Assembly (NCBI GenBank): GCA_963713865.1
Contig: OY970208.1
Coordinates: 1,472,001 to 1,536,000, forward strand
Origin: an uncultured candidate division Zixibacteria bacterium
GTDB taxonomy: Bacteria; Zixibacteria; MSB-5A5; RBG-16-43-9
DNA length: 64,000 nucleotides
Direction of reading: 5' to 3'
Positions 1-64,000 of this stretch are shown piece by piece. Below the pieces are notes generated by a model. The model ran no database searches, had not been told where the DNA came from, and saw nothing but the letters and a program-made list of their open reading frames with translations. The position numbers and the translations under genes were made by a program. Numbering within the stretch: position 1 is the stretch's first letter; every line of letters begins with the position of its first letter.

Positions 1-514
1 AGAACACGCTCAAAGAAGGGGTGCTAAAATCTATGCGGAGATGATTGGGGTGGGGATGAGTTCGGATGCTTATCATATCACTGCTCCAGCTCCAGGTGGA
101 GAGGGGGCAGCCCGAGCAATGAAACTTGCTCTTCGAGATGCGGAACTTGAGCCGGAAGATGTAGATTATATCAATACCCATGGGACTTCAACTGATTTAG
201 GAGATATCAGCGAGACTCAGGCCATAAAAAATGTTTTCGGAGAAAGAGCTTATAAAATTCCCGCTAATTCAACCAAATCAATGATTGGTCATCTCTTAGG
301 AGCTGCAGGTGCAGTTGAGTTGATCGCGGTTTTAAAATCGATGGAAAAGGGGGTTTTACATCCTACCATAAACCAAGAGGTTTCTGATCCTGAGTGTGAC
401 TTAGATTATGTAGCAAATCAGTCCCGAGAAACACGGATAAGGGTAGCTTTAAGTAACTCCTTTGGCTTTGGAGGGCACAACATCACCCTGATTGTAAAAA
501 GATTCAAAGATTAG
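1..514 (+). CDS. fabF: Beta-ketoacyl-ACP synthase II, 3' part (5' end outside window)
   Basis: Motifs [31 protein letters not shown] and [10 protein letters not shown]; rnc follows. Confidence 0.95.
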
Positions 515-538
515 AACTCTTCATACTTCTATGGTCTT

Positions 539-1288
539 ATGAAATTTGGACTTGGCAGGTTCATTAAATACTTACTTTCCAAACCAAAAAATCAAGCAAT
601 GGTGGGTTTGGAATTAAGGTTAGGGTATAAGTTTAAAAATAAAGATCTTTTGATTGAATCTCTGACTCATCGCTCCTCCTTAAAAGAACAAGGCAAGCAG
701 AGGGGGGCTTCTTATGAAAGACTTGAATTTTTAGGTGATGCGGTCTTAGGATTATCAGTCAGTCGTTTTTTATTTGAGAATTTTCCTGATCAAGATGAAG
801 GGGAACTAACCAAACTCAAAGCTACCTTAGTGAGTGAAGCTAATCTTGCTCGAAAAGCCAAGCTTATCTCTTTAGGGAAACATCTCTTTTTAAGTCCGGA
901 GGAGGAAAAATCTGGTGGCAGGTTAAGAACTTCTATCCTTTCTGATTCCTATGAAGCACTTTTAGGTGCAATTTTCTTAGATGGTGGACTGGAAGCAGCT
1001 GTACAGTTTATTCAAATGCAAATCTTGAGAAACTTAAAAGAGACGACGCTGGATAGGTCTTTTCAGAATTATAAGGGTGAACTTTTAGAATATCTTCAAG
1101 CTGAAGGGGAGGGTATTCCAAAATATGAAGTCCTGGAGGAAAGTGGGCCGGATCATCAAAAAATGTTTACCATCGGGGTATATTCAAAAGGAAGACGTCT
1201 GGGAACAGGGAAGGGAGCAAGTAAAAAAGAAGCAGAACAGAATGCAGCCAAGATGGCATTAGAGGAGTTCGAAAAAAATTTAAATTAA
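539..1288 (+). CDS. rnc: Ribonuclease III
   Basis: ERLEFLGDAVLG signature and a C-terminal dsRBD (GKGASKKEAEQNAA). Confidence 0.97.
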   Translation: MKFGLGRFIKYLLSKPKNQAMVGLELRLGYKFKNKDLLIESLTHRSSLKEQGKQRGASYERLEFLGDAVLGLSVSRFLFENFPDQDEGELTKLKATLVSEANLARKAKLISLGKHLFLSPEEEKSGGRLRTSILSDSYEALLGAIFLDGGLEAAVQFIQMQILRNLKETTLDRSFQNYKGELLEYLQAEGEGIPKYEVLEESGPDHQKMFTIGVYSKGRRLGTGKGASKKEAEQNAAKMALEEFEKNLN

Positions 1289-1290
1289 AT

Positions 1291-2448
1291 ATGGAATTCT
1301 GGTTTAGTAAAGAACAAAAGGAGCTTAAAGCTCTTAGCAGAGAAATAGCCCTGGGGAAAATTCAACCTAAAAGGGAATATTATGATGAAACTGAAGATTT
1401 CCCCTGGGAGATAGTGAAGGATTTATCTTCAGCCAAGCTTTTTGAGGTTTATATTCCTGAGGATTATGGTGGTAAAGGCGGGGGAGTAACTGAGCTTTGT
1501 ATTGTTACTGAAGAGCTATCGAGGGTATGTGGTGGAACTGCCTTAGCCTATGCTGGAACAGCTTTAGGTTCATATCCTATCTTGCTTTTTGGAAATGAAG
1601 AGCAGAAGAAAAAATATTTGCCCAGTATAGCTAAAGGGGAGAAATTAGCCGCTTTCGGTTTGACAGAAGCCAATGCCGGAAGCGATGTTTCAGCTATTCA
1701 AACTCAGGCAAAACCTATGGAAGATGGTTATATCCTGAATGGAACCAAGCAGTGGATTACCAATGGAGGAGAAGCTGAGATTTATACCATAATTGCGGTT
1801 ACTGATAAGACAAAAGGTGCCAGAGGTGCCAGCGCCTATATAATAGAAAAAGGGTTTAAAGGTTTTTCCTTTGGAAAAAAAGAGAAGAAGATGGGGATAA
1901 GAGCCTCTGCCACCAGGGAGCTAATTTTTAATGATTGCTTCGTGCCCAAGGAAAACCTCTTAGGGAAAGAAGGGACAGGTTTTATCGTGGCAATGAAGAC
2001 CTTTGATAAAACCAGACCCGGCGTGGCAGCTCAAGCTCTGGGGATTGCTCAGGGGGCTTTAGATGAAGCTTTAGAATATTCCAAAAAAAGGGAACAGTTT
2101 GGTAAAAGCATCTCCTCTTTTCAGGATATACAATTCAAATTAGCAGATATGGCTACTCAGATAGAAGCGGCAAGAGCTTTAATCTATTCAGTGGCAAAAC
2201 TTATTGATTCTGGAGTGGAAAAGGTCTCAAAAGTATCTTCTATGGCTAAAGTCTTTTCCTCAGATGTAGCAGTTAAAGTGACCAGTATGGCTTTACAGAT
2301 CTTCGGAGGATATGGTTATCTTAGGAACTATCCAGTAGAGAAGATGATGCGCGATGCCAAGATCACCCAGATTTATGAAGGGACGAATGAGGTCCAGAGG
2401 AATATAATCGCATTGAACTTGATTAAGGAGATCGCCACTCGGAAATAG
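1291..2448 (+). CDS. Acyl-CoA dehydrogenase (short-chain/butyryl-CoA type)
   Basis: FGLTEANAGSD, LNGTKQWITNG, QIFGGYGY and IYEGTNEVQR motifs. Confidence 0.95.
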   Translation: MEFWFSKEQKELKALSREIALGKIQPKREYYDETEDFPWEIVKDLSSAKLFEVYIPEDYGGKGGGVTELCIVTEELSRVCGGTALAYAGTALGSYPILLFGNEEQKKKYLPSIAKGEKLAAFGLTEANAGSDVSAIQTQAKPMEDGYILNGTKQWITNGGEAEIYTIIAVTDKTKGARGASAYIIEKGFKGFSFGKKEKKMGIRASATRELIFNDCFVPKENLLGKEGTGFIVAMKTFDKTRPGVAAQALGIAQGALDEALEYSKKREQFGKSISSFQDIQFKLADMATQIEAARALIYSVAKLIDSGVEKVSKVSSMAKVFSSDVAVKVTSMALQIFGGYGYLRNYPVEKMMRDAKITQIYEGTNEVQRNIIALNLIKEIATRK

Positions 2449-2501
2449 AAAAAAGAAAAAAAATAATATCCGATGTCGAATATCGAAAGACGAAAAATTT
2501 T

Positions 2502-2575
2502 GTAGGGACAGGCCTGCGTGTCTACCCTAATGATTTTTATAAGAACATGGTAGGGGCAATTTATGGATTACCCCT
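2502..2575. repeat. Two degenerate GTAG-type REP hairpins
   Basis: GTAGGGACAGGCCTGCGTGTCTACCCTA (2502) and GTAGGGGCAATTTATGGATTACCCCT (2550). Confidence 0.6.
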
Positions 2576-2589
2576 TCAATTTAATTATT

Positions 2590-3447
2590 ATGAAAGAACA
2601 GACTTGGAGATTTATTGATACTGGCAAAAATGGTCCTTATTTCAATATGGCGGTAGATGAAGTCCTTTTGCACTCAGTTCAGAAAGGGTGTCCACCAGTT
2701 TTACGTCTTTATCAATGGAATCCAGCTACTATTTCGATAGGCTATTTTCAGGAAGTAGAAAAGACTGTGGGTTTAGATAAATGTAATAAATCGGGGATTA
2801 AACTTGTCCGGAGAATAACTGGTGGAAGAGCAGTTCTACATAATGAAGAGCTGACCTATAGCTTTTGCGGTTCCTCAAAAGCTTTTCCAGAGTTCGGTCA
2901 AAATGTTACAGAGACATATCAGATGATTTCTGGAGCCATTTTATTATCTCTAAAGATTTTAGGGATTGAAGCTCAATGGGTTAAACCTTCAAGGGAAGGG
3001 AGAAATATGAAAAACTCATTCGCTGTAAAGGGAGATAAATTATCTGAAAAAAATTTTTTCGACCTGCCCTGTTTTTCCAGTTTTTCCAGATACGAGATCA
3101 GCTTTCAGGGTAAAAAGCTTATAGGGAGTGCCCAGAGAAGGTTTGGTGACTTTTTTCTTCAACACGGCTCAATTTTATTAAAGAAAGAAGATTTGAGATT
3201 AACTTATTTTCTACCTAAGGATAATTCCTTTAAGAAAATATATGTAGAGGAGAACTCTACCAGCCTCGGAGAAATAAGAGGTGGAGAGGTTTCGTATCTC
3301 GAAATCATTCGATCATTAAAACAAGGATTTGGTAGATTTTTTAAAAAAGATTTTGACGAAAGTTTATTAACCCCGGATGAACTCAAAAATACTCAAAGAC
3401 TTATAGAAGAGAAATATTCCAAGGACGAGTGGAACTTAAAATTGTAA
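2590..3447 (+). CDS. Lipoate-protein ligase family protein (LplA/LipM-like)
   Basis: NMAVDE, RRITGGRAVLH, KKLIGSAQRR and QHGSI motifs. ATG 2590 is preferred because ATG 2563 lies inside a REP. Confidence 0.9.
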   Translation: MKEQTWRFIDTGKNGPYFNMAVDEVLLHSVQKGCPPVLRLYQWNPATISIGYFQEVEKTVGLDKCNKSGIKLVRRITGGRAVLHNEELTYSFCGSSKAFPEFGQNVTETYQMISGAILLSLKILGIEAQWVKPSREGRNMKNSFAVKGDKLSEKNFFDLPCFSSFSRYEISFQGKKLIGSAQRRFGDFFLQHGSILLKKEDLRLTYFLPKDNSFKKIYVEENSTSLGEIRGGEVSYLEIIRSLKQGFGRFFKKDFDESLLTPDELKNTQRLIEEKYSKDEWNLKL

Positions 3448-3879
3448 AATTTAGCGCAATTTAAATCTAAAATAGCGTAATATTCTGCGTTTAGTTAAGT
3501 CTCCATATAACAAATAGTTAAATATTCTTAATCAGCGTTATCAAAAGATTTATCTTCACCTTTTGCGAAACAAATACTTAAATTAAAAAATAGGATAAGA
3601 ATTTCTAAACTTGGTTGATTTAATTTGTTGTTAAATAAGAACTTAAAAATGATGGATTCTGAGCCTGAAATCTATAATATGGGCATATTTTTTGTGTATA
3701 TAATTGTGTGGTATTTCCTCCTTCTTTCATATTAAAACCTCCTAGGACCCCTGCTTACCAAGAAGGTAAGCAGGGGTGAAAAATGAAAGAAAGGAAAAAT
3801 TTAAAAAGATTTAGTTTAACCCTTTATTATGAATTATGAAGGGGGAAATAAATAATTTATATTATGTTCAAAAAAAATC

Positions 3880-3908
3880 TTGACAATTTTAATAAGCTCT
3901 TATAATAT
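3880..3908 (+). promoter_or_regulatory. Sigma70-type promoter of the TBDR operon
   Basis: TTGACA 3880-3885 and TATAATAT 3901-3908; SD AAGGAGG precedes ATG 3972. Confidence 0.7.
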
Positions 3909-3971
3909 GTAATTTTAGATTATGGATTGAACTTAAGAAAATGGAAACTTTAACCAGTAAGGAGGAAAGAG

Positions 3972-6900
3972 ATGAAAGTTTTTAATGGGTTTAAGGTATT
4001 TCTATTTGTCTTTTCTCTGGTTTTATACCTGATATTTTCTACCTCGGTTAATGCTGGAATAACTGGTAAGCTCGCTGGCAAGGTTATAGATGATGCTACT
4101 GGCGAACCACTGTTCGGAGCTACGATATTGATCGAGGGCACAAGTATGGGGAATAAGGCCGGTCCGGATGGTTCTTATTATATTATCAATATTTCTCCAG
4201 GGAACTATTCGGTAATCGCCTCTATGATCGGCTACACCTCAGTTAAGGTAGAGAAAGTCCAGGTTATCGTTGACCAGAACGACTGAGGTTAGTTTCAGAC
4301 TGAAAACCCAGGCCGTGACTTTGAAGAAAAGCATTACGGTTGTAGCTGAACGACCTATAATCGATAAAGGGGTAACGGCTAATTTAAGGACCATCACCTC
4401 AGAACAGATAGCGCGTATGCCCGTGAGTGAGGTTACGGACGTTTTGAAATCGCAAGCCGGGTTTGTGACCAGGAATATGGAGCTGCACGTAAGGGGTGGA
4501 AGGGCAGGTGAAGTCTTATATATAGTTGATGGGGTAGCGACTAAGGATGTCTTAGGTGGCCTTGGTCTGGTAAGTGCAGGGATGAACATCTCCACGAGTG
4601 ATATTCAGGAAATAGACGTGTTAAAAGGTGGTTTTGATGCTGAGTTTGGTGGTAGTCAATCAGCCGCAGTAAATATTATAACCAAGGAGGGGAGTAGCAA
4701 AAAGACCGAAGGAAGGATAGAATTTTTAACCGACGATTTAGGGTCATCCTCCTTAAATAAGTATTCTTTCAATTCGGATAAGCTGGAATTCAGCGTGGGT
4801 GGTCCGGAGTTCCTTTTCTCCAAATTTATCTTGCCTTCTTTTATTACCCGGGACTTCTTACCCTTTTTCGGGATCAATCTGAATGGTGAAAATCTGACTT
4901 ACCGGATTAGTGGAAGCGTTAACAAAACCGATACTTATATGGATGTAAACCAATGGGCTACTCCCCAAACCAGAAAGTTATTCAGGGTGGATGATTTCTT
5001 GGGCTTCAAAATCCCGGAGAGGATGAATAACCAGTATTCTGCTCAAATAAAGACTTCATATAAGATCAGCCCTTCCAAGAGGCTTATTTTTTCCTATTCT
5101 AGAAACTGGGATAGATCCACCGTTTATTATAATCCGACTTCTGCTACCAGAGGAGATTGGAATATATGGAGGTATAGATATACCCCTTCTACCTTGCCGC
5201 AAGTTGAGAGTAAAACCAGTAACTTTAGCCTGCGGTTTACTCATAATGTAAGCAAAAGCACTTTCTACGAGATAAGCCTTTACAGGTTCAATTACGATAA
5301 GCTGCTCGCTCCTGGAGATCCTGATAACCCGGGAGGGTATCTCACACCGGGTGACTTTCTCGATCAAAACCTGTGGGAGAGTTTTACTGATCTGAATCAT
5401 AATGGGAGCTGGGATACTGCGGAGCCGTTTGTGGATGTGAACGGAAATAAAGCTTACAATAAAGGTGAGCCATTTGAAGACAGGAATGGGAATGGCAAAT
5501 GGGATAGTGCGGAGCCCTTTGTAGATACGCGCGATAGCGATAACCCAGCAGATACAGGGAATGGAAAGTATGACCCGGAGAAGGCGGCTATATCCCTTGG
5601 GGGGTATCTTCTTGATACCTGGGGGACAAAAGGCGTGGATAGAGGTGAACCTTACTGGGATGGGGATTCGCTCTTAGGTGAACCTTTTACAGATATAGAC
5701 GGCGATGGGGTATACGATAGTACCCGAGGAGATTTATGGGTTCCTTATTATGATGACTTGAACAGGAACAGTGTTTACGATGGCCCAACCTCTGACCCCT
5801 GTCCAGGTTTAGAGCATTGTGAAACCAGGATACCTTATATAGACCGTAATCATAACGGGCTTTATGATAAACCAAATTATAGATGGGATCCAGGAGAGGC
5901 TTACACGGACCTGAACGGGAACGGGAAATATGACGGGCAGGATTACTTTTATGATAGCGGTTATGAGGCAAGATGTTATTATCAGGACAGGTCAGAAAAC
6001 CGCCTGGGTCTGAGATTCAAACTGACCAGCCAGGTAACTAAAGAGCATCTTTTGAGTTGTGGATTCTCAATTCAGAGCTCAAAGGTTTCGTTGATAGATA
6101 TCAGGTATCCTTATACTAACTATACTGGGACTGCGGATGGTGGCCCCTGGCCAACCAAGGGGGTTTTCAGGGAGTTCTGGACGCATAAACCAACCTATGG
6201 AGACATCTGGATATCGGACAACTTAGAGTATGGCGCGATGATCGCCAAATTAGGTATCCGGCTTGATTTCTTCTCGCAGTCAAATGATTTACTCTGGATG
6301 CCATTGGAGGAAAGGATCATGATCAGTGAGGATCAAAGCACCCCAGTTAGTATCTCAAAATACAGAGCCAAGGTATCTCCCCGCTTAGGGGTATCCTATC
6401 CCATACTGGAGAAAGCAAAGGTGTTTTTCTATTACGGACATTTTTACCAGCTGCCGGAACTTCAGTGGATGTTCGGACGTCCTACCCAGGGCTCAACCGC
6501 CAATAGACTTTATGGTAATCCCAATCTCGGATGGTCCAAGATGATAGCTTATGAGTTCGGCGTTCAGTATGCCATCTCGGATGTTTATGCTTTGAATGTC
6601 TCTGGATTCTATAAGGATTATTTCGATCTGTTTAATACCCAGAATATTCAAGTTGGTCCAGATGAGTGGAATTTCTGGACAAATATAGATTACGCCAGAG
6701 CCAGAGGGGTTGAAACTGAGCTGGAGAAAAGATATGGTGGATACATAACCGGAAAATTAAACTATCAGTATTCCTTTGCCTTTGGCAAGAGTTCAGAGGA
6801 AGCCTCGAACTATTATAACCCAAACGCTATTTTCCATCAGGAATACCCTCTGGATTGGGATGTCAGGCATCAGCTTACCTTGAACCTGGATCTAAGGGTT

Positions 6901-7341
6901 TCTAAAGCTGACCATCCAAAGATCTTTGGCTTAAAGATGCCAAACAACTGGGGAGTGAACGTTATCTGGCAGTATAGAACCGGTTTCCCCTTCACCCCGG
7001 CTTCAACTTATCCCGGGATATCATCTACTTTGAGACGGAATGAGAATCCGGTCCCTTACTCCAAAAGGATGCCCTCTTCCAGCAATATAGATTTACGCTT
7101 CAATAAAGACTTCGATATCTGGAAATTGAGTTATTCCTTCACCCTCTGGATAAATAATGTGTTAGATCGTAAGGATGTTGCCGATGTTTATTCCAATACC
7201 GGAAGAGCGAATACCAGCATGAGTTATTACTCAGATTATTACCAAGATAACATCACCCTTCCCGGAATTGAGATTGACAAGAGCCCTTATAATTATGAGC
7301 CTGGAAGGAACATCAGGGTAGGTCTGGCGATCTCCTTCTAA
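3972..7341 (+). CDS. TonB-dependent receptor with N-terminal carboxypeptidase-regulatory-like domain, plug, barrel and inserted Ca-binding-like repeats; split by a +1 frameshift at about 4278
   Basis: ORF 3972-4286 (signal peptide, GITGKLAGKVID...GEPLFGATI) joins ORF 4270-7341 (LHVRGGRAGEVLYIVDG, KGGFDAEFG, SPRLGVSYPI, C-terminal LAISF). Removing one A from GACCAGAACGACT gives ...VIVDQTTEVSF. Confidence 0.88.
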
Positions 7342-7398
7342 AACTTAAGGAGTTTATTAATGTTCTTTTTGGGAAACAAAAAAGCGAGGAGGTTTGTA

Positions 7399-10005
7399 AT
7401 GAGGTACAGATTTAAATTAAAAATTTTATTTACTTTATTTTTAATGATTAGCTTTTCTGGTCTATCCCTTTACTCAGTCAAAGCCCGGAACAGGGTTCAG
7501 ACAGATAAGCCGGAAGGCTTATCTACCTTGCAGAAACCTGCCGCATCCCCTTGCAGTCAGCAGAGAACTCACCGGGTAGCAAAATACTGCTTTACCTTGA
7601 CTAACTGGGGTTTCATCGGGAGTGAGCTGGAGCGACGCTATGAATCTCAAGGTGGCTGTTTCAACCCCAATCCTACTGAAAATGTTCTCGCACCTTCATT
7701 TGAATTTCCCTGTGGAACCCAACTAGAGTATCTGTTTCAGGGAGCATTATGGATAGGTGCGATAGTAGAGGGAGAGACTTTGGTAACCGTGGGAGCAGAT
7801 GGCTGGCTGGCAACTAACGAGATGTATCCGGACTTCTCTCCTGACGGTTGTATAAAGGAAAAAACCACCCGTCTGGCCACCCCCAACTGTAATCCAACCC
7901 CTGCGGAGATGTTGGATGGGGCTGTTTCGGAACAGGATATCATCGCAGTTTATTATGATACCTTAACGGAAGGTGTAGACCAAGATGAATATGATCAAAG
8001 GCCTCATAAGCCTCTGGGGATAAAGGTCACCCAGAAAAGTTATAGCTGGAGCTATGACTATGCGGAGGACTTCGTTCTGATCGACTTCGATATTGCCAAC
8101 ATAAATAAAAGTAAAGAGATAAGGAATCTATATATCGGTCTGTATATTGATGCAGATGTGGGTTCTATGGACGACAATGACGCTTTTACTGATGATATCA
8201 CCGGCTTCAGGTCCACTTATCTCTCCCCGCTTTGGCCGGATACTAATTTCTACCAGGATACTATTAATATCGGCTATATTGCGGATAACGATGGGGGTTT
8301 AAGTAAGGGAAGGCGGTCGAGAGAGGGGTACCCGACCAGTGTTACTGGGGTGAGGGTGGTTCGAGCACCTACGCCCAATACCATCTTTAACTGGTGGATG
8401 TCCCAGTCAGATGTTACCTTAGACTGGGGACCCCAGAAAAAGGCTAATTGGGAGGCCTATCTAAAAAAATACGGCGATTGGTGTAATGGTGCGAAGGGGA
8501 CGCCCTGTGGTGATCGGGCTAAATATTTTGTAATGTCTAATGGGGAACATGATTATGACCAGATTTACACTTGTGTTGATAAGCAGGCTGAGGGCTGGGA
8601 ACCGCCGCCCACTAATTGTGTGGATATGGCTAATGGTTATGATACCCGTTATCTATTCTCTTTTGGTCCGATTGAGCTTTTGAAGCCGGGGGAATCTAAG
8701 AAGGTTACTGTGGGGTATGTAGCCGGTGAGAATTTTCACTACAAGGATAATCCCATAGAAACAAGCAACCCCCAAACTTTTTACAATAACCTGGATTTTA
8801 GTGATTTTGCTAATAATGCTCGTTGGTCAGGCTGGGTATATGATAATCTTGGGGTTGATACAGATGGCGACGGTTATGTGGGGAAGTGCGCCAGGGATAC
8901 GGTTGCTGATACCTGTCTTTTCTATTATGAGGGAGATGGGATACCAGATTTTAAGGGTCCGCCGCCGCCCATTCCACCAGATTTAAAATTTGAGACCAGT
9001 CAGGGTAATATAAAGGTGATCTGGAATGGTAAAAATACAGAAGAGGGGAAGGATCATTTTACAGAGACTAAAGATTTTGAGGGTTACAGGATATATATGA
9101 GCTATACAGGGTTGGCAAACGACTGGATACTTTTATCTTCCTATGATTTCGAAGATTATAATATGTGGAGGTTAAAACCCAAGGCGGGCGGGTATGATAC
9201 GATCTGGTTAGATGAAAAACTCAAACCTGAAAATCTAATTGAGTGTTTTGGGGATAGTCTTGGGGATACGCTTTTGAGTGTTTTGAGAAAAAATCCTGAT
9301 TATTATAACACGAATAATCCCTTTGTTTATCCTGGTCCGGATACATTGAAATACAACTGGTATAAGATAGCTCCAATGGATAAGCTGTTCTTTGGTCTGC
9401 AGGACTGGAATAATGATTTGAAGGGATTGAGGGATTACGATTCCGCTACGGTGGCTTACGCTGATAGTGTGGATAATGGCTTAATTCCTCCTTCAGATAC
9501 CATAAGGGATGTCTACTATAATTGTAAATTTTCCATACCGGCTGCTCGACCTTACAGTTTCCCGATCTGGGTTTCAGTAGTCGCTTTTGATGCTGGCAAT
9601 GCTAAGACCAAATTAGGACCTTTACAGTCATCCAAAGGGGTAACCGCTAAGATGGTCTTTCCAATGGATTCTCCGGAGGAAGCTCACCAGAAAGGCACGA
9701 AGGTAGCAGTGGTGCCTAATCCGTTTAAGATCTCTGACAATTATGTATTCCCGGAAGGTCGTCAGACTGGAACAAGCTCATCAGAGATGCGGATATTTTT
9801 CCATTACCTGCCTACTGAATGCACCTTAAGGATATTTACCTTAGATGGGGACCTGGTTCTTGAGACACAATATAAAGGTGAGGATGGGATCTATTCCTGG
9901 AATTTGTTAAACCGGAACAATCAGTTTGTAGTCTCGGGGATTTATCTTTATAGCGTTGAATCGAAATGGGGAAATGAGTTAGGTAAATTTGTTATTATCA
10001 AATAG
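7399..10005 (+). CDS. Large secreted protein with FN3-like region and T9SS-A/FlgD-like C-terminal domain
   Basis: SD AGGAGG before ATG 7399; signal peptide; DTDGDG and GDGIPDFKGPPPP; DFEGYRIY; C-terminus VVPNPF...RIFTLDGDLV...SGIYLYSVES...GKFVIIK. Confidence 0.8.
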   Translation: MRYRFKLKILFTLFLMISFSGLSLYSVKARNRVQTDKPEGLSTLQKPAASPCSQQRTHRVAKYCFTLTNWGFIGSELERRYESQGGCFNPNPTENVLAPSFEFPCGTQLEYLFQGALWIGAIVEGETLVTVGADGWLATNEMYPDFSPDGCIKEKTTRLATPNCNPTPAEMLDGAVSEQDIIAVYYDTLTEGVDQDEYDQRPHKPLGIKVTQKSYSWSYDYAEDFVLIDFDIANINKSKEIRNLYIGLYIDADVGSMDDNDAFTDDITGFRSTYLSPLWPDTNFYQDTINIGYIADNDGGLSKGRRSREGYPTSVTGVRVVRAPTPNTIFNWWMSQSDVTLDWGPQKKANWEAYLKKYGDWCNGAKGTPCGDRAKYFVMSNGEHDYDQIYTCVDKQAEGWEPPPTNCVDMANGYDTRYLFSFGPIELLKPGESKKVTVGYVAGENFHYKDNPIETSNPQTFYNNLDFSDFANNARWSGWVYDNLGVDTDGDGYVGKCARDTVADTCLFYYEGDGIPDFKGPPPPIPPDLKFETSQGNIKVIWNGKNTEEGKDHFTETKDFEGYRIYMSYTGLANDWILLSSYDFEDYNMWRLKPKAGGYDTIWLDEKLKPENLIECFGDSLGDTLLSVLRKNPDYYNTNNPFVYPGPDTLKYNWYKIAPMDKLFFGLQDWNNDLKGLRDYDSATVAYADSVDNGLIPPSDTIRDVYYNCKFSIPAARPYSFPIWVSVVAFDAGNAKTKLGPLQSSKGVTAKMVFPMDSPEEAHQKGTKVAVVPNPFKISDNYVFPEGRQTGTSSSEMRIFFHYLPTECTLRIFTLDGDLVLETQYKGEDGIYSWNLLNRNNQFVVSGIYLYSVESKWGNELGKFVIIK

Positions 10006-10035
10006 CTTAGCCAAGCTAAAGGAGAGGAGTTAGAT

Positions 10036-10968
10036 ATGAGAAGATTACCTATTATAATTTTGATGCTTTTCATCCTCCCGTCTTTGGCCTGGGGACAGAG
10101 GAAAACCGGAACAGCAGGTGCCCAGTTTTTAGAGTTAGGAGTCTCAGCTCGAGCTGCGGGGATGGGGGAAGCTTTTTTGGCTGTGGCAGATGATGCCTCT
10201 GCACTTTATTATAATCCTTCAGGCTTAACTCAAATAGGTCAGAAAGAGCTCGTACTGAGTCATGTGGATTATATTGCCGGGATCACTTACGATTTCGGAG
10301 GTATATCTATCCCTACCAGTAGATTAGGAGGGGTGGTAGGTTTAGGGATTTATTTTTTGAATTCCGGGGATATTCCAAATATAACTACTAGCACCACGGA
10401 TCCGTCGAAGCCAGATCAAACTTACCAGGCAAAAGAATATGCACTTGCCCTAACCTACGCCCGAAGCTTGACTGACCGTTTCTCTATTGGGACCACCTTG
10501 AAATTTATAGATGAGCTCTACGAGGAGGAACGCGCTAATGGTTGGGCTGTAGATATCGGCACTATGTATAAGACCGACTTTAAGAATTTCAGAATCGGCG
10601 TGATGATGAGTAACTTTGGGTCCGATCTCAAATTCATTAAGGAAGCATATCCTTTACCAATTAATTTTAAATTCGGCATTTCGATGGAGCCTGTTACTTT
10701 CGGAGAACACAAGGCTGTGATCGGTTTAGAACTTTGCCATCCCAGTGATAATTTGGAGAAGTTCAATTCCGGGGTGGAATATTGGTACCGGGATATTCTG
10801 GCCCTGAGGGTAGGAAATCAGTTTGGATACGATTCCGGGGATTTTAGCTTTGGAGCAGGTGTGAAGTTACCCTTTTATAACAAGACCAAGCTGAGAGTGG
10901 ATTATGGTTATCACGATTTCGGATTTTTGAGCGAGGTGCATAGAGTTACTCTAAATCTTAGTTTTTAA
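10036..10968 (+). CDS. PorV/PorQ-family outer-membrane beta-barrel protein
   Basis: Signal peptide; GTAGAQFLELGVSARAAGMGEAFLAVADDASALYYNPSGL; C-terminal HRVTLNLSF. Confidence 0.88.
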   Translation: MRRLPIIILMLFILPSLAWGQRKTGTAGAQFLELGVSARAAGMGEAFLAVADDASALYYNPSGLTQIGQKELVLSHVDYIAGITYDFGGISIPTSRLGGVVGLGIYFLNSGDIPNITTSTTDPSKPDQTYQAKEYALALTYARSLTDRFSIGTTLKFIDELYEEERANGWAVDIGTMYKTDFKNFRIGVMMSNFGSDLKFIKEAYPLPINFKFGISMEPVTFGEHKAVIGLELCHPSDNLEKFNSGVEYWYRDILALRVGNQFGYDSGDFSFGAGVKLPFYNKTKLRVDYGYHDFGFLSEVHRVTLNLSF

Positions 10969-11004
10969 TTGAGCCCTTAACATTTTAAAAAGGAGTTTAT
11001 CAAG

Positions 11005-12924
11005 ATGAAGAGATGGACGGGTTTAACCTTTTTGCTTCTGGTTTTCTTGTTTTTCTCTGCTTGTAGTAAGCTTAGTAAAAAGGGGACTGCTCCCTCAAAC
11101 GTACCCCCAGAGGTCTTTATAGTTAATATTCCTACAGATTCAACCCAGTTTAGTAGCCTGGATACGCTCTACTGGTACGGATTTGATCAGGATGGGTATA
11201 TCACTAATTATCAATATCTGGTAATCGAGGATACGGTAATTGTTGATACGGTAACTCACGATACGATCATTACTATACCTAAAGATTCTGATGGATATAT
11301 TTTGTCTTCTTTTGTACAAACGATAGAAAGTATGAGTCCTGAAAATTGGAATGATAGTTACTTATCTAGTACCTTAAAGATAGATAGATCTTATATCCAT
11401 GCGGTCGATTCAGCCGGAACCTTTGATAAAGTTATGTTTTTCGCCTCTCCGGATACCTCGGCGGTTGTTCCTCAGTATTTCTTCGTAAGAGCTGTGGATA
11501 ATGAGGGGGCTGTTTCCAAGATCTGGAAACCTGATTCAGAAAAAGGAAGTAATTTTCGATTCTTTAAAAGAACTAATACTCCACCGAATACTTCAATTAA
11601 ATATGATACTACAATAGTCGAGTATTGTTTACCTGAGACGACAATTGATTGGGGAGGAATAAGGATCGGCTGGTCCGGCATTGACCCGGATTATAAGAAA
11701 AATCCTCCCTTGACCTATTCTTGGAAGCTTTATGGTCCGTATGCCTCAAAACCTCCGAAAGATATAGATACAACCAAAGATCTCTACTACTACTCCTGGG
11801 ATGGCATCACTAACTCTCCTTGGGTGGATAGCACTTCCCGGCTTTTAGTCAATCTGATTAATGGTTCAGTTGGGGGGGAAGATATAGGCTATGGCTGGTA
11901 TCAGTTCAGGGTCCAGGCAAGGGATGATGCCTTTGTGCCTGACCCGACTCCTGCGATTGCTACATTCAAGATCATAAAACCACCTTTCCTCTTTTCAAAG
12001 TATGACGAGAAAAGTGTGCTTTTAGTGGATGTTACAAACGGCGGAGGATTATATTATCCACATAGAGATTCATTGCGGGCGTTCTATATGGGATTCCTGC
12101 AAGAGCTCGAAGACTCAACTATAATTCAAAGATTTTCTTTTACCACGCTAAATCCTCCTCCGGAAACTCTTCTCTCTCAGTATAAATTAGTTATTTACAT
12201 AAATGAGGGCAGATTTTCTGCAATCCAGGGAAGGTATAATTTTCCTTCAACCGAGAGAGACACCGGCTTCATTCAGATTGAAAGATATCTCAGAGTAGGT
12301 GGTAGGGTCTGGATGATCGGGTATAATAACTTCGGGTTATTAGATGATCTGTGTAACCCTCAGTATATGCCCATCGTACCCGGAAACCAGAGCTATGGTT
12401 ATACAGAAACAGCAGTAAGAGTGGCTAACTATTTCTTTGGAGTAGTTGGATATTTTAATCCAGCTATGGGAGGATGCATTGATAGAACTGAGGAGATGAT
12501 TGCAGCTGAACCATATGAAACTCACCCTGAGCTACCGCTATTAGAAGTTGACAGTGTGAAATTAAAAGTTCTTCCCGGTGCTACTGACAACGGCTATTTC
12601 TATGGCATTCAGACATCAGGTGTGTCCTTAAAAGGAATTCCCAGGGCTGGTTTTGAGAGGATCTGGAATTCTAATTATAATGAACGGCTTTATACCTTTA
12701 TATCTTACAAAGGCACAGCCTCACAGTTACACGGAACGGCTTGCGCCTCCAGAGCCTATAGCCTTAATCCCTTGACCTATTATGACGAAAACGGACAACC
12801 CATCTTACAGTGGCGAACTGCAGAGTTCTGCTTCCCGGCTTTTGCTATGAAAAAGGAACCGATGCAAAGAATGATGGAAAAGATGGTGAGATGGTTTTTA
12901 GATGAACAGCCCTATCTTCCTTGA
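11005..12924 (+). CDS. Lipoprotein with Ig/FN3-like repeats
   Basis: Lipobox FFSAC; two related modules (WYGFDQDG...FFVRAVDNEG and WSGIDPD...FRVQARDD...DPTPA). Confidence 0.75.
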   Translation: MKRWTGLTFLLLVFLFFSACSKLSKKGTAPSNVPPEVFIVNIPTDSTQFSSLDTLYWYGFDQDGYITNYQYLVIEDTVIVDTVTHDTIITIPKDSDGYILSSFVQTIESMSPENWNDSYLSSTLKIDRSYIHAVDSAGTFDKVMFFASPDTSAVVPQYFFVRAVDNEGAVSKIWKPDSEKGSNFRFFKRTNTPPNTSIKYDTTIVEYCLPETTIDWGGIRIGWSGIDPDYKKNPPLTYSWKLYGPYASKPPKDIDTTKDLYYYSWDGITNSPWVDSTSRLLVNLINGSVGGEDIGYGWYQFRVQARDDAFVPDPTPAIATFKIIKPPFLFSKYDEKSVLLVDVTNGGGLYYPHRDSLRAFYMGFLQELEDSTIIQRFSFTTLNPPPETLLSQYKLVIYINEGRFSAIQGRYNFPSTERDTGFIQIERYLRVGGRVWMIGYNNFGLLDDLCNPQYMPIVPGNQSYGYTETAVRVANYFFGVVGYFNPAMGGCIDRTEEMIAAEPYETHPELPLLEVDSVKLKVLPGATDNGYFYGIQTSGVSLKGIPRAGFERIWNSNYNERLYTFISYKGTASQLHGTACASRAYSLNPLTYYDENGQPILQWRTAEFCFPAFAMKKEPMQRMMEKMVRWFLDEQPYLP

Positions 12925-12955
12925 TTTGTTTTGAAAAGTAGTTCCTTTTTTTCTT

Positions 12956-12987
12956 AAAAGAGACCAGGTTTTATCCTGGTCTCTTTT
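12956..12987. terminator. Bidirectional rho-independent terminator
   Basis: AAAAGAGACCAGG-TTTTAT-CCTGGTCTCTTTT between convergent genes. Confidence 0.85.
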
Positions 12988-15293
12988 TATTTAGAGGGAT
13001 GGAGTGAAAGAAGTGAATCGACCAATCTGAGCTTCTCCTGGGCGAGTTTTAATTCAGGCAAAAGTTTTAAAGCTAACTGGAACTCCTGTTTTGCAAAAGT
13101 AAGATTACCTGACTTAGCAAAAACCAGGCCTAAATTGTAATGATAGGTTGGGTGATCCGAATTGAGTTCTGTAGCCTCCTGTAATTCCCTAATTGCTAAC
13201 TGGTATTCTTTATTCAGGTCATACAGGTTACCTAAAGTGGCATGAGCTTCAGCAAAATCGGGTTTGAGCTCGATAGACCGGAGTAAGCTTTGCTGTGCCA
13301 GATCAATTTCTTTCTTTTGTAGATAGATTAATGCAGAGTTGTAAGCCGCATAGGCTTTTAATCCGCTCATCCCTTCTCGAGCTGGATCATCCTTTGAAAA
13401 GATAAGACCTAAATTATAATCTAAGTTCTCAGATTTGCTCTTTTCACTTAAAAGTAGCTCATATTCCCGCAGGGCTTCATCTGGTTTTCCTTGTTTTTGA
13501 TAAATCATCCCCAGATAGAATCTTAAACTCGTAGAGAAAGGATAGATGGTTGTGGCGGCATTCAGTGTGCTTTCTGCTAAAGGAAAATTTTCTTCTTTCA
13601 GAAAGGCTAAGGATAGGTTTATATAAGCTTCCGGGTAATAGGGTTTTATTTTTAAAGCTTCCTTTACTTGTTCTACGGCAGAAGGATAATCACCCTTGAT
13701 CCGGTATAGCACCGAAAGGTTATTATAAGCTTTTTCCTGTCCGGGGTGAAGCTTTAACTCCTCAAGGAATTCATCTTCTGTACGGGAGTAGTTTCGCTCG
13801 CGAAAATAGATATTCCCTAAATTAAGATGAGCTCTCCTTAAATCAGGGTCTTCTTTGAGAGCTAAAAGATATTGTTCTTTCGCCTTTTGAAGCTCACCTT
13901 TCTTAAGATAAAGATTCCCTAGACTGTAATAGGCTTGAGCGAAATTTGTTTTGCTTAGGTTATAAAAATTTGAATTGGTTAATAAAAAGAATAAAAGGAA
14001 AAGGATTGAACTCAAAAAGAGTTTTTTAAAAGAGCCTCTTCGGATAAATTCATAAAGTTGGATTATAGCAAAAGAGGAAAAGATGATCAAAAAGGGTAAA
14101 ACCGGTAGGCGAAATCGAGAGCTGACAAAAAAGAGTAGAACCGAAAAAGAGTAGAAGAGAATAAAACTCAAAGGTAGAAAATATCTTTTCCAGCTCTTCA
14201 GGCTGAGGGCAATTCCTACAAGGCTCAATGGTCCTATTAGCCAGAAACCTAAGGGAAGTATACGGATTAGAGATGAGTATCTTCTGAAGAAATATATATC
14301 CTGGTTATTGCTGATCTCAAAGGAATTCCAGAAAAGGTATAATTTTTTAATGAACAAAGATAAAAATTTAGCCGGGGAATGAGTTGCGAAATCTATCCCT
14401 TTTTTAAAATAATAATCCGAAACCTCAGATGGTTGGGGGAGTTTATTGGTAGCCTTCTGCACTTCGTAAACTGCATCCTGATATTCCCAGTCGTCTCCAT
14501 AAGGGGGGAGAAAAGCGCTGGTTCCATCAGCTTCCGGGTTGTTCCCGATATAGAAGTTTATCCCTCCCTGAGAGGAGATCAAAACGAAATCTTTTCCAAC
14601 TAAATAGTTTCTTAAAGTTACAGGAAGGATAAGAAGAACAAGGCCTAAGAGGAAAAATAATGAGTAAACGAGCTTTTTCTTCAAATTGAATTTTAAAAAT
14701 AAGAATATCCAAATCAGGACAAAAGGGATGAAAATCAAGATGTTCGGTCGGGTGATAGCGAAAAGGCCTGAGACTAAACCTGCCGCGAAGAATCCGGAGT
14801 TTTTAGGGTTTTCTTCCGCCCGGTGTAAAAGCAAGATTAACAAAACCCCGAAGAAAACTAACAGGAAATCCAGCAGAAGCTCATCTTCATAGTAAATGGA
14901 GATTCCATAGATGGCTGCAAAGAAAGCTGAGAGACAGGCTACTCTACGATTGAAGAGTTTTCTGGATAGAAAATAGATTAGTAGCACCGAGAAAGAGCCG
15001 ATCAGATGCTGGAACAACCTGGGGATAAAATAGTTATGGCCAAAGAGTTTATAGATTATCCCCAAGAAATAAGGATAAAAGGGTGCCCGGAAAAAAACCT
15101 GGTCCCCAATCCAGTTGCCCCGGGCAATGGATTGTGCCCAGAGGTCGTGATATAACGGGTCCATTGTGAGTGAATAAAAATTGGGACTGGACTTGATCTG
15201 TAATAAATAGATCAAACGCAAGATGAAGCTGAAGATGAAAATCCCCCAGAGAAAATATCGCTCTTTTTTCTCTTGAACAATTTTTGAGCTCAC
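12987..15293 (-). CDS. GT-C fold (PMT/ArnT-like) membrane glycosyltransferase with C-terminal TPR repeats
   Basis: About 12 TM segments (DPLYHD, APFYPYFLG, TRPN, SRFRLP) followed by TPRs (AYYSLGNLY, AHLNLGNIY, YHYNLGLV). The ORF is open to 15422; GTG 15293 is favoured by the promoter position. Confidence 0.8.
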   Translation of the reverse strand: MSSKIVQEKKERYFLWGIFIFSFILRLIYLLQIKSSPNFYSLTMDPLYHDLWAQSIARGNWIGDQVFFRAPFYPYFLGIIYKLFGHNYFIPRLFQHLIGSFSVLLIYFLSRKLFNRRVACLSAFFAAIYGISIYYEDELLLDFLLVFFGVLLILLLHRAEENPKNSGFFAAGLVSGLFAITRPNILIFIPFVLIWIFLFLKFNLKKKLVYSLFFLLGLVLLILPVTLRNYLVGKDFVLISSQGGINFYIGNNPEADGTSAFLPPYGDDWEYQDAVYEVQKATNKLPQPSEVSDYYFKKGIDFATHSPAKFLSLFIKKLYLFWNSFEISNNQDIYFFRRYSSLIRILPLGFWLIGPLSLVGIALSLKSWKRYFLPLSFILFYSFSVLLFFVSSRFRLPVLPFLIIFSSFAIIQLYEFIRRGSFKKLFLSSILFLLFFLLTNSNFYNLSKTNFAQAYYSLGNLYLKKGELQKAKEQYLLALKEDPDLRRAHLNLGNIYFRERNYSRTEDEFLEELKLHPGQEKAYNNLSVLYRIKGDYPSAVEQVKEALKIKPYYPEAYINLSLAFLKEENFPLAESTLNAATTIYPFSTSLRFYLGMIYQKQGKPDEALREYELLLSEKSKSENLDYNLGLIFSKDDPAREGMSGLKAYAAYNSALIYLQKKEIDLAQQSLLRSIELKPDFAEAHATLGNLYDLNKEYQLAIRELQEATELNSDHPTYHYNLGLVFAKSGNLTFAKQEFQLALKLLPELKLAQEKLRLVDSLLSLHPSK

Positions 15294-15299
15294 AGTGGA

Positions 15300-15328
15300 A
15301 ATATATCCTGGCTTCAAGGATTTGTCAA
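15300..15328 (-). promoter_or_regulatory. Sigma70 promoter, probably giving a leaderless transcript
   Basis: Minus-strand TTGACA-17 bp-TATATT; GTG lies 7 nt after the -10 box. Confidence 0.6.
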
Positions 15329-15532
15329 CATAATCGAGTGAAAGCTCTTTTGTCTTTTGTAGGGAGGGGTTCATCCCCTCCCGTTTTTGGCTATGATTTT
15401 TTGTATTTTTAAACTTCCACACGCGGAGTTTGATGTTGTTTTTGTAAATATTTTAAGATTATACTCCAACTCCTCCTCTCCTCAAGCGTAATTCTTTTAA
15501 CAAGAGAACTTTAAAAGGAAAGTCGAAAAGCT

Positions 15533-16264
15533 ATGAAAAAAATATTATACCTTATTCCAATTCTTATTTCTATAATTTATTTTTCCTTAGCTTCTGGAGA
15601 AAAAAAGCCGGTTAAAGGTCCCAAGCTCTTTTTACCGGAAAAAGAGTGGGATTTCGGCTATATCCCTCAGAATTCAACCGTTTCTCATTTTTTCAAAATC
15701 AAGAATATCGGGGATGATACTCTGCTTATCGTAAAGGTTAGACCTGGTTGTGCTTGCACCTTTGCTCCCTTGAAAAAAGACCTCTTAGCACCACAGGAGA
15801 GTACCTCTCTGGAGGTTGTTTTTAATTCCAAAAACTATCAGGGTCTAAAATCTATGGCTGTGGCTATCTTTTCGACTGACACTTCAAATATCTCGGATAT
15901 CAATTTCACTGCCAATATAGAAAATGAATTTCCTCTTATTCAGGTCGAGCCGTTACAGGTTAAGTTCGACTCTTTGAGAATAGAAAAATCAAATCCGAAA
16001 AAAGTAACCATCTCGAACAAATCCAATTTTCCTCTTCAGATGTTGGTAGTTGAAAAACCCAGAGATTTTATCGATTTTCAACTCTCCAAAAGCAGCTTAA
16101 ACCCAAAAGAGAAGGTTGAGATTTTATTCCAGATTGATCCTAAAGCTATTCCCGGACCTTTCAAAACCAATCTGACACTTGATTTCTCCAATGGTTCAAC
16201 TGTTCAAAGTTCAGAGAAAATGAGATATACCCTGCCGATTAGCGGAATCATTATATCCAAATAG
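15533..16264 (+). CDS. DUF1573-domain secreted protein (Ig-like)
   Basis: Signal peptide; WDFGYIP...FKIKNIGDDTLLIVKVRPGCACT. Confidence 0.8.
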   Translation: MKKILYLIPILISIIYFSLASGEKKPVKGPKLFLPEKEWDFGYIPQNSTVSHFFKIKNIGDDTLLIVKVRPGCACTFAPLKKDLLAPQESTSLEVVFNSKNYQGLKSMAVAIFSTDTSNISDINFTANIENEFPLIQVEPLQVKFDSLRIEKSNPKKVTISNKSNFPLQMLVVEKPRDFIDFQLSKSSLNPKEKVEILFQIDPKAIPGPFKTNLTLDFSNGSTVQSSEKMRYTLPISGIIISK

Positions 16265-16780
16265 ATGAGCTCAAATAGAAGTATTCTTAAGATTATTTTC
16301 CAGGCAGTTTTAATCGTTGTTTTCTCCCTTTTTATAGGAGTGATATATAATATCTTCTCAGGGGGAGGTATCTCTATTAAAGGAAGCTGGAGCAAAAAAG
16401 TGTTTTCGGATAGTCTGGTCGTTCCCTATTCATATGATAATGCTGACCCTTCAGCTATAACCTTAACCCAGGCCATGACCTATTTCCAAACTCACAACAC
16501 CATTTTTTTAGATGCCAGATTGGAGGGAGATTACAAAGCTGGTCATATCCCCAAGGCTTTGAATCTGCCCTTTGAGGAATTTGAACAGTACTATCCTGAG
16601 ACGGAGCCTCTATTGTCCAGGGGGGAAAATATAATTACTTATTGTGACGGGACCGAATGTGAAGCCAGTCTATTTCTGGCTCGCATATTAAAAGAAAGAG
16701 GTTTTAAAAACTTAAAGATTTTTTTTGGTGGATGGACTGAATGGAATAAAGCCGGACTCCCGGTGGAAAAATCCTTATAG
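16265..16780 (+). CDS. Membrane-anchored rhodanese-like protein
   Basis: FLDAR...YKAGHIPKALNLP, ITYCDGTEC and GGWTEW. Confidence 0.9.
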   Translation: MSSNRSILKIIFQAVLIVVFSLFIGVIYNIFSGGGISIKGSWSKKVFSDSLVVPYSYDNADPSAITLTQAMTYFQTHNTIFLDARLEGDYKAGHIPKALNLPFEEFEQYYPETEPLLSRGENIITYCDGTECEASLFLARILKERGFKNLKIFFGGWTEWNKAGLPVEKSL

Positions 16781-16786
16781 CATTAT

Positions 16787-17245
16787 ATGAAAAAAATAGT
16801 TAGTAGTCAATGGCTGGTTTTGCTTTTCAGATTAATGGTTGGAATAACCTTTGTTTATGCTAGCCTGGATAAGATCGCTCATCCGGATGAATTTGCCCGG
16901 GCTGTGTATAATTATAGAATTTTACCAGGTTTTCTAATTAATATTTTTGCCATCACCTTGCCCTGGATAGAGTTTTTCTGCGGGCTTTTTCTGATATTGG
17001 GACTTTTTATTGAGAACGCTTCCCTTTTAATTTTGTTCCTTTCATTCGTCTTCGCCCTTGCCCTTTCGCTGAATTTCCTGCGAGGGATAGATATCGCATG
17101 CGGTTGTTTTACCACTGACCCCAATGCTAAGAAAGTAGGGACGATGCATTTGATTCAAGACATTTTTTTACTTTTAATGAGCATACAGATCTTTCTATAC
17201 AATCGCAATTTTCTAAGCCTGCAAAAACTTTTTCAGAAAAAATAG
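16787..17245 (+). CDS. DoxX/MauE-family redox-associated membrane protein
   Basis: LPWIE and RGIDIACGCF motifs; 4 TM segments. Confidence 0.88.
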   Translation: MKKIVSSQWLVLLFRLMVGITFVYASLDKIAHPDEFARAVYNYRILPGFLINIFAITLPWIEFFCGLFLILGLFIENASLLILFLSFVFALALSLNFLRGIDIACGCFTTDPNAKKVGTMHLIQDIFLLLMSIQIFLYNRNFLSLQKLFQKK

Positions 17246-17247
17246 AG

Positions 17248-17276
17248 TGTAGGGGCGAGGTAACCTCGCCCCTACA
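17248..17276. repeat. Double-ended GTAG REP palindrome between convergent genes
   Basis: TGTAGGGGCGAGG-TAA-CCTCGCCCCTACA, a perfect 13-bp stem. Confidence 0.8.
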
Positions 17277-17340
17277 GAAGTATTTAGCTATTCTGAAAAT
17301 TAGCAGAGGCACAGTATGATCTGTCATGTAACTAAGCACT

Positions 17341-18369
17341 TTAATCTTTTCTTTTACCTTTAATTATTCCCTTTTCGGTGATTATGGCAGTTATCAGATT
17401 GACTGGAGTAATATCAAATGCCGGCGAGAAAGCTTTAACTTTCAGAGGTGCAATACTCTTGCCTTGGATATGTGTAACCTCTTCAGAAGACCTTTCCTCG
17501 ATTTTTATTTTATCCCCACATTCAAGTGAATGATCGAAGCTGGAGCTTGGTGCAGCCATATAGAAAGGAATTTTATGAAATTTGGCTAACACGGCTAAAT
17601 TGTATGTCCCGATCTTGTTAGCCGCATCTAAATTCTTTACAATCCTATCAGCTCCAGTGATTATACAATCGATCATCTTCTTTTGCATTAAAAAAGCTGC
17701 CATATCGTCGCAGATCAAAGTAGTATCAATTCCCTGCTGTAGAAGTTCCCAGGTAGTTAATCTTGCTCCCTGCAGGATCGGACGGGTTTCATCCACATAG
17801 ACTTTTATCTTCTTGCCTTGTTTTTTAGCTATAAAGATCGGAGCCAGAGCGGTTCCGATTCCGCCTGTGGCTAAGGCACCAGCATTGCAGTGAGTGAGCA
17901 CCCTGGACCCATTTTTTAATAGCTTTGCTCCGTTTTCTCCAATCTTTTGACACATAATTCTATCTTCTTGATGGATCAAAAAAGCCTCTTTTAGAAGCCT
18001 TCTGTTTTTACTTTTGCTATCGTAATCCTCAAATCTCAAAGCGATTTTTCTCATCCTCTCTAAAGCCCAGGAGAGGTTAACGGCAGTTGGTCGGGTGGAT
18101 TTTAAAATTGAGATAACCCGATCCAATCTTTTATTGTAATCATTTTTGTCTTTGTATTTTCTGTTCATCATTCCCAAAACTGCCCCATAAGCTGCGACTA
18201 TCCCGATAGCTGGTGCACCGCGAATCTTAAGGTCTTTAATCGCTTTTGCCACCTCTTTATAGTCTTTATATTCTAAATATGAAACCTTCAAAGGAAGTTT
18301 TGTCTGATCTAATATCCTGATTCTGTTTTTTACCCAATCCATAGTTTTGAATTTTAATTTAATATCCAC
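17341..18369 (-). CDS. mtnA: S-methyl-5-thioribose-1-phosphate isomerase
   Basis: IRGAPAIG, TRPTAVNL, LTHCNAGALAT, ETRPILQGARLT and ANKIGTY; SD AAGGAG precedes GTG 18369. Confidence 0.93.
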   Translation of the reverse strand: MDIKLKFKTMDWVKNRIRILDQTKLPLKVSYLEYKDYKEVAKAIKDLKIRGAPAIGIVAAYGAVLGMMNRKYKDKNDYNKRLDRVISILKSTRPTAVNLSWALERMRKIALRFEDYDSKSKNRRLLKEAFLIHQEDRIMCQKIGENGAKLLKNGSRVLTHCNAGALATGGIGTALAPIFIAKKQGKKIKVYVDETRPILQGARLTTWELLQQGIDTTLICDDMAAFLMQKKMIDCIITGADRIVKNLDAANKIGTYNLAVLAKFHKIPFYMAAPSSSFDHSLECGDKIKIEERSSEEVTHIQGKSIAPLKVKAFSPAFDITPVNLITAIITEKGIIKGKRKD

Positions 18370-18433
18370 TTTTTCTCCTTGAAAGGGATAGTGTTCAATT
18401 TGGATTAAATTTATCAATCACTATCTTGCTGCA

Positions 18434-18527
18434 TCTGTCATTGCGAGTGACTAAAAGGAGCGAAGCCCCGCCGTTTTTGGCGGGGTTTCGTAGTTCCACC
18501 TAAGGCGAGACTCCTCGCAATGACAGA
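18434..18527. repeat. MITE-like palindromic element
   Basis: Perfect 14-bp terminal IR TCTGTCATTGCGAG / CTCGCAATGACAGA with an internal hairpin CCCCGCC-GTTTTT-GGCGGGG. Confidence 0.7.
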
Positions 18528-18555
18528 GACGCATGGCAATACGTCTCTACACACT

Positions 18556-18975
18556 TTACATTCCAATTATCTGCACGATTATTTCCCTGTTCCTGGGTCG
18601 TTCGTCAAAATCCACCAATACAATCTGCTGCCAGGTGCCCAAGATCAAATCTCCCTTGGTAAAGGGAAAAGTCTTAGATGCACCCAGAAGAGCTGCGCGT
18701 ATATGTGCATGGCCGTTATAATCGCCCCAGGTTAGATGATGAGCATATTCGATATCCTGAGAGGCGATCCTGTCAAAAGCTAAAGGTAAATCCTTCAACA
18801 AGCCTGGCTCATATTCGAGTGTGGTAATACCAGCAGTTGAACCCGGAACAAAAACTGTTGCCTGACCTTCGCTCAATCCGGAATCATTGATTATCCTCTG
18901 TACCTCAGAAGTGATGTCCAATATATCAGTGTTTCCTCTGGTTTTTATTTTGAAGGACTTGGTGATTATGTTCAT
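18556..18975 (-). CDS. yjbQ: YjbQ/UPF0047 family protein
   Basis: GSTAGITTLEYEPGL, NGHAHIRA and LGTWQQIVLVDFD. Confidence 0.9.
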   Translation of the reverse strand: MNIITKSFKIKTRGNTDILDITSEVQRIINDSGLSEGQATVFVPGSTAGITTLEYEPGLLKDLPLAFDRIASQDIEYAHHLTWGDYNGHAHIRAALLGASKTFPFTKGDLILGTWQQIVLVDFDERPRNREIIVQIIGM

Positions 18976-18989
18976 AAAATGTTAGATTT

Positions 18990-19146
18990 GCAGGGGCGGG
19001 GCTTGTCCCCGCCCCTGTCAGATTTCGTTGATGTGGACACCAACGAAAGAGTAATTCAAATTTTTGCCGTCGGGTCACAGGGGACCCGACGGGTACCTAA
19101 ATAAAATGCAAGGGCACGTTGTCCCGTCAACTACGGGATGCCTCTA
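18990..19146. repeat. Cluster of degenerate REP-like hairpins
   Basis: GCAGGGGCGGGG-CTTGT-CCCCGCCCCTG; GTCGGGTC-ACAGGG-GACCCGAC; GCAAGGGCACGTTG...TGCCTCTA. Confidence 0.55.
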
Positions 19147-19151
19147 ACCAA

Positions 19152-20465
19152 TTATATCTGATAAACTATCTTCCCGTCCACAATTGTAAAACAAGCTTTC
19201 CCTTTTAATTTTTTTCCGCTAAAAGGTGAGTTTTTCGATTTGGATTTGAATTCCTTTGGTTCTACGACCCAGCTTACCTCTGGATCTATTACGGTCAAGT
19301 CAGCAGGCATACCTGCTTTAATCTGGCCGGCATTTAATCTTAAAATCTTTGCAGGATTTAGTGTTAACATAGTAATAGCCTCAGTCCAGGATATAACCTT
19401 TTTCTCAATCAACTCTGTGATTATTAATCCTAAAGCGGTTTCTAAACCCACCAGACCAAAAGGAGCGGCATCGAACTCTACGTCTTTTTCCTCAATTGAA
19501 TGGGGTGCATGGTCTGTAGCGATGCAATCGATTGTCCCATCTTTCAGTCCTTTTTTCAAAGCCTCAATATCTTTCCTGGTTCTTAAAGGTGGATTTACTT
19601 TCGCATTGGTATCAAAGGTCTTTATTACTTCATCTGTCAGTGAGAAATGATGAGGAGTTACCTCGCAGGTGATTTTAATCCCCCTTTTTTTTGCTTCACG
19701 TATTAGATTTACTGAGCCTTCAGTTGAGACATGAGCAATGTGCACTTTTGCTTTAGTAAATTCCGTTAATTTAATGTCTCTGGCAATCATTACCTCTTCT
19801 GCTGCTGAGGGGATACCTCTTAACCCTAGAACAGTAGAGACAAAACCCTCGTTCATCACTCCATCTGAAGACAAAATTAAATCTTCACAGTGTGAAATGA
19901 TCGGGAGATCATACATCTTACTGTATTCTAAAGCAGATCTCATTATAGCCGGATTATGAATCGGTTTACCATCATCTGAGATAGAAATAGCTCCAGCTTT
20001 GACTAAATCTGCAATCTCAGTCAGCTCTTTGCCTTTTAGACCTTTTGTTGCTCCTGCGACTGGATAAACTTTACACTTAGATTTCTTAGCTTTCTCGTAA
20101 ATAAATTTAACTGCTTCCTGGTTATCGATGGGTGGCTCGGTGTTAGGCATACAGCAGATGGAGGTAAATCCTCCTGCTACTGCGGCGGTAGAGCCGGTGA
20201 AGATGGTTTCCTCATCTTCCCTGCCCGGCTCTCTTAAATGAGTATGCATATCGATTAAACCCGGAGTTACTATTTTATCATAGGCATCGATAATCTCAGG
20301 TGAAAATCTGATCCTTTTTTTAGGGATTAGTTTCTTGGTCTCTATCTTAAGAATCTTTCCGTCACGTATGTAAATATCCCCAATCTTATCTGACCTGGAA
20401 GCCGGGTCGATAATCCTTCCGCCTGCCAAGATTATCTCAGCCTCAACCGATTTATTCTTGTTCAA
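19152..20465 (-). CDS. pyrC: Dihydroorotase
   Basis: PGLIDMHTHLREPG, KVNPPLR and ATDHAPH; follows pyrB. The ORF is open to 20483. Confidence 0.95.
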   Translation of the reverse strand: MNKNKSVEAEIILAGGRIIDPASRSDKIGDIYIRDGKILKIETKKLIPKKRIRFSPEIIDAYDKIVTPGLIDMHTHLREPGREDEETIFTGSTAAVAGGFTSICCMPNTEPPIDNQEAVKFIYEKAKKSKCKVYPVAGATKGLKGKELTEIADLVKAGAISISDDGKPIHNPAIMRSALEYSKMYDLPIISHCEDLILSSDGVMNEGFVSTVLGLRGIPSAAEEVMIARDIKLTEFTKAKVHIAHVSTEGSVNLIREAKKRGIKITCEVTPHHFSLTDEVIKTFDTNAKVNPPLRTRKDIEALKKGLKDGTIDCIATDHAPHSIEEKDVEFDAAPFGLVGLETALGLIITELIEKKVISWTEAITMLTLNPAKILRLNAGQIKAGMPADLTVIDPEVSWVVEPKEFKSKSKNSPFSGKKLKGKACFTIVDGKIVYQI

Positions 20466-21390
20466 CCTTTGCTTCTCCTCCACTTAAAAGGTACAGAACT
20501 GCCATCCGGATTGCAACCCCATTGGTCACCTGGTTTAATATCACTGAATAGGGACCATCTGCAACCTCCGGAGTTATCTCTATTCCTCGATTTATGGGTC
20601 CAGGATGCATTATGGTAAAATTCGGATTTAACTTTTTAAGCCGTTCTGCGTTTATCCCGAATTCATTTGAATATTCCCTTAATGAAGGCAAGAGTCCACC
20701 TTTTTGTCTTTCTAACTGGATTCGCAAGACATTGACTACGTCCGCTCCCTCTAAAGCCTGGTCTAAATTCGAGTAAACAGCTACACCCATCTTTTCAATC
20801 TCATAGGGCATAAGGGTAGTTGGTCCGCATACAGCGACAGAGGCTCCCATTGTTTTCAAGCCCCAGATGTTTGATCTGGCAACCCGGCTATGTTTTATAT
20901 CTCCAACTATCACCACCCTCAGACCTTCGAGCTTCTTATATTTCTCCCGTAAGGTAAATAAATCTAAAAGTCCCTGAGTTGGATGTTCATGTGCACCGTC
21001 GCCGGCATTGATTATGGACGAAGTTAAGCATTGAGTTAAAAAGTAGGGAGTCCCTGATGACTGGTGTCTTATTACCACTATATCGATCTTCATCGCCTCA
21101 ATATTTTTGACTGTATCTTTAAGGGTTTCACCTTTTTTAACACTGGAAGTAGAGGTAGAGAAGTTCACCAGATCAGCGGATAATCTTTTTTCTGCCAGTT
21201 CAAATGAGATTCTGGTTCGGGTAGAAGGCTCATAGAAAAGATTAAGTACGGTTGCTCCACGCAGAGTGGGCACTTTTTTGATGGGTCTTTCCAGGATTTC
21301 TTTAAAGGTTTCAGCAGTATCTAAGATCAGGTCTATCTCCTCTTTTAAAAGACCTTCTAAACCTAAAAGATGCCTGCTTCTTAGTGTCAT
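20452..21390 (-). CDS. pyrB: Aspartate carbamoyltransferase catalytic subunit
   Basis: FYEPSTRTRISF, NAGDGAHEHPTQ and MHPGPINRG. Confidence 0.97.
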   Translation of the reverse strand: MTLRSRHLLGLEGLLKEEIDLILDTAETFKEILERPIKKVPTLRGATVLNLFYEPSTRTRISFELAEKRLSADLVNFSTSTSSVKKGETLKDTVKNIEAMKIDIVVIRHQSSGTPYFLTQCLTSSIINAGDGAHEHPTQGLLDLFTLREKYKKLEGLRVVIVGDIKHSRVARSNIWGLKTMGASVAVCGPTTLMPYEIEKMGVAVYSNLDQALEGADVVNVLRIQLERQKGGLLPSLREYSNEFGINAERLKKLNPNFTIMHPGPINRGIEITPEVADGPYSVILNQVTNGVAIRMAVLYLLSGGEAKVEQE

Positions 21391-21497
21391 CTATTCCTCG
21401 TTATGTTAAAGTATTGGTTTATGATACATTCATAAGACATCATCTACCAATTGGTTACTATTCAATAAATCGATAATTTCTTGAGTCAACAAAAAAA

Positions 21498-22190
<693 letters not shown>

Positions 22191-22276
22191 TGAATGAAAT
22201 AATATAAACCCAGATACATTGTCAAGTGTTTTTTTGAAGTTTATGAAAAAATAAATAACCAATAGCCACTGAAGGA

Positions 22277-22304
22277 GTAGAGGCACGACATGTCGTGCCC
22301 CTAC
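22277..22304. repeat. GTAG REP palindrome
   Basis: GTAGAGGCACGACATGTCGTGCCCCTAC. Confidence 0.75.
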
Positions 22305-22414
22305 CAATCTATACTTTATGCAACTGGATGCATTTAACTTATCTCTGCTTGCATAACAAAGCTCGCTGTTTAAAAATTTCGCATTTTGCAATTGAACTTC
22401 TTTTAAAATTATCC

Positions 22415-22443
22415 TTGACAATCCTTTTATCTTGATATAATGT
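22415..22443 (+). promoter_or_regulatory. Sigma70 promoter of the S8 peptidase gene, divergent from the pyr promoter (minus-strand TTGACA at 22220-22225)
   Basis: TTGACA 22415-22420 and TATAATGT 22436-22443. Confidence 0.6.
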
Positions 22444-22561
22444 CGAGACTTGTGAAAAGTGTTTTTTGAGTAAAAGTATAAGGTTAATTATTGCACACTG
22501 TTGTTTCAAAGGCAGAATATTTGCTTTAAGAAGATTGGATTCATAATCTTGAGGGGAGAGA

Positions 22562-25540
22562 ATGAAAAAGCCCGGAACAATTTCAGTCCTTACAATCCTT
22601 CTAATCTTCAACTCTGCTTATTCTATCTCCGGAGAACTTAACCAGGATTTAAAGGAGAGGCTAAATTCTTTAAAGGAAGATGAATATATTTCCTGCTTGG
22701 TGATGTTCAAAGATCAAATTAAGCCAAAAGATTTAGAGCTTAATCGTCTCTTAAAGACTCTACCAGAAAAACATTCGAGTATAATCTATAAGCTTAGAGA
22801 TAAAAAAGAAAAAGCTCAAAGTGATATTCTGAAATATTTAGAGGAACAGAAAAGTAGCGGTTCAGTTAAAAGTTATAGAAGTTTCTGGATCGTTAACGGA
22901 CTTCTGGTAACCGCTACTAAAGAGGAGATAGAGAAAATCGCTTTACGTCCAGAGGTGGAGATGGTTTCTCCAAACTATCCTGTTTCCCTTATCGCACCGG
23001 TATCTGAACAGGTAAACTCTTCTAAAGCTGGTGTAATCGATTATTTTCAGGCTATAGGCGTCAGGGAGCTATGGAAGATGGGTTATACCGGCAAAGGCAG
23101 GTTAGTTTGTGGGTTTGATACGGGTGTGGAAGGGTCTCATCCAGCGCTTTTTTCCAACTGGAAAGGAGGTTTACAAGGAGGAGATGGTAGTGAGTGGTAT
23201 GATCCTTATGGTTCAAGTTTTCCTGTGGATGCCAATGGACACGGAACTCATACTATGGGGATAATGGTGGGTAAAACTACTGCTGAGACTTTAGGTGTAG
23301 CTTTTGGAGCACGCTGGATTGCAGCCGGAGTTATTGACCGGGGCAGAAATTTTGAAGAGACAATAGCTGATATATTACAGGCTTTTGAATGGGCAACTGA
23401 TCCAGATGGAAATCCTGCAACCATGGATGACGTTCCGGATGTGATTAATAATTCCTGGGGAATACCTTTAGCAGCAAAACCGCCTTGTGATCAGACCTTC
23501 TGGTCTGCAATCGATAATGTTGAGGCGGCCGGGATAGTAGTTGTTTTTGCTGCAGGGAATGAAGGTCCTTCTAATAGCTCCATAAGAACTCCGGCGGATA
23601 GAACCACTTCTCCTACAAATAGCTTTTCAGTTGGGGCAGTGGATGCTCAGGTTTATGGTTTTCCGATTGCATCATTCAGCAGTCGGGGTCCCTCAGGCTG
23701 TGATAATATAACCATTAAACCAGAGATCTGCGCACCAGGAGTTAGTATCCGCTCAAGCTATCTAAATGGAACCTATAAAGCCTTAAGCGGAACCTCAACT
23801 GCGGCTCCTTTCGTTTCCGGAGCAGTTGCTCTTTTAAGGGAATTTAATCCTGAAGCAACAGTTGAGGAGATAAAAAATGCGCTCCTTCTTTCAAGCACAG
23901 ACTTAGGTTCTATAGGTGAGGATAATGACTATGGCTGGGGATTGCTCGATCTTAAGAAAGCATTAGACTTTTTACCTCCACCACCTTTTCCCAAGGTATG
24001 GCTTGATAGTGTTTATATGGAAAAAGATACTTTAGTCTATCCGGATGGACGAAAAAGAGCAAAAATCTATCTGGTTTTAAAAAATTATGGGGGAAGGGTT
24101 GATTCACTTAGTCTTGTTCTAAAGACTATGGATTCTTCAGTGACTGTTATTGAAGATAGCTTGTATCTCGATTCAATAGGTTCTAAGATGATAGAAGTTA
24201 ATGTGAATTCACCCCTGGTCGTATCCTATGGCAATGATCTTCCTTTGGATTATCCTGCAATTTTTTATCTTAAGCTGTATGACAGCTCCAGAAAATATGA
24301 GGACAGTCTTCAATTCTCAGTTATCCTTAATCCAGTTTCAAATCACAATTTGGGTGAACACGATATCGGTAATGTAACCTTTACGATTTCTAATTCAGGC
24401 AGATATGGATTAGGGGATGGTACGATCGCTCCTTCAGGAGGCAAGGGTTTCAGATTTCCAAAATCTGGAGAAGACAATCTTTTCGAAGGAGCTTTTTTAG
24501 TCGGGAAGTCAAAAGAGCAGGTAATGGATGCGGCAAGAGATGAAAGTGGTAAATCTTCAGAAAATGATTTTGTGCCCGAAGGATTGTTGACTATCTATAC
24601 ACCCGGTGAGTTGTCCGATCAAGACGGGATAGGGATTTTCTCAGATAGCGGAGCTGAAAATCGAATTGGAGTAGAGATCGTGCAGAAAAGTTTTGCTTTT
24701 GCTAATCCTCCGGATGATGATTATGTCATCCTGGAATTTAATTTAAAGAATGAAACCTCAGATACCCTACGGGGGATTTACCCAGGACTTTGCTTTGACT
24801 GGGATATTAATCTTTTTTCACCTAAAGACGACCTGGTTGGTCGCGATTCAATTTCAAACATCCCTATAGTTTATCAATATGATTCAACTTCATCGGTTTA
24901 TTTGACCATTTTCCCCTTGAACCATCCTCCAGCTTCCTATAAACTGATTAATAATCAGCTCTATCTTTATGATGGATTTACTGAAGAAGAGAAATATTTA
25001 TTCTTAAGTGGTGATACCCTGATAGCATCAGATACTGCTTCTATTCTTTGTGCAGGTGACTGGTCTATCATCTCTTCTTGCGGGCCATTTAATATCCCTC
25101 CGGAGGAAAGTATAATGGTTGGTTTCGCGGTAGTAGCTGGCAATAGCCTTTTAGATCTTAAGGAGAATATCAAATCTGCAAAGGTAAAATATTATGATCT
25201 GAGAACTGAGGTTGAATCACCAGAGGAGCACCTGGTTCCTACTGATTATAATTTAGGACAGAACTATCCGAATCCTTTTAACCCCGCCACCACCATTCCC
25301 TTCTGTTTAAAGGTTCAAGGTTCAACGTTCAAGGATCCCCTCCACACTACCCTAATTATTTACAATATCCTGGGTCAAAAGGTGAGGGCTCTGGTAGATG
25401 AAAATAAATTACCAGGTAGATATGTAGTTATCTGGGATGGAAAGGATGAAAAAGGGAAAGAGGTTTCCAGCGGGATCTATTTCTATCGATTGGAAACCAG
25501 TGGATTTAAAGAAACTAAGAAGATGATTTTATTAAGATAA
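22562..25540 (+). CDS. Secreted S8 (subtilisin-like) serine peptidase with I9-like propeptide and FlgD/T9SS-like CTD
   Basis: Triad motifs FDTGV, HGTHTMG and GTSTAAP; C-terminus QNYPNPFNP...YNILGQKVR...WDGKD...SSGIYFYRL. Confidence 0.92.
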   Translation: MKKPGTISVLTILLIFNSAYSISGELNQDLKERLNSLKEDEYISCLVMFKDQIKPKDLELNRLLKTLPEKHSSIIYKLRDKKEKAQSDILKYLEEQKSSGSVKSYRSFWIVNGLLVTATKEEIEKIALRPEVEMVSPNYPVSLIAPVSEQVNSSKAGVIDYFQAIGVRELWKMGYTGKGRLVCGFDTGVEGSHPALFSNWKGGLQGGDGSEWYDPYGSSFPVDANGHGTHTMGIMVGKTTAETLGVAFGARWIAAGVIDRGRNFEETIADILQAFEWATDPDGNPATMDDVPDVINNSWGIPLAAKPPCDQTFWSAIDNVEAAGIVVVFAAGNEGPSNSSIRTPADRTTSPTNSFSVGAVDAQVYGFPIASFSSRGPSGCDNITIKPEICAPGVSIRSSYLNGTYKALSGTSTAAPFVSGAVALLREFNPEATVEEIKNALLLSSTDLGSIGEDNDYGWGLLDLKKALDFLPPPPFPKVWLDSVYMEKDTLVYPDGRKRAKIYLVLKNYGGRVDSLSLVLKTMDSSVTVIEDSLYLDSIGSKMIEVNVNSPLVVSYGNDLPLDYPAIFYLKLYDSSRKYEDSLQFSVILNPVSNHNLGEHDIGNVTFTISNSGRYGLGDGTIAPSGGKGFRFPKSGEDNLFEGAFLVGKSKEQVMDAARDESGKSSENDFVPEGLLTIYTPGELSDQDGIGIFSDSGAENRIGVEIVQKSFAFANPPDDDYVILEFNLKNETSDTLRGIYPGLCFDWDINLFSPKDDLVGRDSISNIPIVYQYDSTSSVYLTIFPLNHPPASYKLINNQLYLYDGFTEEEKYLFLSGDTLIASDTASILCAGDWSIISSCGPFNIPPEESIMVGFAVVAGNSLLDLKENIKSAKVKYYDLRTEVESPEEHLVPTDYNLGQNYPNPFNPATTIPFCLKVQGSTFKDPLHTTLIIYNILGQKVRALVDENKLPGRYVVIWDGKDEKGKEVSSGIYFYRLETSGFKETKKMILLR

Positions 25541-25546
25541 TTTTTT

Positions 25547-25664
25547 GTAGCGGAAACCTTCAGGTTTCCATCTCTTTCAAGTAAAAATGGAAGGCTAAAG
25601 CCTTCCGCTACAGAAAACTTTAAGGGGATAAATAGGTATGGGCAGGTTTGAAACCTGCCCATAC
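25547..25664. repeat. REP doublet (REPIN) plus a second REP palindrome
   Basis: GTAGCGGAAACCTTCAGGTTTCC (25547) with inverted partner GGAAGGCTAAAGCCTTCCGCTAC (ends 25611); GTATGGGCAGGTTT-G-AAACCTGCCCATAC (25636-25664). Confidence 0.75.
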
Positions 25665-25671
25665 ACTCTTT

Positions 25672-26157
25672 TTAAGTTCTAAAAAATACCTTCCAGTTTT
25701 TCTGACTCAATATTATTCTCAAAAGAGGATAGCCTAAAAAATAACATGCTATTATCTCTCCAGTGCCGACATAAGCAACTGTTAACCAGTAGGGTAGCTT
25801 GAAGAGAAAATGCAGGTAAAGGCTCACTCCAAAGGCATTCAAAAACACTGGTGGTAAGGGAGCAAGAATAGGTTTTCCTTTTTTAGATATAAGGAAAGTA
25901 AGAAAGCCTGCCAGCAAGGTTAGAAGACTTCCACCCATAATGTCATAAATACCCAAGCCTCCGAAAATATTAGCCAGTAAACAGCCCAGGAAAAGACCGG
26001 GGATAGCGGAGGGGGTTAAGTAAGGCAAAATCGTTAAAGCCTCAGAAACCCTGATCTGAACAGGTCCATAACTTATTGGTGCAAGAAGTACAGTTATTAT
26101 AGCATAAAGAGCCGCAATTATTCCGGCTTGAGCAATATATTTATTTGATAAAGACAT
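25672..26157 (-). CDS. queT: QueT-family (queuosine precursor) transporter
   Basis: IIAALYAIITVLLAPISYGPVQIRVSEALTILP. Confidence 0.88.
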   Translation of the reverse strand: MSLSNKYIAQAGIIAALYAIITVLLAPISYGPVQIRVSEALTILPYLTPSAIPGLFLGCLLANIFGGLGIYDIMGGSLLTLLAGFLTFLISKKGKPILAPLPPVFLNAFGVSLYLHFLFKLPYWLTVAYVGTGEIIACYFLGYPLLRIILSQKNWKVFFRT

Positions 26158-26293
26158 CAGAACCAGTCAGCGTTACAATTTTCTGACTAATAAAAAGTCT
26201 GAAAGAGACAATTGTCAACAAAAAAATCCTTGCCTTTAGCCCTAATTGGATTTATTATAAATTCTTAAATAAAGGTTTGAGATTTCAGAAGAG

Positions 26294-27583
26294 GTGAAAA
26301 TGAAGATATTGATCGTTGGTGGGGGTGGTAGAGAACATGCCATTGCCTGGAAGCTTTCACAATCTCCTTTAGTTAATAAAATCTATGCGGCACCCGGAAA
26401 TGCCGGTATAGCTAATTTAGGAGATTGCGTGGAGATCTCGTCTGAGGATATCACGGGCTTGACGGATTTTGCACTGAGGAATACAATTGACCTGACGGTG
26501 GTGGGACCAGAACTACCTTTAACCCTGGGGATTGTGGATGAGTTCGAGAGAAGGAATCTAAAGATCTTTGGGCCAAAAAAAGAAGCCGCCTTAATTGAAG
26601 GGAGCAAAGGATTTGCCAAAGAGTTTATGAAGAAATATCATATCCCCACAGCCAGCTTCAAAATCTTTGAGCAAAAAGAGGAAGCAATAGATTTTGTCCG
26701 CTCCTCAGAATTTCCACTGGTGATCAAAACGGATGGGCTGGCAGCTGGAAAGGGTGCTTTTGTAGTTGAGGATTTGAAAAGCGCTGAAGAGGCAGTAGAG
26801 AAAGTAATGGGGGAGAAAATATTTGGTGAAGCGGGGAACAGAGCAGTAGTGGAGGATTTCCTGACAGGCGAAGAAGTAACTATCTTGGCTTTTACTGATG
26901 GCAAAACCATTCTTCCAATGGTTTCCTCTCAAGACCACAAAAGAATTTATGACGGGGATAGGGGTCCAAACACTGGAGGTATGGGAGCATATTCACCAAC
27001 TCTAATGGTAAATGATAAGATGATAAAAAAAATCACCGAGGAGATTTTAGAACCAACTATTTTTGGTCTAAATAGAGAAGGAAGGATTTACAAGGGAGTT
27101 TTATACGCTGGGTTGATGATAACTGAATTGGGTCCCAAAGTCATCGAGTTCAACTGTCGATTTGGTGACCCTGAGACCCAGGTGGTTCTTCCTATGTTGG
27201 AGAGTGACCTGGCTGCTATATTCCTTTCCATCGTGGAAGAAGAGCTTGACTTACAAGATGTAGAGTGGAAAGATGGCTCAGCCGTTTGTATTGTTTTAGC
27301 TTCCGGAGGTTACCCGGATAAATATGAAAAAGGGAAAGAGATCTTCGGATTGAATAAAGTAGGGAATTCAGATATTATGATTTTTCATGCCGGAACCAAA
27401 AAGGCTGGAGATAAGATAGTTACCAACGGGGGAAGAGTCTTAGGAGTAACAGCTTTTGACACAACCATGGAAGGGGCTTTGGGTAAAGCCTATTCAAGCA
27501 TAGATAAAATAAAATTTGCCGGGATGCATTATAGACACGATATCGGTTATCGAGCCACTAATGTCAGAAGAGAATACTTTTAA
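26294..27583 (+). CDS. purD: Phosphoribosylamine-glycine ligase
   Basis: GGGGREHA, DGLAAGKG, GPNTGGMGAYS and EFNCRFGDPE. Confidence 0.97.
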   Translation: MKMKILIVGGGGREHAIAWKLSQSPLVNKIYAAPGNAGIANLGDCVEISSEDITGLTDFALRNTIDLTVVGPELPLTLGIVDEFERRNLKIFGPKKEAALIEGSKGFAKEFMKKYHIPTASFKIFEQKEEAIDFVRSSEFPLVIKTDGLAAGKGAFVVEDLKSAEEAVEKVMGEKIFGEAGNRAVVEDFLTGEEVTILAFTDGKTILPMVSSQDHKRIYDGDRGPNTGGMGAYSPTLMVNDKMIKKITEEILEPTIFGLNREGRIYKGVLYAGLMITELGPKVIEFNCRFGDPETQVVLPMLESDLAAIFLSIVEEELDLQDVEWKDGSAVCIVLASGGYPDKYEKGKEIFGLNKVGNSDIMIFHAGTKKAGDKIVTNGGRVLGVTAFDTTMEGALGKAYSSIDKIKFAGMHYRHDIGYRATNVRREYF

Positions 27584-27754
27584 AAAAGGTTCAAAGGCTC
27601 AAAAGTTTAATCGTTAAAACATTAAAATACAATGATAGATGACAAATTAAAGATAAAAAATATTGCAACGAAAAACTATTCCGTTATAATAAGATTGAGA
27701 TTGCAGGGATAGAACATTGTTCTGTTCAATTTATTTTGTAAATAAGGAAACATA

Positions 27755-28222
27755 ATGAAGAAAAATAAAGTATTGATCGTTATGGGAAGTGATTCGGATA
27801 GGGAGGTGATGAACAAGACTGCAGAAGCTCTAACTGATTTTGGGATCGGGTTTGAAATGGTCATTTCCTCTGCTCATCGTAATCCGGAAAAGACCAGGAA
27901 ATTAGCAAAAGAGGCGGAGAGAAAAGGGTTTAAAGTGATCATCGCTGGTGCCGGAATGGCGGCTCATCTGCCGGGAGTTATGGCGGCTTATTCAAAACTT
28001 CCGGTTATCGGCATACCTCTACTTTCAGCTCCTTTTAAAGGTCTGGATTCGTTTTTTTCTATCCTGCAAATGCCTTCAGGTGTTCCAGTTGCTACTATGT
28101 CCGTAGGAATCCCTGGGGCGAAAAATGCGGCGATTTTTGCAGCGGAAATTTTGGCGTTGTCGGATGAAAAATTAAAGAAGAGGCTTAAAGGTTTAAAGGT
28201 TCAAAAGTTCAAGGGAAAATGA
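27755..28222 (+). CDS. purE: N5-CAIR mutase
   Basis: MGSDSD, SAHRNP, AGAGMAAHLPG and QMPSGVPVAT. Confidence 0.97.
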   Translation: MKKNKVLIVMGSDSDREVMNKTAEALTDFGIGFEMVISSAHRNPEKTRKLAKEAERKGFKVIIAGAGMAAHLPGVMAAYSKLPVIGIPLLSAPFKGLDSFFSILQMPSGVPVATMSVGIPGAKNAAIFAAEILALSDEKLKKRLKGLKVQKFKGK

Positions 28223-28224
28223 AT

Positions 28225-28250
28225 GTAGGGACAGAACATTGTTCTGTCCT
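28225..28250. repeat. GTAG REP; related copies at 27703 and 31408
   Basis: GTAGGGACAGAACATTGTTCTGTCCT; relatives GCAGGGATAGAACATTGTTCTGTTC and GTAATGACAGAACAATGTTCTGTCCTAC. Confidence 0.75.
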
Positions 28251-28379
28251 TATGAATTTTATATAGGTATAATTAATAGGATGCTTTATGGACTGAGTAG
28301 AAGCATACAGTAATCAGGGGTGGGGTTGTGCCCTGTATGCTGTCTACTACCTACTGTCTACTAACCTAAAGGAGGTAAA

Positions 28380-28937
28380 ATGTTAATCGCCTTATTATTT
28401 CTGCTAATCGTCTTCGGAGTACCGATTTTGATTATAATCGGAATCTATAACCGGTTGGTGGTTTTGAGGAATCGGGGGGATAATGCCTGGCATCAGATTG
28501 ATGTGCAGTTAGAGAGAAGGGCAGATTTAGTACCCAATTTAGTTGAGACCGTTAGAGGGTATGCAGCTCATGAGAAAGGTGTTTTTGAAGCGGTAACAAA
28601 AGCCCGAACCCAATGGGCTCAAGCCGGAAGTGTTAAGGAGAAAGCAGAAGCGAATGAAATGCTTACTTCCGCCCTGAAGACCCTTTTCGCAGTAGCAGAG
28701 AATTATCCGGATTTAAAAGCAAATCAGAATTTTCTGATGCTTCAGGAGGAGTTAGCTGGGATCGAAAGCAAGATTGCTTATGCCAGGCAGTTTTACAATG
28801 ATACAATCTTAGCCTATAACAACGCCCAGCAGGTTTTCCCCTCAAATATCATTGCGAATATGTTCAACTTCAAACTCAGAGAGTATTTCGAGGTGGAAGA
28901 GGCTGGCAAAAGAGCAGTGCCGAAAGTGGGGTTCTGA
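28380..28937 (+). CDS. lemA: LemA family protein
   Basis: [26 protein letters not shown] and [15 protein letters not shown]. Confidence 0.96.
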
Positions 28938-29007
28938 GAAACAGGCTAAAGGCGGAAAACTGGTAGGTCAGACATTCCTGTCTGACAGTAAATAAAAGAG
29001 GCTGTAG

Positions 29008-29778
29008 ATGAAAATCCCAAAAGCCAAAACAATTGAACTAATTGATGAGAAAATAAAACAGTTTGAGCAGGTGGCAAGAAATGCAACATACGAAAACCAA
29101 TATAAAGAAGAGTATCAGTTGGCTTATCATGGGACTGAAATGCTCCTAACTGAATTATTTTCTGAAGATGAAACAAAGAATTTCAGGATTGAAGTGACTA
29201 TCCCACTTTCAATTCGGGCAGGTGAAGAAATTGATTTTACTGAGGAAGTTCGGGGATATAAAGAACATATTAGTAAGTGCATTACACAACTAAAAGCATA
29301 CAGAGAAAGGATTGATAATTTTTGGTCAGACGAGGAAGAAACAACTACAAGAACATCTATGATGCCTTTTGTTGCAATGAGTTTTGATGAAGCCGATAAA
29401 GAAATTAATCAGCATGTGACCGGAATTCTACAGGCATTGCAAGTTGATTTTGAAACAGGGGAGCGTTATTCCAAGGACAGTATCCCAGAGAAAGTACAGA
29501 GTCGAATTCGTAGTGCTGACCTCTTCATAGGTATCTTTGTTAAGCGGGACAAATTAGAAAGTGGTGGTTATTCAACACCAGGCTGGTTACTCAAAGAACT
29601 TGGTATTGCGCAAGGAGCTAAAAAAGATGTTATTGCCTGGGTCGAGCAAGGCATAAAGGATATCGCCGGATTGAACTGGGAGAAAGAGGTTATTTACTTT
29701 GTGCGGGAGGATGTAAAAGAAATGGAGAAGGCTACGATAAAGTTTCTGGAAGCACTCAAGGTGCATAAACTGATTTGA
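29008..29778 (+). CDS. TIR-like / nucleoside 2-deoxyribosyltransferase-like domain protein with N-terminal helical domain
   Basis: C-terminal PFVAMSF...IPEKVQSRIRSADLFIGIF...WLLKELGIAQGAKKDVI matches the TIR/NDT pattern with a conserved Glu. Confidence 0.7.
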   Translation: MKIPKAKTIELIDEKIKQFEQVARNATYENQYKEEYQLAYHGTEMLLTELFSEDETKNFRIEVTIPLSIRAGEEIDFTEEVRGYKEHISKCITQLKAYRERIDNFWSDEEETTTRTSMMPFVAMSFDEADKEINQHVTGILQALQVDFETGERYSKDSIPEKVQSRIRSADLFIGIFVKRDKLESGGYSTPGWLLKELGIAQGAKKDVIAWVEQGIKDIAGLNWEKEVIYFVREDVKEMEKATIKFLEALKVHKLI

Positions 29779-29785
29779 ACGTGAT

Positions 29786-30337
29786 ATGTCTGACAGTAAG
29801 AATCAAAGAACAGACAGAACAGACAAGAATGTCTGTTCTACCAATGATCTCAACGATGGGCTTCAAATCACCAGAAGGAAACTTCCACACTGGACATTGA
29901 AAGGCTCAACCTATTTTGTTACTTTTAGAACGGCTAAAAGACAGGCAGGAATGCCTATCCTCCTATCCATTGAAGAACAGAAACTGGTTTTGGAACATGT
30001 AATTAATCATAATGAGAGGTTTTATATGCTAATTGCCGCTGTTGTAATGCCTGATCATGTTCATTTATTACTGGCACCAGAAGAAAAATATAGACTAAGT
30101 AGAATAATGAAAGGGATTAAAGGTGTCACCGCTCGACATATTAACTTAAAAAGAGGAACTTCTGATTCTATCTGGTTTGAAGAATCCTTCGATAGAATTA
30201 TAAGAGATCAGAAAGAATTGAACGAGAAATTGAATTATATGTTGAATAATCCAATTAAGAAAAATTTAGTTGATGACCTCTGGCAATATCATGGTTGGTA
30301 TTTCAAAGAGAGATATGGCAGATATAATGTTAAATAA
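29786..30337 (+). CDS. REP-associated tyrosine transposase (RAYT, Y1 HUH)
   Basis: RRKLPHW...TYFVTFRT, VVMPDHVHLL (HUH), IWFEESFDRIIRD and NYMLNNP (catalytic Tyr). Confidence 0.92.
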   Translation: MSDSKNQRTDRTDKNVCSTNDLNDGLQITRRKLPHWTLKGSTYFVTFRTAKRQAGMPILLSIEEQKLVLEHVINHNERFYMLIAAVVMPDHVHLLLAPEEKYRLSRIMKGIKGVTARHINLKRGTSDSIWFEESFDRIIRDQKELNEKLNYMLNNPIKKNLVDDLWQYHGWYFKERYGRYNVK

Positions 30338-30443
30338 AAACAGACAGGAATGTTTGTTCTACCGGAAATAAAATGGTAGGTCAGACATTCTTGTCTGACT
30401 ATAATCACCGAACAGACAGGAATGTCTGTTCTACCGATTGTTT

Positions 30444-31340
30444 ATGATCTACGAGCAAATAGCAGAAAACAAAAGAAAAAGTATTTTTCTCCTTTTCTTA
30501 TTCATAGTCTTTCTCCTTTTCTTGGGGTGGGTTTTTGGTGAAGCTTATCAATCAGGTGAAGCCGGACTTATTATCGCTCTGGTAGTTGCTATTGTAATCT
30601 CTTTTGTTACCTTTTTCTATGGCGATAAAATGGTTTTAGGGATAAGTCAGGCAAAGCCGGTTGATCCCAAAGAAAATCCTTATCTTTATAATGTTATCGA
30701 AGGACTGGCTATTGGGGCTGGTGTTCCTGCACCTAAGGCTTATATTATCGACGACACTGCCCCGAACGCTTTTGCTACTGGAAGAAATCCACAGAATTCA
30801 GCCATTGTTGTTACAACTGGTCTTTTGCAGAAGATGGATCGGCTGGAACTGGAAGGTGTAATTGCTCACGAGATGTCGCATATAAAAAATTTCGATATCC
30901 GCTATGCTACCCTAGTAGTGGTCTTGGTTGGAACTGTGGCTTTGCTTTCTGACTGGATGGGCAGGAGTTTTTTCTACGGAAGGGGGAGAAGAGATAGAAG
31001 AGGTGGCGGGAATGCGATTTTTATCCTTTTAGCTTTGATCCTGGTGATTTTAGCTCCGGTGATTGCCAAATTGATTCAGCTCGCCATTTCCAGACAGAGG
31101 GAGTATTTAGCAGATTCCTCAGGAGCACTCCTTACCCGTTATCCAGAAGGGCTGGCTTCGGCTTTAGAGAAAATCTCAAAAGATACCGAACCATTAGAGG
31201 TGGCGAATAAGGCAACTGCCCATCTTTATATCGTTAATCCCTTGCTTGATCACCGGGGTAAGTTGAATGATCTTTTTTCGACTCATCCTCCGACAGAGGA
31301 AAGGATTAAGCGACTAAGGGCGATGACGTTTGTCAAATAA
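30444..31340 (+). CDS. htpX: M48 zinc metalloprotease HtpX
   Basis: PNAFATGRNP, AHEMSH, SRQREYLAD and FSTHPP. Confidence 0.95.
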   Translation: MIYEQIAENKRKSIFLLFLFIVFLLFLGWVFGEAYQSGEAGLIIALVVAIVISFVTFFYGDKMVLGISQAKPVDPKENPYLYNVIEGLAIGAGVPAPKAYIIDDTAPNAFATGRNPQNSAIVVTTGLLQKMDRLELEGVIAHEMSHIKNFDIRYATLVVVLVGTVALLSDWMGRSFFYGRGRRDRRGGGNAIFILLALILVILAPVIAKLIQLAISRQREYLADSSGALLTRYPEGLASALEKISKDTEPLEVANKATAHLYIVNPLLDHRGKLNDLFSTHPPTEERIKRLRAMTFVK

Positions 31341-31455
31341 CAGATGAAAGATGACAGATAAAAAAATAAACGCGTAGCCGAGCCTTCAAGACTCAGCCGT
31401 AGAGATTGTAATGACAGAACAATGTTCTGTCCTACAAATAGAAATAGAGGACAAA

Positions 31456-32730
31456 ATGGCAAAAAAGCTTTTTATCTTCGAGGATGACAAATTTACAAAC
31501 TTTTACCCTCTGACCTATAATCGTCCGGTATATGAGCTTCTATGCGGGATTACAAAATTAAAGGATAAACTGATTCCTCTTTATCCTGAAGCTGAGGTTA
31601 TTCTTTTATGTCGGGATTATTTAACTGAGGTCTTAAGGCAAAAAGGCTCTGGTAAAGTTAATAACTTCAGTATTAAAAAAGAAGACCAGCTCCTTTTTAT
31701 TAATGGGCGTATATTAGCAGAAAATAAGCTTCCTCAAAAAATAAAATTTTCTGGAAAAGAGATAGGGTTTACCTTTAAAAGTGAACTTGTTGCCCTGAAT
31801 CTGAAAGGCGAGGATTTTAAAAAATATGAAGATGAGGTTAAAACCTTATACATGAAAGACAAAATCAGGTCGATAATTAAAAGGATAAAAACAGTAGAGA
31901 TTAAAGTTGGTATTATAAACTATCTCTGGGATCTCATAAAATTAAATCCGGAAGAGATAGAAAAGGATTTCAAAAGACTTTTTCAGGTCAAGAAAAATGA
32001 TTTGAGGAAGGAGGTTGAACCTTCAGTCAAAATCTATAACCCGAAAGACGTTTATATTGGCAAGAATACTTATATAGATGCTTTTGTGGTTTTAGATGCG
32101 AGAAAGGGGCCTGTTTATATCGATGAAGATGTAGTCATTCAAGCATATACCAAGATAGAAGGACCGGCCTATATCGGAACAGGAAGTATCTTGTTTGGAG
32201 CGAAGATAAGACAAGGGACAAGTATCGGTTCCTTTTGTCGAATAGGAGGAGAGGTTGAGAATTCCATATTTTTGGGGTATAGTAATAAATATCATGAGGG
32301 GTTCTTAGGTCATTCCTATGCAGGAGAATGGGTGAACTTAGGAGCTTTGACTACTAATAGCGATCTGAAAAATAATTACGGCAACATCAAGGTCTTTTTA
32401 AATGGGAAGAATATTGACACCGGATTGGTCAAAGTGGGCTCAATGATAGGGGATCACGTTAAAACCGGAATAGGGACTCTACTTAACACTGGTATAAATA
32501 TCGGATTTGGCTCTAATCTTTTTGGCGGAGGGATGATTAAGGAAAAATTCATACCCTCTTTTTACTGGGGTGGAGTTCAGGGTTTTTCTGAATATGAATT
32601 TGGGAAAATGATTGATACAGCAGAAAAGGTGATAAAGCGTAGAAATAAGAAATTAACTTCAAAGGAAAAGAGACTTTTTTCAATTTTGTTTGAATTAACC
32701 AAAGAAGAAAGGAAGTTAATCAGGGTTTGA
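31456..32730 (+). CDS. GlmU-like sugar nucleotidyltransferase/acetyltransferase (alternative bacterial type)
   Basis: FYPLTYNRPVYELLCG, a hexapeptide LbH region, and NKYHEGFLGHSY...NLGA..NSDLKN. SD GAGG precedes ATG 31456; ATG 31411 lies inside a REP. Confidence 0.8.
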   Translation: MAKKLFIFEDDKFTNFYPLTYNRPVYELLCGITKLKDKLIPLYPEAEVILLCRDYLTEVLRQKGSGKVNNFSIKKEDQLLFINGRILAENKLPQKIKFSGKEIGFTFKSELVALNLKGEDFKKYEDEVKTLYMKDKIRSIIKRIKTVEIKVGIINYLWDLIKLNPEEIEKDFKRLFQVKKNDLRKEVEPSVKIYNPKDVYIGKNTYIDAFVVLDARKGPVYIDEDVVIQAYTKIEGPAYIGTGSILFGAKIRQGTSIGSFCRIGGEVENSIFLGYSNKYHEGFLGHSYAGEWVNLGALTTNSDLKNNYGNIKVFLNGKNIDTGLVKVGSMIGDHVKTGIGTLLNTGINIGFGSNLFGGGMIKEKFIPSFYWGGVQGFSEYEFGKMIDTAEKVIKRRNKKLTSKEKRLFSILFELTKEERKLIRV

Positions 32731-32775
32731 TAAATCTAACCCCTACATTAGTAGGAGCTTGATTTATCAAGTACC
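32721..32775. repeat. Back-to-back degenerate REPs, one overlapping a stop codon
   Basis: CAGGGTTTGATAAATCTAACCCCTAC and GTAGGAGCTTGATTTATCAAGTACC. Confidence 0.6.
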
Positions 32776-32790
32776 AGTGAACTTTAGATG

Positions 32791-32819
32791 TTGACAATAG
32801 GTGTTTTAAATTATATTAT
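32791..32819 (+). promoter_or_regulatory. Sigma70 promoter for galT-glgA
   Basis: TTGACA-17 bp-TATTAT. Confidence 0.7.
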
Positions 32820-32850
32820 CTAAGTAAAAAATCACGAGAGAGGTGAGAAG

Positions 32851-33852
32851 ATGCCGGAGCTGAGAAAAGACCCGATCATTGGTAGATGGGTGATTATCTC
32901 CACAGAAAGGGGTAAAAGGCCTTCTGATTTTTCCAGTCTTCCTAAAAGGAAAGGAAGTTCCCTGTGTCCTTTCTGTCCAGGGAACGAATCCTCAACTCCG
33001 CCTGAGGTCTTAGCTTTCAGAGCCCCACTTTCGGAGCCTAATAAACCCGGCTGGACCCTTAGGGTTATCTCGAATAAGTATCCTGCCTTGAGGATCGAAG
33101 GGGATCTAAATAGAGAGGGGAAAGGAATATATGATAAGATGAATGGTATCGGTGCGCATGAGGTTATTATCGAAACCCCGGATCATATAAAAGATATGCC
33201 TTATTATGATGATAAAGAGGTTGAGGATACAATCCGGGCTTATATTTACCGGATCACCGATTTAAAGAAAGACCCACGCTTTAGATATATAATGATCTTT
33301 AAAAATCAAGGCGAAGAAGCGGGTGCCTCTTTAGAGCACAGTCATAGCCAGCTTATCGCTACGCCGGTTATACCAAAAAGGGTGATGGAGGAAGTAGAGA
33401 GGTCTAAGGTCTATTTCGATTATAAGGAGCGATGTATCTTCTGTGACATAGTTAGGCAGGAGATCTCCGAAAATGAAAGGATAGTTCTGCAGAACGATTT
33501 CTTCATAGCGGTAGAACCATTTGCTCCCAGATTTCCATTTGAGACCTGGATTCTTCCCAAATCGCATATCTCCCGTTTTGAAAATACTAAAAAAGAGGCA
33601 ATTCCATCTCTGGCTAAAATACTCAAGGAGACTTTACTCCGTCTGTCAAAAGCGCTTAATAATCCACCTTATAATTATATTATCCACACTGCTCCCATTG
33701 GTAATCATGAAGACTTAGAAGAATACCACTGGCATATTGAGATTATGCCCAAACTTACCCGGGTAGCGGGATTTGAATGGGGGACTGGTTTCTACATAAA
33801 TCCTACCTCTCCAGAAGATGCGGCTAAGTATCTGAAGGAAATTGAAATTTAG
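32851..33852 (+). CDS. galT: GalT-family nucleotidyltransferase
   Basis: ELRKDP, CPFCPGNE, GASLEHSHSQ (HxHxQ) and AGFEWGTG. Confidence 0.88.
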   Translation: MPELRKDPIIGRWVIISTERGKRPSDFSSLPKRKGSSLCPFCPGNESSTPPEVLAFRAPLSEPNKPGWTLRVISNKYPALRIEGDLNREGKGIYDKMNGIGAHEVIIETPDHIKDMPYYDDKEVEDTIRAYIYRITDLKKDPRFRYIMIFKNQGEEAGASLEHSHSQLIATPVIPKRVMEEVERSKVYFDYKERCIFCDIVRQEISENERIVLQNDFFIAVEPFAPRFPFETWILPKSHISRFENTKKEAIPSLAKILKETLLRLSKALNNPPYNYIIHTAPIGNHEDLEEYHWHIEIMPKLTRVAGFEWGTGFYINPTSPEDAAKYLKEIEI

Positions 33853-33884
33853 GCAAAAGGCAATAGTCAAAAATAGGAGTAAAA

Positions 33885-35384
33885 TTGAATAAATATAAAC
33901 TCAAGGTTTTGATTGTGTCTCCGGAAGTAGTTCCCTTTGCTAAAACCGGAGGACTGGCGGATGTAGCAGGTGCATTATCTAAAGTTTTATCCGTTAAAGG
34001 CAGATATGAGATTAAGACTATTCTACCTAAGTATAAGATGGTGGATAACAGAAAGTTCAACCTGGGAAAAATAGACCTTCATCTTCCTGAAATCAAAATA
34101 GGGGAAAAGAAAGTAAAATTTGAAATAAAGAGATGTCAACTTTCTCAATCAGAATATCTTTTTGTAGAGAATGGTGAGTATTATGACAGGGAGGAGCTTT
34201 ATCAGGATAGAAAGAGCGGATATGATTATGAAGATAACGATGAGAGATACATCCTTTTTGGGAGGGGGGTTCTAGAGACTGTTAAAGCTTTGAACTGGAA
34301 GCCTGACCTTATCCACTGTAATGACTGGCAGTCAGCTTTGATACCGGCATATATTAAAACTATCTACGAAGATGACTTATTTTATAAAAGTATTGCTACA
34401 CTTTTTACCATACATAACATCGCCTATCAGGGTAATTTCCCCAAGGAATCCTTTGAGAAGCTTGGAGTAAAAAGTGAACTATTTTATCCTTTAAGCCCTT
34501 TTGAATACTGGGGCAGGGTGAATTTTTTGAAGATCGGAATAATTTATTCTGACCTGATTAATACAGTTAGTGAAAGATATGCAGTTGAGATTCAATCAGG
34601 ACCTGAGTTCGGATATGGGATGGAGGGAGTTTTACGAGATAGAAGCCAGGACCTATACGGGGTATTAAATGGAGCAGATTATGAGGAGTGGAGCCCGGAA
34701 AAAGATAAACTAATTCCTTATAATTATGGTAAAGGGAACCTGTGGGTAAAAACAAAAAATAAAGAATTTCTGTTGAAACAGGCGAACTTAGGTTATGATG
34801 AAAATATCCCTTTGATCGGGATGATCTCCAGATTAGCTGACCAGAAGGGATTTGACCTGCTTCAAGAGATTGCAAATAGACTTTTGTCATTAGAGCTTAA
34901 ATTAGTGATTTTGGGGACGGGCGAGGAAAAATATCATAGATTTCTACCGGAGCTGGAGAAAAAATATCCTGAAAAGATGAAAGTATATCTTAAATATGAT
35001 AATAAATTAGCGCATCTGATTGAAGCCGGGTCAGATATCTTTCTTATGCCTTCAAGGTATGAGCCTTGTGGTTTGAATCAGTTATATAGTTTAAAATATG
35101 GTACTATCCCTGTAGTACGCGAAACTGGTGGTTTAGCAGATACCATAGAGAATTATAATCTACGGACGAAAAAAGGAACAGGGTTTGTTTTTAAAGATTA
35201 TAATGGTGAGGAGCTTTTCTTTGCCCTGAAAAGAGCCTTAGAACTTTTCAAAGACAAAACTGCCTGGAATAATCTTATAGTTGAGGGGATGGAAAAGGAT
35301 TTTTCCTGGGAAGCTTCAGCTGAGAAATATATCCGGCTGTATGAAAAAGCAGTAGCAAAAAGGAGAGAGGCTATTAAAGGCTAA
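33885..35384 (+). CDS. glgA: Glycogen synthase
   Basis: PFAKTGGLADV, HCNDWQ, TIHNIAYQG and PSRYEPCGLNQ. Confidence 0.96.
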   Translation: MNKYKLKVLIVSPEVVPFAKTGGLADVAGALSKVLSVKGRYEIKTILPKYKMVDNRKFNLGKIDLHLPEIKIGEKKVKFEIKRCQLSQSEYLFVENGEYYDREELYQDRKSGYDYEDNDERYILFGRGVLETVKALNWKPDLIHCNDWQSALIPAYIKTIYEDDLFYKSIATLFTIHNIAYQGNFPKESFEKLGVKSELFYPLSPFEYWGRVNFLKIGIIYSDLINTVSERYAVEIQSGPEFGYGMEGVLRDRSQDLYGVLNGADYEEWSPEKDKLIPYNYGKGNLWVKTKNKEFLLKQANLGYDENIPLIGMISRLADQKGFDLLQEIANRLLSLELKLVILGTGEEKYHRFLPELEKKYPEKMKVYLKYDNKLAHLIEAGSDIFLMPSRYEPCGLNQLYSLKYGTIPVVRETGGLADTIENYNLRTKKGTGFVFKDYNGEELFFALKRALELFKDKTAWNNLIVEGMEKDFSWEASAEKYIRLYEKAVAKRREAIKG

Positions 35385-35478
35385 AGGTTATTGGAGATAG
35401 TTTAAAGGCTGGTTGTTGATCTCCGGACCAACGAAGAGCAGAGTACCTATACCTGTCCGGACTATCTAAAAAAATTTA

Positions 35479-35507
35479 TTGACAATTTTTTTCCGGGCGT
35501 ATATCTT
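35479..35507 (+). promoter_or_regulatory. tRNA promoter
   Basis: TTGACA-17 bp-TATCTT. Confidence 0.65.
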
Positions 35508-35540
35508 GAAACTGGATCAGAATTTGGGTCCAGCGGATAA

Positions 35541-35617
35541 GCGGGAATAGCTCAGTTGGCTAGAGCGTCACCTTGCCAAGGTGAATGTCGCGGGTTCAAA
35601 TCCCGTTTCCCGCTCCA
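35541..35617 (+). tRNA. tRNA-Gly(GCC)
   Basis: GCGGGAA/TTCCCGC acceptor stem, TTGCCAA anticodon loop, GGTTCAAATCC T-arm, encoded CCA. Confidence 0.97.
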
Positions 35618-35640
35618 ATTTTTGTCCGGAGGACAAAAAT

Positions 35641-35717
35641 TGGTTAATAGTTAATGGTTCATAGTAAGCAGTAAAAATCTATTTCTATGAACTATCTACT
35701 ATGAACTAATAACTATC
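35641..35717. repeat. Inverted arrays of degenerate heptamer tandem repeats in the tRNA spacer
   Basis: TTAATAG TTAATGG TTCATAG TAAGCAG ... CTATGAA CTATCTA CTATGAA CTAATAA. Confidence 0.7.
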
Positions 35718-35736
35718 CTGCCTACAGCGGGATTCC

Positions 35737-35808
<72 letters not shown>

Positions 35809-35936
35809 TTTTAAATACAGTTTAAAAGTTTAAGAGTTTAGAAGTTTATCAAGATATCATCAATACCTATTTTTTATCGTTTAAGACTATAAAAAAGGAA
35901 AGGGATAAACCCCTCCCCTATATAAGGCAGAAAATT

Positions 35937-36650
35937 ATGATTAAAAAGGTCGAAAAAGAGATCAGGGGATTTTTAAAGAAGAATGCAGACGAAAGAATCG
36001 TGAAAAAATATGCCCGATATTTTAATGAAGGGTATGACTCTTACGGAATCGATAAAGAGTTATTCAGTCAAAAAAGAGAAGAGTGGTTTGAATTCTGCAA
36101 GAAAAATTTATCTTTAAAGGAAATTCTTGCCCTGGGTGAGAATCTGATTAAAACCGGAAAGTATGAAGAGGCATCGGTCGCGCTTGATTTTTTCACTCGC
36201 TTAAAAGAGAATTACAATAAGAAAATGTTTGATATCATCGGGAAATGGTTTCAGAAATATATAATTAACTGGGCACATTCTGATTGGGCATGTAGTGATA
36301 TTTTATATTTCTTCATCAAAGATAAAGTAGTTTCCCTTAAAGAGCTGGTGGATTGGACAAAGTCATCCTCTAAATGGAAAAGGAGAGCGGTAGCAGTTAC
36401 CCTGGTGAAATTGGTCTCAAAAGATGATTACATCAAAGAAGGTTTATCCGTTTCCCGAAAACTTATCCTTGATCCGGAAAGGGTTGTTCATCAGGGTGTG
36501 GGCTGGCTTTTAAGGGAGACCTGGAAAAAATCACCCGTAGAGGTTGAAAATTTTCTCTTCAAATGGAAAGATATAGCTCCACGCCTGGTAATCCTGTATG
36601 CAACTGAAAAGATTGATAAAGAGAAAAGGAAGAGATTCAGGAAAGATTGA
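35937..36650 (+). CDS. DNA alkylation repair protein (AlkD-like HEAT repeat)
   Basis: INWAHSD, WKRRAVAV and VHQGVGWLLRE. Confidence 0.85.
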   Translation: MIKKVEKEIRGFLKKNADERIVKKYARYFNEGYDSYGIDKELFSQKREEWFEFCKKNLSLKEILALGENLIKTGKYEEASVALDFFTRLKENYNKKMFDIIGKWFQKYIINWAHSDWACSDILYFFIKDKVVSLKELVDWTKSSSKWKRRAVAVTLVKLVSKDDYIKEGLSVSRKLILDPERVVHQGVGWLLRETWKKSPVEVENFLFKWKDIAPRLVILYATEKIDKEKRKRFRKD

Positions 36651-36835
36651 AAAAAGGGCTTCGTAGGCGGGGCTCCCAGCCCTGCAAAATAAGTTTTAGA
36701 GAGTTCTCAAAAAGAAAGCTTGACAACCATATCTGATTTTATATAATTATTTTTTCGAGAGGTTAAATGTTGGGAAGTTCTTAGAGTGGGGATGACTATA
36801 AACTAACAACTATGAACGGATAACTGTTTTTATTT

Positions 36836-36921
36836 GCCGGAGTGGCGAAATAGGTAGACGCAAGGGACTTAAAATCCCTCGGTGATGTATCACTGTCCCG
36901 GTTCAATTCCGGGCTCCGGCA
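36836..36921 (+). tRNA. tRNA-Leu(TAA)
   Basis: GCCGGAG/CTCCGGC stem, CTTAAAA loop, long variable arm; it has its own promoter TTGACA(36720)-16 bp-TATAAT. Confidence 0.96.
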
Positions 36922-36930
36922 TTTTGTTTT

Positions 36931-36958
36931 GTAGGGGTTCAAAATTTTGAACCCCTAC
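36931..36958. repeat. Perfect 28-bp GTAG REP palindrome after tRNA-Leu
   Basis: GTAGGGGTTCAAAATTTTGAACCCCTAC. Confidence 0.8.
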
Positions 36959-37255
36959 TTTTAATAAACCACGCAAGTCTGAGGTTTTACCCAACATTTT
37001 CATTCAATATTAGATACAATTAAAAAAAGTTTTAAATTTTATTTGCAAAGTATTCAATTTTTTGATATTATAGATATAATTATAAGGTAGGATATGGTTT
37101 TCTGAATATGAATCCGTATATGAAGCAAGAAATATTCTTTGACAATTTCTCTCGGTGCTATTCTGCAGAAATAAACCAGGCCTTAAGGAAAAAGATTTTG
37201 AGTTTGAAGATTTGATTAATAGAAATTTTTAAACAATTTAGAGAAGGAGATTAAG

Positions 37256-38649
37256 ACGAAGATACTTTTAATTAACCCCCCGGCGATAAACTTTTATCAC
37301 CGGATTGGCCTCAAGCTTCCTCCTTTGGGCCTGGCTTATTTAACCAGCATCTTAAGAGAGAAAAAGCACGAAGTGAGAATTGTGGATTTGAATGTGGAGT
37401 CTTTTGATTACCGATATCTTCCGTATCAGGATTTCGACTTAGTTGGAATTTCAGTTGATACCACACGCTATCCTGTTTCCCAGAAGATCGCTCGTGCGGC
37501 TAAAAGGCACAGGGTAAAAGTTGTGATGGGTGGACCGCATGCTACTTTTTTTGATGAAGAGATTCTGACCTCTGATTCAGTTGACTACGTGATAAGGGGT
37601 GAGGGTGAATATGGCATTTTAGATTTAGTGGAGACGTTAGGAAATGGAGGGGAGGTTAAGAAAGTAAATGGGTTGTCCTTCCGTGATAACGGCACCTGGG
37701 ATAAAAATCCTCCTCGCCCTTATATTCAAAACTTGGATTTTTTACCTTTTCCTGCCAGAGACCTTTTACCTTTGAACCTTTATACTCTTAATATGGGAAA
37801 AAGGTTCAGCGCTACCATGGTTACTTCAAGGGGATGTCCTTTCAACTGTGATTTCTGTTCCTGTTCCGAGTTTTCCGGGATAAAATGGAGGACCAGATCA
37901 GTTGAGAATATTATGGATGAAGTTTCGATCCTTTATAATCGCTACGGCTATCGAGCTATCGCTTTCTTAGATGACAACTTTACCTTGAATCCCAACCGGG
38001 TAATAAATTTCTGTGAAAAGATATTACAAAAGGGATGGGATTTAGAATGGTGGGCTTTTTCCAGAATTGATACTATCGTAAAGAATGAAAAGATGGTTGA
38101 GATGATGAGCAAAGCCGGGCTAAAACAGGTTTTTATCGGATTTGAGAGTGCTAATCAGGAGACCTTAGATGGCTTCGGAAAAAATTTAGAGGTGGACACT
38201 GTTTTCAAAGGGATGGAGATTCTAAAGAAAAACAAGATCGATGTCTGGGGAAGCTTTATAATCGGAGGATTAGATGAGAGTAAAAAGATGGTTAAAGAGA
38301 CCATCCGCTTTGCTAAAAAACTTAATCCAGCTTATGCCCAGTTCTCCATTTTGACCCCCTATCCAGGAACCCGGCTTTACGATGCAGTAAAAGATAAGCT
38401 TATAACTGATAACTGGGAGATCTTCTGGGGGGACAACCGGTTATGAGCCTGGACAAGATTACTCCCAAGGAGTTGCAAAGATTAATCATCCGGGCTTATC
38501 TTTCCTTTTACTTAAGACCTAAGAAAATTTTTCAACTGGGTCTGCCTTATCTTTATCAACTTTTCTGGGGATATAAAAAGAGGGGAATGATTCCCTTAGA
38601 GAAGATGAATAATGATTGGGTTCCTACTAAAAGTATCCTGATAGCGTAA
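37256..38649 (+). pseudogene. Cobalamin-binding radical SAM protein with an ACG at the expected start and a frameshift in a G-run at about 38427-38432 (pseudogene or sequencing errors)
   Basis: xKILLINPP...PPLGLAYL, GGPHAT, RGEGE, TSRGCPFNCDFC (CxxxCxxC), DDNF, GFES and TPYPGT. One extra G joins ORF 37325-38446 to ORF 38443-38649 (FWGGQPVMSLDK). Confidence 0.75.
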
Positions 38650-38665
38650 AATTTATAGAATACTG

Positions 38666-39358
38666 ATGAATCAAGAACTGATAAATTCAGGGACCCTGTA
38701 TCTGGTCAGTACCCCGATAGGTAATTTAGAGGACATAACTTTCAGAGCTCTGAGAATTTTAAAAGAAGTTAATCTAATTGCCGCTGAGGATACCAGGAAA
38801 ACCGTAATTCTCCTTAAATATTATTCCATTTCCAATCGTCTTACTAACTATCATGATTTTAATAAAGAAAAAAAAGTTCATTCATTGATGCAGGAATTAA
38901 AAGCTGGCAATTCCGTTGCCCTGGTTTCAGATGCAGGTACTCCGGGGATTTCTGATCCGGCTTTTCTTTTAGTCAAGTTAGCCATTCAGGAAGGGATCAG
39001 GGTGGAATCTGTACCGGGACCTACAGCTTTAGTCTCAGCCTTGATAATCTCAGGTCTTCCGACAGATAAATTTGTATTTGAAGGTTTTCTTCCTGCCAAA
39101 GCGGGGAAAAGAAAAAAGAGGATTACTGAACTATCCGAGGAAAAAAGAACCCTGATCTTTTACGAATCACCTCATCGATTTTTGAAAACTCTAGAAGACC
39201 TTTTAAGTATATTAGGAGATAGAAGAATCAGCATAGCCCGGGAGTTGACCAAAAAGTTCGAAGAAGTAAAAAGGGGCAATTTATCAGAAATAATAGAGTA
39301 TTTTAAAACTATGAAGATCAAAGGAGAGTTGGTAATAGTGATTGAAGGGGAAAAGTAA
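38666..39358 (+). CDS. rsmI: 16S rRNA C1402 2'-O-methyltransferase
   Basis: LYLVSTPIGNLEDIT, SDAGTPGISDP, FYESPHR and RELTKKFEE. Confidence 0.96.
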   Translation: MNQELINSGTLYLVSTPIGNLEDITFRALRILKEVNLIAAEDTRKTVILLKYYSISNRLTNYHDFNKEKKVHSLMQELKAGNSVALVSDAGTPGISDPAFLLVKLAIQEGIRVESVPGPTALVSALIISGLPTDKFVFEGFLPAKAGKRKKRITELSEEKRTLIFYESPHRFLKTLEDLLSILGDRRISIARELTKKFEEVKRGNLSEIIEYFKTMKIKGELVIVIEGEK

Positions 39359-39513
39359 AGCTTGAATTCTGCATCTTCAGGGTTTATCCCTGATGTTTTG
39401 CTCTTCGTTGATGTCTTCACTAATGAAGAGTAAATCGTTGATCAGGAGATCAACAAATAGCGGAGTTTCTTTAGTCCCACAAAATGCGGGACGTTACGAT
39501 ACGAAAAGAAAAC

Positions 39514-40428
39514 ATGAAAAAGAATTCAATCTTTCTACCAGTTGATTGGGCAACTATTATTTATCTTTTAGTTTTGAGCCTTATAATTCTATTTTTCAAA
39601 CATAATCAGCCTCTCTGGCATTATTATCTCATTTTCAATTTCTCTATTTTAGTTTTTATTCTTTTAGTGGTGAAATTCCTATCTTTTCCTTATGGTGTAG
39701 CAGGGTTTATCAGGCACTGGTATCCGGTTATTCTTTTCACCTTTCTGTATGAGGAGACCCGTTACCTGGTTCATATTATTTTTCCGGGCTTTTTTGATTT
39801 CTGGATCAATAATTTAGAATTTAACCTCTTCGGAAATTATCCTACGGTCTTTTTGGAAAAATATTCTATTCCGATCTTGAATGAATATTTTCTATTAGCT
39901 TATTTCTCCTACTATTTTCTTCTACCTGTTTCCGGGATTGCTCTTTATTTTGGTAAAAAGATAAAGGAGTTCGATAGGATGGTTTTTACCTCAGCCATTG
40001 TTTTTTATATCTCCTATCTGGGATTTATCTTTTTTCCGGTTGAAGGACCCAGATATGCTCTTTCGGCTGTTCATCAAATTCCAATAAAAGGGTTTATTTT
40101 TGTGCCTTTAGCCCAGTGGATAGTTAAAGTGGGTGGTTTACACGGTGGCTGTATGCCCAGCTCTCATGTAGCAATTGCGTGTGTGGTTTTTGTATTTTCT
40201 TACCGGTATGTCCGGAAGCTATTTTATTTTTTTGGTCCCTTGATCATTAGCCTTTTTATTGGCACAGTTTGGGGTCGGTTTCATTATTTTTTAGATGTTT
40301 TAGCCGGGATTATAGTAGGTCTTTTGAGCCTGTACCTGGTTGAGAAAATTGAGCGTTTCAGGGAAAAGAAAAAAGAATTCAATTTTCAGGACAAGGATTT
40401 TTCACTTGACTTAGTTGAAAAGAAATGA
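39514..40428 (+). CDS. PAP2-superfamily membrane protein, AUR1/IPC-synthase-like
   Basis: FPVEGPRY, CMPSSHVA and RFHYFLDVLAG; about 8 TM segments. Confidence 0.8.
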   Translation: MKKNSIFLPVDWATIIYLLVLSLIILFFKHNQPLWHYYLIFNFSILVFILLVVKFLSFPYGVAGFIRHWYPVILFTFLYEETRYLVHIIFPGFFDFWINNLEFNLFGNYPTVFLEKYSIPILNEYFLLAYFSYYFLLPVSGIALYFGKKIKEFDRMVFTSAIVFYISYLGFIFFPVEGPRYALSAVHQIPIKGFIFVPLAQWIVKVGGLHGGCMPSSHVAIACVVFVFSYRYVRKLFYFFGPLIISLFIGTVWGRFHYFLDVLAGIIVGLLSLYLVEKIERFREKKKEFNFQDKDFSLDLVEKK

Positions 40429-40454
40429 TATTATAGTTTTTTAAAATTTGTCTT

Positions 40455-41081
40455 ATGGCAGAGATTAAACTTTTAAATAGATATTTAGTGAATGGCTTCC
40501 TTACGGTAATTGAGCCAATTGCTAAGCTTTTAATAAGCTTAAAAGTGCATCCTCATGTGGTAACCTTTGCCGGGTTAGGGTTTAGTATTTTTGCGGCTTT
40601 TTTCTTCAAAGATGGGGAGTTTTTTAATGCTGGAATTATGGTTATTTTAGCCGGAATCTGTGACGTACTTGATGGTAGACTGGCAAGGGAGACTAATAAG
40701 ATGAGCAAGTTTGGGGCTTTATTTGACTCCAGCATCGATCGTTATTCTGAGGTTTTGATCTTCTTGGGACTTTCCACCTATTTTCTGATGAGGAGTTCAT
40801 ATATAGTTTTAGTAATTATCGTAGCTATTGCCGGCTCTTTTATGGTAAGTTATACCCGTGCCCGGGCAGAGGGATTAGGGATAGAATGCAAAGTTGGGAT
40901 TATGCAAAGGCAGGAAAGGATCACCTATTTAGCGGCTGGAGCTATCTTGGGCTCAATCCCCGGGACTAATAATTTATTTTTGGTACTCTCTTTGTGGATA
41001 ATTGCTATTTTTGCTAATATTACCGTTTTGCAGAGAATTGTATATATTAAGAACAGATTAGAAGAATCTCAAGGAAACTAA
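40455..41081 (+). CDS. CDP-alcohol phosphatidyltransferase (PIP synthase-like)
   Basis: DVLDGRLAR...GALFDSSIDRYSE and VSYTRARAEGLG; internal promoter TTGACT(40406)-17 bp-TATTAT. Confidence 0.9.
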   Translation: MAEIKLLNRYLVNGFLTVIEPIAKLLISLKVHPHVVTFAGLGFSIFAAFFFKDGEFFNAGIMVILAGICDVLDGRLARETNKMSKFGALFDSSIDRYSEVLIFLGLSTYFLMRSSYIVLVIIVAIAGSFMVSYTRARAEGLGIECKVGIMQRQERITYLAAGAILGSIPGTNNLFLVLSLWIIAIFANITVLQRIVYIKNRLEESQGN

Positions 41082-41096
41082 GGAAAGGAGAAAAGA

Positions 41097-42215
41097 ATGG
41101 GCAAGGTCAGGGTGGCGATAATTGGCGTGGGGAATTGTGCCTCCTCCTTTGTTCAAGGAGTTGAATATTATAAGAACGCCAGAGAAAACCAGCTTATCCC
41201 CGGGATAATGCATGTGAATTTAAGCGGGTATCATATCCGGGATATCGAATTCTCCGCCTGCTTTGACATAGACAAAAACAAAGTAGGTAAAGATTTAAGC
41301 CAGGCGATCTTCACCTGGCCAAATAACACTTATAAATTCTGCTCGGTTCCCAATAAGGGAATCCCGGTTCACCGGGGGATGACTCATGATGGTTTAGGAG
41401 AGTATCTTTCTAAAATAATCGAGAAAGCGCCAGGGCCTACAGCGGACCTTGTGAAAATTCTCAAGGAGACCAATACAGATGTTGTGGTTAATTATTTGCC
41501 AGTAGGAAGTGAAGAAGCTACCAAATGGTATGTGGAACAGATATTAGAAGCAGGATGTGGTTTTGTCAATTGTATTCCAGTTTTCATCGCCAGGGAGAAA
41601 TACTGGCAGAAAAGGTTTGCAGATCGAAATCTTCCAGTAATAGGGGATGATATAAAATCTCAGGTTGGAGCTACTATTGTTCACCGGGTTCTTACCCGTC
41701 TTTTCCGTACCAGAGGGGTAAAGTTAGAGAGGACTTATCAATTAAATGTAGGCGGGAATACCGATTTCCTTAATATGCTTGAGCGCTCCAGACTGGAATC
41801 TAAAAAAATCTCCAAAACCGATGCAGTAACTTCTCAGTTAGATTATGATTTGGGAAGGGATAATGTGCATATCGGACCTTCGGATTATGTTGCCTGGTTA
41901 TTGGATCGAAAAACTGCCTATATTAGGTTGGAAGGGAAAACTTTTGGAGATGTTCCTTTGAATCTGGAGTTGAAATTGGAGGTTTGGGATTCACCTAACT
42001 CTGCTGGAGTGGTTATCGATGCGGTAAGATGCTGTAAATTAGCCATGGAGAATGGGCTTTCCGGAGCGATGGAGGCTCCTTCATCTTATTTTATGAAATC
42101 ACCTCCTAAACAGTTTACAGATGAAGAAGCACGGGAACAGACCGAAGAGTTCATCAAGAGATATACTAAGAAACCTGCTGTTGAAAAAAGAAAGACTTCT
42201 GAAAAGAAAAGATAA
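41097..42215 (+). CDS. ino1: myo-Inositol-1-phosphate synthase
   Basis: [36 protein letters not shown] and WDSPNSAG. Confidence 0.96.
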
Positions 42216-42250
42216 TCAGGGATGAAGGTGGATTTATTGATTTAAATATA

Positions 42251-42280
42251 AAAGAGGTGGTGAAAACCACCTCTTTGTTT
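42251..42280 (+). terminator. Rho-independent terminator after ino1
   Basis: AAAGAGGTGGT-GAAA-ACCACCTCTTTGTTT. Confidence 0.75.
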
Positions 42281-42293
42281 TGAAGATTTTTTT

Positions 42294-42395
42294 GTAGGGG
42301 CGACCCCCTGTGGTCGCCCGCCAATTGTGAATAACGTAGGGTAAAAATTCAGCCTTGCGAATTAAAAAGAACGCAGCCCTGAAGGGTTGCCCTCC
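42294..42395. repeat. REP cluster (single REP plus doublet)
   Basis: GTAGGGGCGACCCCCTGTGGTCGCCC; GTAGGGTAAAAATTCAGCCTTGC ... GCAGCCCTGAAGGGTTGCCCTCC. Confidence 0.65.
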
Positions 42396-42418
42396 GAAAA
42401 AAGATGATATAAAATGAT

Positions 42419-43048
42419 ATGAAAGGTATTTTAATTACATTTGAAGGGATTGATTATTCAGGGAAGACTACACAAGTGAAAAAACTTGTTGGTTATCTAA
42501 GAAGAAAAGGGCATAAGGTAATACTCTTGAGGGAACCGGGTGGAGAGAAAGTTTCGGAGAGTATCCGTCAGGTCCTTCTGTCTTCTAAGAATATCGGGAT
42601 GAATCCGTTGACCGAGTTACTATTGTATATAGCTTCCAGAGCTCAGCTTGTTTCTAAAATAATTTTGCCTGCTTTAGAACAAGGCAAAATCTTAGTCTGC
42701 GATCGATTTTACGATTCGAGCTTGGCTTATCAGGGATATGGCAGGGGTCTGGATAAAAAGATGATCGAGTATCTTAATAAAATCTCAACTCTCGGAATTA
42801 AACCTGATTTAACTATTTTGATTGATATTCCTATCGAGATATTTGTAAAAAGGATGAGAAAAAATAATAAGAAAAAAGATAGAATTGAGAAGGAAAAGGT
42901 AGATTTTTATAAAAAGGTTAGAGATGGATATTTAAAGATTGCTCGAAGAGAGAAAAAAAGGTTCAGGGTGATTGATGGATCAGAAGAAATTGTAAGGGTC
43001 TGGGAAAAGGTCAAAACTGCAATAGATAATTTTTTTAAGCTGGAGTAA
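42419..43048 (+). CDS. tmk: Thymidylate kinase
   Basis: FEGIDYSGKTT, REPGG and CDRFYDSSLAYQG. Confidence 0.96.
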   Translation: MKGILITFEGIDYSGKTTQVKKLVGYLRRKGHKVILLREPGGEKVSESIRQVLLSSKNIGMNPLTELLLYIASRAQLVSKIILPALEQGKILVCDRFYDSSLAYQGYGRGLDKKMIEYLNKISTLGIKPDLTILIDIPIEIFVKRMRKNNKKKDRIEKEKVDFYKKVRDGYLKIARREKKRFRVIDGSEEIVRVWEKVKTAIDNFFKLE

Positions 43049-43050
43049 AA

Positions 43051-44745
43051 ATGTCTGAGATAAAGATGAAAAGTTCAACTTTTGTATTGTTGTTTGTGGT
43101 GATCGTGCTTCTGGTTTTGATTTTTAACACAACGTATAGATTTGTATCTTTTGGGAGAATTAGTGGATTGGACAGGGTGGCATCTTTGATAAGTTCCAGT
43201 TATGTGGACAGGATAGCGAAGGAAAAGGTTATCAAGGATGGGATTACAGGGATGGTAGCTGATTTAGACCCTTATTCCGAGTATTTAGATAAAAAAGAAT
43301 TAAGCGGACTTTTAGAAGAGAGTAAAGGAGAGTTTCAGGGGATTGGATTGGAAATTGCCATACGGGATGGTTATCCTACGGTTGTCTCACCGTTAGAGGG
43401 AAGTCCAGCCTATAAAGCCGGGATTAAGGCAGGGGATAGGATTATCGAGATAAATGGTATTTCAACTGAGGGTTTATCCGGAGAAGGGGCACAGCAGAAG
43501 ATCAGAGGTCCTAAAGGTAGTAAGGTTAAGATGACTATTGTGAGAGAAGGGATAGCAGAGCCTCTTGAATTCAATTTAATCCGGGAAGTAATTGAGATAA
43601 GAAGCGTTGCCTTTGCTGGGGAAATAGAGGATGGGATTGGGTATATCAGGTTAATCAGATTCTCAGAGAATGCACCCGGAGAGTTAAGTAAGGCTTTAGA
43701 AGATTTAAAGACCAAAAATATTACGGGACTGATCTTGGATTTAAGAGGAAATCCGGGCGGGCTACTTCCAGAAGCGGTTGGAGTGACAGAGCTTTTTCTT
43801 GAAAAGGGTGAGCTTATAGTTGAGATCAAAGGGAGAAAAGCTTCTGATACTAAAAAGTTTTACTCTCAAGTTCAGCCTGTTTTCGATAGTCTTCCTCTGA
43901 TTGTCCTGGTGAATTATGGCTCTGCTTCAGCCTCAGAGATTGTATCCGGTGCTATTCAGGATCAGGATCGGGGTTTGGTTTTAGGGGATACTACCTTTGG
44001 TAAAGGTGCAGTCCAGACTCTATTTGAGCTGGCAAATAATACTGCTTTAAAGCTAACTACTGCTAAGTACTATATCCCCAGTGGTCGACTGATTCAAAAA
44101 GAATTCAGTCATAATAAGAACCTTATTGCGGATACCACAGAAATAGTTGACACTCTACAAAATAAATCAAAAGAGAAGGTCTATTATACCAAGAAAGGAA
44201 GAAAAGTTTATGGAGGTGGAGGGATTGTTCCGGATATGGTAATACCTGATCTTGCTTTTCCTCCCCTGATTCAAAATCTTTTACAAAAACAGCTATTTTT
44301 CGATTTTGCGATTCATTACACTCCCTCAAGGTCAAATTCGACAGTTCACAAAAATATACCAGAAGATTTTCAGGCAGATGATAAGGTCTTAAAAGAGTTC
44401 AAAGATTTTATTAAATTAAAGAGTTTTGAATATAAAACTGCAACTGAGTCTGAGCTTGAAAAATTAAAAGCGACAATTAAAGAAGAGAAAGGTTCTGAGC
44501 AGGTATCAAATGCAATGAAGGAGACTTTGAATGGGTTAAATTACCTGATTGAAAAGGAAAAAGAAGCTGATTTTGAGAAAAATAAAGAGCTTTTGAAATG
44601 GCAGATTGAGGAGGCTATAATGACTAAAGAATTCGGCTCCTCAACCAGGTATAAGGTCTGGGCTAAATACCAGGAGCAGATAAAAAAGGCGATTGAGATT
44701 TTGAAAAATAAGGAGGAGTATGAGAGGTTGTTAAGTTCACCATAA
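43051..44745 (+). CDS. S41 carboxy-terminal processing protease (CtpA/Prc-like)
   Basis: LDPYS, a PDZ domain, DLRGNPGGLL, SASASEIV, FGKG and TTAKYY. Confidence 0.93.
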   Translation: MSEIKMKSSTFVLLFVVIVLLVLIFNTTYRFVSFGRISGLDRVASLISSSYVDRIAKEKVIKDGITGMVADLDPYSEYLDKKELSGLLEESKGEFQGIGLEIAIRDGYPTVVSPLEGSPAYKAGIKAGDRIIEINGISTEGLSGEGAQQKIRGPKGSKVKMTIVREGIAEPLEFNLIREVIEIRSVAFAGEIEDGIGYIRLIRFSENAPGELSKALEDLKTKNITGLILDLRGNPGGLLPEAVGVTELFLEKGELIVEIKGRKASDTKKFYSQVQPVFDSLPLIVLVNYGSASASEIVSGAIQDQDRGLVLGDTTFGKGAVQTLFELANNTALKLTTAKYYIPSGRLIQKEFSHNKNLIADTTEIVDTLQNKSKEKVYYTKKGRKVYGGGGIVPDMVIPDLAFPPLIQNLLQKQLFFDFAIHYTPSRSNSTVHKNIPEDFQADDKVLKEFKDFIKLKSFEYKTATESELEKLKATIKEEKGSEQVSNAMKETLNGLNYLIEKEKEADFEKNKELLKWQIEEAIMTKEFGSSTRYKVWAKYQEQIKKAIEILKNKEEYERLLSSP

Positions 44746-44767
44746 AGGATGAGTAGCTATAGTGAAG

Positions 44768-44905
44768 GTAGGACAGACTTTTAGTCTGTTCTGTAGGGGT
44801 GTGGGGTGGAAGAACGTAAGGCAAGGATTCAGCCTTGCTAAAAACAAAAGAAAATTAAAGAAGCAACCCTGAAGGTCCAGAATGGATTTTGAGAGTTGCC
44901 CTACG
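44768..44905. repeat. REP cluster related to 42294-42395
   Basis: GTAGGACAGACTTTTAGTCTGTTC; GTAAGGCAAGGATTCAGCCTTGC ... GCAACCCTGAAG...GTTGCCCTAC. Confidence 0.65.
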
Positions 44906-44996
44906 AAAAATAAAAGCGGGAGGGGATAACCGCAAAGCTGGATTTCGCAAAGCTCAACGAGCCCCTCCCTTACTAAAATCAAAAACAAAATATATT

Positions 44997-45797
44997 TTGA
45001 ATTGGATTAATCTAATCTTAATGGTTGGGATGGGGGTTTTAGCGGGGTTATATGGAGCGATACTCGGCTTGGGTGGGGGGATTCTTCTTGTGCCGGCTTT
45101 GACCCTTTTCTTTAAAGTACCCATTCATACTGCTATAGGTACCTCTTTGCTCTGTGTGATTGCAACCTCCTCTGCGGCGGCAACTACTTATGTTCAGAAT
45201 AGATTGACTGATGTCCGTCTGGGAATGACTCTGGAATTAGCCACCACCTTAGGGGCGATAATTGGAGGAATTATCGCAGGGTTGATTAACTGGAATATCC
45301 TGAGTATACTTTTTTCATTTCTTTTACTTTACAGCGCTCTTTCTATGTTATCTAAAATAGAAAAAAAGGGAGAAAACTCAACTGAACAGGGATCAATTTC
45401 TACATATCAGATTCAAAATCTGCCTGCGGGTTTGGGATTATCTTTTTTAGCGGGTAATTTCTCCGGTCTTTTGGGAATTGGTGGTGGGATAATTAAAGTC
45501 CCGGCGATGTATCTTTTTATGAAAACACCTTTGAAAGTTGCAACTGCTACCAGCAATTTTATGATCGGAGTTACTGCTTGCGCCAGTGCTTTTATTTATT
45601 ATTTCAGAGGGGATATTAACCTTCTGATTTCCGGGATCTCGATTTTAGGTGTATTCTTGGGTGCTCAAATAGGCTCAAGGATAATTCATAAAATTAAAAC
45701 TAATTATATAAGAATAGCTTTTATTCTGGTTTTATTTTATCTTTGTTTAGAGATGTTTTTCAAAGGAATGAAAATTCATTTTTTATTTTTTGGCTAA
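44997..45797 (+). CDS. TauE/SafE sulfite exporter family protein
   Basis: GAILGLGGGILLVP, AIGTSL, SGLLGIGGGIIKVP and ATATSNFMIG. The longer 5' extension of the ORF runs through REP DNA. Confidence 0.9.
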   Translation: MNWINLILMVGMGVLAGLYGAILGLGGGILLVPALTLFFKVPIHTAIGTSLLCVIATSSAAATTYVQNRLTDVRLGMTLELATTLGAIIGGIIAGLINWNILSILFSFLLLYSALSMLSKIEKKGENSTEQGSISTYQIQNLPAGLGLSFLAGNFSGLLGIGGGIIKVPAMYLFMKTPLKVATATSNFMIGVTACASAFIYYFRGDINLLISGISILGVFLGAQIGSRIIHKIKTNYIRIAFILVLFYLCLEMFFKGMKIHFLFFG

Positions 45798-45867
45798 AAA
45801 AACTGAATTTCAGCCGATAAGTCTAAATGTAAGTATAAATTCCTCAAAGAATTAAGACTAAAAAAGT

Positions 45868-46215
45868 ATGCAAAAGGAAGATATCGTTCACCGTTACATC
45901 AGTTCAATCTTAAAATTAGGTACATATTTATCTGGATCGATCTTAATATTTGGATTTATCCTGTTGATTTTTTCTCCTTCGAAAACTTCCGCCACACTTT
46001 TTTCTTTTTCAGAACTTTCTTCTGAACTATTTAAGTTAAATCCTTATGCTTTTATAAATTTAGGTGTCTTAATTTTGATTTTTACTCCGGTATCGAGAGT
46101 AATTGTGGCAATAATCTCCTTCTTTTTGGAGAAGGATAAAAAATATATCTGGATTTCATCTGGAGTTCTTTTAATCTTGATCGGGAGTATGATTCTTTCA
46201 GTTTTAAAGATTTGA
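45868..46215 (+). CDS. DUF1634 family membrane protein
   Basis: LGVLILIFTPVSRV...EKDKKY; usual partner of TauE. Confidence 0.82.
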   Translation: MQKEDIVHRYISSILKLGTYLSGSILIFGFILLIFSPSKTSATLFSFSELSSELFKLNPYAFINLGVLILIFTPVSRVIVAIISFFLEKDKKYIWISSGVLLILIGSMILSVLKI

Positions 46216-46401
46216 AATCTGTTGGTTTTGAATTTACATAGCGTCCTGCTCTATGCAGGACGAACTGAAACGTCTGGGATAAACCCAAACACTACAAAAA
46301 GTAAGAACACATTGCAACGTGCCCAGCCATCTAAAAATGATTGATTTTGAGTTCAAAATCGTTTTATTACTTATAAGATAAACTGAATTTAAGGATTTCT
46401 T

Positions 46402-48924
46402 ATGAAAACCGTGATAATGGCAGGTGGGTTTGGAACCAGGCTCAGACCTTTAACCTGTAACCTTCCCAAACCGATGGTTTCCATTGCCAATAAGCCGATG
46501 ATGGAGCATATCCTCAACCTTTTGAAGAAGCATAATCTTAAAGAAATTGTCGCTCTGCTTTTTTTCCAAGGGGAGGAGATAAAAAATTATTTCGGAGATG
46601 GTTCAAAATTCGGAGTAAAGATCGAATATATCACTGCTGCTGAAGATTATGGCACTGCAGGAAGCGTTAAGAATGCGGAAGAACTTTTATATAAGGGTTC
46701 TTCATCCGGATCAAATGAGAGGTTCCTGGTAATCTCCGGGGATGTTCTTACTGATATCGATCTATCTTTAGCTCTAGATTTTCATTTGAAAAACAAGGCT
46801 AAAGCTACTATGGTTTTGTCACGGATGGAAAACCCTTTATCCTATGGGGTGGTTTTTACGCAGGAGGATGGAAGAATCTCTCGCTTTCTGGAAAAGCCTA
46901 CCTGGGGAGAAGTTTTCAGCGATACGGTCAATACCGGGATCTATATCTTAGAGACGGATATATTAGAGAAAATTCCTGCAAAAAAAGAATTTGATTTTAG
47001 CAAAGACCTTTTCCCTTTGATGCTTAAAGAAAATGAACGGCTTTTTGGATATGTCTCCCCGGATTACTGGAGAGATGTAGGTAATTTAGCGGAATATTCT
47101 CAAGCTCATCAGGATATATTAGAGGGTAAGGTTAAGATAGAAATTGAAGGGAATCTTTTAAAAAGAAAAGAAGCATTGCTCTGGGTGGGTAAAAATGTGA
47201 AGGTAGGGGAGGAGATGGAATTCGGTGGGGTGGTTATCTTAGGGAGTAATTCTAACTTAGGGTCGAAATCTAAAATCTCTAATTCGGTTATAGGGGAGGG
47301 GGTGCACTGTGGAGAAGGGGTTAATATAAACCGTTCAGTAATCTGGAAAGATAGTTTCATAGGGAATCGTGCTACTTTAAGGGAAACAGTAGTAAGTTTT
47401 AAAACAATTATCGGGGAAGAGGCTACTCTTTTAGAAGACTCTATCGTAAGTGAGAATTGTATCATAGGCTCAAGGTCCAAAATAAATTCCAATGTAAAGG
47501 TCTGGCCTGGTAAAGAGGTTGAATCCGGGGCAATCCTTTCCACAAGCTTGGTCTGGGGAGAAAAATGGAACCGAGAGCTATTCACAGATGCTAAAGTCAG
47601 CGGATTGGGAAACTTAGAGTTTACACCTGAATTTGCAGTAAAATTAGGTGCGGCATTTGGAGCAATTTTAGGAAAAGGGGCAACCGTGGTTACCAGTCGA
47701 GATGCTGGGAAAACCTCCAGGATGACTAATCGTGCCTTTATTTGCGGGCTTTTATCCTCGGGTGTAAATGTACAAGACCTGAGGACTTTACCGATTCCAG
47801 TGGTGAGATATGAGTTGAAATCGGGCAGGGAAAAGGGTGGTATTCATGTCAGAACTTCACCTATAGAGGATAAAACAATAGATATTATCTTTTTTGATGG
47901 AAATGGTCATGATCTTCCAACTTCTAAAGCTAAAGCGGTAGAAAGATTTTTCTTCCGAGAAGATTTTAGAAGAGCTTCGATGGAGGAGGTAGGGCAACTC
48001 GATTTTCCTCAGAGAGTGATTGAATCTTATCGTGATGATTTTCTGAAAGCGATTGATACCGAAGCAATCAAACAGGCTAAATTCAAGGTGGTTATCGATT
48101 ATTCTTATGGGGGTGCTTCAGAAATATTCCCTTCAATTTTAGGAGCTTTAGAATGTGATGTCATCTCTTTAAATGCCTATTTGGATACAAAGAAATTAAC
48201 TCGAAATGGGAGGGAGGAGGTTCAATCCTTACAGCAACTTTCTACCATTGTTAAATCATTAAAAGCAGATGTTGGATTTCTCTTAGATCCAGGAGCAGAG
48301 AAGATCTCAGCTATTGATGAGAAAGGTGAATTTGTCTCTGCAGATTTGTTGCTTCTGATGATAACCTCCTTATTTTTAAGCTCTAATAAAGCTCAAAAGA
48401 TAGCGGTGCCAGTGGTGGCTTCTATGGGGGTAGAGGAGATTGCCTCAGAATACGGGGTTAAGGTTATAAGGGTTAGAAATGATCATTTAGCTATGATGGA
48501 TGCCGTAAGTTCCTTAAAGGTTGATTTTGTTGGTGGGACTAAAGGAGGTTTTATCTTCCCGGGATTCCAATTAGGTGCAGATGGGATGTATGATGTGATC
48601 AAAATCTTGGAACTTATGGCTAAGACTAAAAAAAGATTAGGTGATCTAAGAGGAGAGCTGGAGCAATTCTACTGGATTAAAGAAATGATGCCCTGTGACT
48701 GGAGTAAAAAAGGGCAGGTAATGAGGAAGCTTATACAATATACAGAGCAGTCTAATAGAGAACTGATAGATGGGGTTAGAGTTTTACTGGATGATTCCTG
48801 GGTTCTGGTTGTTCCGGATAGAAGGAAGGCTAACTTTCATATTTATATTGAATCTAAAGATAAATCTATGGCTGAGAAGTTGTTTAAAGAGTATTCACAA
48901 AAAATAGAAGAATGGCAAAAATAG
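46402..48924 (+). CDS. Mannose-1-phosphate guanylyltransferase / phosphomannomutase-like fusion
   Basis: MAGGFGTRLRPLT..PKPM, GTAG, EKP, an LbH region, then PGM/PMM domains (FTPEFAVKLGAAFG, IDGVR). Confidence 0.9.
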   Translation: MKTVIMAGGFGTRLRPLTCNLPKPMVSIANKPMMEHILNLLKKHNLKEIVALLFFQGEEIKNYFGDGSKFGVKIEYITAAEDYGTAGSVKNAEELLYKGSSSGSNERFLVISGDVLTDIDLSLALDFHLKNKAKATMVLSRMENPLSYGVVFTQEDGRISRFLEKPTWGEVFSDTVNTGIYILETDILEKIPAKKEFDFSKDLFPLMLKENERLFGYVSPDYWRDVGNLAEYSQAHQDILEGKVKIEIEGNLLKRKEALLWVGKNVKVGEEMEFGGVVILGSNSNLGSKSKISNSVIGEGVHCGEGVNINRSVIWKDSFIGNRATLRETVVSFKTIIGEEATLLEDSIVSENCIIGSRSKINSNVKVWPGKEVESGAILSTSLVWGEKWNRELFTDAKVSGLGNLEFTPEFAVKLGAAFGAILGKGATVVTSRDAGKTSRMTNRAFICGLLSSGVNVQDLRTLPIPVVRYELKSGREKGGIHVRTSPIEDKTIDIIFFDGNGHDLPTSKAKAVERFFFREDFRRASMEEVGQLDFPQRVIESYRDDFLKAIDTEAIKQAKFKVVIDYSYGGASEIFPSILGALECDVISLNAYLDTKKLTRNGREEVQSLQQLSTIVKSLKADVGFLLDPGAEKISAIDEKGEFVSADLLLLMITSLFLSSNKAQKIAVPVVASMGVEEIASEYGVKVIRVRNDHLAMMDAVSSLKVDFVGGTKGGFIFPGFQLGADGMYDVIKILELMAKTKKRLGDLRGELEQFYWIKEMMPCDWSKKGQVMRKLIQYTEQSNRELIDGVRVLLDDSWVLVVPDRRKANFHIYIESKDKSMAEKLFKEYSQKIEEWQK

Positions 48925-49038
48925 TTACTCAGTGGACGACTCTGAAAAAGACCGTCTTACAATTTTATTAACATAGAGTCTGAGCTTGCCCTGGGTACAA
49001 TATTTAATATCGATCATCTTATATTTATCATCCAGAAA

Positions 49039-52616
<3,578 letters not shown>

Positions 52617-52624
52617 GTCTCAAA

Positions 52625-53584
52625 CTATTCTCGATAATAGTCTATGATTTTCTCTAAACTTTCTTCCAGATTCACCCTGGGTTTATATCCTATTAGATGA
52701 TTTATCTTGGTTATATCCGGAACTCTTCTAATCATATCTTCAAATCCTTTTTCAAAAGCTTTATCATAAGGAATATACACGATCTTAGACTTACTATTAG
52801 TCATCTTTTTAATAAGGAGGGCTAACCGTTCAATAGTAATTTCTCTTCCATTCCCTACATTGAATACCTCGCCAACTGCTTTTGGATGTTCAGAGAGTCC
52901 TATCAAAGCAGAGACCACATCTGTGACATGGGTAAAACTGCGGCTTTGTTTACCATCTCCATATACGGTAATGGGATGTGAAAGGAGTGCTTGCTGTATG
53001 AAAGAAGGGACTACCATACCATACCTTCCAGTCTGACGAGGTCCAATCGTATTAAATAGTCGAGCAATGACTATGGGAAGCTTCTTTTCATGAAAATAGG
53101 CTAAGGCTAAAAATTCGTCTATGGCTTTGGAACAGGCATAGCTCCATCTGCTTTTGGTGGTAGGTCCGTAAACACTGTCATCCTCTTCTCGAAAAGGGAT
53201 TTTACTGTTTTTTCCATAGACTTCTGATGTGGAAGCGAGAATTACTTTTCTTTTGAATTTATTAGCTGACTTTAATACTATTTCGGTTCCTAAGATATTG
53301 GTTTCAATAGTATCCACCGGTTTTTCGATGATCAAGCGAACCCCGACTGCTGCCGCCAGGTGAAAAATCAGCTCACACTTCTTGGTTAATTCTTCCACTG
53401 CCTTCTCTTCCAATATCGTCTCAATAGTTATATGAAACCTTGGATTGGCGGCTAAGTGTTTTACATTCTCCAGCCTGCCGGTGGAAAGGTTGTCAATTAC
53501 ATAAACCTCTTCACCCTGGCGCAAGAGTTCCTCGGCTAAATGTGATCCGATAAACCCAGCCCCGCCGGTGATCAAGATTTTCAT
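52625..53584 (-). CDS. NAD-dependent nucleotide-sugar epimerase/dehydratase
   Basis: TGGAGFIGSH, HLAAAVGV and YACSK (YxxxK). Confidence 0.92.
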   Translation of the reverse strand: MKILITGGAGFIGSHLAEELLRQGEEVYVIDNLSTGRLENVKHLAANPRFHITIETILEEKAVEELTKKCELIFHLAAAVGVRLIIEKPVDTIETNILGTEIVLKSANKFKRKVILASTSEVYGKNSKIPFREEDDSVYGPTTKSRWSYACSKAIDEFLALAYFHEKKLPIVIARLFNTIGPRQTGRYGMVVPSFIQQALLSHPITVYGDGKQSRSFTHVTDVVSALIGLSEHPKAVGEVFNVGNGREITIERLALLIKKMTNSKSKIVYIPYDKAFEKGFEDMIRRVPDITKINHLIGYKPRVNLEESLEKIIDYYRE

Positions 53585-53610
53585 ATTTTAATACTCTCCA
53601 TTTTACTTTT

Positions 53611-54729
53611 TCAATCCTCTAACATCTCAATATAAAGCTTTTTTACCCGAGATACCATAAGTTCTTTGCTGAAATCTCCTCTAACTCTTTCCCTGCTTGC
53701 TTCTCCAAATTTTTCTCTGAGTCCTTTATTCTCCAGAAGATAATTTATCGCTTTTGATAAAGTAACTGTATCTCTGGGAGGGACAACCAGGCCGGTCTTA
53801 TTGTTTAGGTTTACAAAAGAGGTCCCAGTGCCTAATTCTGTGGAGATGATTGGCAAACCACAAGCCATCGCTTCTAAAAGCGAAATCCCAAAGGCTTCGC
53901 TCTTATGAGAAGAGGGTAATACGAAAAGATCGGCTGCCCGGTAATAAGAACCCAATTCCTCATCCGGAACCTCTCCTGCAAAAAAGACCCTATCTTCCAG
54001 ATTAAGAGCCCTGACCTTCTTTACCAGTTCATCCCTTAATATTCCATCCCCCACAATTAAAATCTTACCCGCCACTTCCCTGGCTGATTCAATCAGATAA
54101 TCTAATCCCTTGTAGTAACGAAGCTTTCCCAAGAAAAGAACCAGGGGACCCGGATATCTTTTTTTGATCTCTCCTATCTTCTCCTCATCTCTATAAGCGA
54201 AACGGGCCAAGTCTATGCCAAAAGGGATGATCTGGATTTTATCAACATATCCAGAAAGATAATCTGAAGTCTGGATATATTTAGAATTGCTAACGATAAT
54301 CACTTGTGCTCTTTTAAGAATTTTTCTAAGGAAAGGACGATAAAACCAGAGCAGTTTTTTCTGTTTCACTATATCGCTATGATAGGTTAAGACAATTTTT
54401 TCATTATTACCCTTTAACAAAACTGCCAGCTCACCTAAGGGGTAGGGGAAATGAACGTGGATAAGATCGGGATTTAATTTAATAGCCCAGCTAAACAAAC
54501 TAAGGCTTAAGGGGGTTGAAGCAAATTTGCCCAACCAGGCTGTTTTTATGATCTTGACCTTCCCCTCTTTTTCTACTACAGTTCTGAAATCCTGGTTAGT
54601 GACCAGAACCTCCACCTGGAAGTTCTCATCCTTGGCTAACTCACCAGCCAGAAGTCTGACATGATTTTCAATCCCTCCCACTACCGGGAAGTAATCTTTA
54701 TAGATATGAAGGATTCTCAGTTTTTTCAT
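53611..54729 (-). CDS. Glycosyltransferase family 4
   Basis: YFPVVGGIE, YKGLDYL and EAFGISLLEAMACG. Confidence 0.92.
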   Translation of the reverse strand: MKKLRILHIYKDYFPVVGGIENHVRLLAGELAKDENFQVEVLVTNQDFRTVVEKEGKVKIIKTAWLGKFASTPLSLSLFSWAIKLNPDLIHVHFPYPLGELAVLLKGNNEKIVLTYHSDIVKQKKLLWFYRPFLRKILKRAQVIIVSNSKYIQTSDYLSGYVDKIQIIPFGIDLARFAYRDEEKIGEIKKRYPGPLVLFLGKLRYYKGLDYLIESAREVAGKILIVGDGILRDELVKKVRALNLEDRVFFAGEVPDEELGSYYRAADLFVLPSSHKSEAFGISLLEAMACGLPIISTELGTGTSFVNLNNKTGLVVPPRDTVTLSKAINYLLENKGLREKFGEASRERVRGDFSKELMVSRVKKLYIEMLED

Positions 54730-55880
54730 CTATTATAATCTATTGGTTTAGATTCTGCCCCAAATTCTTGAAAGAGTTTTTGAGTTTTCCCTGCGGTTTT
54801 TCCCCAAGTAAACTTTTTTACCCTTTCAAATCCTCTTTTTATCAACTCTTCTCTTAACTTTTTATCAGTCAAAACATGCATTATCTCCTTGGCTATTTCC
54901 TCTTCGCTTTCTGGGTTCACCAGTAATGCAGCATCTCCTAAGATCTCAGGTAGGGATCCTGCTTTTGAGGCTACAACTGGTACTCCGCAAGCCATAGCTT
55001 CCAGAGGTGGTAATCCAAATCCTTCCCAGAGGGAGGGAAAAACAAAGACCTCAGCCACATTCATTAAGTCAATTATGTCTTTATCCTCAAGAGGTCCAGT
55101 GAAAATAACTTTTTGTTCAAGATTTAATTGGGTAACCATTTTTTTTAAGGAATCTATATTTCGAGTATCACCGCTACCAAGTACTAACTGACAATTTTCA
55201 TAATCTTGCAAGATCTTAAAAGCCCTGATCAACCTGGGAAGATTTTTATAAGGCCTGGTGTTACCAATGTAAAGGATTATTCTCTTGGTTATATGAAAAT
55301 CTCTTCTAACCTTTTCCACTAATTGTAAATCCAAACCTTTTCGAAAACAGGATTCAACCCCTTCATATATCACTTTAATCTTATCTTCGGGTAAATTCAG
55401 ATACTCAACTAAATCACTTTTGGTCGTTTCCGAAACGGCAATTATTTTGCTGGCTCTTCTTAAAGTCAAGGGCACAAAAAGTCTTACAAACCATCTTGCA
55501 AATAGTTTAGCAATCGGTTTCCTACCTTCAAAAAAACCTGGAAATCTCAGACCCATTAAATCATGCACCGTTACTATTACTGGGCAAAGAGCCCATAAGG
55601 GAGCTAAGAAAAATGGCGAATGAAAAAGATCTATCTTTTCTTTCTTTATTATTCTATGTAACCAGCACAAAGTATATAAAGATAGTGGAGAAGAATTAAC
55701 TTTTATAAATTTCAGGTTACAGGTCTTTTTTAGATTAAGTTCAAGATAGTCCTTATTTAAAATGAGGATGTACTGATTTTCAAAATCTCTGGATAGCAAA
55801 TGTTGAATTAGATTCTTGGTATACCTGCCAATACCAGTCATTTTATTGTCCAGCATCCTGGCATCAATTCCTATGCGCAT
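54726..55880 (-). CDS. Glycosyltransferase family 4 (mannosyltransferase-like)
   Basis: MRIGIDAR..TGIGRY, PYKNL and EGFGLPPLEAMACG. Confidence 0.92.
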   Translation of the reverse strand: MRIGIDARMLDNKMTGIGRYTKNLIQHLLSRDFENQYILILNKDYLELNLKKTCNLKFIKVNSSPLSLYTLCWLHRIIKKEKIDLFHSPFFLAPLWALCPVIVTVHDLMGLRFPGFFEGRKPIAKLFARWFVRLFVPLTLRRASKIIAVSETTKSDLVEYLNLPEDKIKVIYEGVESCFRKGLDLQLVEKVRRDFHITKRIILYIGNTRPYKNLPRLIRAFKILQDYENCQLVLGSGDTRNIDSLKKMVTQLNLEQKVIFTGPLEDKDIIDLMNVAEVFVFPSLWEGFGLPPLEAMACGVPVVASKAGSLPEILGDAALLVNPESEEEIAKEIMHVLTDKKLREELIKRGFERVKKFTWGKTAGKTQKLFQEFGAESKPIDYNR

Positions 55881-56844
55881 AACTAAAAGCCCTAACTTTC
55901 TTATAATCCCATGGCGCAAGTAACACCCTAAGATAACCTTTAATTTTCTGCTTTGTCTCCCCATCTTCTGGATTAAATAAATATTTTAAAACCCAGAAAC
56001 CGAATCTCAAACCTGCCCCTATAAACTGTAATAACCGAAAAAGCACGACCCGGTTTAAAGGATAAAACTTTTTAACAAAAGTAAATTCGTTTTGAAACCT
56101 TAAAAATATCACCTTCTCTAAGTCCTGTTTACTGCTCTGCCCCTGATAATGAAAAACTTTAGCCCCGGGAACAGGTGAAATCTTCCATCCCCTTTCTTTT
56201 ATTCTATAACACAAATCCATATCCTCACCGTAAAGAAAATAGCTTTCGTCCATACATCCTACTTGTTCTAAAGCTTTTCTTCTTATCACCATTGCTCCGC
56301 CTAAGACCCTATCTATGTTTTGAGGCACATTTTCCAAAGGATAATCCCAGAAAAAAGGCTGGGTTAGCTTATTCCGGGGCAGAATCCTGAAAAGTGAAAA
56401 CATCCGACCTATGGTGTTAAGAATAGTGGGAAATCTGTAGAATGAATCCTGAGGGGTTTCGTCTAGATTATAAACATAACAGCCACCTATGCCAGTATCT
56501 GGATTTTCCTGCATAAATTCGATGATTTTATTCAAGGTCAAAGGATCGATATTGGTATCAGGGTTCAAGAGAAAAAGATATTCTCCTTGGGCAATTTTAA
56601 ACCCTTGATTACAAGCTTTAGCAAAACCTAAATTCTCTTTATTGGCGATTAACTTCACTTGTGGAAATTCAACTTTTATCATTTCCACGCTGCCATCCTC
56701 TGAGGCATTATCGATCACTATAACCTCATAGCTATCTTCAGCCAATTTCGAAAATATTGAACTCAGGCATTCCCTTAAAAGACCCCTGACATTCCAGTTG
56801 ACTATTATTATAGACAATTTTATTCTGTTAACCGTATTATTCAC
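55864..56844 (-). CDS. Glycosyltransferase family 2 (WbbL/rhamnosyltransferase-like)
   Basis: SIIIVNWN, DNASEDGS, NLGFAKACN, LLNPD and FLYGEDMDLC. Confidence 0.9.
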   Translation of the reverse strand: MNNTVNRIKLSIIIVNWNVRGLLRECLSSIFSKLAEDSYEVIVIDNASEDGSVEMIKVEFPQVKLIANKENLGFAKACNQGFKIAQGEYLFLLNPDTNIDPLTLNKIIEFMQENPDTGIGGCYVYNLDETPQDSFYRFPTILNTIGRMFSLFRILPRNKLTQPFFWDYPLENVPQNIDRVLGGAMVIRRKALEQVGCMDESYFLYGEDMDLCYRIKERGWKISPVPGAKVFHYQGQSSKQDLEKVIFLRFQNEFTFVKKFYPLNRVVLFRLLQFIGAGLRFGFWVLKYLFNPEDGETKQKIKGYLRVLLAPWDYKKVRAFSYAHRN

Positions 56845-56938
56845 CTCATCTTTAGAATAAGATAATTCTCAAGTAATTCTTGGTAAGGGCAAAAAATTTC
56901 TTCATAAGGTTTTTGAATGAAAGTATTCTGTTCAAAAA

Positions 56939-58021
56939 TTAATAGTCATCAAGATTAGAAAGAATAGCTTTTTCAAATATTTTAGCTGACTCCTTGAAGT
57001 CGAATCTTCTTATAAAGTTTGCTCCGGCTTGAGCTAATTTTATACGCAGGGGTTGATCTTCTATAAGTTTAATTATTTTTTCTGCCAGTTCGACTGGGTC
57101 CCTAACCTTGGTAAGTAGCCCGGTTTCTTGGTCGATTACAAATTCTTCTGCACCTTTATTCCTTACACTTATAACTGCACACCCACAAGCCATTGCTTCA
57201 GCCGTGGGCAACCCCCAACCCTCAGACCAGCTCGGATTTATGAATATACTGCAACTATTGTAAATATCTAAAAGATGTGAAGGTGAAGGGTTTCTCCAAT
57301 ATTCTATCCAGGAGGGTATTTCTGGATTTCGTGGACAAACACTAAAAAAAACAGCTTGGACTTCAGGAAATCTCTGCTTTACAATCTCTAAAGCTCTTAT
57401 TCCGTCTTTTGAACCTTTCCAATTGTATACAGAATAACACATTCCTATTCTTCCAGGAAATCGATTCTCGATAGGTTTCGTAATTTTGAAAACTTTAAAG
57501 TCTAATCCATTGGGTATGCAAGCTATTGCTTTTTCATTTAAATTCAAAAGCATTTTCTCAAGCCAAGTTGATACTACAATTTTTTTTATAGGCAGTTTAA
57601 AAGTAGTTATAATTTTTTCATCTTCCGTATCCCAGTTTTCATAGCCCTGAATGAAATAGAATTTAGTTCCTTTAACTTCGTTTAAGTTGTTTACAAATTC
57701 AGCAGTTGACCAAGCTGTAGCTACTACCGCGTCACTCAAAGGAAAATGCCTCTCATTTAGATTAAGAACTACAAGAATTTCTACTTTCGAGGAGAGTTTA
57801 AACCAATTGGGTTTAGATTTTCTAAAAAGTAGGCCCCTAAGCCAGAATGCCAGTCTTATAAATTTCTTCCATAAAACCATATTTCCCCTGTGGAGTCTAA
57901 GTGTATGAACTATGCGCACCTTATGCCCTTTTTCTGCTAAGTAATTAGCGTAACTATATACAATCTTAAAGCCACCAGTCGGAAACCTTGCCCATCCAGG
58001 TAGTACAAATGTAATTTTCAT
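56939..58021 (-). CDS. Glycosyltransferase family 4
   Basis: TGGFKIV, ATAWST, YFIQGYE and EGWGLPTAEAMACG. Confidence 0.88.
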   Translation of the reverse strand: MKITFVLPGWARFPTGGFKIVYSYANYLAEKGHKVRIVHTLRLHRGNMVLWKKFIRLAFWLRGLLFRKSKPNWFKLSSKVEILVVLNLNERHFPLSDAVVATAWSTAEFVNNLNEVKGTKFYFIQGYENWDTEDEKIITTFKLPIKKIVVSTWLEKMLLNLNEKAIACIPNGLDFKVFKITKPIENRFPGRIGMCYSVYNWKGSKDGIRALEIVKQRFPEVQAVFFSVCPRNPEIPSWIEYWRNPSPSHLLDIYNSCSIFINPSWSEGWGLPTAEAMACGCAVISVRNKGAEEFVIDQETGLLTKVRDPVELAEKIIKLIEDQPLRIKLAQAGANFIRRFDFKESAKIFEKAILSNLDDY

Positions 58022-58044
58022 AGTCTCAGAATTAGAACCAAATT

Positions 58045-59031
58045 TTAAAAAATCACTGATCTAAAGGCTTCTCGATAAGCCTTCAATTTTACCTTTCTCC
58101 TTTTTATGGAGTCATTCTGATCAAATCTAAACTTAATATAAACCAAGCGGATTAAGAGGTCAATAAGCATAACTACCCTTATCAAGAAATTTCCCATTTT
58201 ACTGTAATATTTTTGTCCGAAATAAGGTCTTCTTTTATAAGAATGAAGAGTACGAAGATATAGAGATTCAAAGTCTTCTAAAGAGCTTCCACCTATGATA
58301 TGAATAATCCTTGTTTGTGGGAAAAACATCACCTGCCAACCATTACTTTTAGCTCGCCAGGCCAAGTCCACATCCTCGGAGAAAAGAAAATATTTCTCAT
58401 CCAGAAAACCTATCTCCTCCAAGGTTTTCCCACGTATCAAAAGACAAGCACCAGATACCCAGAAGACCTCAAATGGATGCGGGCTTTCATTTATTAACCG
58501 GTCATAAAAACGATTAGTCCAGCTAACCGGTAAAATCTTTTCAAGTTTAAGATAGGTAGCTATATCTAAAACTTCTTTTAGGGGAGTAGGTTGAGAAAAG
58601 GCAGATCTCTGCACCTCCCCATGCTCATTTAGTACTTTGCAACCTAAGATTCCCACTTTCGGATTTTCTTCAAGAAATCTAATCATCTCCTTAAAATTTG
58701 AATCTAGAATCTTGGCGTCAGGATTTAAAAGCAGGGCATATTCACCTCTCATTTCTCTGAAACCTTGGTTACAAGCCTTAGAAAATCCTAAATTTACAGT
58801 ATTAACTATAAGTTCAACTAAAGGAAACTTGTCTTTGATTTTATCTTTAATATTGTCCTCTGAAGCATTATCTACTACAATAACTTCAAAATCCAACCCC
58901 TCTATCATCTGATAAATAGAAGAAAGACACCGAAGCAGAAAGTTCTGAGCTTTATAATTGACTATGATTATCGATAGTTTAATAATACTTTTAGTATTTG
59001 GATAATTATGATTCAATAAAGCTTTCCTCAA
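58045..59031 (-). CDS. Glycosyltransferase family 2 (paralog of 55864-56844)
   Basis: SIIIVNY, DNASED, NLGFSKACN, LLLNPD, WVSGAC and FSEDVDL. Confidence 0.9.
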   Translation of the reverse strand: MRKALLNHNYPNTKSIIKLSIIIVNYKAQNFLLRCLSSIYQMIEGLDFEVIVVDNASEDNIKDKIKDKFPLVELIVNTVNLGFSKACNQGFREMRGEYALLLNPDAKILDSNFKEMIRFLEENPKVGILGCKVLNEHGEVQRSAFSQPTPLKEVLDIATYLKLEKILPVSWTNRFYDRLINESPHPFEVFWVSGACLLIRGKTLEEIGFLDEKYFLFSEDVDLAWRAKSNGWQVMFFPQTRIIHIIGGSSLEDFESLYLRTLHSYKRRPYFGQKYYSKMGNFLIRVVMLIDLLIRLVYIKFRFDQNDSIKRRKVKLKAYREAFRSVIF

Positions 59032-60414
59032 CTATTGAATTCTCGGTTTGAATATACTAAGTAAACCCAAAAAAAATAAAAACTCGATTCCGCTTACACG
59101 ATAAAACCATTCTCCAGTATAAAAAGAAGAGATAAAAACGAAAAGAACCATACCTAAAAGTGTAAAAGATATACTTAAATCTTGAGGAACTATAGATTGT
59201 TTAAATTTAGTCCAGCCCATTTTTAAAACCGCTAAGAAAAAATAGAAAAAAGCTATGATTCCAAAAATACCAGCTGAGGAGAGATAATAGAGAACTATAT
59301 TATGAGGATCCAGTCCATAAATATAAAAAACTAATGGAGAAAATCTAAGTCCAGGAAACACTTGAACTAAGTTATAGAATTGGCCAAGTCCTATCCCCAG
59401 TATCGGATGATGAATAAAAGATTTTAAGGCTAGCCCCCAGAGATAAAAACGTATCTGAGTAGTCTCAATATATCTGCCTGGTAGATAATAGAATCCATGA
59501 TGGACCCTTTTCAAAAGCTCAGGATATACTGTAAGTAATATTCCAATTCCTAAGACCGCCAGGGATAATGAGATCAAAATTCTTCTTCTGAGGAACAATA
59601 ATTTTAGTCTTTTAACCTTCGTTAAGGCTAGACCACTTAAAATCAAATAAATCAAACTAAAACTCATCAATGCACCCCTCGTTTGAGTCGCCAAGAGGCT
59701 TCCAAGAAGAAGTAGAAAAAGGAAACCATAAATCAGTCTTTTATTAGCCCTGTCCTCAAACAAGAAGAACGAATAACAGATTATCAGACCTCCGATCGTC
59801 AAATCAGCTATGGATGGCCCAGCTAATCCGAAAACCCTGACTCTTCCTGAAGAGAGCCAGAATTGAAAAAGAGTATAAACCGAATGTATGGAAACCAGTA
59901 CTATGAAAAATTTTAAAAAACGTGAAACTTCCTGAGTATCTATGCTCCAGCTTATCAGAAAATATATGCTAAATACCTGCAGGTGCCAGATATAAACTCT
60001 GATTCCACTTGCAAGATCAATCGTATTCAACAGAGAAAGGAGAAGAACTGCAAGGAAAATAAAGATAGATCTATCTAAGACGGTTTTCCTGATAGAAAAA
60101 GAACCTGATATTAAGTAATATCCTAAAAAGGAGAATACTAAAAGAATACTGACCAAATCCATCAACACAAAATACTTACCCATCAGGTAAATGTCATATC
60201 TTAAAAACAAACTGACCAATAATAAATACAGGCTTAGCTTGTAATTCAAAAGTAAAATAAGAACAATCCCTAAGGTTAAAGGAAAGATAAAAAATAAAGA
60301 ACCTTTTACAGCAGATAGTAATACTAATACGATTATTACCAAGTCCAGCATTAGAAACATAAACAGAAGCTTACCTGATAAATTCAGTTCGAGCTTTTTA
60401 AACAAGGTTCTCAT
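59032..60414 (-). CDS. O-antigen ligase/polymerase family membrane protein (WaaL/Wzy-like)
   Basis: About 12 TM segments; TQTRGA, R..LW..A...F..HPILGIGLG and PHN...GIFG. Confidence 0.85.
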   Translation of the reverse strand: MRTLFKKLELNLSGKLLFMFLMLDLVIIVLVLLSAVKGSLFFIFPLTLGIVLILLLNYKLSLYLLLVSLFLRYDIYLMGKYFVLMDLVSILLVFSFLGYYLISGSFSIRKTVLDRSIFIFLAVLLLSLLNTIDLASGIRVYIWHLQVFSIYFLISWSIDTQEVSRFLKFFIVLVSIHSVYTLFQFWLSSGRVRVFGLAGPSIADLTIGGLIICYSFFLFEDRANKRLIYGFLFLLLLGSLLATQTRGALMSFSLIYLILSGLALTKVKRLKLLFLRRRILISLSLAVLGIGILLTVYPELLKRVHHGFYYLPGRYIETTQIRFYLWGLALKSFIHHPILGIGLGQFYNLVQVFPGLRFSPLVFYIYGLDPHNIVLYYLSSAGIFGIIAFFYFFLAVLKMGWTKFKQSIVPQDLSISFTLLGMVLFVFISSFYTGEWFYRVSGIEFLFFLGLLSIFKPRIQ

Positions 60415-61052
60415 TTTTTACCTGCTTTAATCAAATATCCAGCCGTAAAAAATCTTTTAAACCCGCCCAGAGTCAAATTAATTCCGAATCTGTTTATAAA
60501 TCTTGGAGGGATATGAGGTATCAACTTTTTAATAATCAGTCCAGATTCTTCAAAAAGCTTGACTAAACTTTTTTGGGTAAAAAATCTCAAATGTGTTTTG
60601 TCTAAAATCCCTGCCTCAACGTATTCCCATCTGTTAAATAGAATTAAATCTTTCAATATCTCCCAATAACTGATATTAGGTATGCTGGCGATCATAAAGC
60701 CGGAGGATGATAGATAGACTTTGAGTTGCTTTAAAGTTTTCCAAGGATCATAAAGATGCTCGAGTACGTCTCCTAAGACTATATAGTCGAAATAACCATC
60801 AGAAAAGGGGAGAGGTATCGCCTGAATATCTCCTATGATAACTTGATCTAACCTTTCTTTAGCTTTTAAAGCAGCAGGTTCAAATACCTCCACTCCTACC
60901 ACCTCTTTGGCCTTACTAATTCTTTTCAATTCAGCTCCAGTGATTCCTTCTCCGCAGCCGATATCCAAGATTCTATTTCCCCTTCCTTCTACCAGGTCTA
61001 TCAAATCTTGTCTTAGATACGAGTAATATTTTGGATCTTTACTTCTCTCCAA
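60411..61052 (-). CDS. Class I SAM-dependent methyltransferase
   Basis: ILDIGCGEG, DVLEHLYDP and GILDKTHLRFFT. Confidence 0.9.
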   Translation of the reverse strand: MERSKDPKYYSYLRQDLIDLVEGRGNRILDIGCGEGITGAELKRISKAKEVVGVEVFEPAALKAKERLDQVIIGDIQAIPLPFSDGYFDYIVLGDVLEHLYDPWKTLKQLKVYLSSSGFMIASIPNISYWEILKDLILFNRWEYVEAGILDKTHLRFFTQKSLVKLFEESGLIIKKLIPHIPPRFINRFGINLTLGGFKRFFTAGYLIKAGKK

Positions 61053-61064
61053 TTATTTTTTCTC

Positions 61065-62483
61065 CTAAGTTGAGCTTTTTAGAATTTTAAAAGCTATCCT
61101 CATATCCTCTCTGGTAATTCCTCTTAGGATAAACATCCAGATAAAATATAATATAACACCGGTCAAGATTTTTATAAACAAATTAAAAGGCAAAAGGTAA
61201 AGGGTTAAAACCATCAGAAATGAGGAGGCAAAACCTTTAACCAAATACTCTACTAAAGGAACTTTAACCAATCCTTTCGAATAGAAAAGAATTAAATTTA
61301 ATACCGTTATTTCACAAATCATTGTGGCTATACTTGCACCTAACAGACTATATTTAGGTATCAGGATGAAATTCAAAACTAAATTTATTAGGGCTCCTAT
61401 ACTCACTGAATACATATATTCCTTTTGTTTGTCTGCGGCTAAAAGCAAAAAGGCAAAGGGAGCATTTGTATATATAGTAAAAATGCTCCAGATCAGAATC
61501 TGCAAAGCCACAACCCCATCTAAATATAATGGTCCATACATAATCAGCATTATCTCCTTAGAGAGTAAACATATCCCCATAGCAATTGGTATTCCCAAAA
61601 AAAGGGTGACACGCGAAGATTGCCGAACTATAACCTGTAGTTTCTCTTTGGACTCTTTATAAAAACGCGAAAGAGTAGGAAATAGCGCATTTCCGAATAA
61701 ACCAGCAAAACCAATAAAAAGCAGGACTATCTTATAAGCTGCATTATACCAACCAACCTGTTTTTCTCCTTTCATAAAACCCAACATAATTGTATCCAGA
61801 TTATAATAAATTTGAATAACAACCAAAGAAAAACCCATAGGTAGCGATTGTTTAAAAATCTCTTTCCAGGAAGAAGGATTAAAACTGAATTTAAAAGTTC
61901 CATTCATCTTAAAGAATAAAAGAGCTAAAAAGCTTAAAGATAAAAAAGCTGAGATGAATTTAATCAACGGAACCTGAAAGATATGAAAGCTATTTTTCAC
62001 CATTAAAAATATCCCTGTAATGTAAAACAACTGTCCAACTAACTGTCCTAAGGCGATTATTTCCATTCGTTCAATTGATTGAAAAAACCAATTCAGGGTG
62101 AAGGAGAAGGTAAAGATGGTTAGTCCAAAGAGCAGAATAAGTTTCTTTATCTCCCAGGGTTTATTTATAACCATAACAAATAGTACTAGAATGCCATAAG
62201 CGATAAGAGATGAAAATAATCTTATGCTTAGGATATTATTGACTATTTCCTTTTTCCTCCCTTGGTTTTTGGCGATTTCTCGAACCCCCCAGATATCCAG
62301 ACCTTGATTTACCAATAAGATAAAATATACAATTATAGCTTGGGCAAATTCAATTTTGCCAAACCCCTCTACAGTCAAAACCCTGGCTAAATAAATTACA
62401 CTTATAAAACCTAAGGCTTTAGTTAAAAGGTCAGCAACAAGTAGAGAGGAAAAATTTTTAAAAACTTTTTTTGATATAGTCAA
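61065..62483 (-). CDS. wzx: Polysaccharide flippase
   Basis: YLARVLTVEGFG, DTIMLG...VGWYNAAYK and LNFILIPKY..GAS. Confidence 0.9.
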   Translation of the reverse strand: MTISKKVFKNFSSLLVADLLTKALGFISVIYLARVLTVEGFGKIEFAQAIIVYFILLVNQGLDIWGVREIAKNQGRKKEIVNNILSIRLFSSLIAYGILVLFVMVINKPWEIKKLILLFGLTIFTFSFTLNWFFQSIERMEIIALGQLVGQLFYITGIFLMVKNSFHIFQVPLIKFISAFLSLSFLALLFFKMNGTFKFSFNPSSWKEIFKQSLPMGFSLVVIQIYYNLDTIMLGFMKGEKQVGWYNAAYKIVLLFIGFAGLFGNALFPTLSRFYKESKEKLQVIVRQSSRVTLFLGIPIAMGICLLSKEIMLIMYGPLYLDGVVALQILIWSIFTIYTNAPFAFLLLAADKQKEYMYSVSIGALINLVLNFILIPKYSLLGASIATMICEITVLNLILFYSKGLVKVPLVEYLVKGFASSFLMVLTLYLLPFNLFIKILTGVILYFIWMFILRGITREDMRIAFKILKSST

Positions 62484-62536
62484 TGCGTAATAATTCTAAT
62501 AAATGACTTTGTTTAATGAACATTGATTTTAGACTT

Positions 62537-63631
62537 CTACAAACTTTTTACCTTCTCAATCACAAAATCCTGTTCTTCTTTAGTCAGTCCCGGATAGATG
62601 GGGAGAGATATAACCTCCTGGGCTTTCTTCTCAGAATTGGGTAAATCTCCATTTTTATAGCCTAAATCTTCGAAGCATTTCTGCAGATGCAAGGGGAGGG
62701 GATAGTAAGTATCATACCCTATCTGATTCTGGGCTAAATGCTCTTTAAATTTATCCCGGTTCTTAACCGCTATGGTATACTGGTTATAAATATGGTAATT
62801 GTAACTCTCTGCTTTAGGAGTAATAAGGTTCATCCCCTTATACGACTTATCATAATAAGCTGCGTTTTTTCTTCTTTTTTCATGCCAGGAGTCTAAATAT
62901 TTTAGTTTGACTCTTAAGATTGCCGCTTGCAGAGTATCCAATCGGCTATTATACCCAACTGTAGTGTGAAAATATTTATTTTTGGAACCATGCGTCCTTA
63001 AGAGTCTTAATCTCTCAGCTAAATCCGGATCACTGGTCACTATCATTCCACCATCGCCCGCACCTCCTAAATTCTTTGAGGGATAAAAGCTAAAACATCC
63101 AGTATCTCCCAAAGAACCAGCTTTCTTCCCTTTGTATTTTGCACCAATCGCCTGGGCAGCATCCTCTACCACTTTAAGATTATACTTTTTGGCCACTTCT
63201 AAAATCGGATCCATATCCGTACACTGACCGAAAAGGTGAACTGGCATTATCGCTTTTGTCTTCCGGCTAATTTTTTTCTCGATCTGCTCAGGGTCGAGGT
63301 TATATGTAAATGGATCAATATCCACGAAAACCGGTATTGCCTTCAGATTGGCAATCACTCCAGCTGAGGAGAAAAAAGAAAAAGTTGAGGTTATTACTTC
63401 ATCCCCCGGCTCAACTCCAAAAACCCTTAAAGATAAAAGCAAGGCATCTGTACCTGAGGCAACCCCTATAGCATATTTGGTTTCACAATATCTGGCTATT
63501 TCTTCCTCTAAATTTTTAACTTCAGGCCCTAAGATGAACTGGGTATGATTTAAAACCTCAAAAACAGCCTTATCAATCTCATCCTTTATAGAAGCGTATT
63601 CCCTTTTCAGATCCAGCAATGGAACCTTCAT
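62537..63631 (-). CDS. DegT/DnrJ/EryC1/StrS aminotransferase (WbpE-like)
   Basis: SGTDAL, EDAAQ, SFYPSKNLG and NSRLD. Confidence 0.93.
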   Translation of the reverse strand: MKVPLLDLKREYASIKDEIDKAVFEVLNHTQFILGPEVKNLEEEIARYCETKYAIGVASGTDALLLSLRVFGVEPGDEVITSTFSFFSSAGVIANLKAIPVFVDIDPFTYNLDPEQIEKKISRKTKAIMPVHLFGQCTDMDPILEVAKKYNLKVVEDAAQAIGAKYKGKKAGSLGDTGCFSFYPSKNLGGAGDGGMIVTSDPDLAERLRLLRTHGSKNKYFHTTVGYNSRLDTLQAAILRVKLKYLDSWHEKRRKNAAYYDKSYKGMNLITPKAESYNYHIYNQYTIAVKNRDKFKEHLAQNQIGYDTYYPLPLHLQKCFEDLGYKNGDLPNSEKKAQEVISLPIYPGLTKEEQDFVIEKVKSL

Positions 63632-63646
63632 TTATTCCTCCAGATT

Positions 63647-64000
63647 TTATTGATTTTCCAAGAGTTGATCTTCAGGCACATCTCCCCAGACCTTAGCTGG
63701 AGCACCTAATACTATCTTTTTTGGAGGCGTATCTTTAGTGACTATTGCTCCAGCTGCCACCTGTGAATCTTCAGCGATAACTTTTCCTGGCAGGATTGTA
63801 GCATTGAGCCCAATCCTTCCACCTTTTTTAACTATGACTCCCTTGAAATGTTTAAACCTTTCTTTGTTCCTACCCATATAATTATCATTACTGGTTGCCA
63901 CACAGGGAGCTATAAAACAATAATCTTCTAATTCAGAATAAGCGGTAATATATACATTGGTTTCTAATTTACAGTAAGAGCCGATCTTACAGAAATTTTC
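63647..64000 (-). CDS. Hexapeptide N-acetyltransferase (WbpD-like), 3' part
   Basis: RIGLNATILPG..I...SQVAAGAIVTKD...GAPAK; the frame stays open to the window edge. Confidence 0.85.
   Translation of the reverse strand, partial: ENFCKIGSYCKLETNVYITAYSELEDYCFIAPCVATSNDNYMGRNKERFKHFKGVIVKKGGRIGLNATILPGKVIAEDSQVAAGAIVTKDTPPKKIVLGAPAKVWGDVPEDQLLENQ

Follow-up and report, generated by a model that had tools for sequence, protein, structure and literature searches.

The closest described relatives of the locus reported here are REPtrons, or REPIN-RAYT systems (Ton-Hoang 2012, Bertels & Rainey 2011, Quentin 2018, Corneloup 2021), in which a Y1 HUH enzyme (RAYT or TnpAREP) is accompanied by GTAG-tagged REP hairpins that form inverted doublets (REPINs) around its gene and are also dispersed over the genome. 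In the parts of the literature drawn on here, REPs have already been described as recombination sites and RAYTs usually as vertically inherited (PMC3390384); TnpAREP enzymes cleave at CT or CA dinucleotides at the REP foot, and an inverted REP (iREP) was neither bound nor cut by the enzymes tested (PMC8266576); REP copies in frame within the tnpAREP gene have been published as a trait unique to subclass 2.4 (Quentin 2018, PMC6006769). In picocyanobacteria, TnpAREP adjoins highly diverse prochlorosin genes, and the adjacent genes show no phylogenetic linkage, which the authors propose to reflect high recombination of both (Laurenceau et al., bioRxiv 10.1101/2020.03.09.984088).

The DNA considered here is a stretch of 64,000 nt (the window) from an uncultured candidate division Zixibacteria bacterium. 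Its lemA-htpX spacer holds a REPtron, made up of a RAYT and the GTAG-tagged REP hairpins and doublets cognate to it. The locus comprises the following features:

28380..28937, plus strand: lemA, the conserved left flank (Pfam LemA, E 6.9e-62)
28963..28986, plus strand: REP-A, GTAGGTCAGACATTCCTGTCTGAC, a GTAG-tagged hairpin with an 8-bp stem and a TTCC loop
28979..28991, plus strand: first copy of the 13-bp repeat, composed of the REP-A 3' arm TGTCTGAC and AGTAA from the cargo leader
28987..29007, plus strand: cargo leader with an AAGAGG ribosome-binding-like motif
29008..29778, plus strand: cargo gene (256 aa), the sole ORF between REP-A and the RAYT ORF
29786..30337, plus strand: RAYT (TnpAREP) ORF of 183 aa, with a conserved core from about 29870
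29787..29799, plus strand: second copy of the 13-bp repeat, an orphan REP-A 3' arm
29818..29841, minus strand: REP-b, whose GTAG head is on the minus strand; in the RAYT leader it is read in frame as the peptide DKNVCST
29940..29963, minus strand: decayed copy resembling REP-B, an in-frame insertion within the RAYT
30339..30362, minus strand: REP-B2, directly 3' of the RAYT stop
30376..30434: intact REP doublet (REPIN), consisting of A3 (30376-30399, plus), an 11-nt spacer and B3 (30411-30434, minus)
30438..31340, plus strand: htpX-type M48 peptidase, the conserved right flank (Pfam Peptidase_M48, E 1.1e-36)

The coordinates given in the initial annotation of this stretch are all correct, as read directly from the sequence. 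Its setting is confirmed by profile matches, with LemA, the RAYT and the M48 HtpX-type peptidase flanking the unit, and the single complete gene it saw in the gap is the 256-aa ORF at 29008-29778. REP-B2 is an extra copy, beyond the REP-A and REP-B that were described there.

The RAYT scores above the cutoffs of both NCBIfam NF047646 REP_Tyr_transpos (93.9 bits, cutoff 80) and Pfam Y1_Tnp (39.5 bits, cutoff 23, E 7e-10). Its translation contains PDHVHLL and LNYMLNNP, which we take to be the HUH and Tyr catalytic motifs, respectively. The gene is flanked by GTAG-tagged REPs (28963, 29818, 30339, 30376, 30411) that also occur dispersed over the genome, where REP-A has 45 and REP-B 39 matches with up to 6 mismatches, in overlapping sets. 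Two REP copies (29818-29841 and 29940-29963) are read through in frame inside the RAYT ORF, as reported for subclass 2.4 (PMC6006769); in the present gene both are upstream of the HUH motif. The second, decayed copy is absent from the related G001, with RTAKRQAGMPILLSIEEQK in the present genome (G000) versus RTAQGELTIEEQK in G001. Folded as single-stranded DNA, single REPs reach -7.5 and -9.5 kcal/mol, and the doublet at 30376-30434 forms one long hairpin of -17 kcal/mol (z -5.3); in each case 0 of 200 shuffles were as stable. As an inverted pair with a short spacer and a single long hairpin this doublet is a REPIN; the pair at 28963/29818, 831 bp apart, is not one as it stands. Other tail-to-tail REP doublets are found elsewhere in the 2.72-Mb genome, and the list of matches with up to 6 mismatches holds no second gene-sized split doublet of this REP family. 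Unlike described REPtrons, the locus has a protein-coding passenger inside the RAYT's own 5' doublet and lies in a genome with about 10 RAYT-like paralogues; none of the nine others is accompanied by a homologue of the cargo.

The upstream and downstream REP-A had been regarded as the same: a REP-A is indeed present at both places, but the upstream loop reads TTCC and the downstream loop TTCT. The upstream copy of G000 is a chimera of two copies, A1 and A2, that are found upstream in relatives. It agrees with A1 of L043 in the 5' flank and GTAG head and with A2 in the loop and 3' flank, which implies a 68-bp A1 x A2 deletion. At all 12 loci whose upstream side is covered, REP-A2 and a purine-rich leader of 21-34 nt stand 5' of the cargo; in L058, REP-A2 is reduced to its 3' arm.

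The exact 13-bp direct repeat noticed earlier (TGTCTGACAGTAA, at 28979-28991 and 29787-29799) is present letter for letter. As a conserved duplication it does not hold up: exact only in this genome, it has 12 of 13 bases in L043, is 8-9 bp long or imperfect at the other loci read, and shrinks in most relatives to the 8-bp REP arm; it is therefore no conserved target-site duplication. Its length alone is unremarkable, since the window contains 11 exact direct repeats of at least 13 nt spaced 20-1000 nt apart, 7 of them unrelated to REPs (mean 1.9, maximum 7 in 100 first-order Markov simulations of the window). Eight of the 13 bases belong to the constrained REP arm, and the leader type of the G000 cargo recurs in L040 and, with one mismatch, in L043; the repeat is best explained as the 8-bp arm plus five bases shared only in this leader type. 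We note that its second copy begins one base after A29786, and together they read ATG TCT GAC, the only in-frame start of the RAYT ORF, an overlap that had been missed before. The 8-bp arm is probably retained because it supplies this start codon. The sequence ATGTCTGAC is found 7 nt 3' of the cargo stop in G000, G001, G006, L028, L043 and L046, and variants of it in L038, L042 and L065; the 7-nt spacing and the conserved ATG recur at nine loci. A target-site duplication by a DDE transposase was considered and rejected, as the 795-bp insert has neither terminal inverted repeats (by eye) nor a transposase of its own.

The cargo protein is predicted (pLDDT 86.7) to consist of a helical N-domain (approximately residues 5-105) and an alpha/beta C-domain (approximately 120-252) with a TIR/NDT-like fold. 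Foldseek against the PDB retrieves the flavodoxin-like TIR fold, with matches to the SARM1/TIR-1 TIR, the SPARTA TIR-APAZ, the CMP N-glycosidases BcmB/MilB and NDT (E 9e-5 to 3e-3); the SARM1/TIR-1 and SPARTA TIR matches have a probability of 1.00 and a TM (target) of up to 0.60, for single domains. Because NDT-fold N-glycosidases score equally, the fold match does not separate TIR from NDT. In the Atlas, the CAP12/Pycsar TIR cluster is matched at 0.91, and 24 of 30 matches fall within that family set. Predicted structure, Foldseek and Atlas hence all bear out the TIR/NDT-like character proposed from the sequence. The likeness to TIR NADase effectors (Thoeris ThsB, CBASS Cap12/Pycsar PycTIR, SPARTA TIR-APAZ) and to NDT-fold BcmB/MilB lies in the fold of the C-domain and in the Atlas position near the CAP12-PCTIR_TIR clusters. 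Unlike these proteins, the cargo has an N-domain that matches no known sensor and lacks a conserved partner gene.

No Pfam family (among them TIR, TIR_2, PF10137 and NDT) matches the cargo at cutoff, nor does any NCBIfam or PADLOC family; in PADLOC-DB 2.0 neither the cargo nor the RAYT matches a single family at E up to 1. Across 22 family members there are one match to TIR (E 0.058) and one to Nuc_deoxyrib_tr (E 0.13), both below cutoff, and four to DUF4062 (best E 0.026); the distant homologue L025 reaches 24.2 bits for TIR_2 (cutoff 28). A profile search of PDB sequences yielded noise only (best E 0.26), and sub-cutoff Pfam matches to Toast-rack_PspC-Cterm (E 0.0017) and NAPRTase_N (E 0.029) were regarded as spurious. 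E197 and the motif W193-L194-x-x-E197 are invariant across the 22 sequences; this motif may resemble the catalytic-Glu region of TIR NADases. The gene has a dN/dS of 0.06-0.19. The cargo defines an unclassified two-domain TIR/NDT-like protein family.

This family is patchily distributed across bacterial and archaeal phyla, with 55-77% identity between phyla. Its members are often found beside restriction, toxin-antitoxin, integrase or other TIR/SIR2/STAND genes (neighbours include GmrSD, AlwI R-M, HNH, integrases, SIR2_2, NERD, HicAB, DUF4062-STAND and AbiV). Fold and neighbours together point to a probable role in defence, and the cargo may be a nucleotide- or NAD-glycosidase-type defence or addiction effector. 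Three archaeal homologues adjoin purL, so that nucleotide metabolism could be its role instead. No relatives were detected on plasmids (tblastn), and none were confirmed on viral contigs among 106 pattern matches. These two empty searches, that of PADLOC and an identity between phyla that is unusually high for a defence gene count against a defence role.

Within the same family of genomes, the lemA-htpX spacer occurs in four states: it contains cargo and RAYT together, either of the two alone, or just an empty REP doublet. G003, G004 and G005 read lemA, one REP doublet, htpX; G001 has cargo and RAYT, G006 and L058 have the cargo only, and G008 has the RAYT only. A comparison of relatives, proposed in the initial annotation as a search for empty doublets or different cargo, has turned up empty, RAYT-only and cargo-only states as well as very different cargo alleles at this junction. 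Outside the family, the lemA-htpX gap measures 24 bp in G013 and 201 bp, without this REP, in G009. In L047, L040 and L037 a 492-aa membrane-anchored ORF takes the RAYT's place, and other genes that lack REP ends can thus occupy the position next to it; sought in 40 relatives, the ORF of L047 gave one weak match (G011, E 5e-8) and none in G002. Cargo and RAYT are adjacent in G000, G001 and six metagenome loci. Adjacent Y1_Tnp genes were found at 6 of the 50 metagenome loci and in G001, all at lemA-htpX where flanks are visible. Outside this lineage no Y1 transposase turned up among the neighbours of homologues, in scans that covered all 13 genome loci, 29 ORFs and 150 of 161 ORFs. The pair is present once in the genome. 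Among 42 cargo homologues outside the lineage, none has hairpins on both flanks and none an adjacent RAYT, so the expectation of homologues with the same REP ends was not borne out.

Each of the six structural differences that were mapped ends at a REP foot on one side or both. G016 carries a cargo-less RAYT orthologue with an intact A-b doublet in its leader (REP head GTGG); an 851-aa ORF encloses orthologue and REPs, which are bracketed by two REP-A copies in direct orientation. Compared with G016, the cargo sits precisely where the loop of the RAYT-leader REP-A meets its 3' arm, and the arm is present on both sides. The earlier prediction that deleting one repeat copy and the gene restores a doublet is matched by the intact A-b of G016, but not by RAYT-only G008, which is not the restored form since it lacks REP-b too. 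In G006, REP-b is joined directly to what comes after B3 in G008. Work on E. coli and Pseudomonas has described defence hotspots that lie between conserved core genes. As in these, variable accessory content lies between syntenic housekeeping genes and shows presence/absence and allele replacement via flanking homology; unlike them, the present island is tiny (1.4 kb), REP-structured, and carries the REPs' own transposase.

The flanks are highly similar among same-genus loci (LemA 97-99%, HtpX 94-97% identity), whereas cargo alleles are only 59-85% identical between genomes with 95-99% identical flanks. At the DNA level, G000 and G001 share about 90% identity in the flanks versus about 72% in the block from REP-A to the RAYT end. 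Between L043 and G000, identity is 97% for LemA, 95% for HtpX, 94% for the RAYT and 69% for the cargo, with dS values of 0.09 (RAYT), 0.35-0.70 (flanks) and 1.2 (cargo); the right breakpoint of this swap, at about 29720, is within the cargo. For G001 versus L038, dS is 0.62 for the cargo and 1.93 for HtpX. Cargo alleles are intragenic mosaics, and RAYT alleles do not track the host flanks, unlike the vertical inheritance usually described for RAYTs. As judged from these comparisons, cargo and RAYT alleles have different histories. The 12 cargo alleles at lemA-htpX form one clade (SH-aLRT 98, in a tree of 52 rows), which makes a single origin the simplest reading. A diverse gene beside TnpAREP without phylogenetic linkage is also what Laurenceau et al. 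describe for prochlorosins; unlike those, the cargo is TIR-like rather than a lanthipeptide precursor and, in contrast to the expanded family reported there, is confined to one copy at one locus.

Close relatives occur at wetland and sediment sites. Sequencing runs were also consulted. The best run holds at most 0.21 of the sampled words, and hence there are no raw reads of the same strain among them. A contig of 1095 nt from run X1 aligns to 28474-28986 (15 differences) and 30510-30979 (11 differences), the two parts being about 106 nt apart; it represents a relative approximately 97% identical in the flanks, from which the whole island is gone. X1 and X5 both show the joint 28987->30410. This empty allele is represented by one contig at depth 3. 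No cargo-only excision was seen among contigs with long flanks. Many joints lead from REP-A to REP-b with a gap of about 820-835 nt; as their sides are 21-30 nt long, they were discarded as generic doublets from other places or organisms. An uncovered stretch (29028-29755) in X1 and X2 carries no weight. An assembly artefact was rejected, as independent assemblies share the arrangement and run X4 has two cargo pieces with 0 differences.

The locus is best read, with a probability of roughly 0.6, as a single entry of the cargo into the REPtron, followed by REP x REP deletions and homologous recombination between lineages. The 256-aa accessory gene would have landed once, with a complete REP-A on one side and, on the other, what is left of the RAYT 5' doublet (REP-A 3' arm, spacer, REP-b). 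Cargo and RAYT probably share a transcript and are translationally coupled, given the 7 nt between cargo stop and RAYT ATG. Recombination between REPs of the same orientation would then have removed modules: A1 x A2 in G000, b x B3 with loss of the RAYT in G006, and A x A3 with loss of the whole island in the relative with approximately 97% identical flanks. Exchange between lineages would have shuffled old cargo and RAYT alleles independently, with crossovers in conserved stretches, including those inside the cargo. On balance, ordinary recombination at repeats seems the better explanation of the locus than a dedicated gene-capture system. Some points count against it. Plain recombination would not lead one to expect a cargo at this place within the leader doublet, repeats of 24 nt are short for RecA-dependent recombination, and the RAYT-only state of G008 matches no identifiable REP x REP crossover. 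The REP-to-REP joins themselves may be due to host recombination or slippage, or to the RAYT; because the six differences end at REP feet and cutting at CT/CA has been published, RAYT catalysis is as compatible with them as host recombination.

The initial annotation had favoured a RAYT/REP-based single-gene capture system with a defence-type cargo. Fold, position and variable occupancy are supported; repeated capture, a conserved repeat and REP-ended homologues are not. In such a system the RAYT would cut single-stranded DNA at the REP-A foot and insert or excise an 808-nt unit that contains the cargo and has a TGTCTGAC(A) site at either end, comparable to a cassette in an integron. Integron cassettes, with their single-stranded attC hairpins, do resemble the locus in that a promoterless-looking gene lies between hairpin repeats on a fixed chromosomal platform with strain-variable content. 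Here, however, there is no tyrosine-recombinase integrase, attC or attI (no integrase domain is found between lemA and htpX, where the ORFs are cargo and RAYT only), a single cargo family is involved, and exchanges break inside the gene. Capture could account for a cargo inside what is an intact A-b doublet in G016, for the arm TGTCTGAC followed by CA on both sides (CA and CT being the published cleavage dinucleotides, PMC8266576), for the occurrence of cargo and RAYT each without the other, and for cargo alleles that differ sharply where RAYT and flanks are near-identical. We nevertheless consider it quite improbable: the second site has neither hairpin nor GTAG guide, REP-b has the inverted orientation that the enzymes tested in PMC8266576 do not bind or cut, and the repeat beyond the arm is not conserved. 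Moreover, swap breakpoints fall within the cargo gene, the alleles at the locus form one clade, 0 of 42 outside homologues have two flanking hairpins, the genome has no other gene-sized split doublet of this REP family, G008 is without REP-b as well, and the joints skipping about 830 nt are generic doublets with short sides.

Cargo and RAYT might also constitute one IS200/IS605-like unit between the same-strand REP-A hairpins at 28963 and 30376, inserted once into a resident doublet, with the cargo as a passenger like tnpB in IS605. Elements with tnpA and tnpB likewise combine a Y1 HUH enzyme, same-strand subterminal hairpins at both ends and a second ORF inside. The divergent block from REP-A to the RAYT end, the direct REP-A copies around it, an empty allele that is the exact absence of the A-to-A3 segment, and the G016 RAYT with its REPs between two direct REP-A copies inside an 851-aa ORF agree with this. 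It is unlikely all the same, as the pair, where flanks are visible, is found only at lemA-htpX and in one copy rather than at multiple sites in the genome, the second gene is TIR-like and not TnpB, the two genes have separate allele histories, and REPtrons are reported in PMC6006769 not to transpose as a unit. A functional two-gene system, in which the TIR-like effector and the HUH nuclease depend on each other, would fit the 7-nt spacing with its conserved ATG at nine loci and the adjacency in G000, G001 and six metagenome loci. It is highly improbable in view of cargo-only G006 and L058, RAYT-only G008, the replacement of the RAYT by the 492-aa ORF in L047, L040 and L037, and the absence of Y1 transposases among the scanned neighbours of homologues outside the lineage.

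Under the preferred reading of a single entry followed by recombination, the locus would be a hotspot of REP-driven recombination that harbours an old accessory gene, probably one of defence type, with RAYT catalysis a possibility. It bears on what RAYTs and REPINs do for their hosts by offering a compact natural series, in which the same core genes surround RAYT and passenger together, just one of the two, or an empty REP doublet. The rearrangements mapped at REP feet provide defined substrates for testing whether RAYTs rearrange DNA beyond REPs, and the cargo family is a candidate for a defence or addiction module that consists of a single gene. Should host recombination at REPs suffice, the locus is an ordinary small variable island, and would chiefly serve to caution against taking genes bracketed by REPs for captured cassettes. 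A more speculative and rather doubtful reading makes the RAYT 5' REPIN a docking site for a defence-type gene, with RAYT cutting and joining at REP feet, and not host recombination, driving gains, losses and swaps; the breakpoints at REP edges, a cargo placed within the leader doublet and the occurrence of four occupancy states are compatible with it. If true, REPtrons would be small HUH-driven cassette platforms, and RAYTs would gain a function at the level of the host.

The unit lies between LemA and an M48 HtpX-type peptidase and combines a gene with a TIR/NDT-like C-domain (the cargo), a TnpAREP ORF (RAYT) and several REPs. All features of the initial annotation are found at their coordinates when the sequence is read directly:

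28963-28986, plus strand: REP-A, loop TTCC (TTCT in the downstream copy)
28979-28991 and 29787-29799, plus strand: exact 13-mer TGTCTGACAGTAA
29008-29778: cargo, a single 256-aa ORF
29818-29841, head on the minus strand: REP-B of the RAYT leader (REP-b)
30339-30362: additional REP-B
30376-30434: intact tail-to-tail REP doublet (A3/B3)

The RAYT matches the NCBIfam model REP_Tyr_transpos with 93.9 bits (cutoff 80). As single-stranded DNA the hairpins fold far better than shuffled sequences, and the doublet is a REPIN because it folds as one long hairpin. The locus is a REPtron (REPIN-RAYT system). Absent from the initial annotation is that the second 13-mer starts 1 base past the sole in-frame ATG of the RAYT ORF (ATG TCT GAC), hence REP-b is in frame in the RAYT leader; in-frame REPs inside the tnpAREP gene are reported as unique to TnpAREP subclass 2.4 (PMC6006769). 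The GC content of cargo (38%) and RAYT (35%) is lower than that of lemA (44%) and htpX (43%). The REP family is dispersed in the genome (2.72 Mb, single contig; 45 matches to REP-A and 39 to REP-B, allowing up to 6 mismatches) and forms doublets elsewhere, and there are 10 RAYT-like matches, the nearest paralogue being 45% identical to the RAYT of the window. Outside the window (G000:C1:1267859-1269983), two REP-A-like composite repeats with a longer common 3' extension stand in direct orientation 2.1 kb apart.

The cargo matches no Pfam family at cutoff, and no family was found in NCBIfam or PADLOC. Its AlphaFold model (pLDDT 86.7) consists of a helical N-domain and an alpha/beta C-domain; Foldseek matches of the latter are the SARM1/TIR-1 TIR, SPARTA TIR-APAZ, the CMP N-glycosidases BcmB/MilB and NDT, and viral NDT and TIR models are likewise matched. 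In the ESM Atlas the cargo is close to CAP12/Pycsar TIR clusters (score 0.91; 24 of 30 matches in that family set). The TIR/NDT-like fold originally proposed is supported at the level of predicted structure. Family members show DUF4062, TIR and NDT matches, all sub-threshold; W193, L194, E197, E213, E225 and E227 are invariant, including a W-x-x-x-E motif that we take to resemble the TIR catalytic region.

A word-based search yields 174 cargo relatives, the best 120 of the 174 at 53-77% identity, with Exilispira, Thermoplasmatales, WOR-3, Aminicenantes, ANME-1, Bacillota and Caldisericum among the named sources. Outside this lineage, none of 42 full-length homologues has hairpins on both flanks, and no Y1 transposase occurs among the scanned neighbours, which include GmrSD, AlwI R-M, HNH, integrases, a type I S subunit, SIR2_2, NERD, HicAB, DUF4062-STAND and AbiV. 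Three archaeal homologues (L017, L019, L021) are immediately upstream of purL; in L021 the order is a 159-aa purL 5' fragment, a 151-aa ORF, the cargo and full purL, an arrangement suggestive of a small insertion with duplication of the purL 5' end. The window has purD and purE just upstream of lemA, a resemblance that may be coincidence. A distant homologue (32% identity; L025:1890-5379) with sub-threshold TIR_2 and DUF4062 matches is flanked by an AbiV-type HEPN protein and a 565-aa protein containing an M48 peptidase domain, the latter echoing the M48 neighbour in the window.

The adjacency of lemA and htpX holds across the order, with a spacer of 24 bp in one genome (G013) and of 201 bp lacking this REP in another (G009). 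Within the family (nine genomes, including that of the window), a single REP doublet separates lemA from htpX in three genomes (G003, G004, G005). Genome G001, of the same genus, carries a doublet, REP-A, cargo, REP-b, RAYT, REP-B and a doublet; G006 has the cargo without RAYT, and G008 the RAYT without cargo. G002 ends at a contig break, and a different ORF adjoins htpX; in G007 (90% complete) no htpX match was found at E 1e-80. Of 40 relatives searched, 3 have the cargo, in one case as a weak partial match only. Among 50 metagenome loci encoding a cargo relative (150 of 161 neighbour ORFs scanned), a Y1_Tnp gene is immediately 3' of the cargo in six (L028, L038, L042, L043, L046, L065), htpX follows directly in one (L058: cargo, one REP-B, htpX), and in three (L047, L040, L037) the RAYT slot is taken by a 492-aa ORF that carries a membrane segment at its C-terminus. 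This ORF (L047:1303-2778, P0121) has no Pfam match and a hydrophobic C-terminal segment; its contigs have flanks of both genus types, and L040 and L047 are 100% identical downstream of the cargo. A 1095-nt contig from sequencing run X1 (one contig, depth 3) joins the REP-A end to the REP-B3/htpX region; its flanks share ~97% identity with the window, which marks it as the empty allele of a close relative. Between purE and lemA, relatives (L002, L003, L010, L028, L037, L043 compared) carry a 120-aa gene resembling the four-helix 23S-rRNA-intervening-sequence/bAvd proteins; the window has only ~157 nt there (28223-28379), in which a REP belonging to a second family (GTAGGGACAGAACATTGTTCTGTCC type) is located; further copies of that family are near 27701-27735 and 31411-31436.

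The initial annotation placed the cargo inside a REP doublet between the 13-bp repeats, as a possible RAYT/REP cassette capture. Finding an exact 13-nt repeat at a distance of up to 1 kb is unremarkable in the window: there are 11 pairs of at least 13 nt against 1.9 expected, seven of the 11 unrelated to REPs. The match is 13/13 in the window only, 12/13 in L043 and 8-9 bp or imperfect at other loci. In G001, G006 and most metagenome loci the upstream layout is a full doublet (A1-B1) followed by a further REP-A (A2) immediately before the cargo. The sole upstream REP-A of the window has the 5' flank and GTAG head of A1 and the loop and 3' flank of A2, and is therefore a chimera from a 68-bp A1 x A2 deletion. 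The orphan 3' arm ATGTCTGAC is located 7 nt past the cargo stop in the window genome, G001, G006, L028, L043 and L046, with variants in L038 (ATGTCTGAT), L042 (ATGTCTTGC) and L065 (ATGTCTGGG). A genome of another family (G016) has a 65% identical RAYT orthologue without cargo, whose leader contains an intact REP-A together with an 11-nt spacer and copies of REP-b; compared with it, the cargo is found between the REP-A loop and 3' arm, with the arm on both sides. Given this position, a split doublet is a fair description. The observations of the initial annotation are confirmed and its interpretation finds partial support, among other points in the split doublet and the fold; the predicted restored doublet is not seen in the RAYT-only G008, which has neither REP-b nor orphan arm.

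The G016 orthologue (L080, G016:C49, ~1372-2070 in RAYT orientation) lies within one open 851-aa ORF that looks, by sequence, like a restriction-modification enzyme. The block comprises the intact leader doublet, tandem REP-b half-copies and a trailing doublet, flanked by two direct REP-A copies, both translated VGQTFLSD. The REPtron may have moved as a unit, or the gene may tolerate a 700-nt in-frame insert.

Each mapped rearrangement has at least one endpoint at a REP. REP-b of G006 continues directly into sequence found after B3 in G008 (b x B3, RAYT removed), the X1 joint is the equivalent of A x A3, and G008 lacks the segment from the A2 foot to a few bases beyond REP-b. In the L047 type, homology stops at the CTAC end of a decayed REP-b, where the 492-aa ORF block starts; no REP was found on the right side of this block. 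The mapped endpoints thus identify REPs as recombination substrates, a role also discussed for homologous recombination in PMC3390384. These joins could result from host recombination or from slippage involving 24-nt direct repeats; RAYT cutting at CT/CA beside REPs could also yield them, and such cleavage is described in vitro for other RAYTs (PMC8266576). We regard handling of the cassette by the RAYT as improbable.

Allele histories are discordant. Between the window genome and G001, DNA identity is ~90% in the flanks and ~72% from REP-A to the RAYT stop, and for several locus pairs protein identities are out of step with the flanks: L043 against the window has LemA 97%, HtpX 95%, RAYT 94% and cargo 69%; G006 and L028 share LemA at 99% and cargo at 72%; G001 and L038, the latter with flanks of another genus, share cargo at 81%. 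Synonymous divergence between window and L043 is 0.09 for RAYT, 0.35-0.70 for the flanks and 1.2 for the cargo; between G001 and L038 it is 0.62 for the cargo versus 1.93 for HtpX. A dN/dS of 0.06-0.19 shows the cargo protein to be under constraint rather than hypermutated. The swap between window and L043 has breakpoints near the cargo start and near 29720, ~58 nt before its stop. In other pairs identity shifts between >93% and ~60% within the gene, at codons ~64-92 and the domain boundary; crossovers at the latter reassort the N- and C-domains between alleles. The alleles are intragenic mosaics (codons ~64-92, window 29197-29283; codons ~120-160, 29365-29487), and a hypervariable patch falls in a low-confidence loop between helices. 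The L046 cargo (410-1183) has a single internal stop at codon 238, from a pseudogene or contig error. The 12 homologues from this context (REPs, lemA, htpX or RAYT adjoining; L027 on REPs alone) form one clade (SH-aLRT 98) in an unrooted quick-search tree built on 52 full-length sequences, from which L046, L068 and L075 (internal stops) and all partial matches were excluded. The simplest reading is a single origin at the locus, after which lineages exchanged old alleles.

The closest precedent for a diverse gene adjoining a TnpAREP is the prochlorosin association, whose authors state that the neighbours were later found phylogenetically unlinked and suggest high recombination of both genes (bioRxiv 10.1101/2020.03.09.984088). 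The pattern of cargo and RAYT is the same: a diverse gene and neighbours without common history. The REPtron/TnpAREP and RAYT/REPIN literature, covered mostly at the level of abstracts, yielded no description of a protein-coding passenger inside a RAYT's REPIN. Our preferred reading, at a probability of roughly 0.6, is that the cargo, with its TIR/NDT-like fold, is an old accessory gene that probably belongs to the defence type and resides in a REPtron, and that this REPtron serves as a hotspot of REP-driven recombination between the two core genes.
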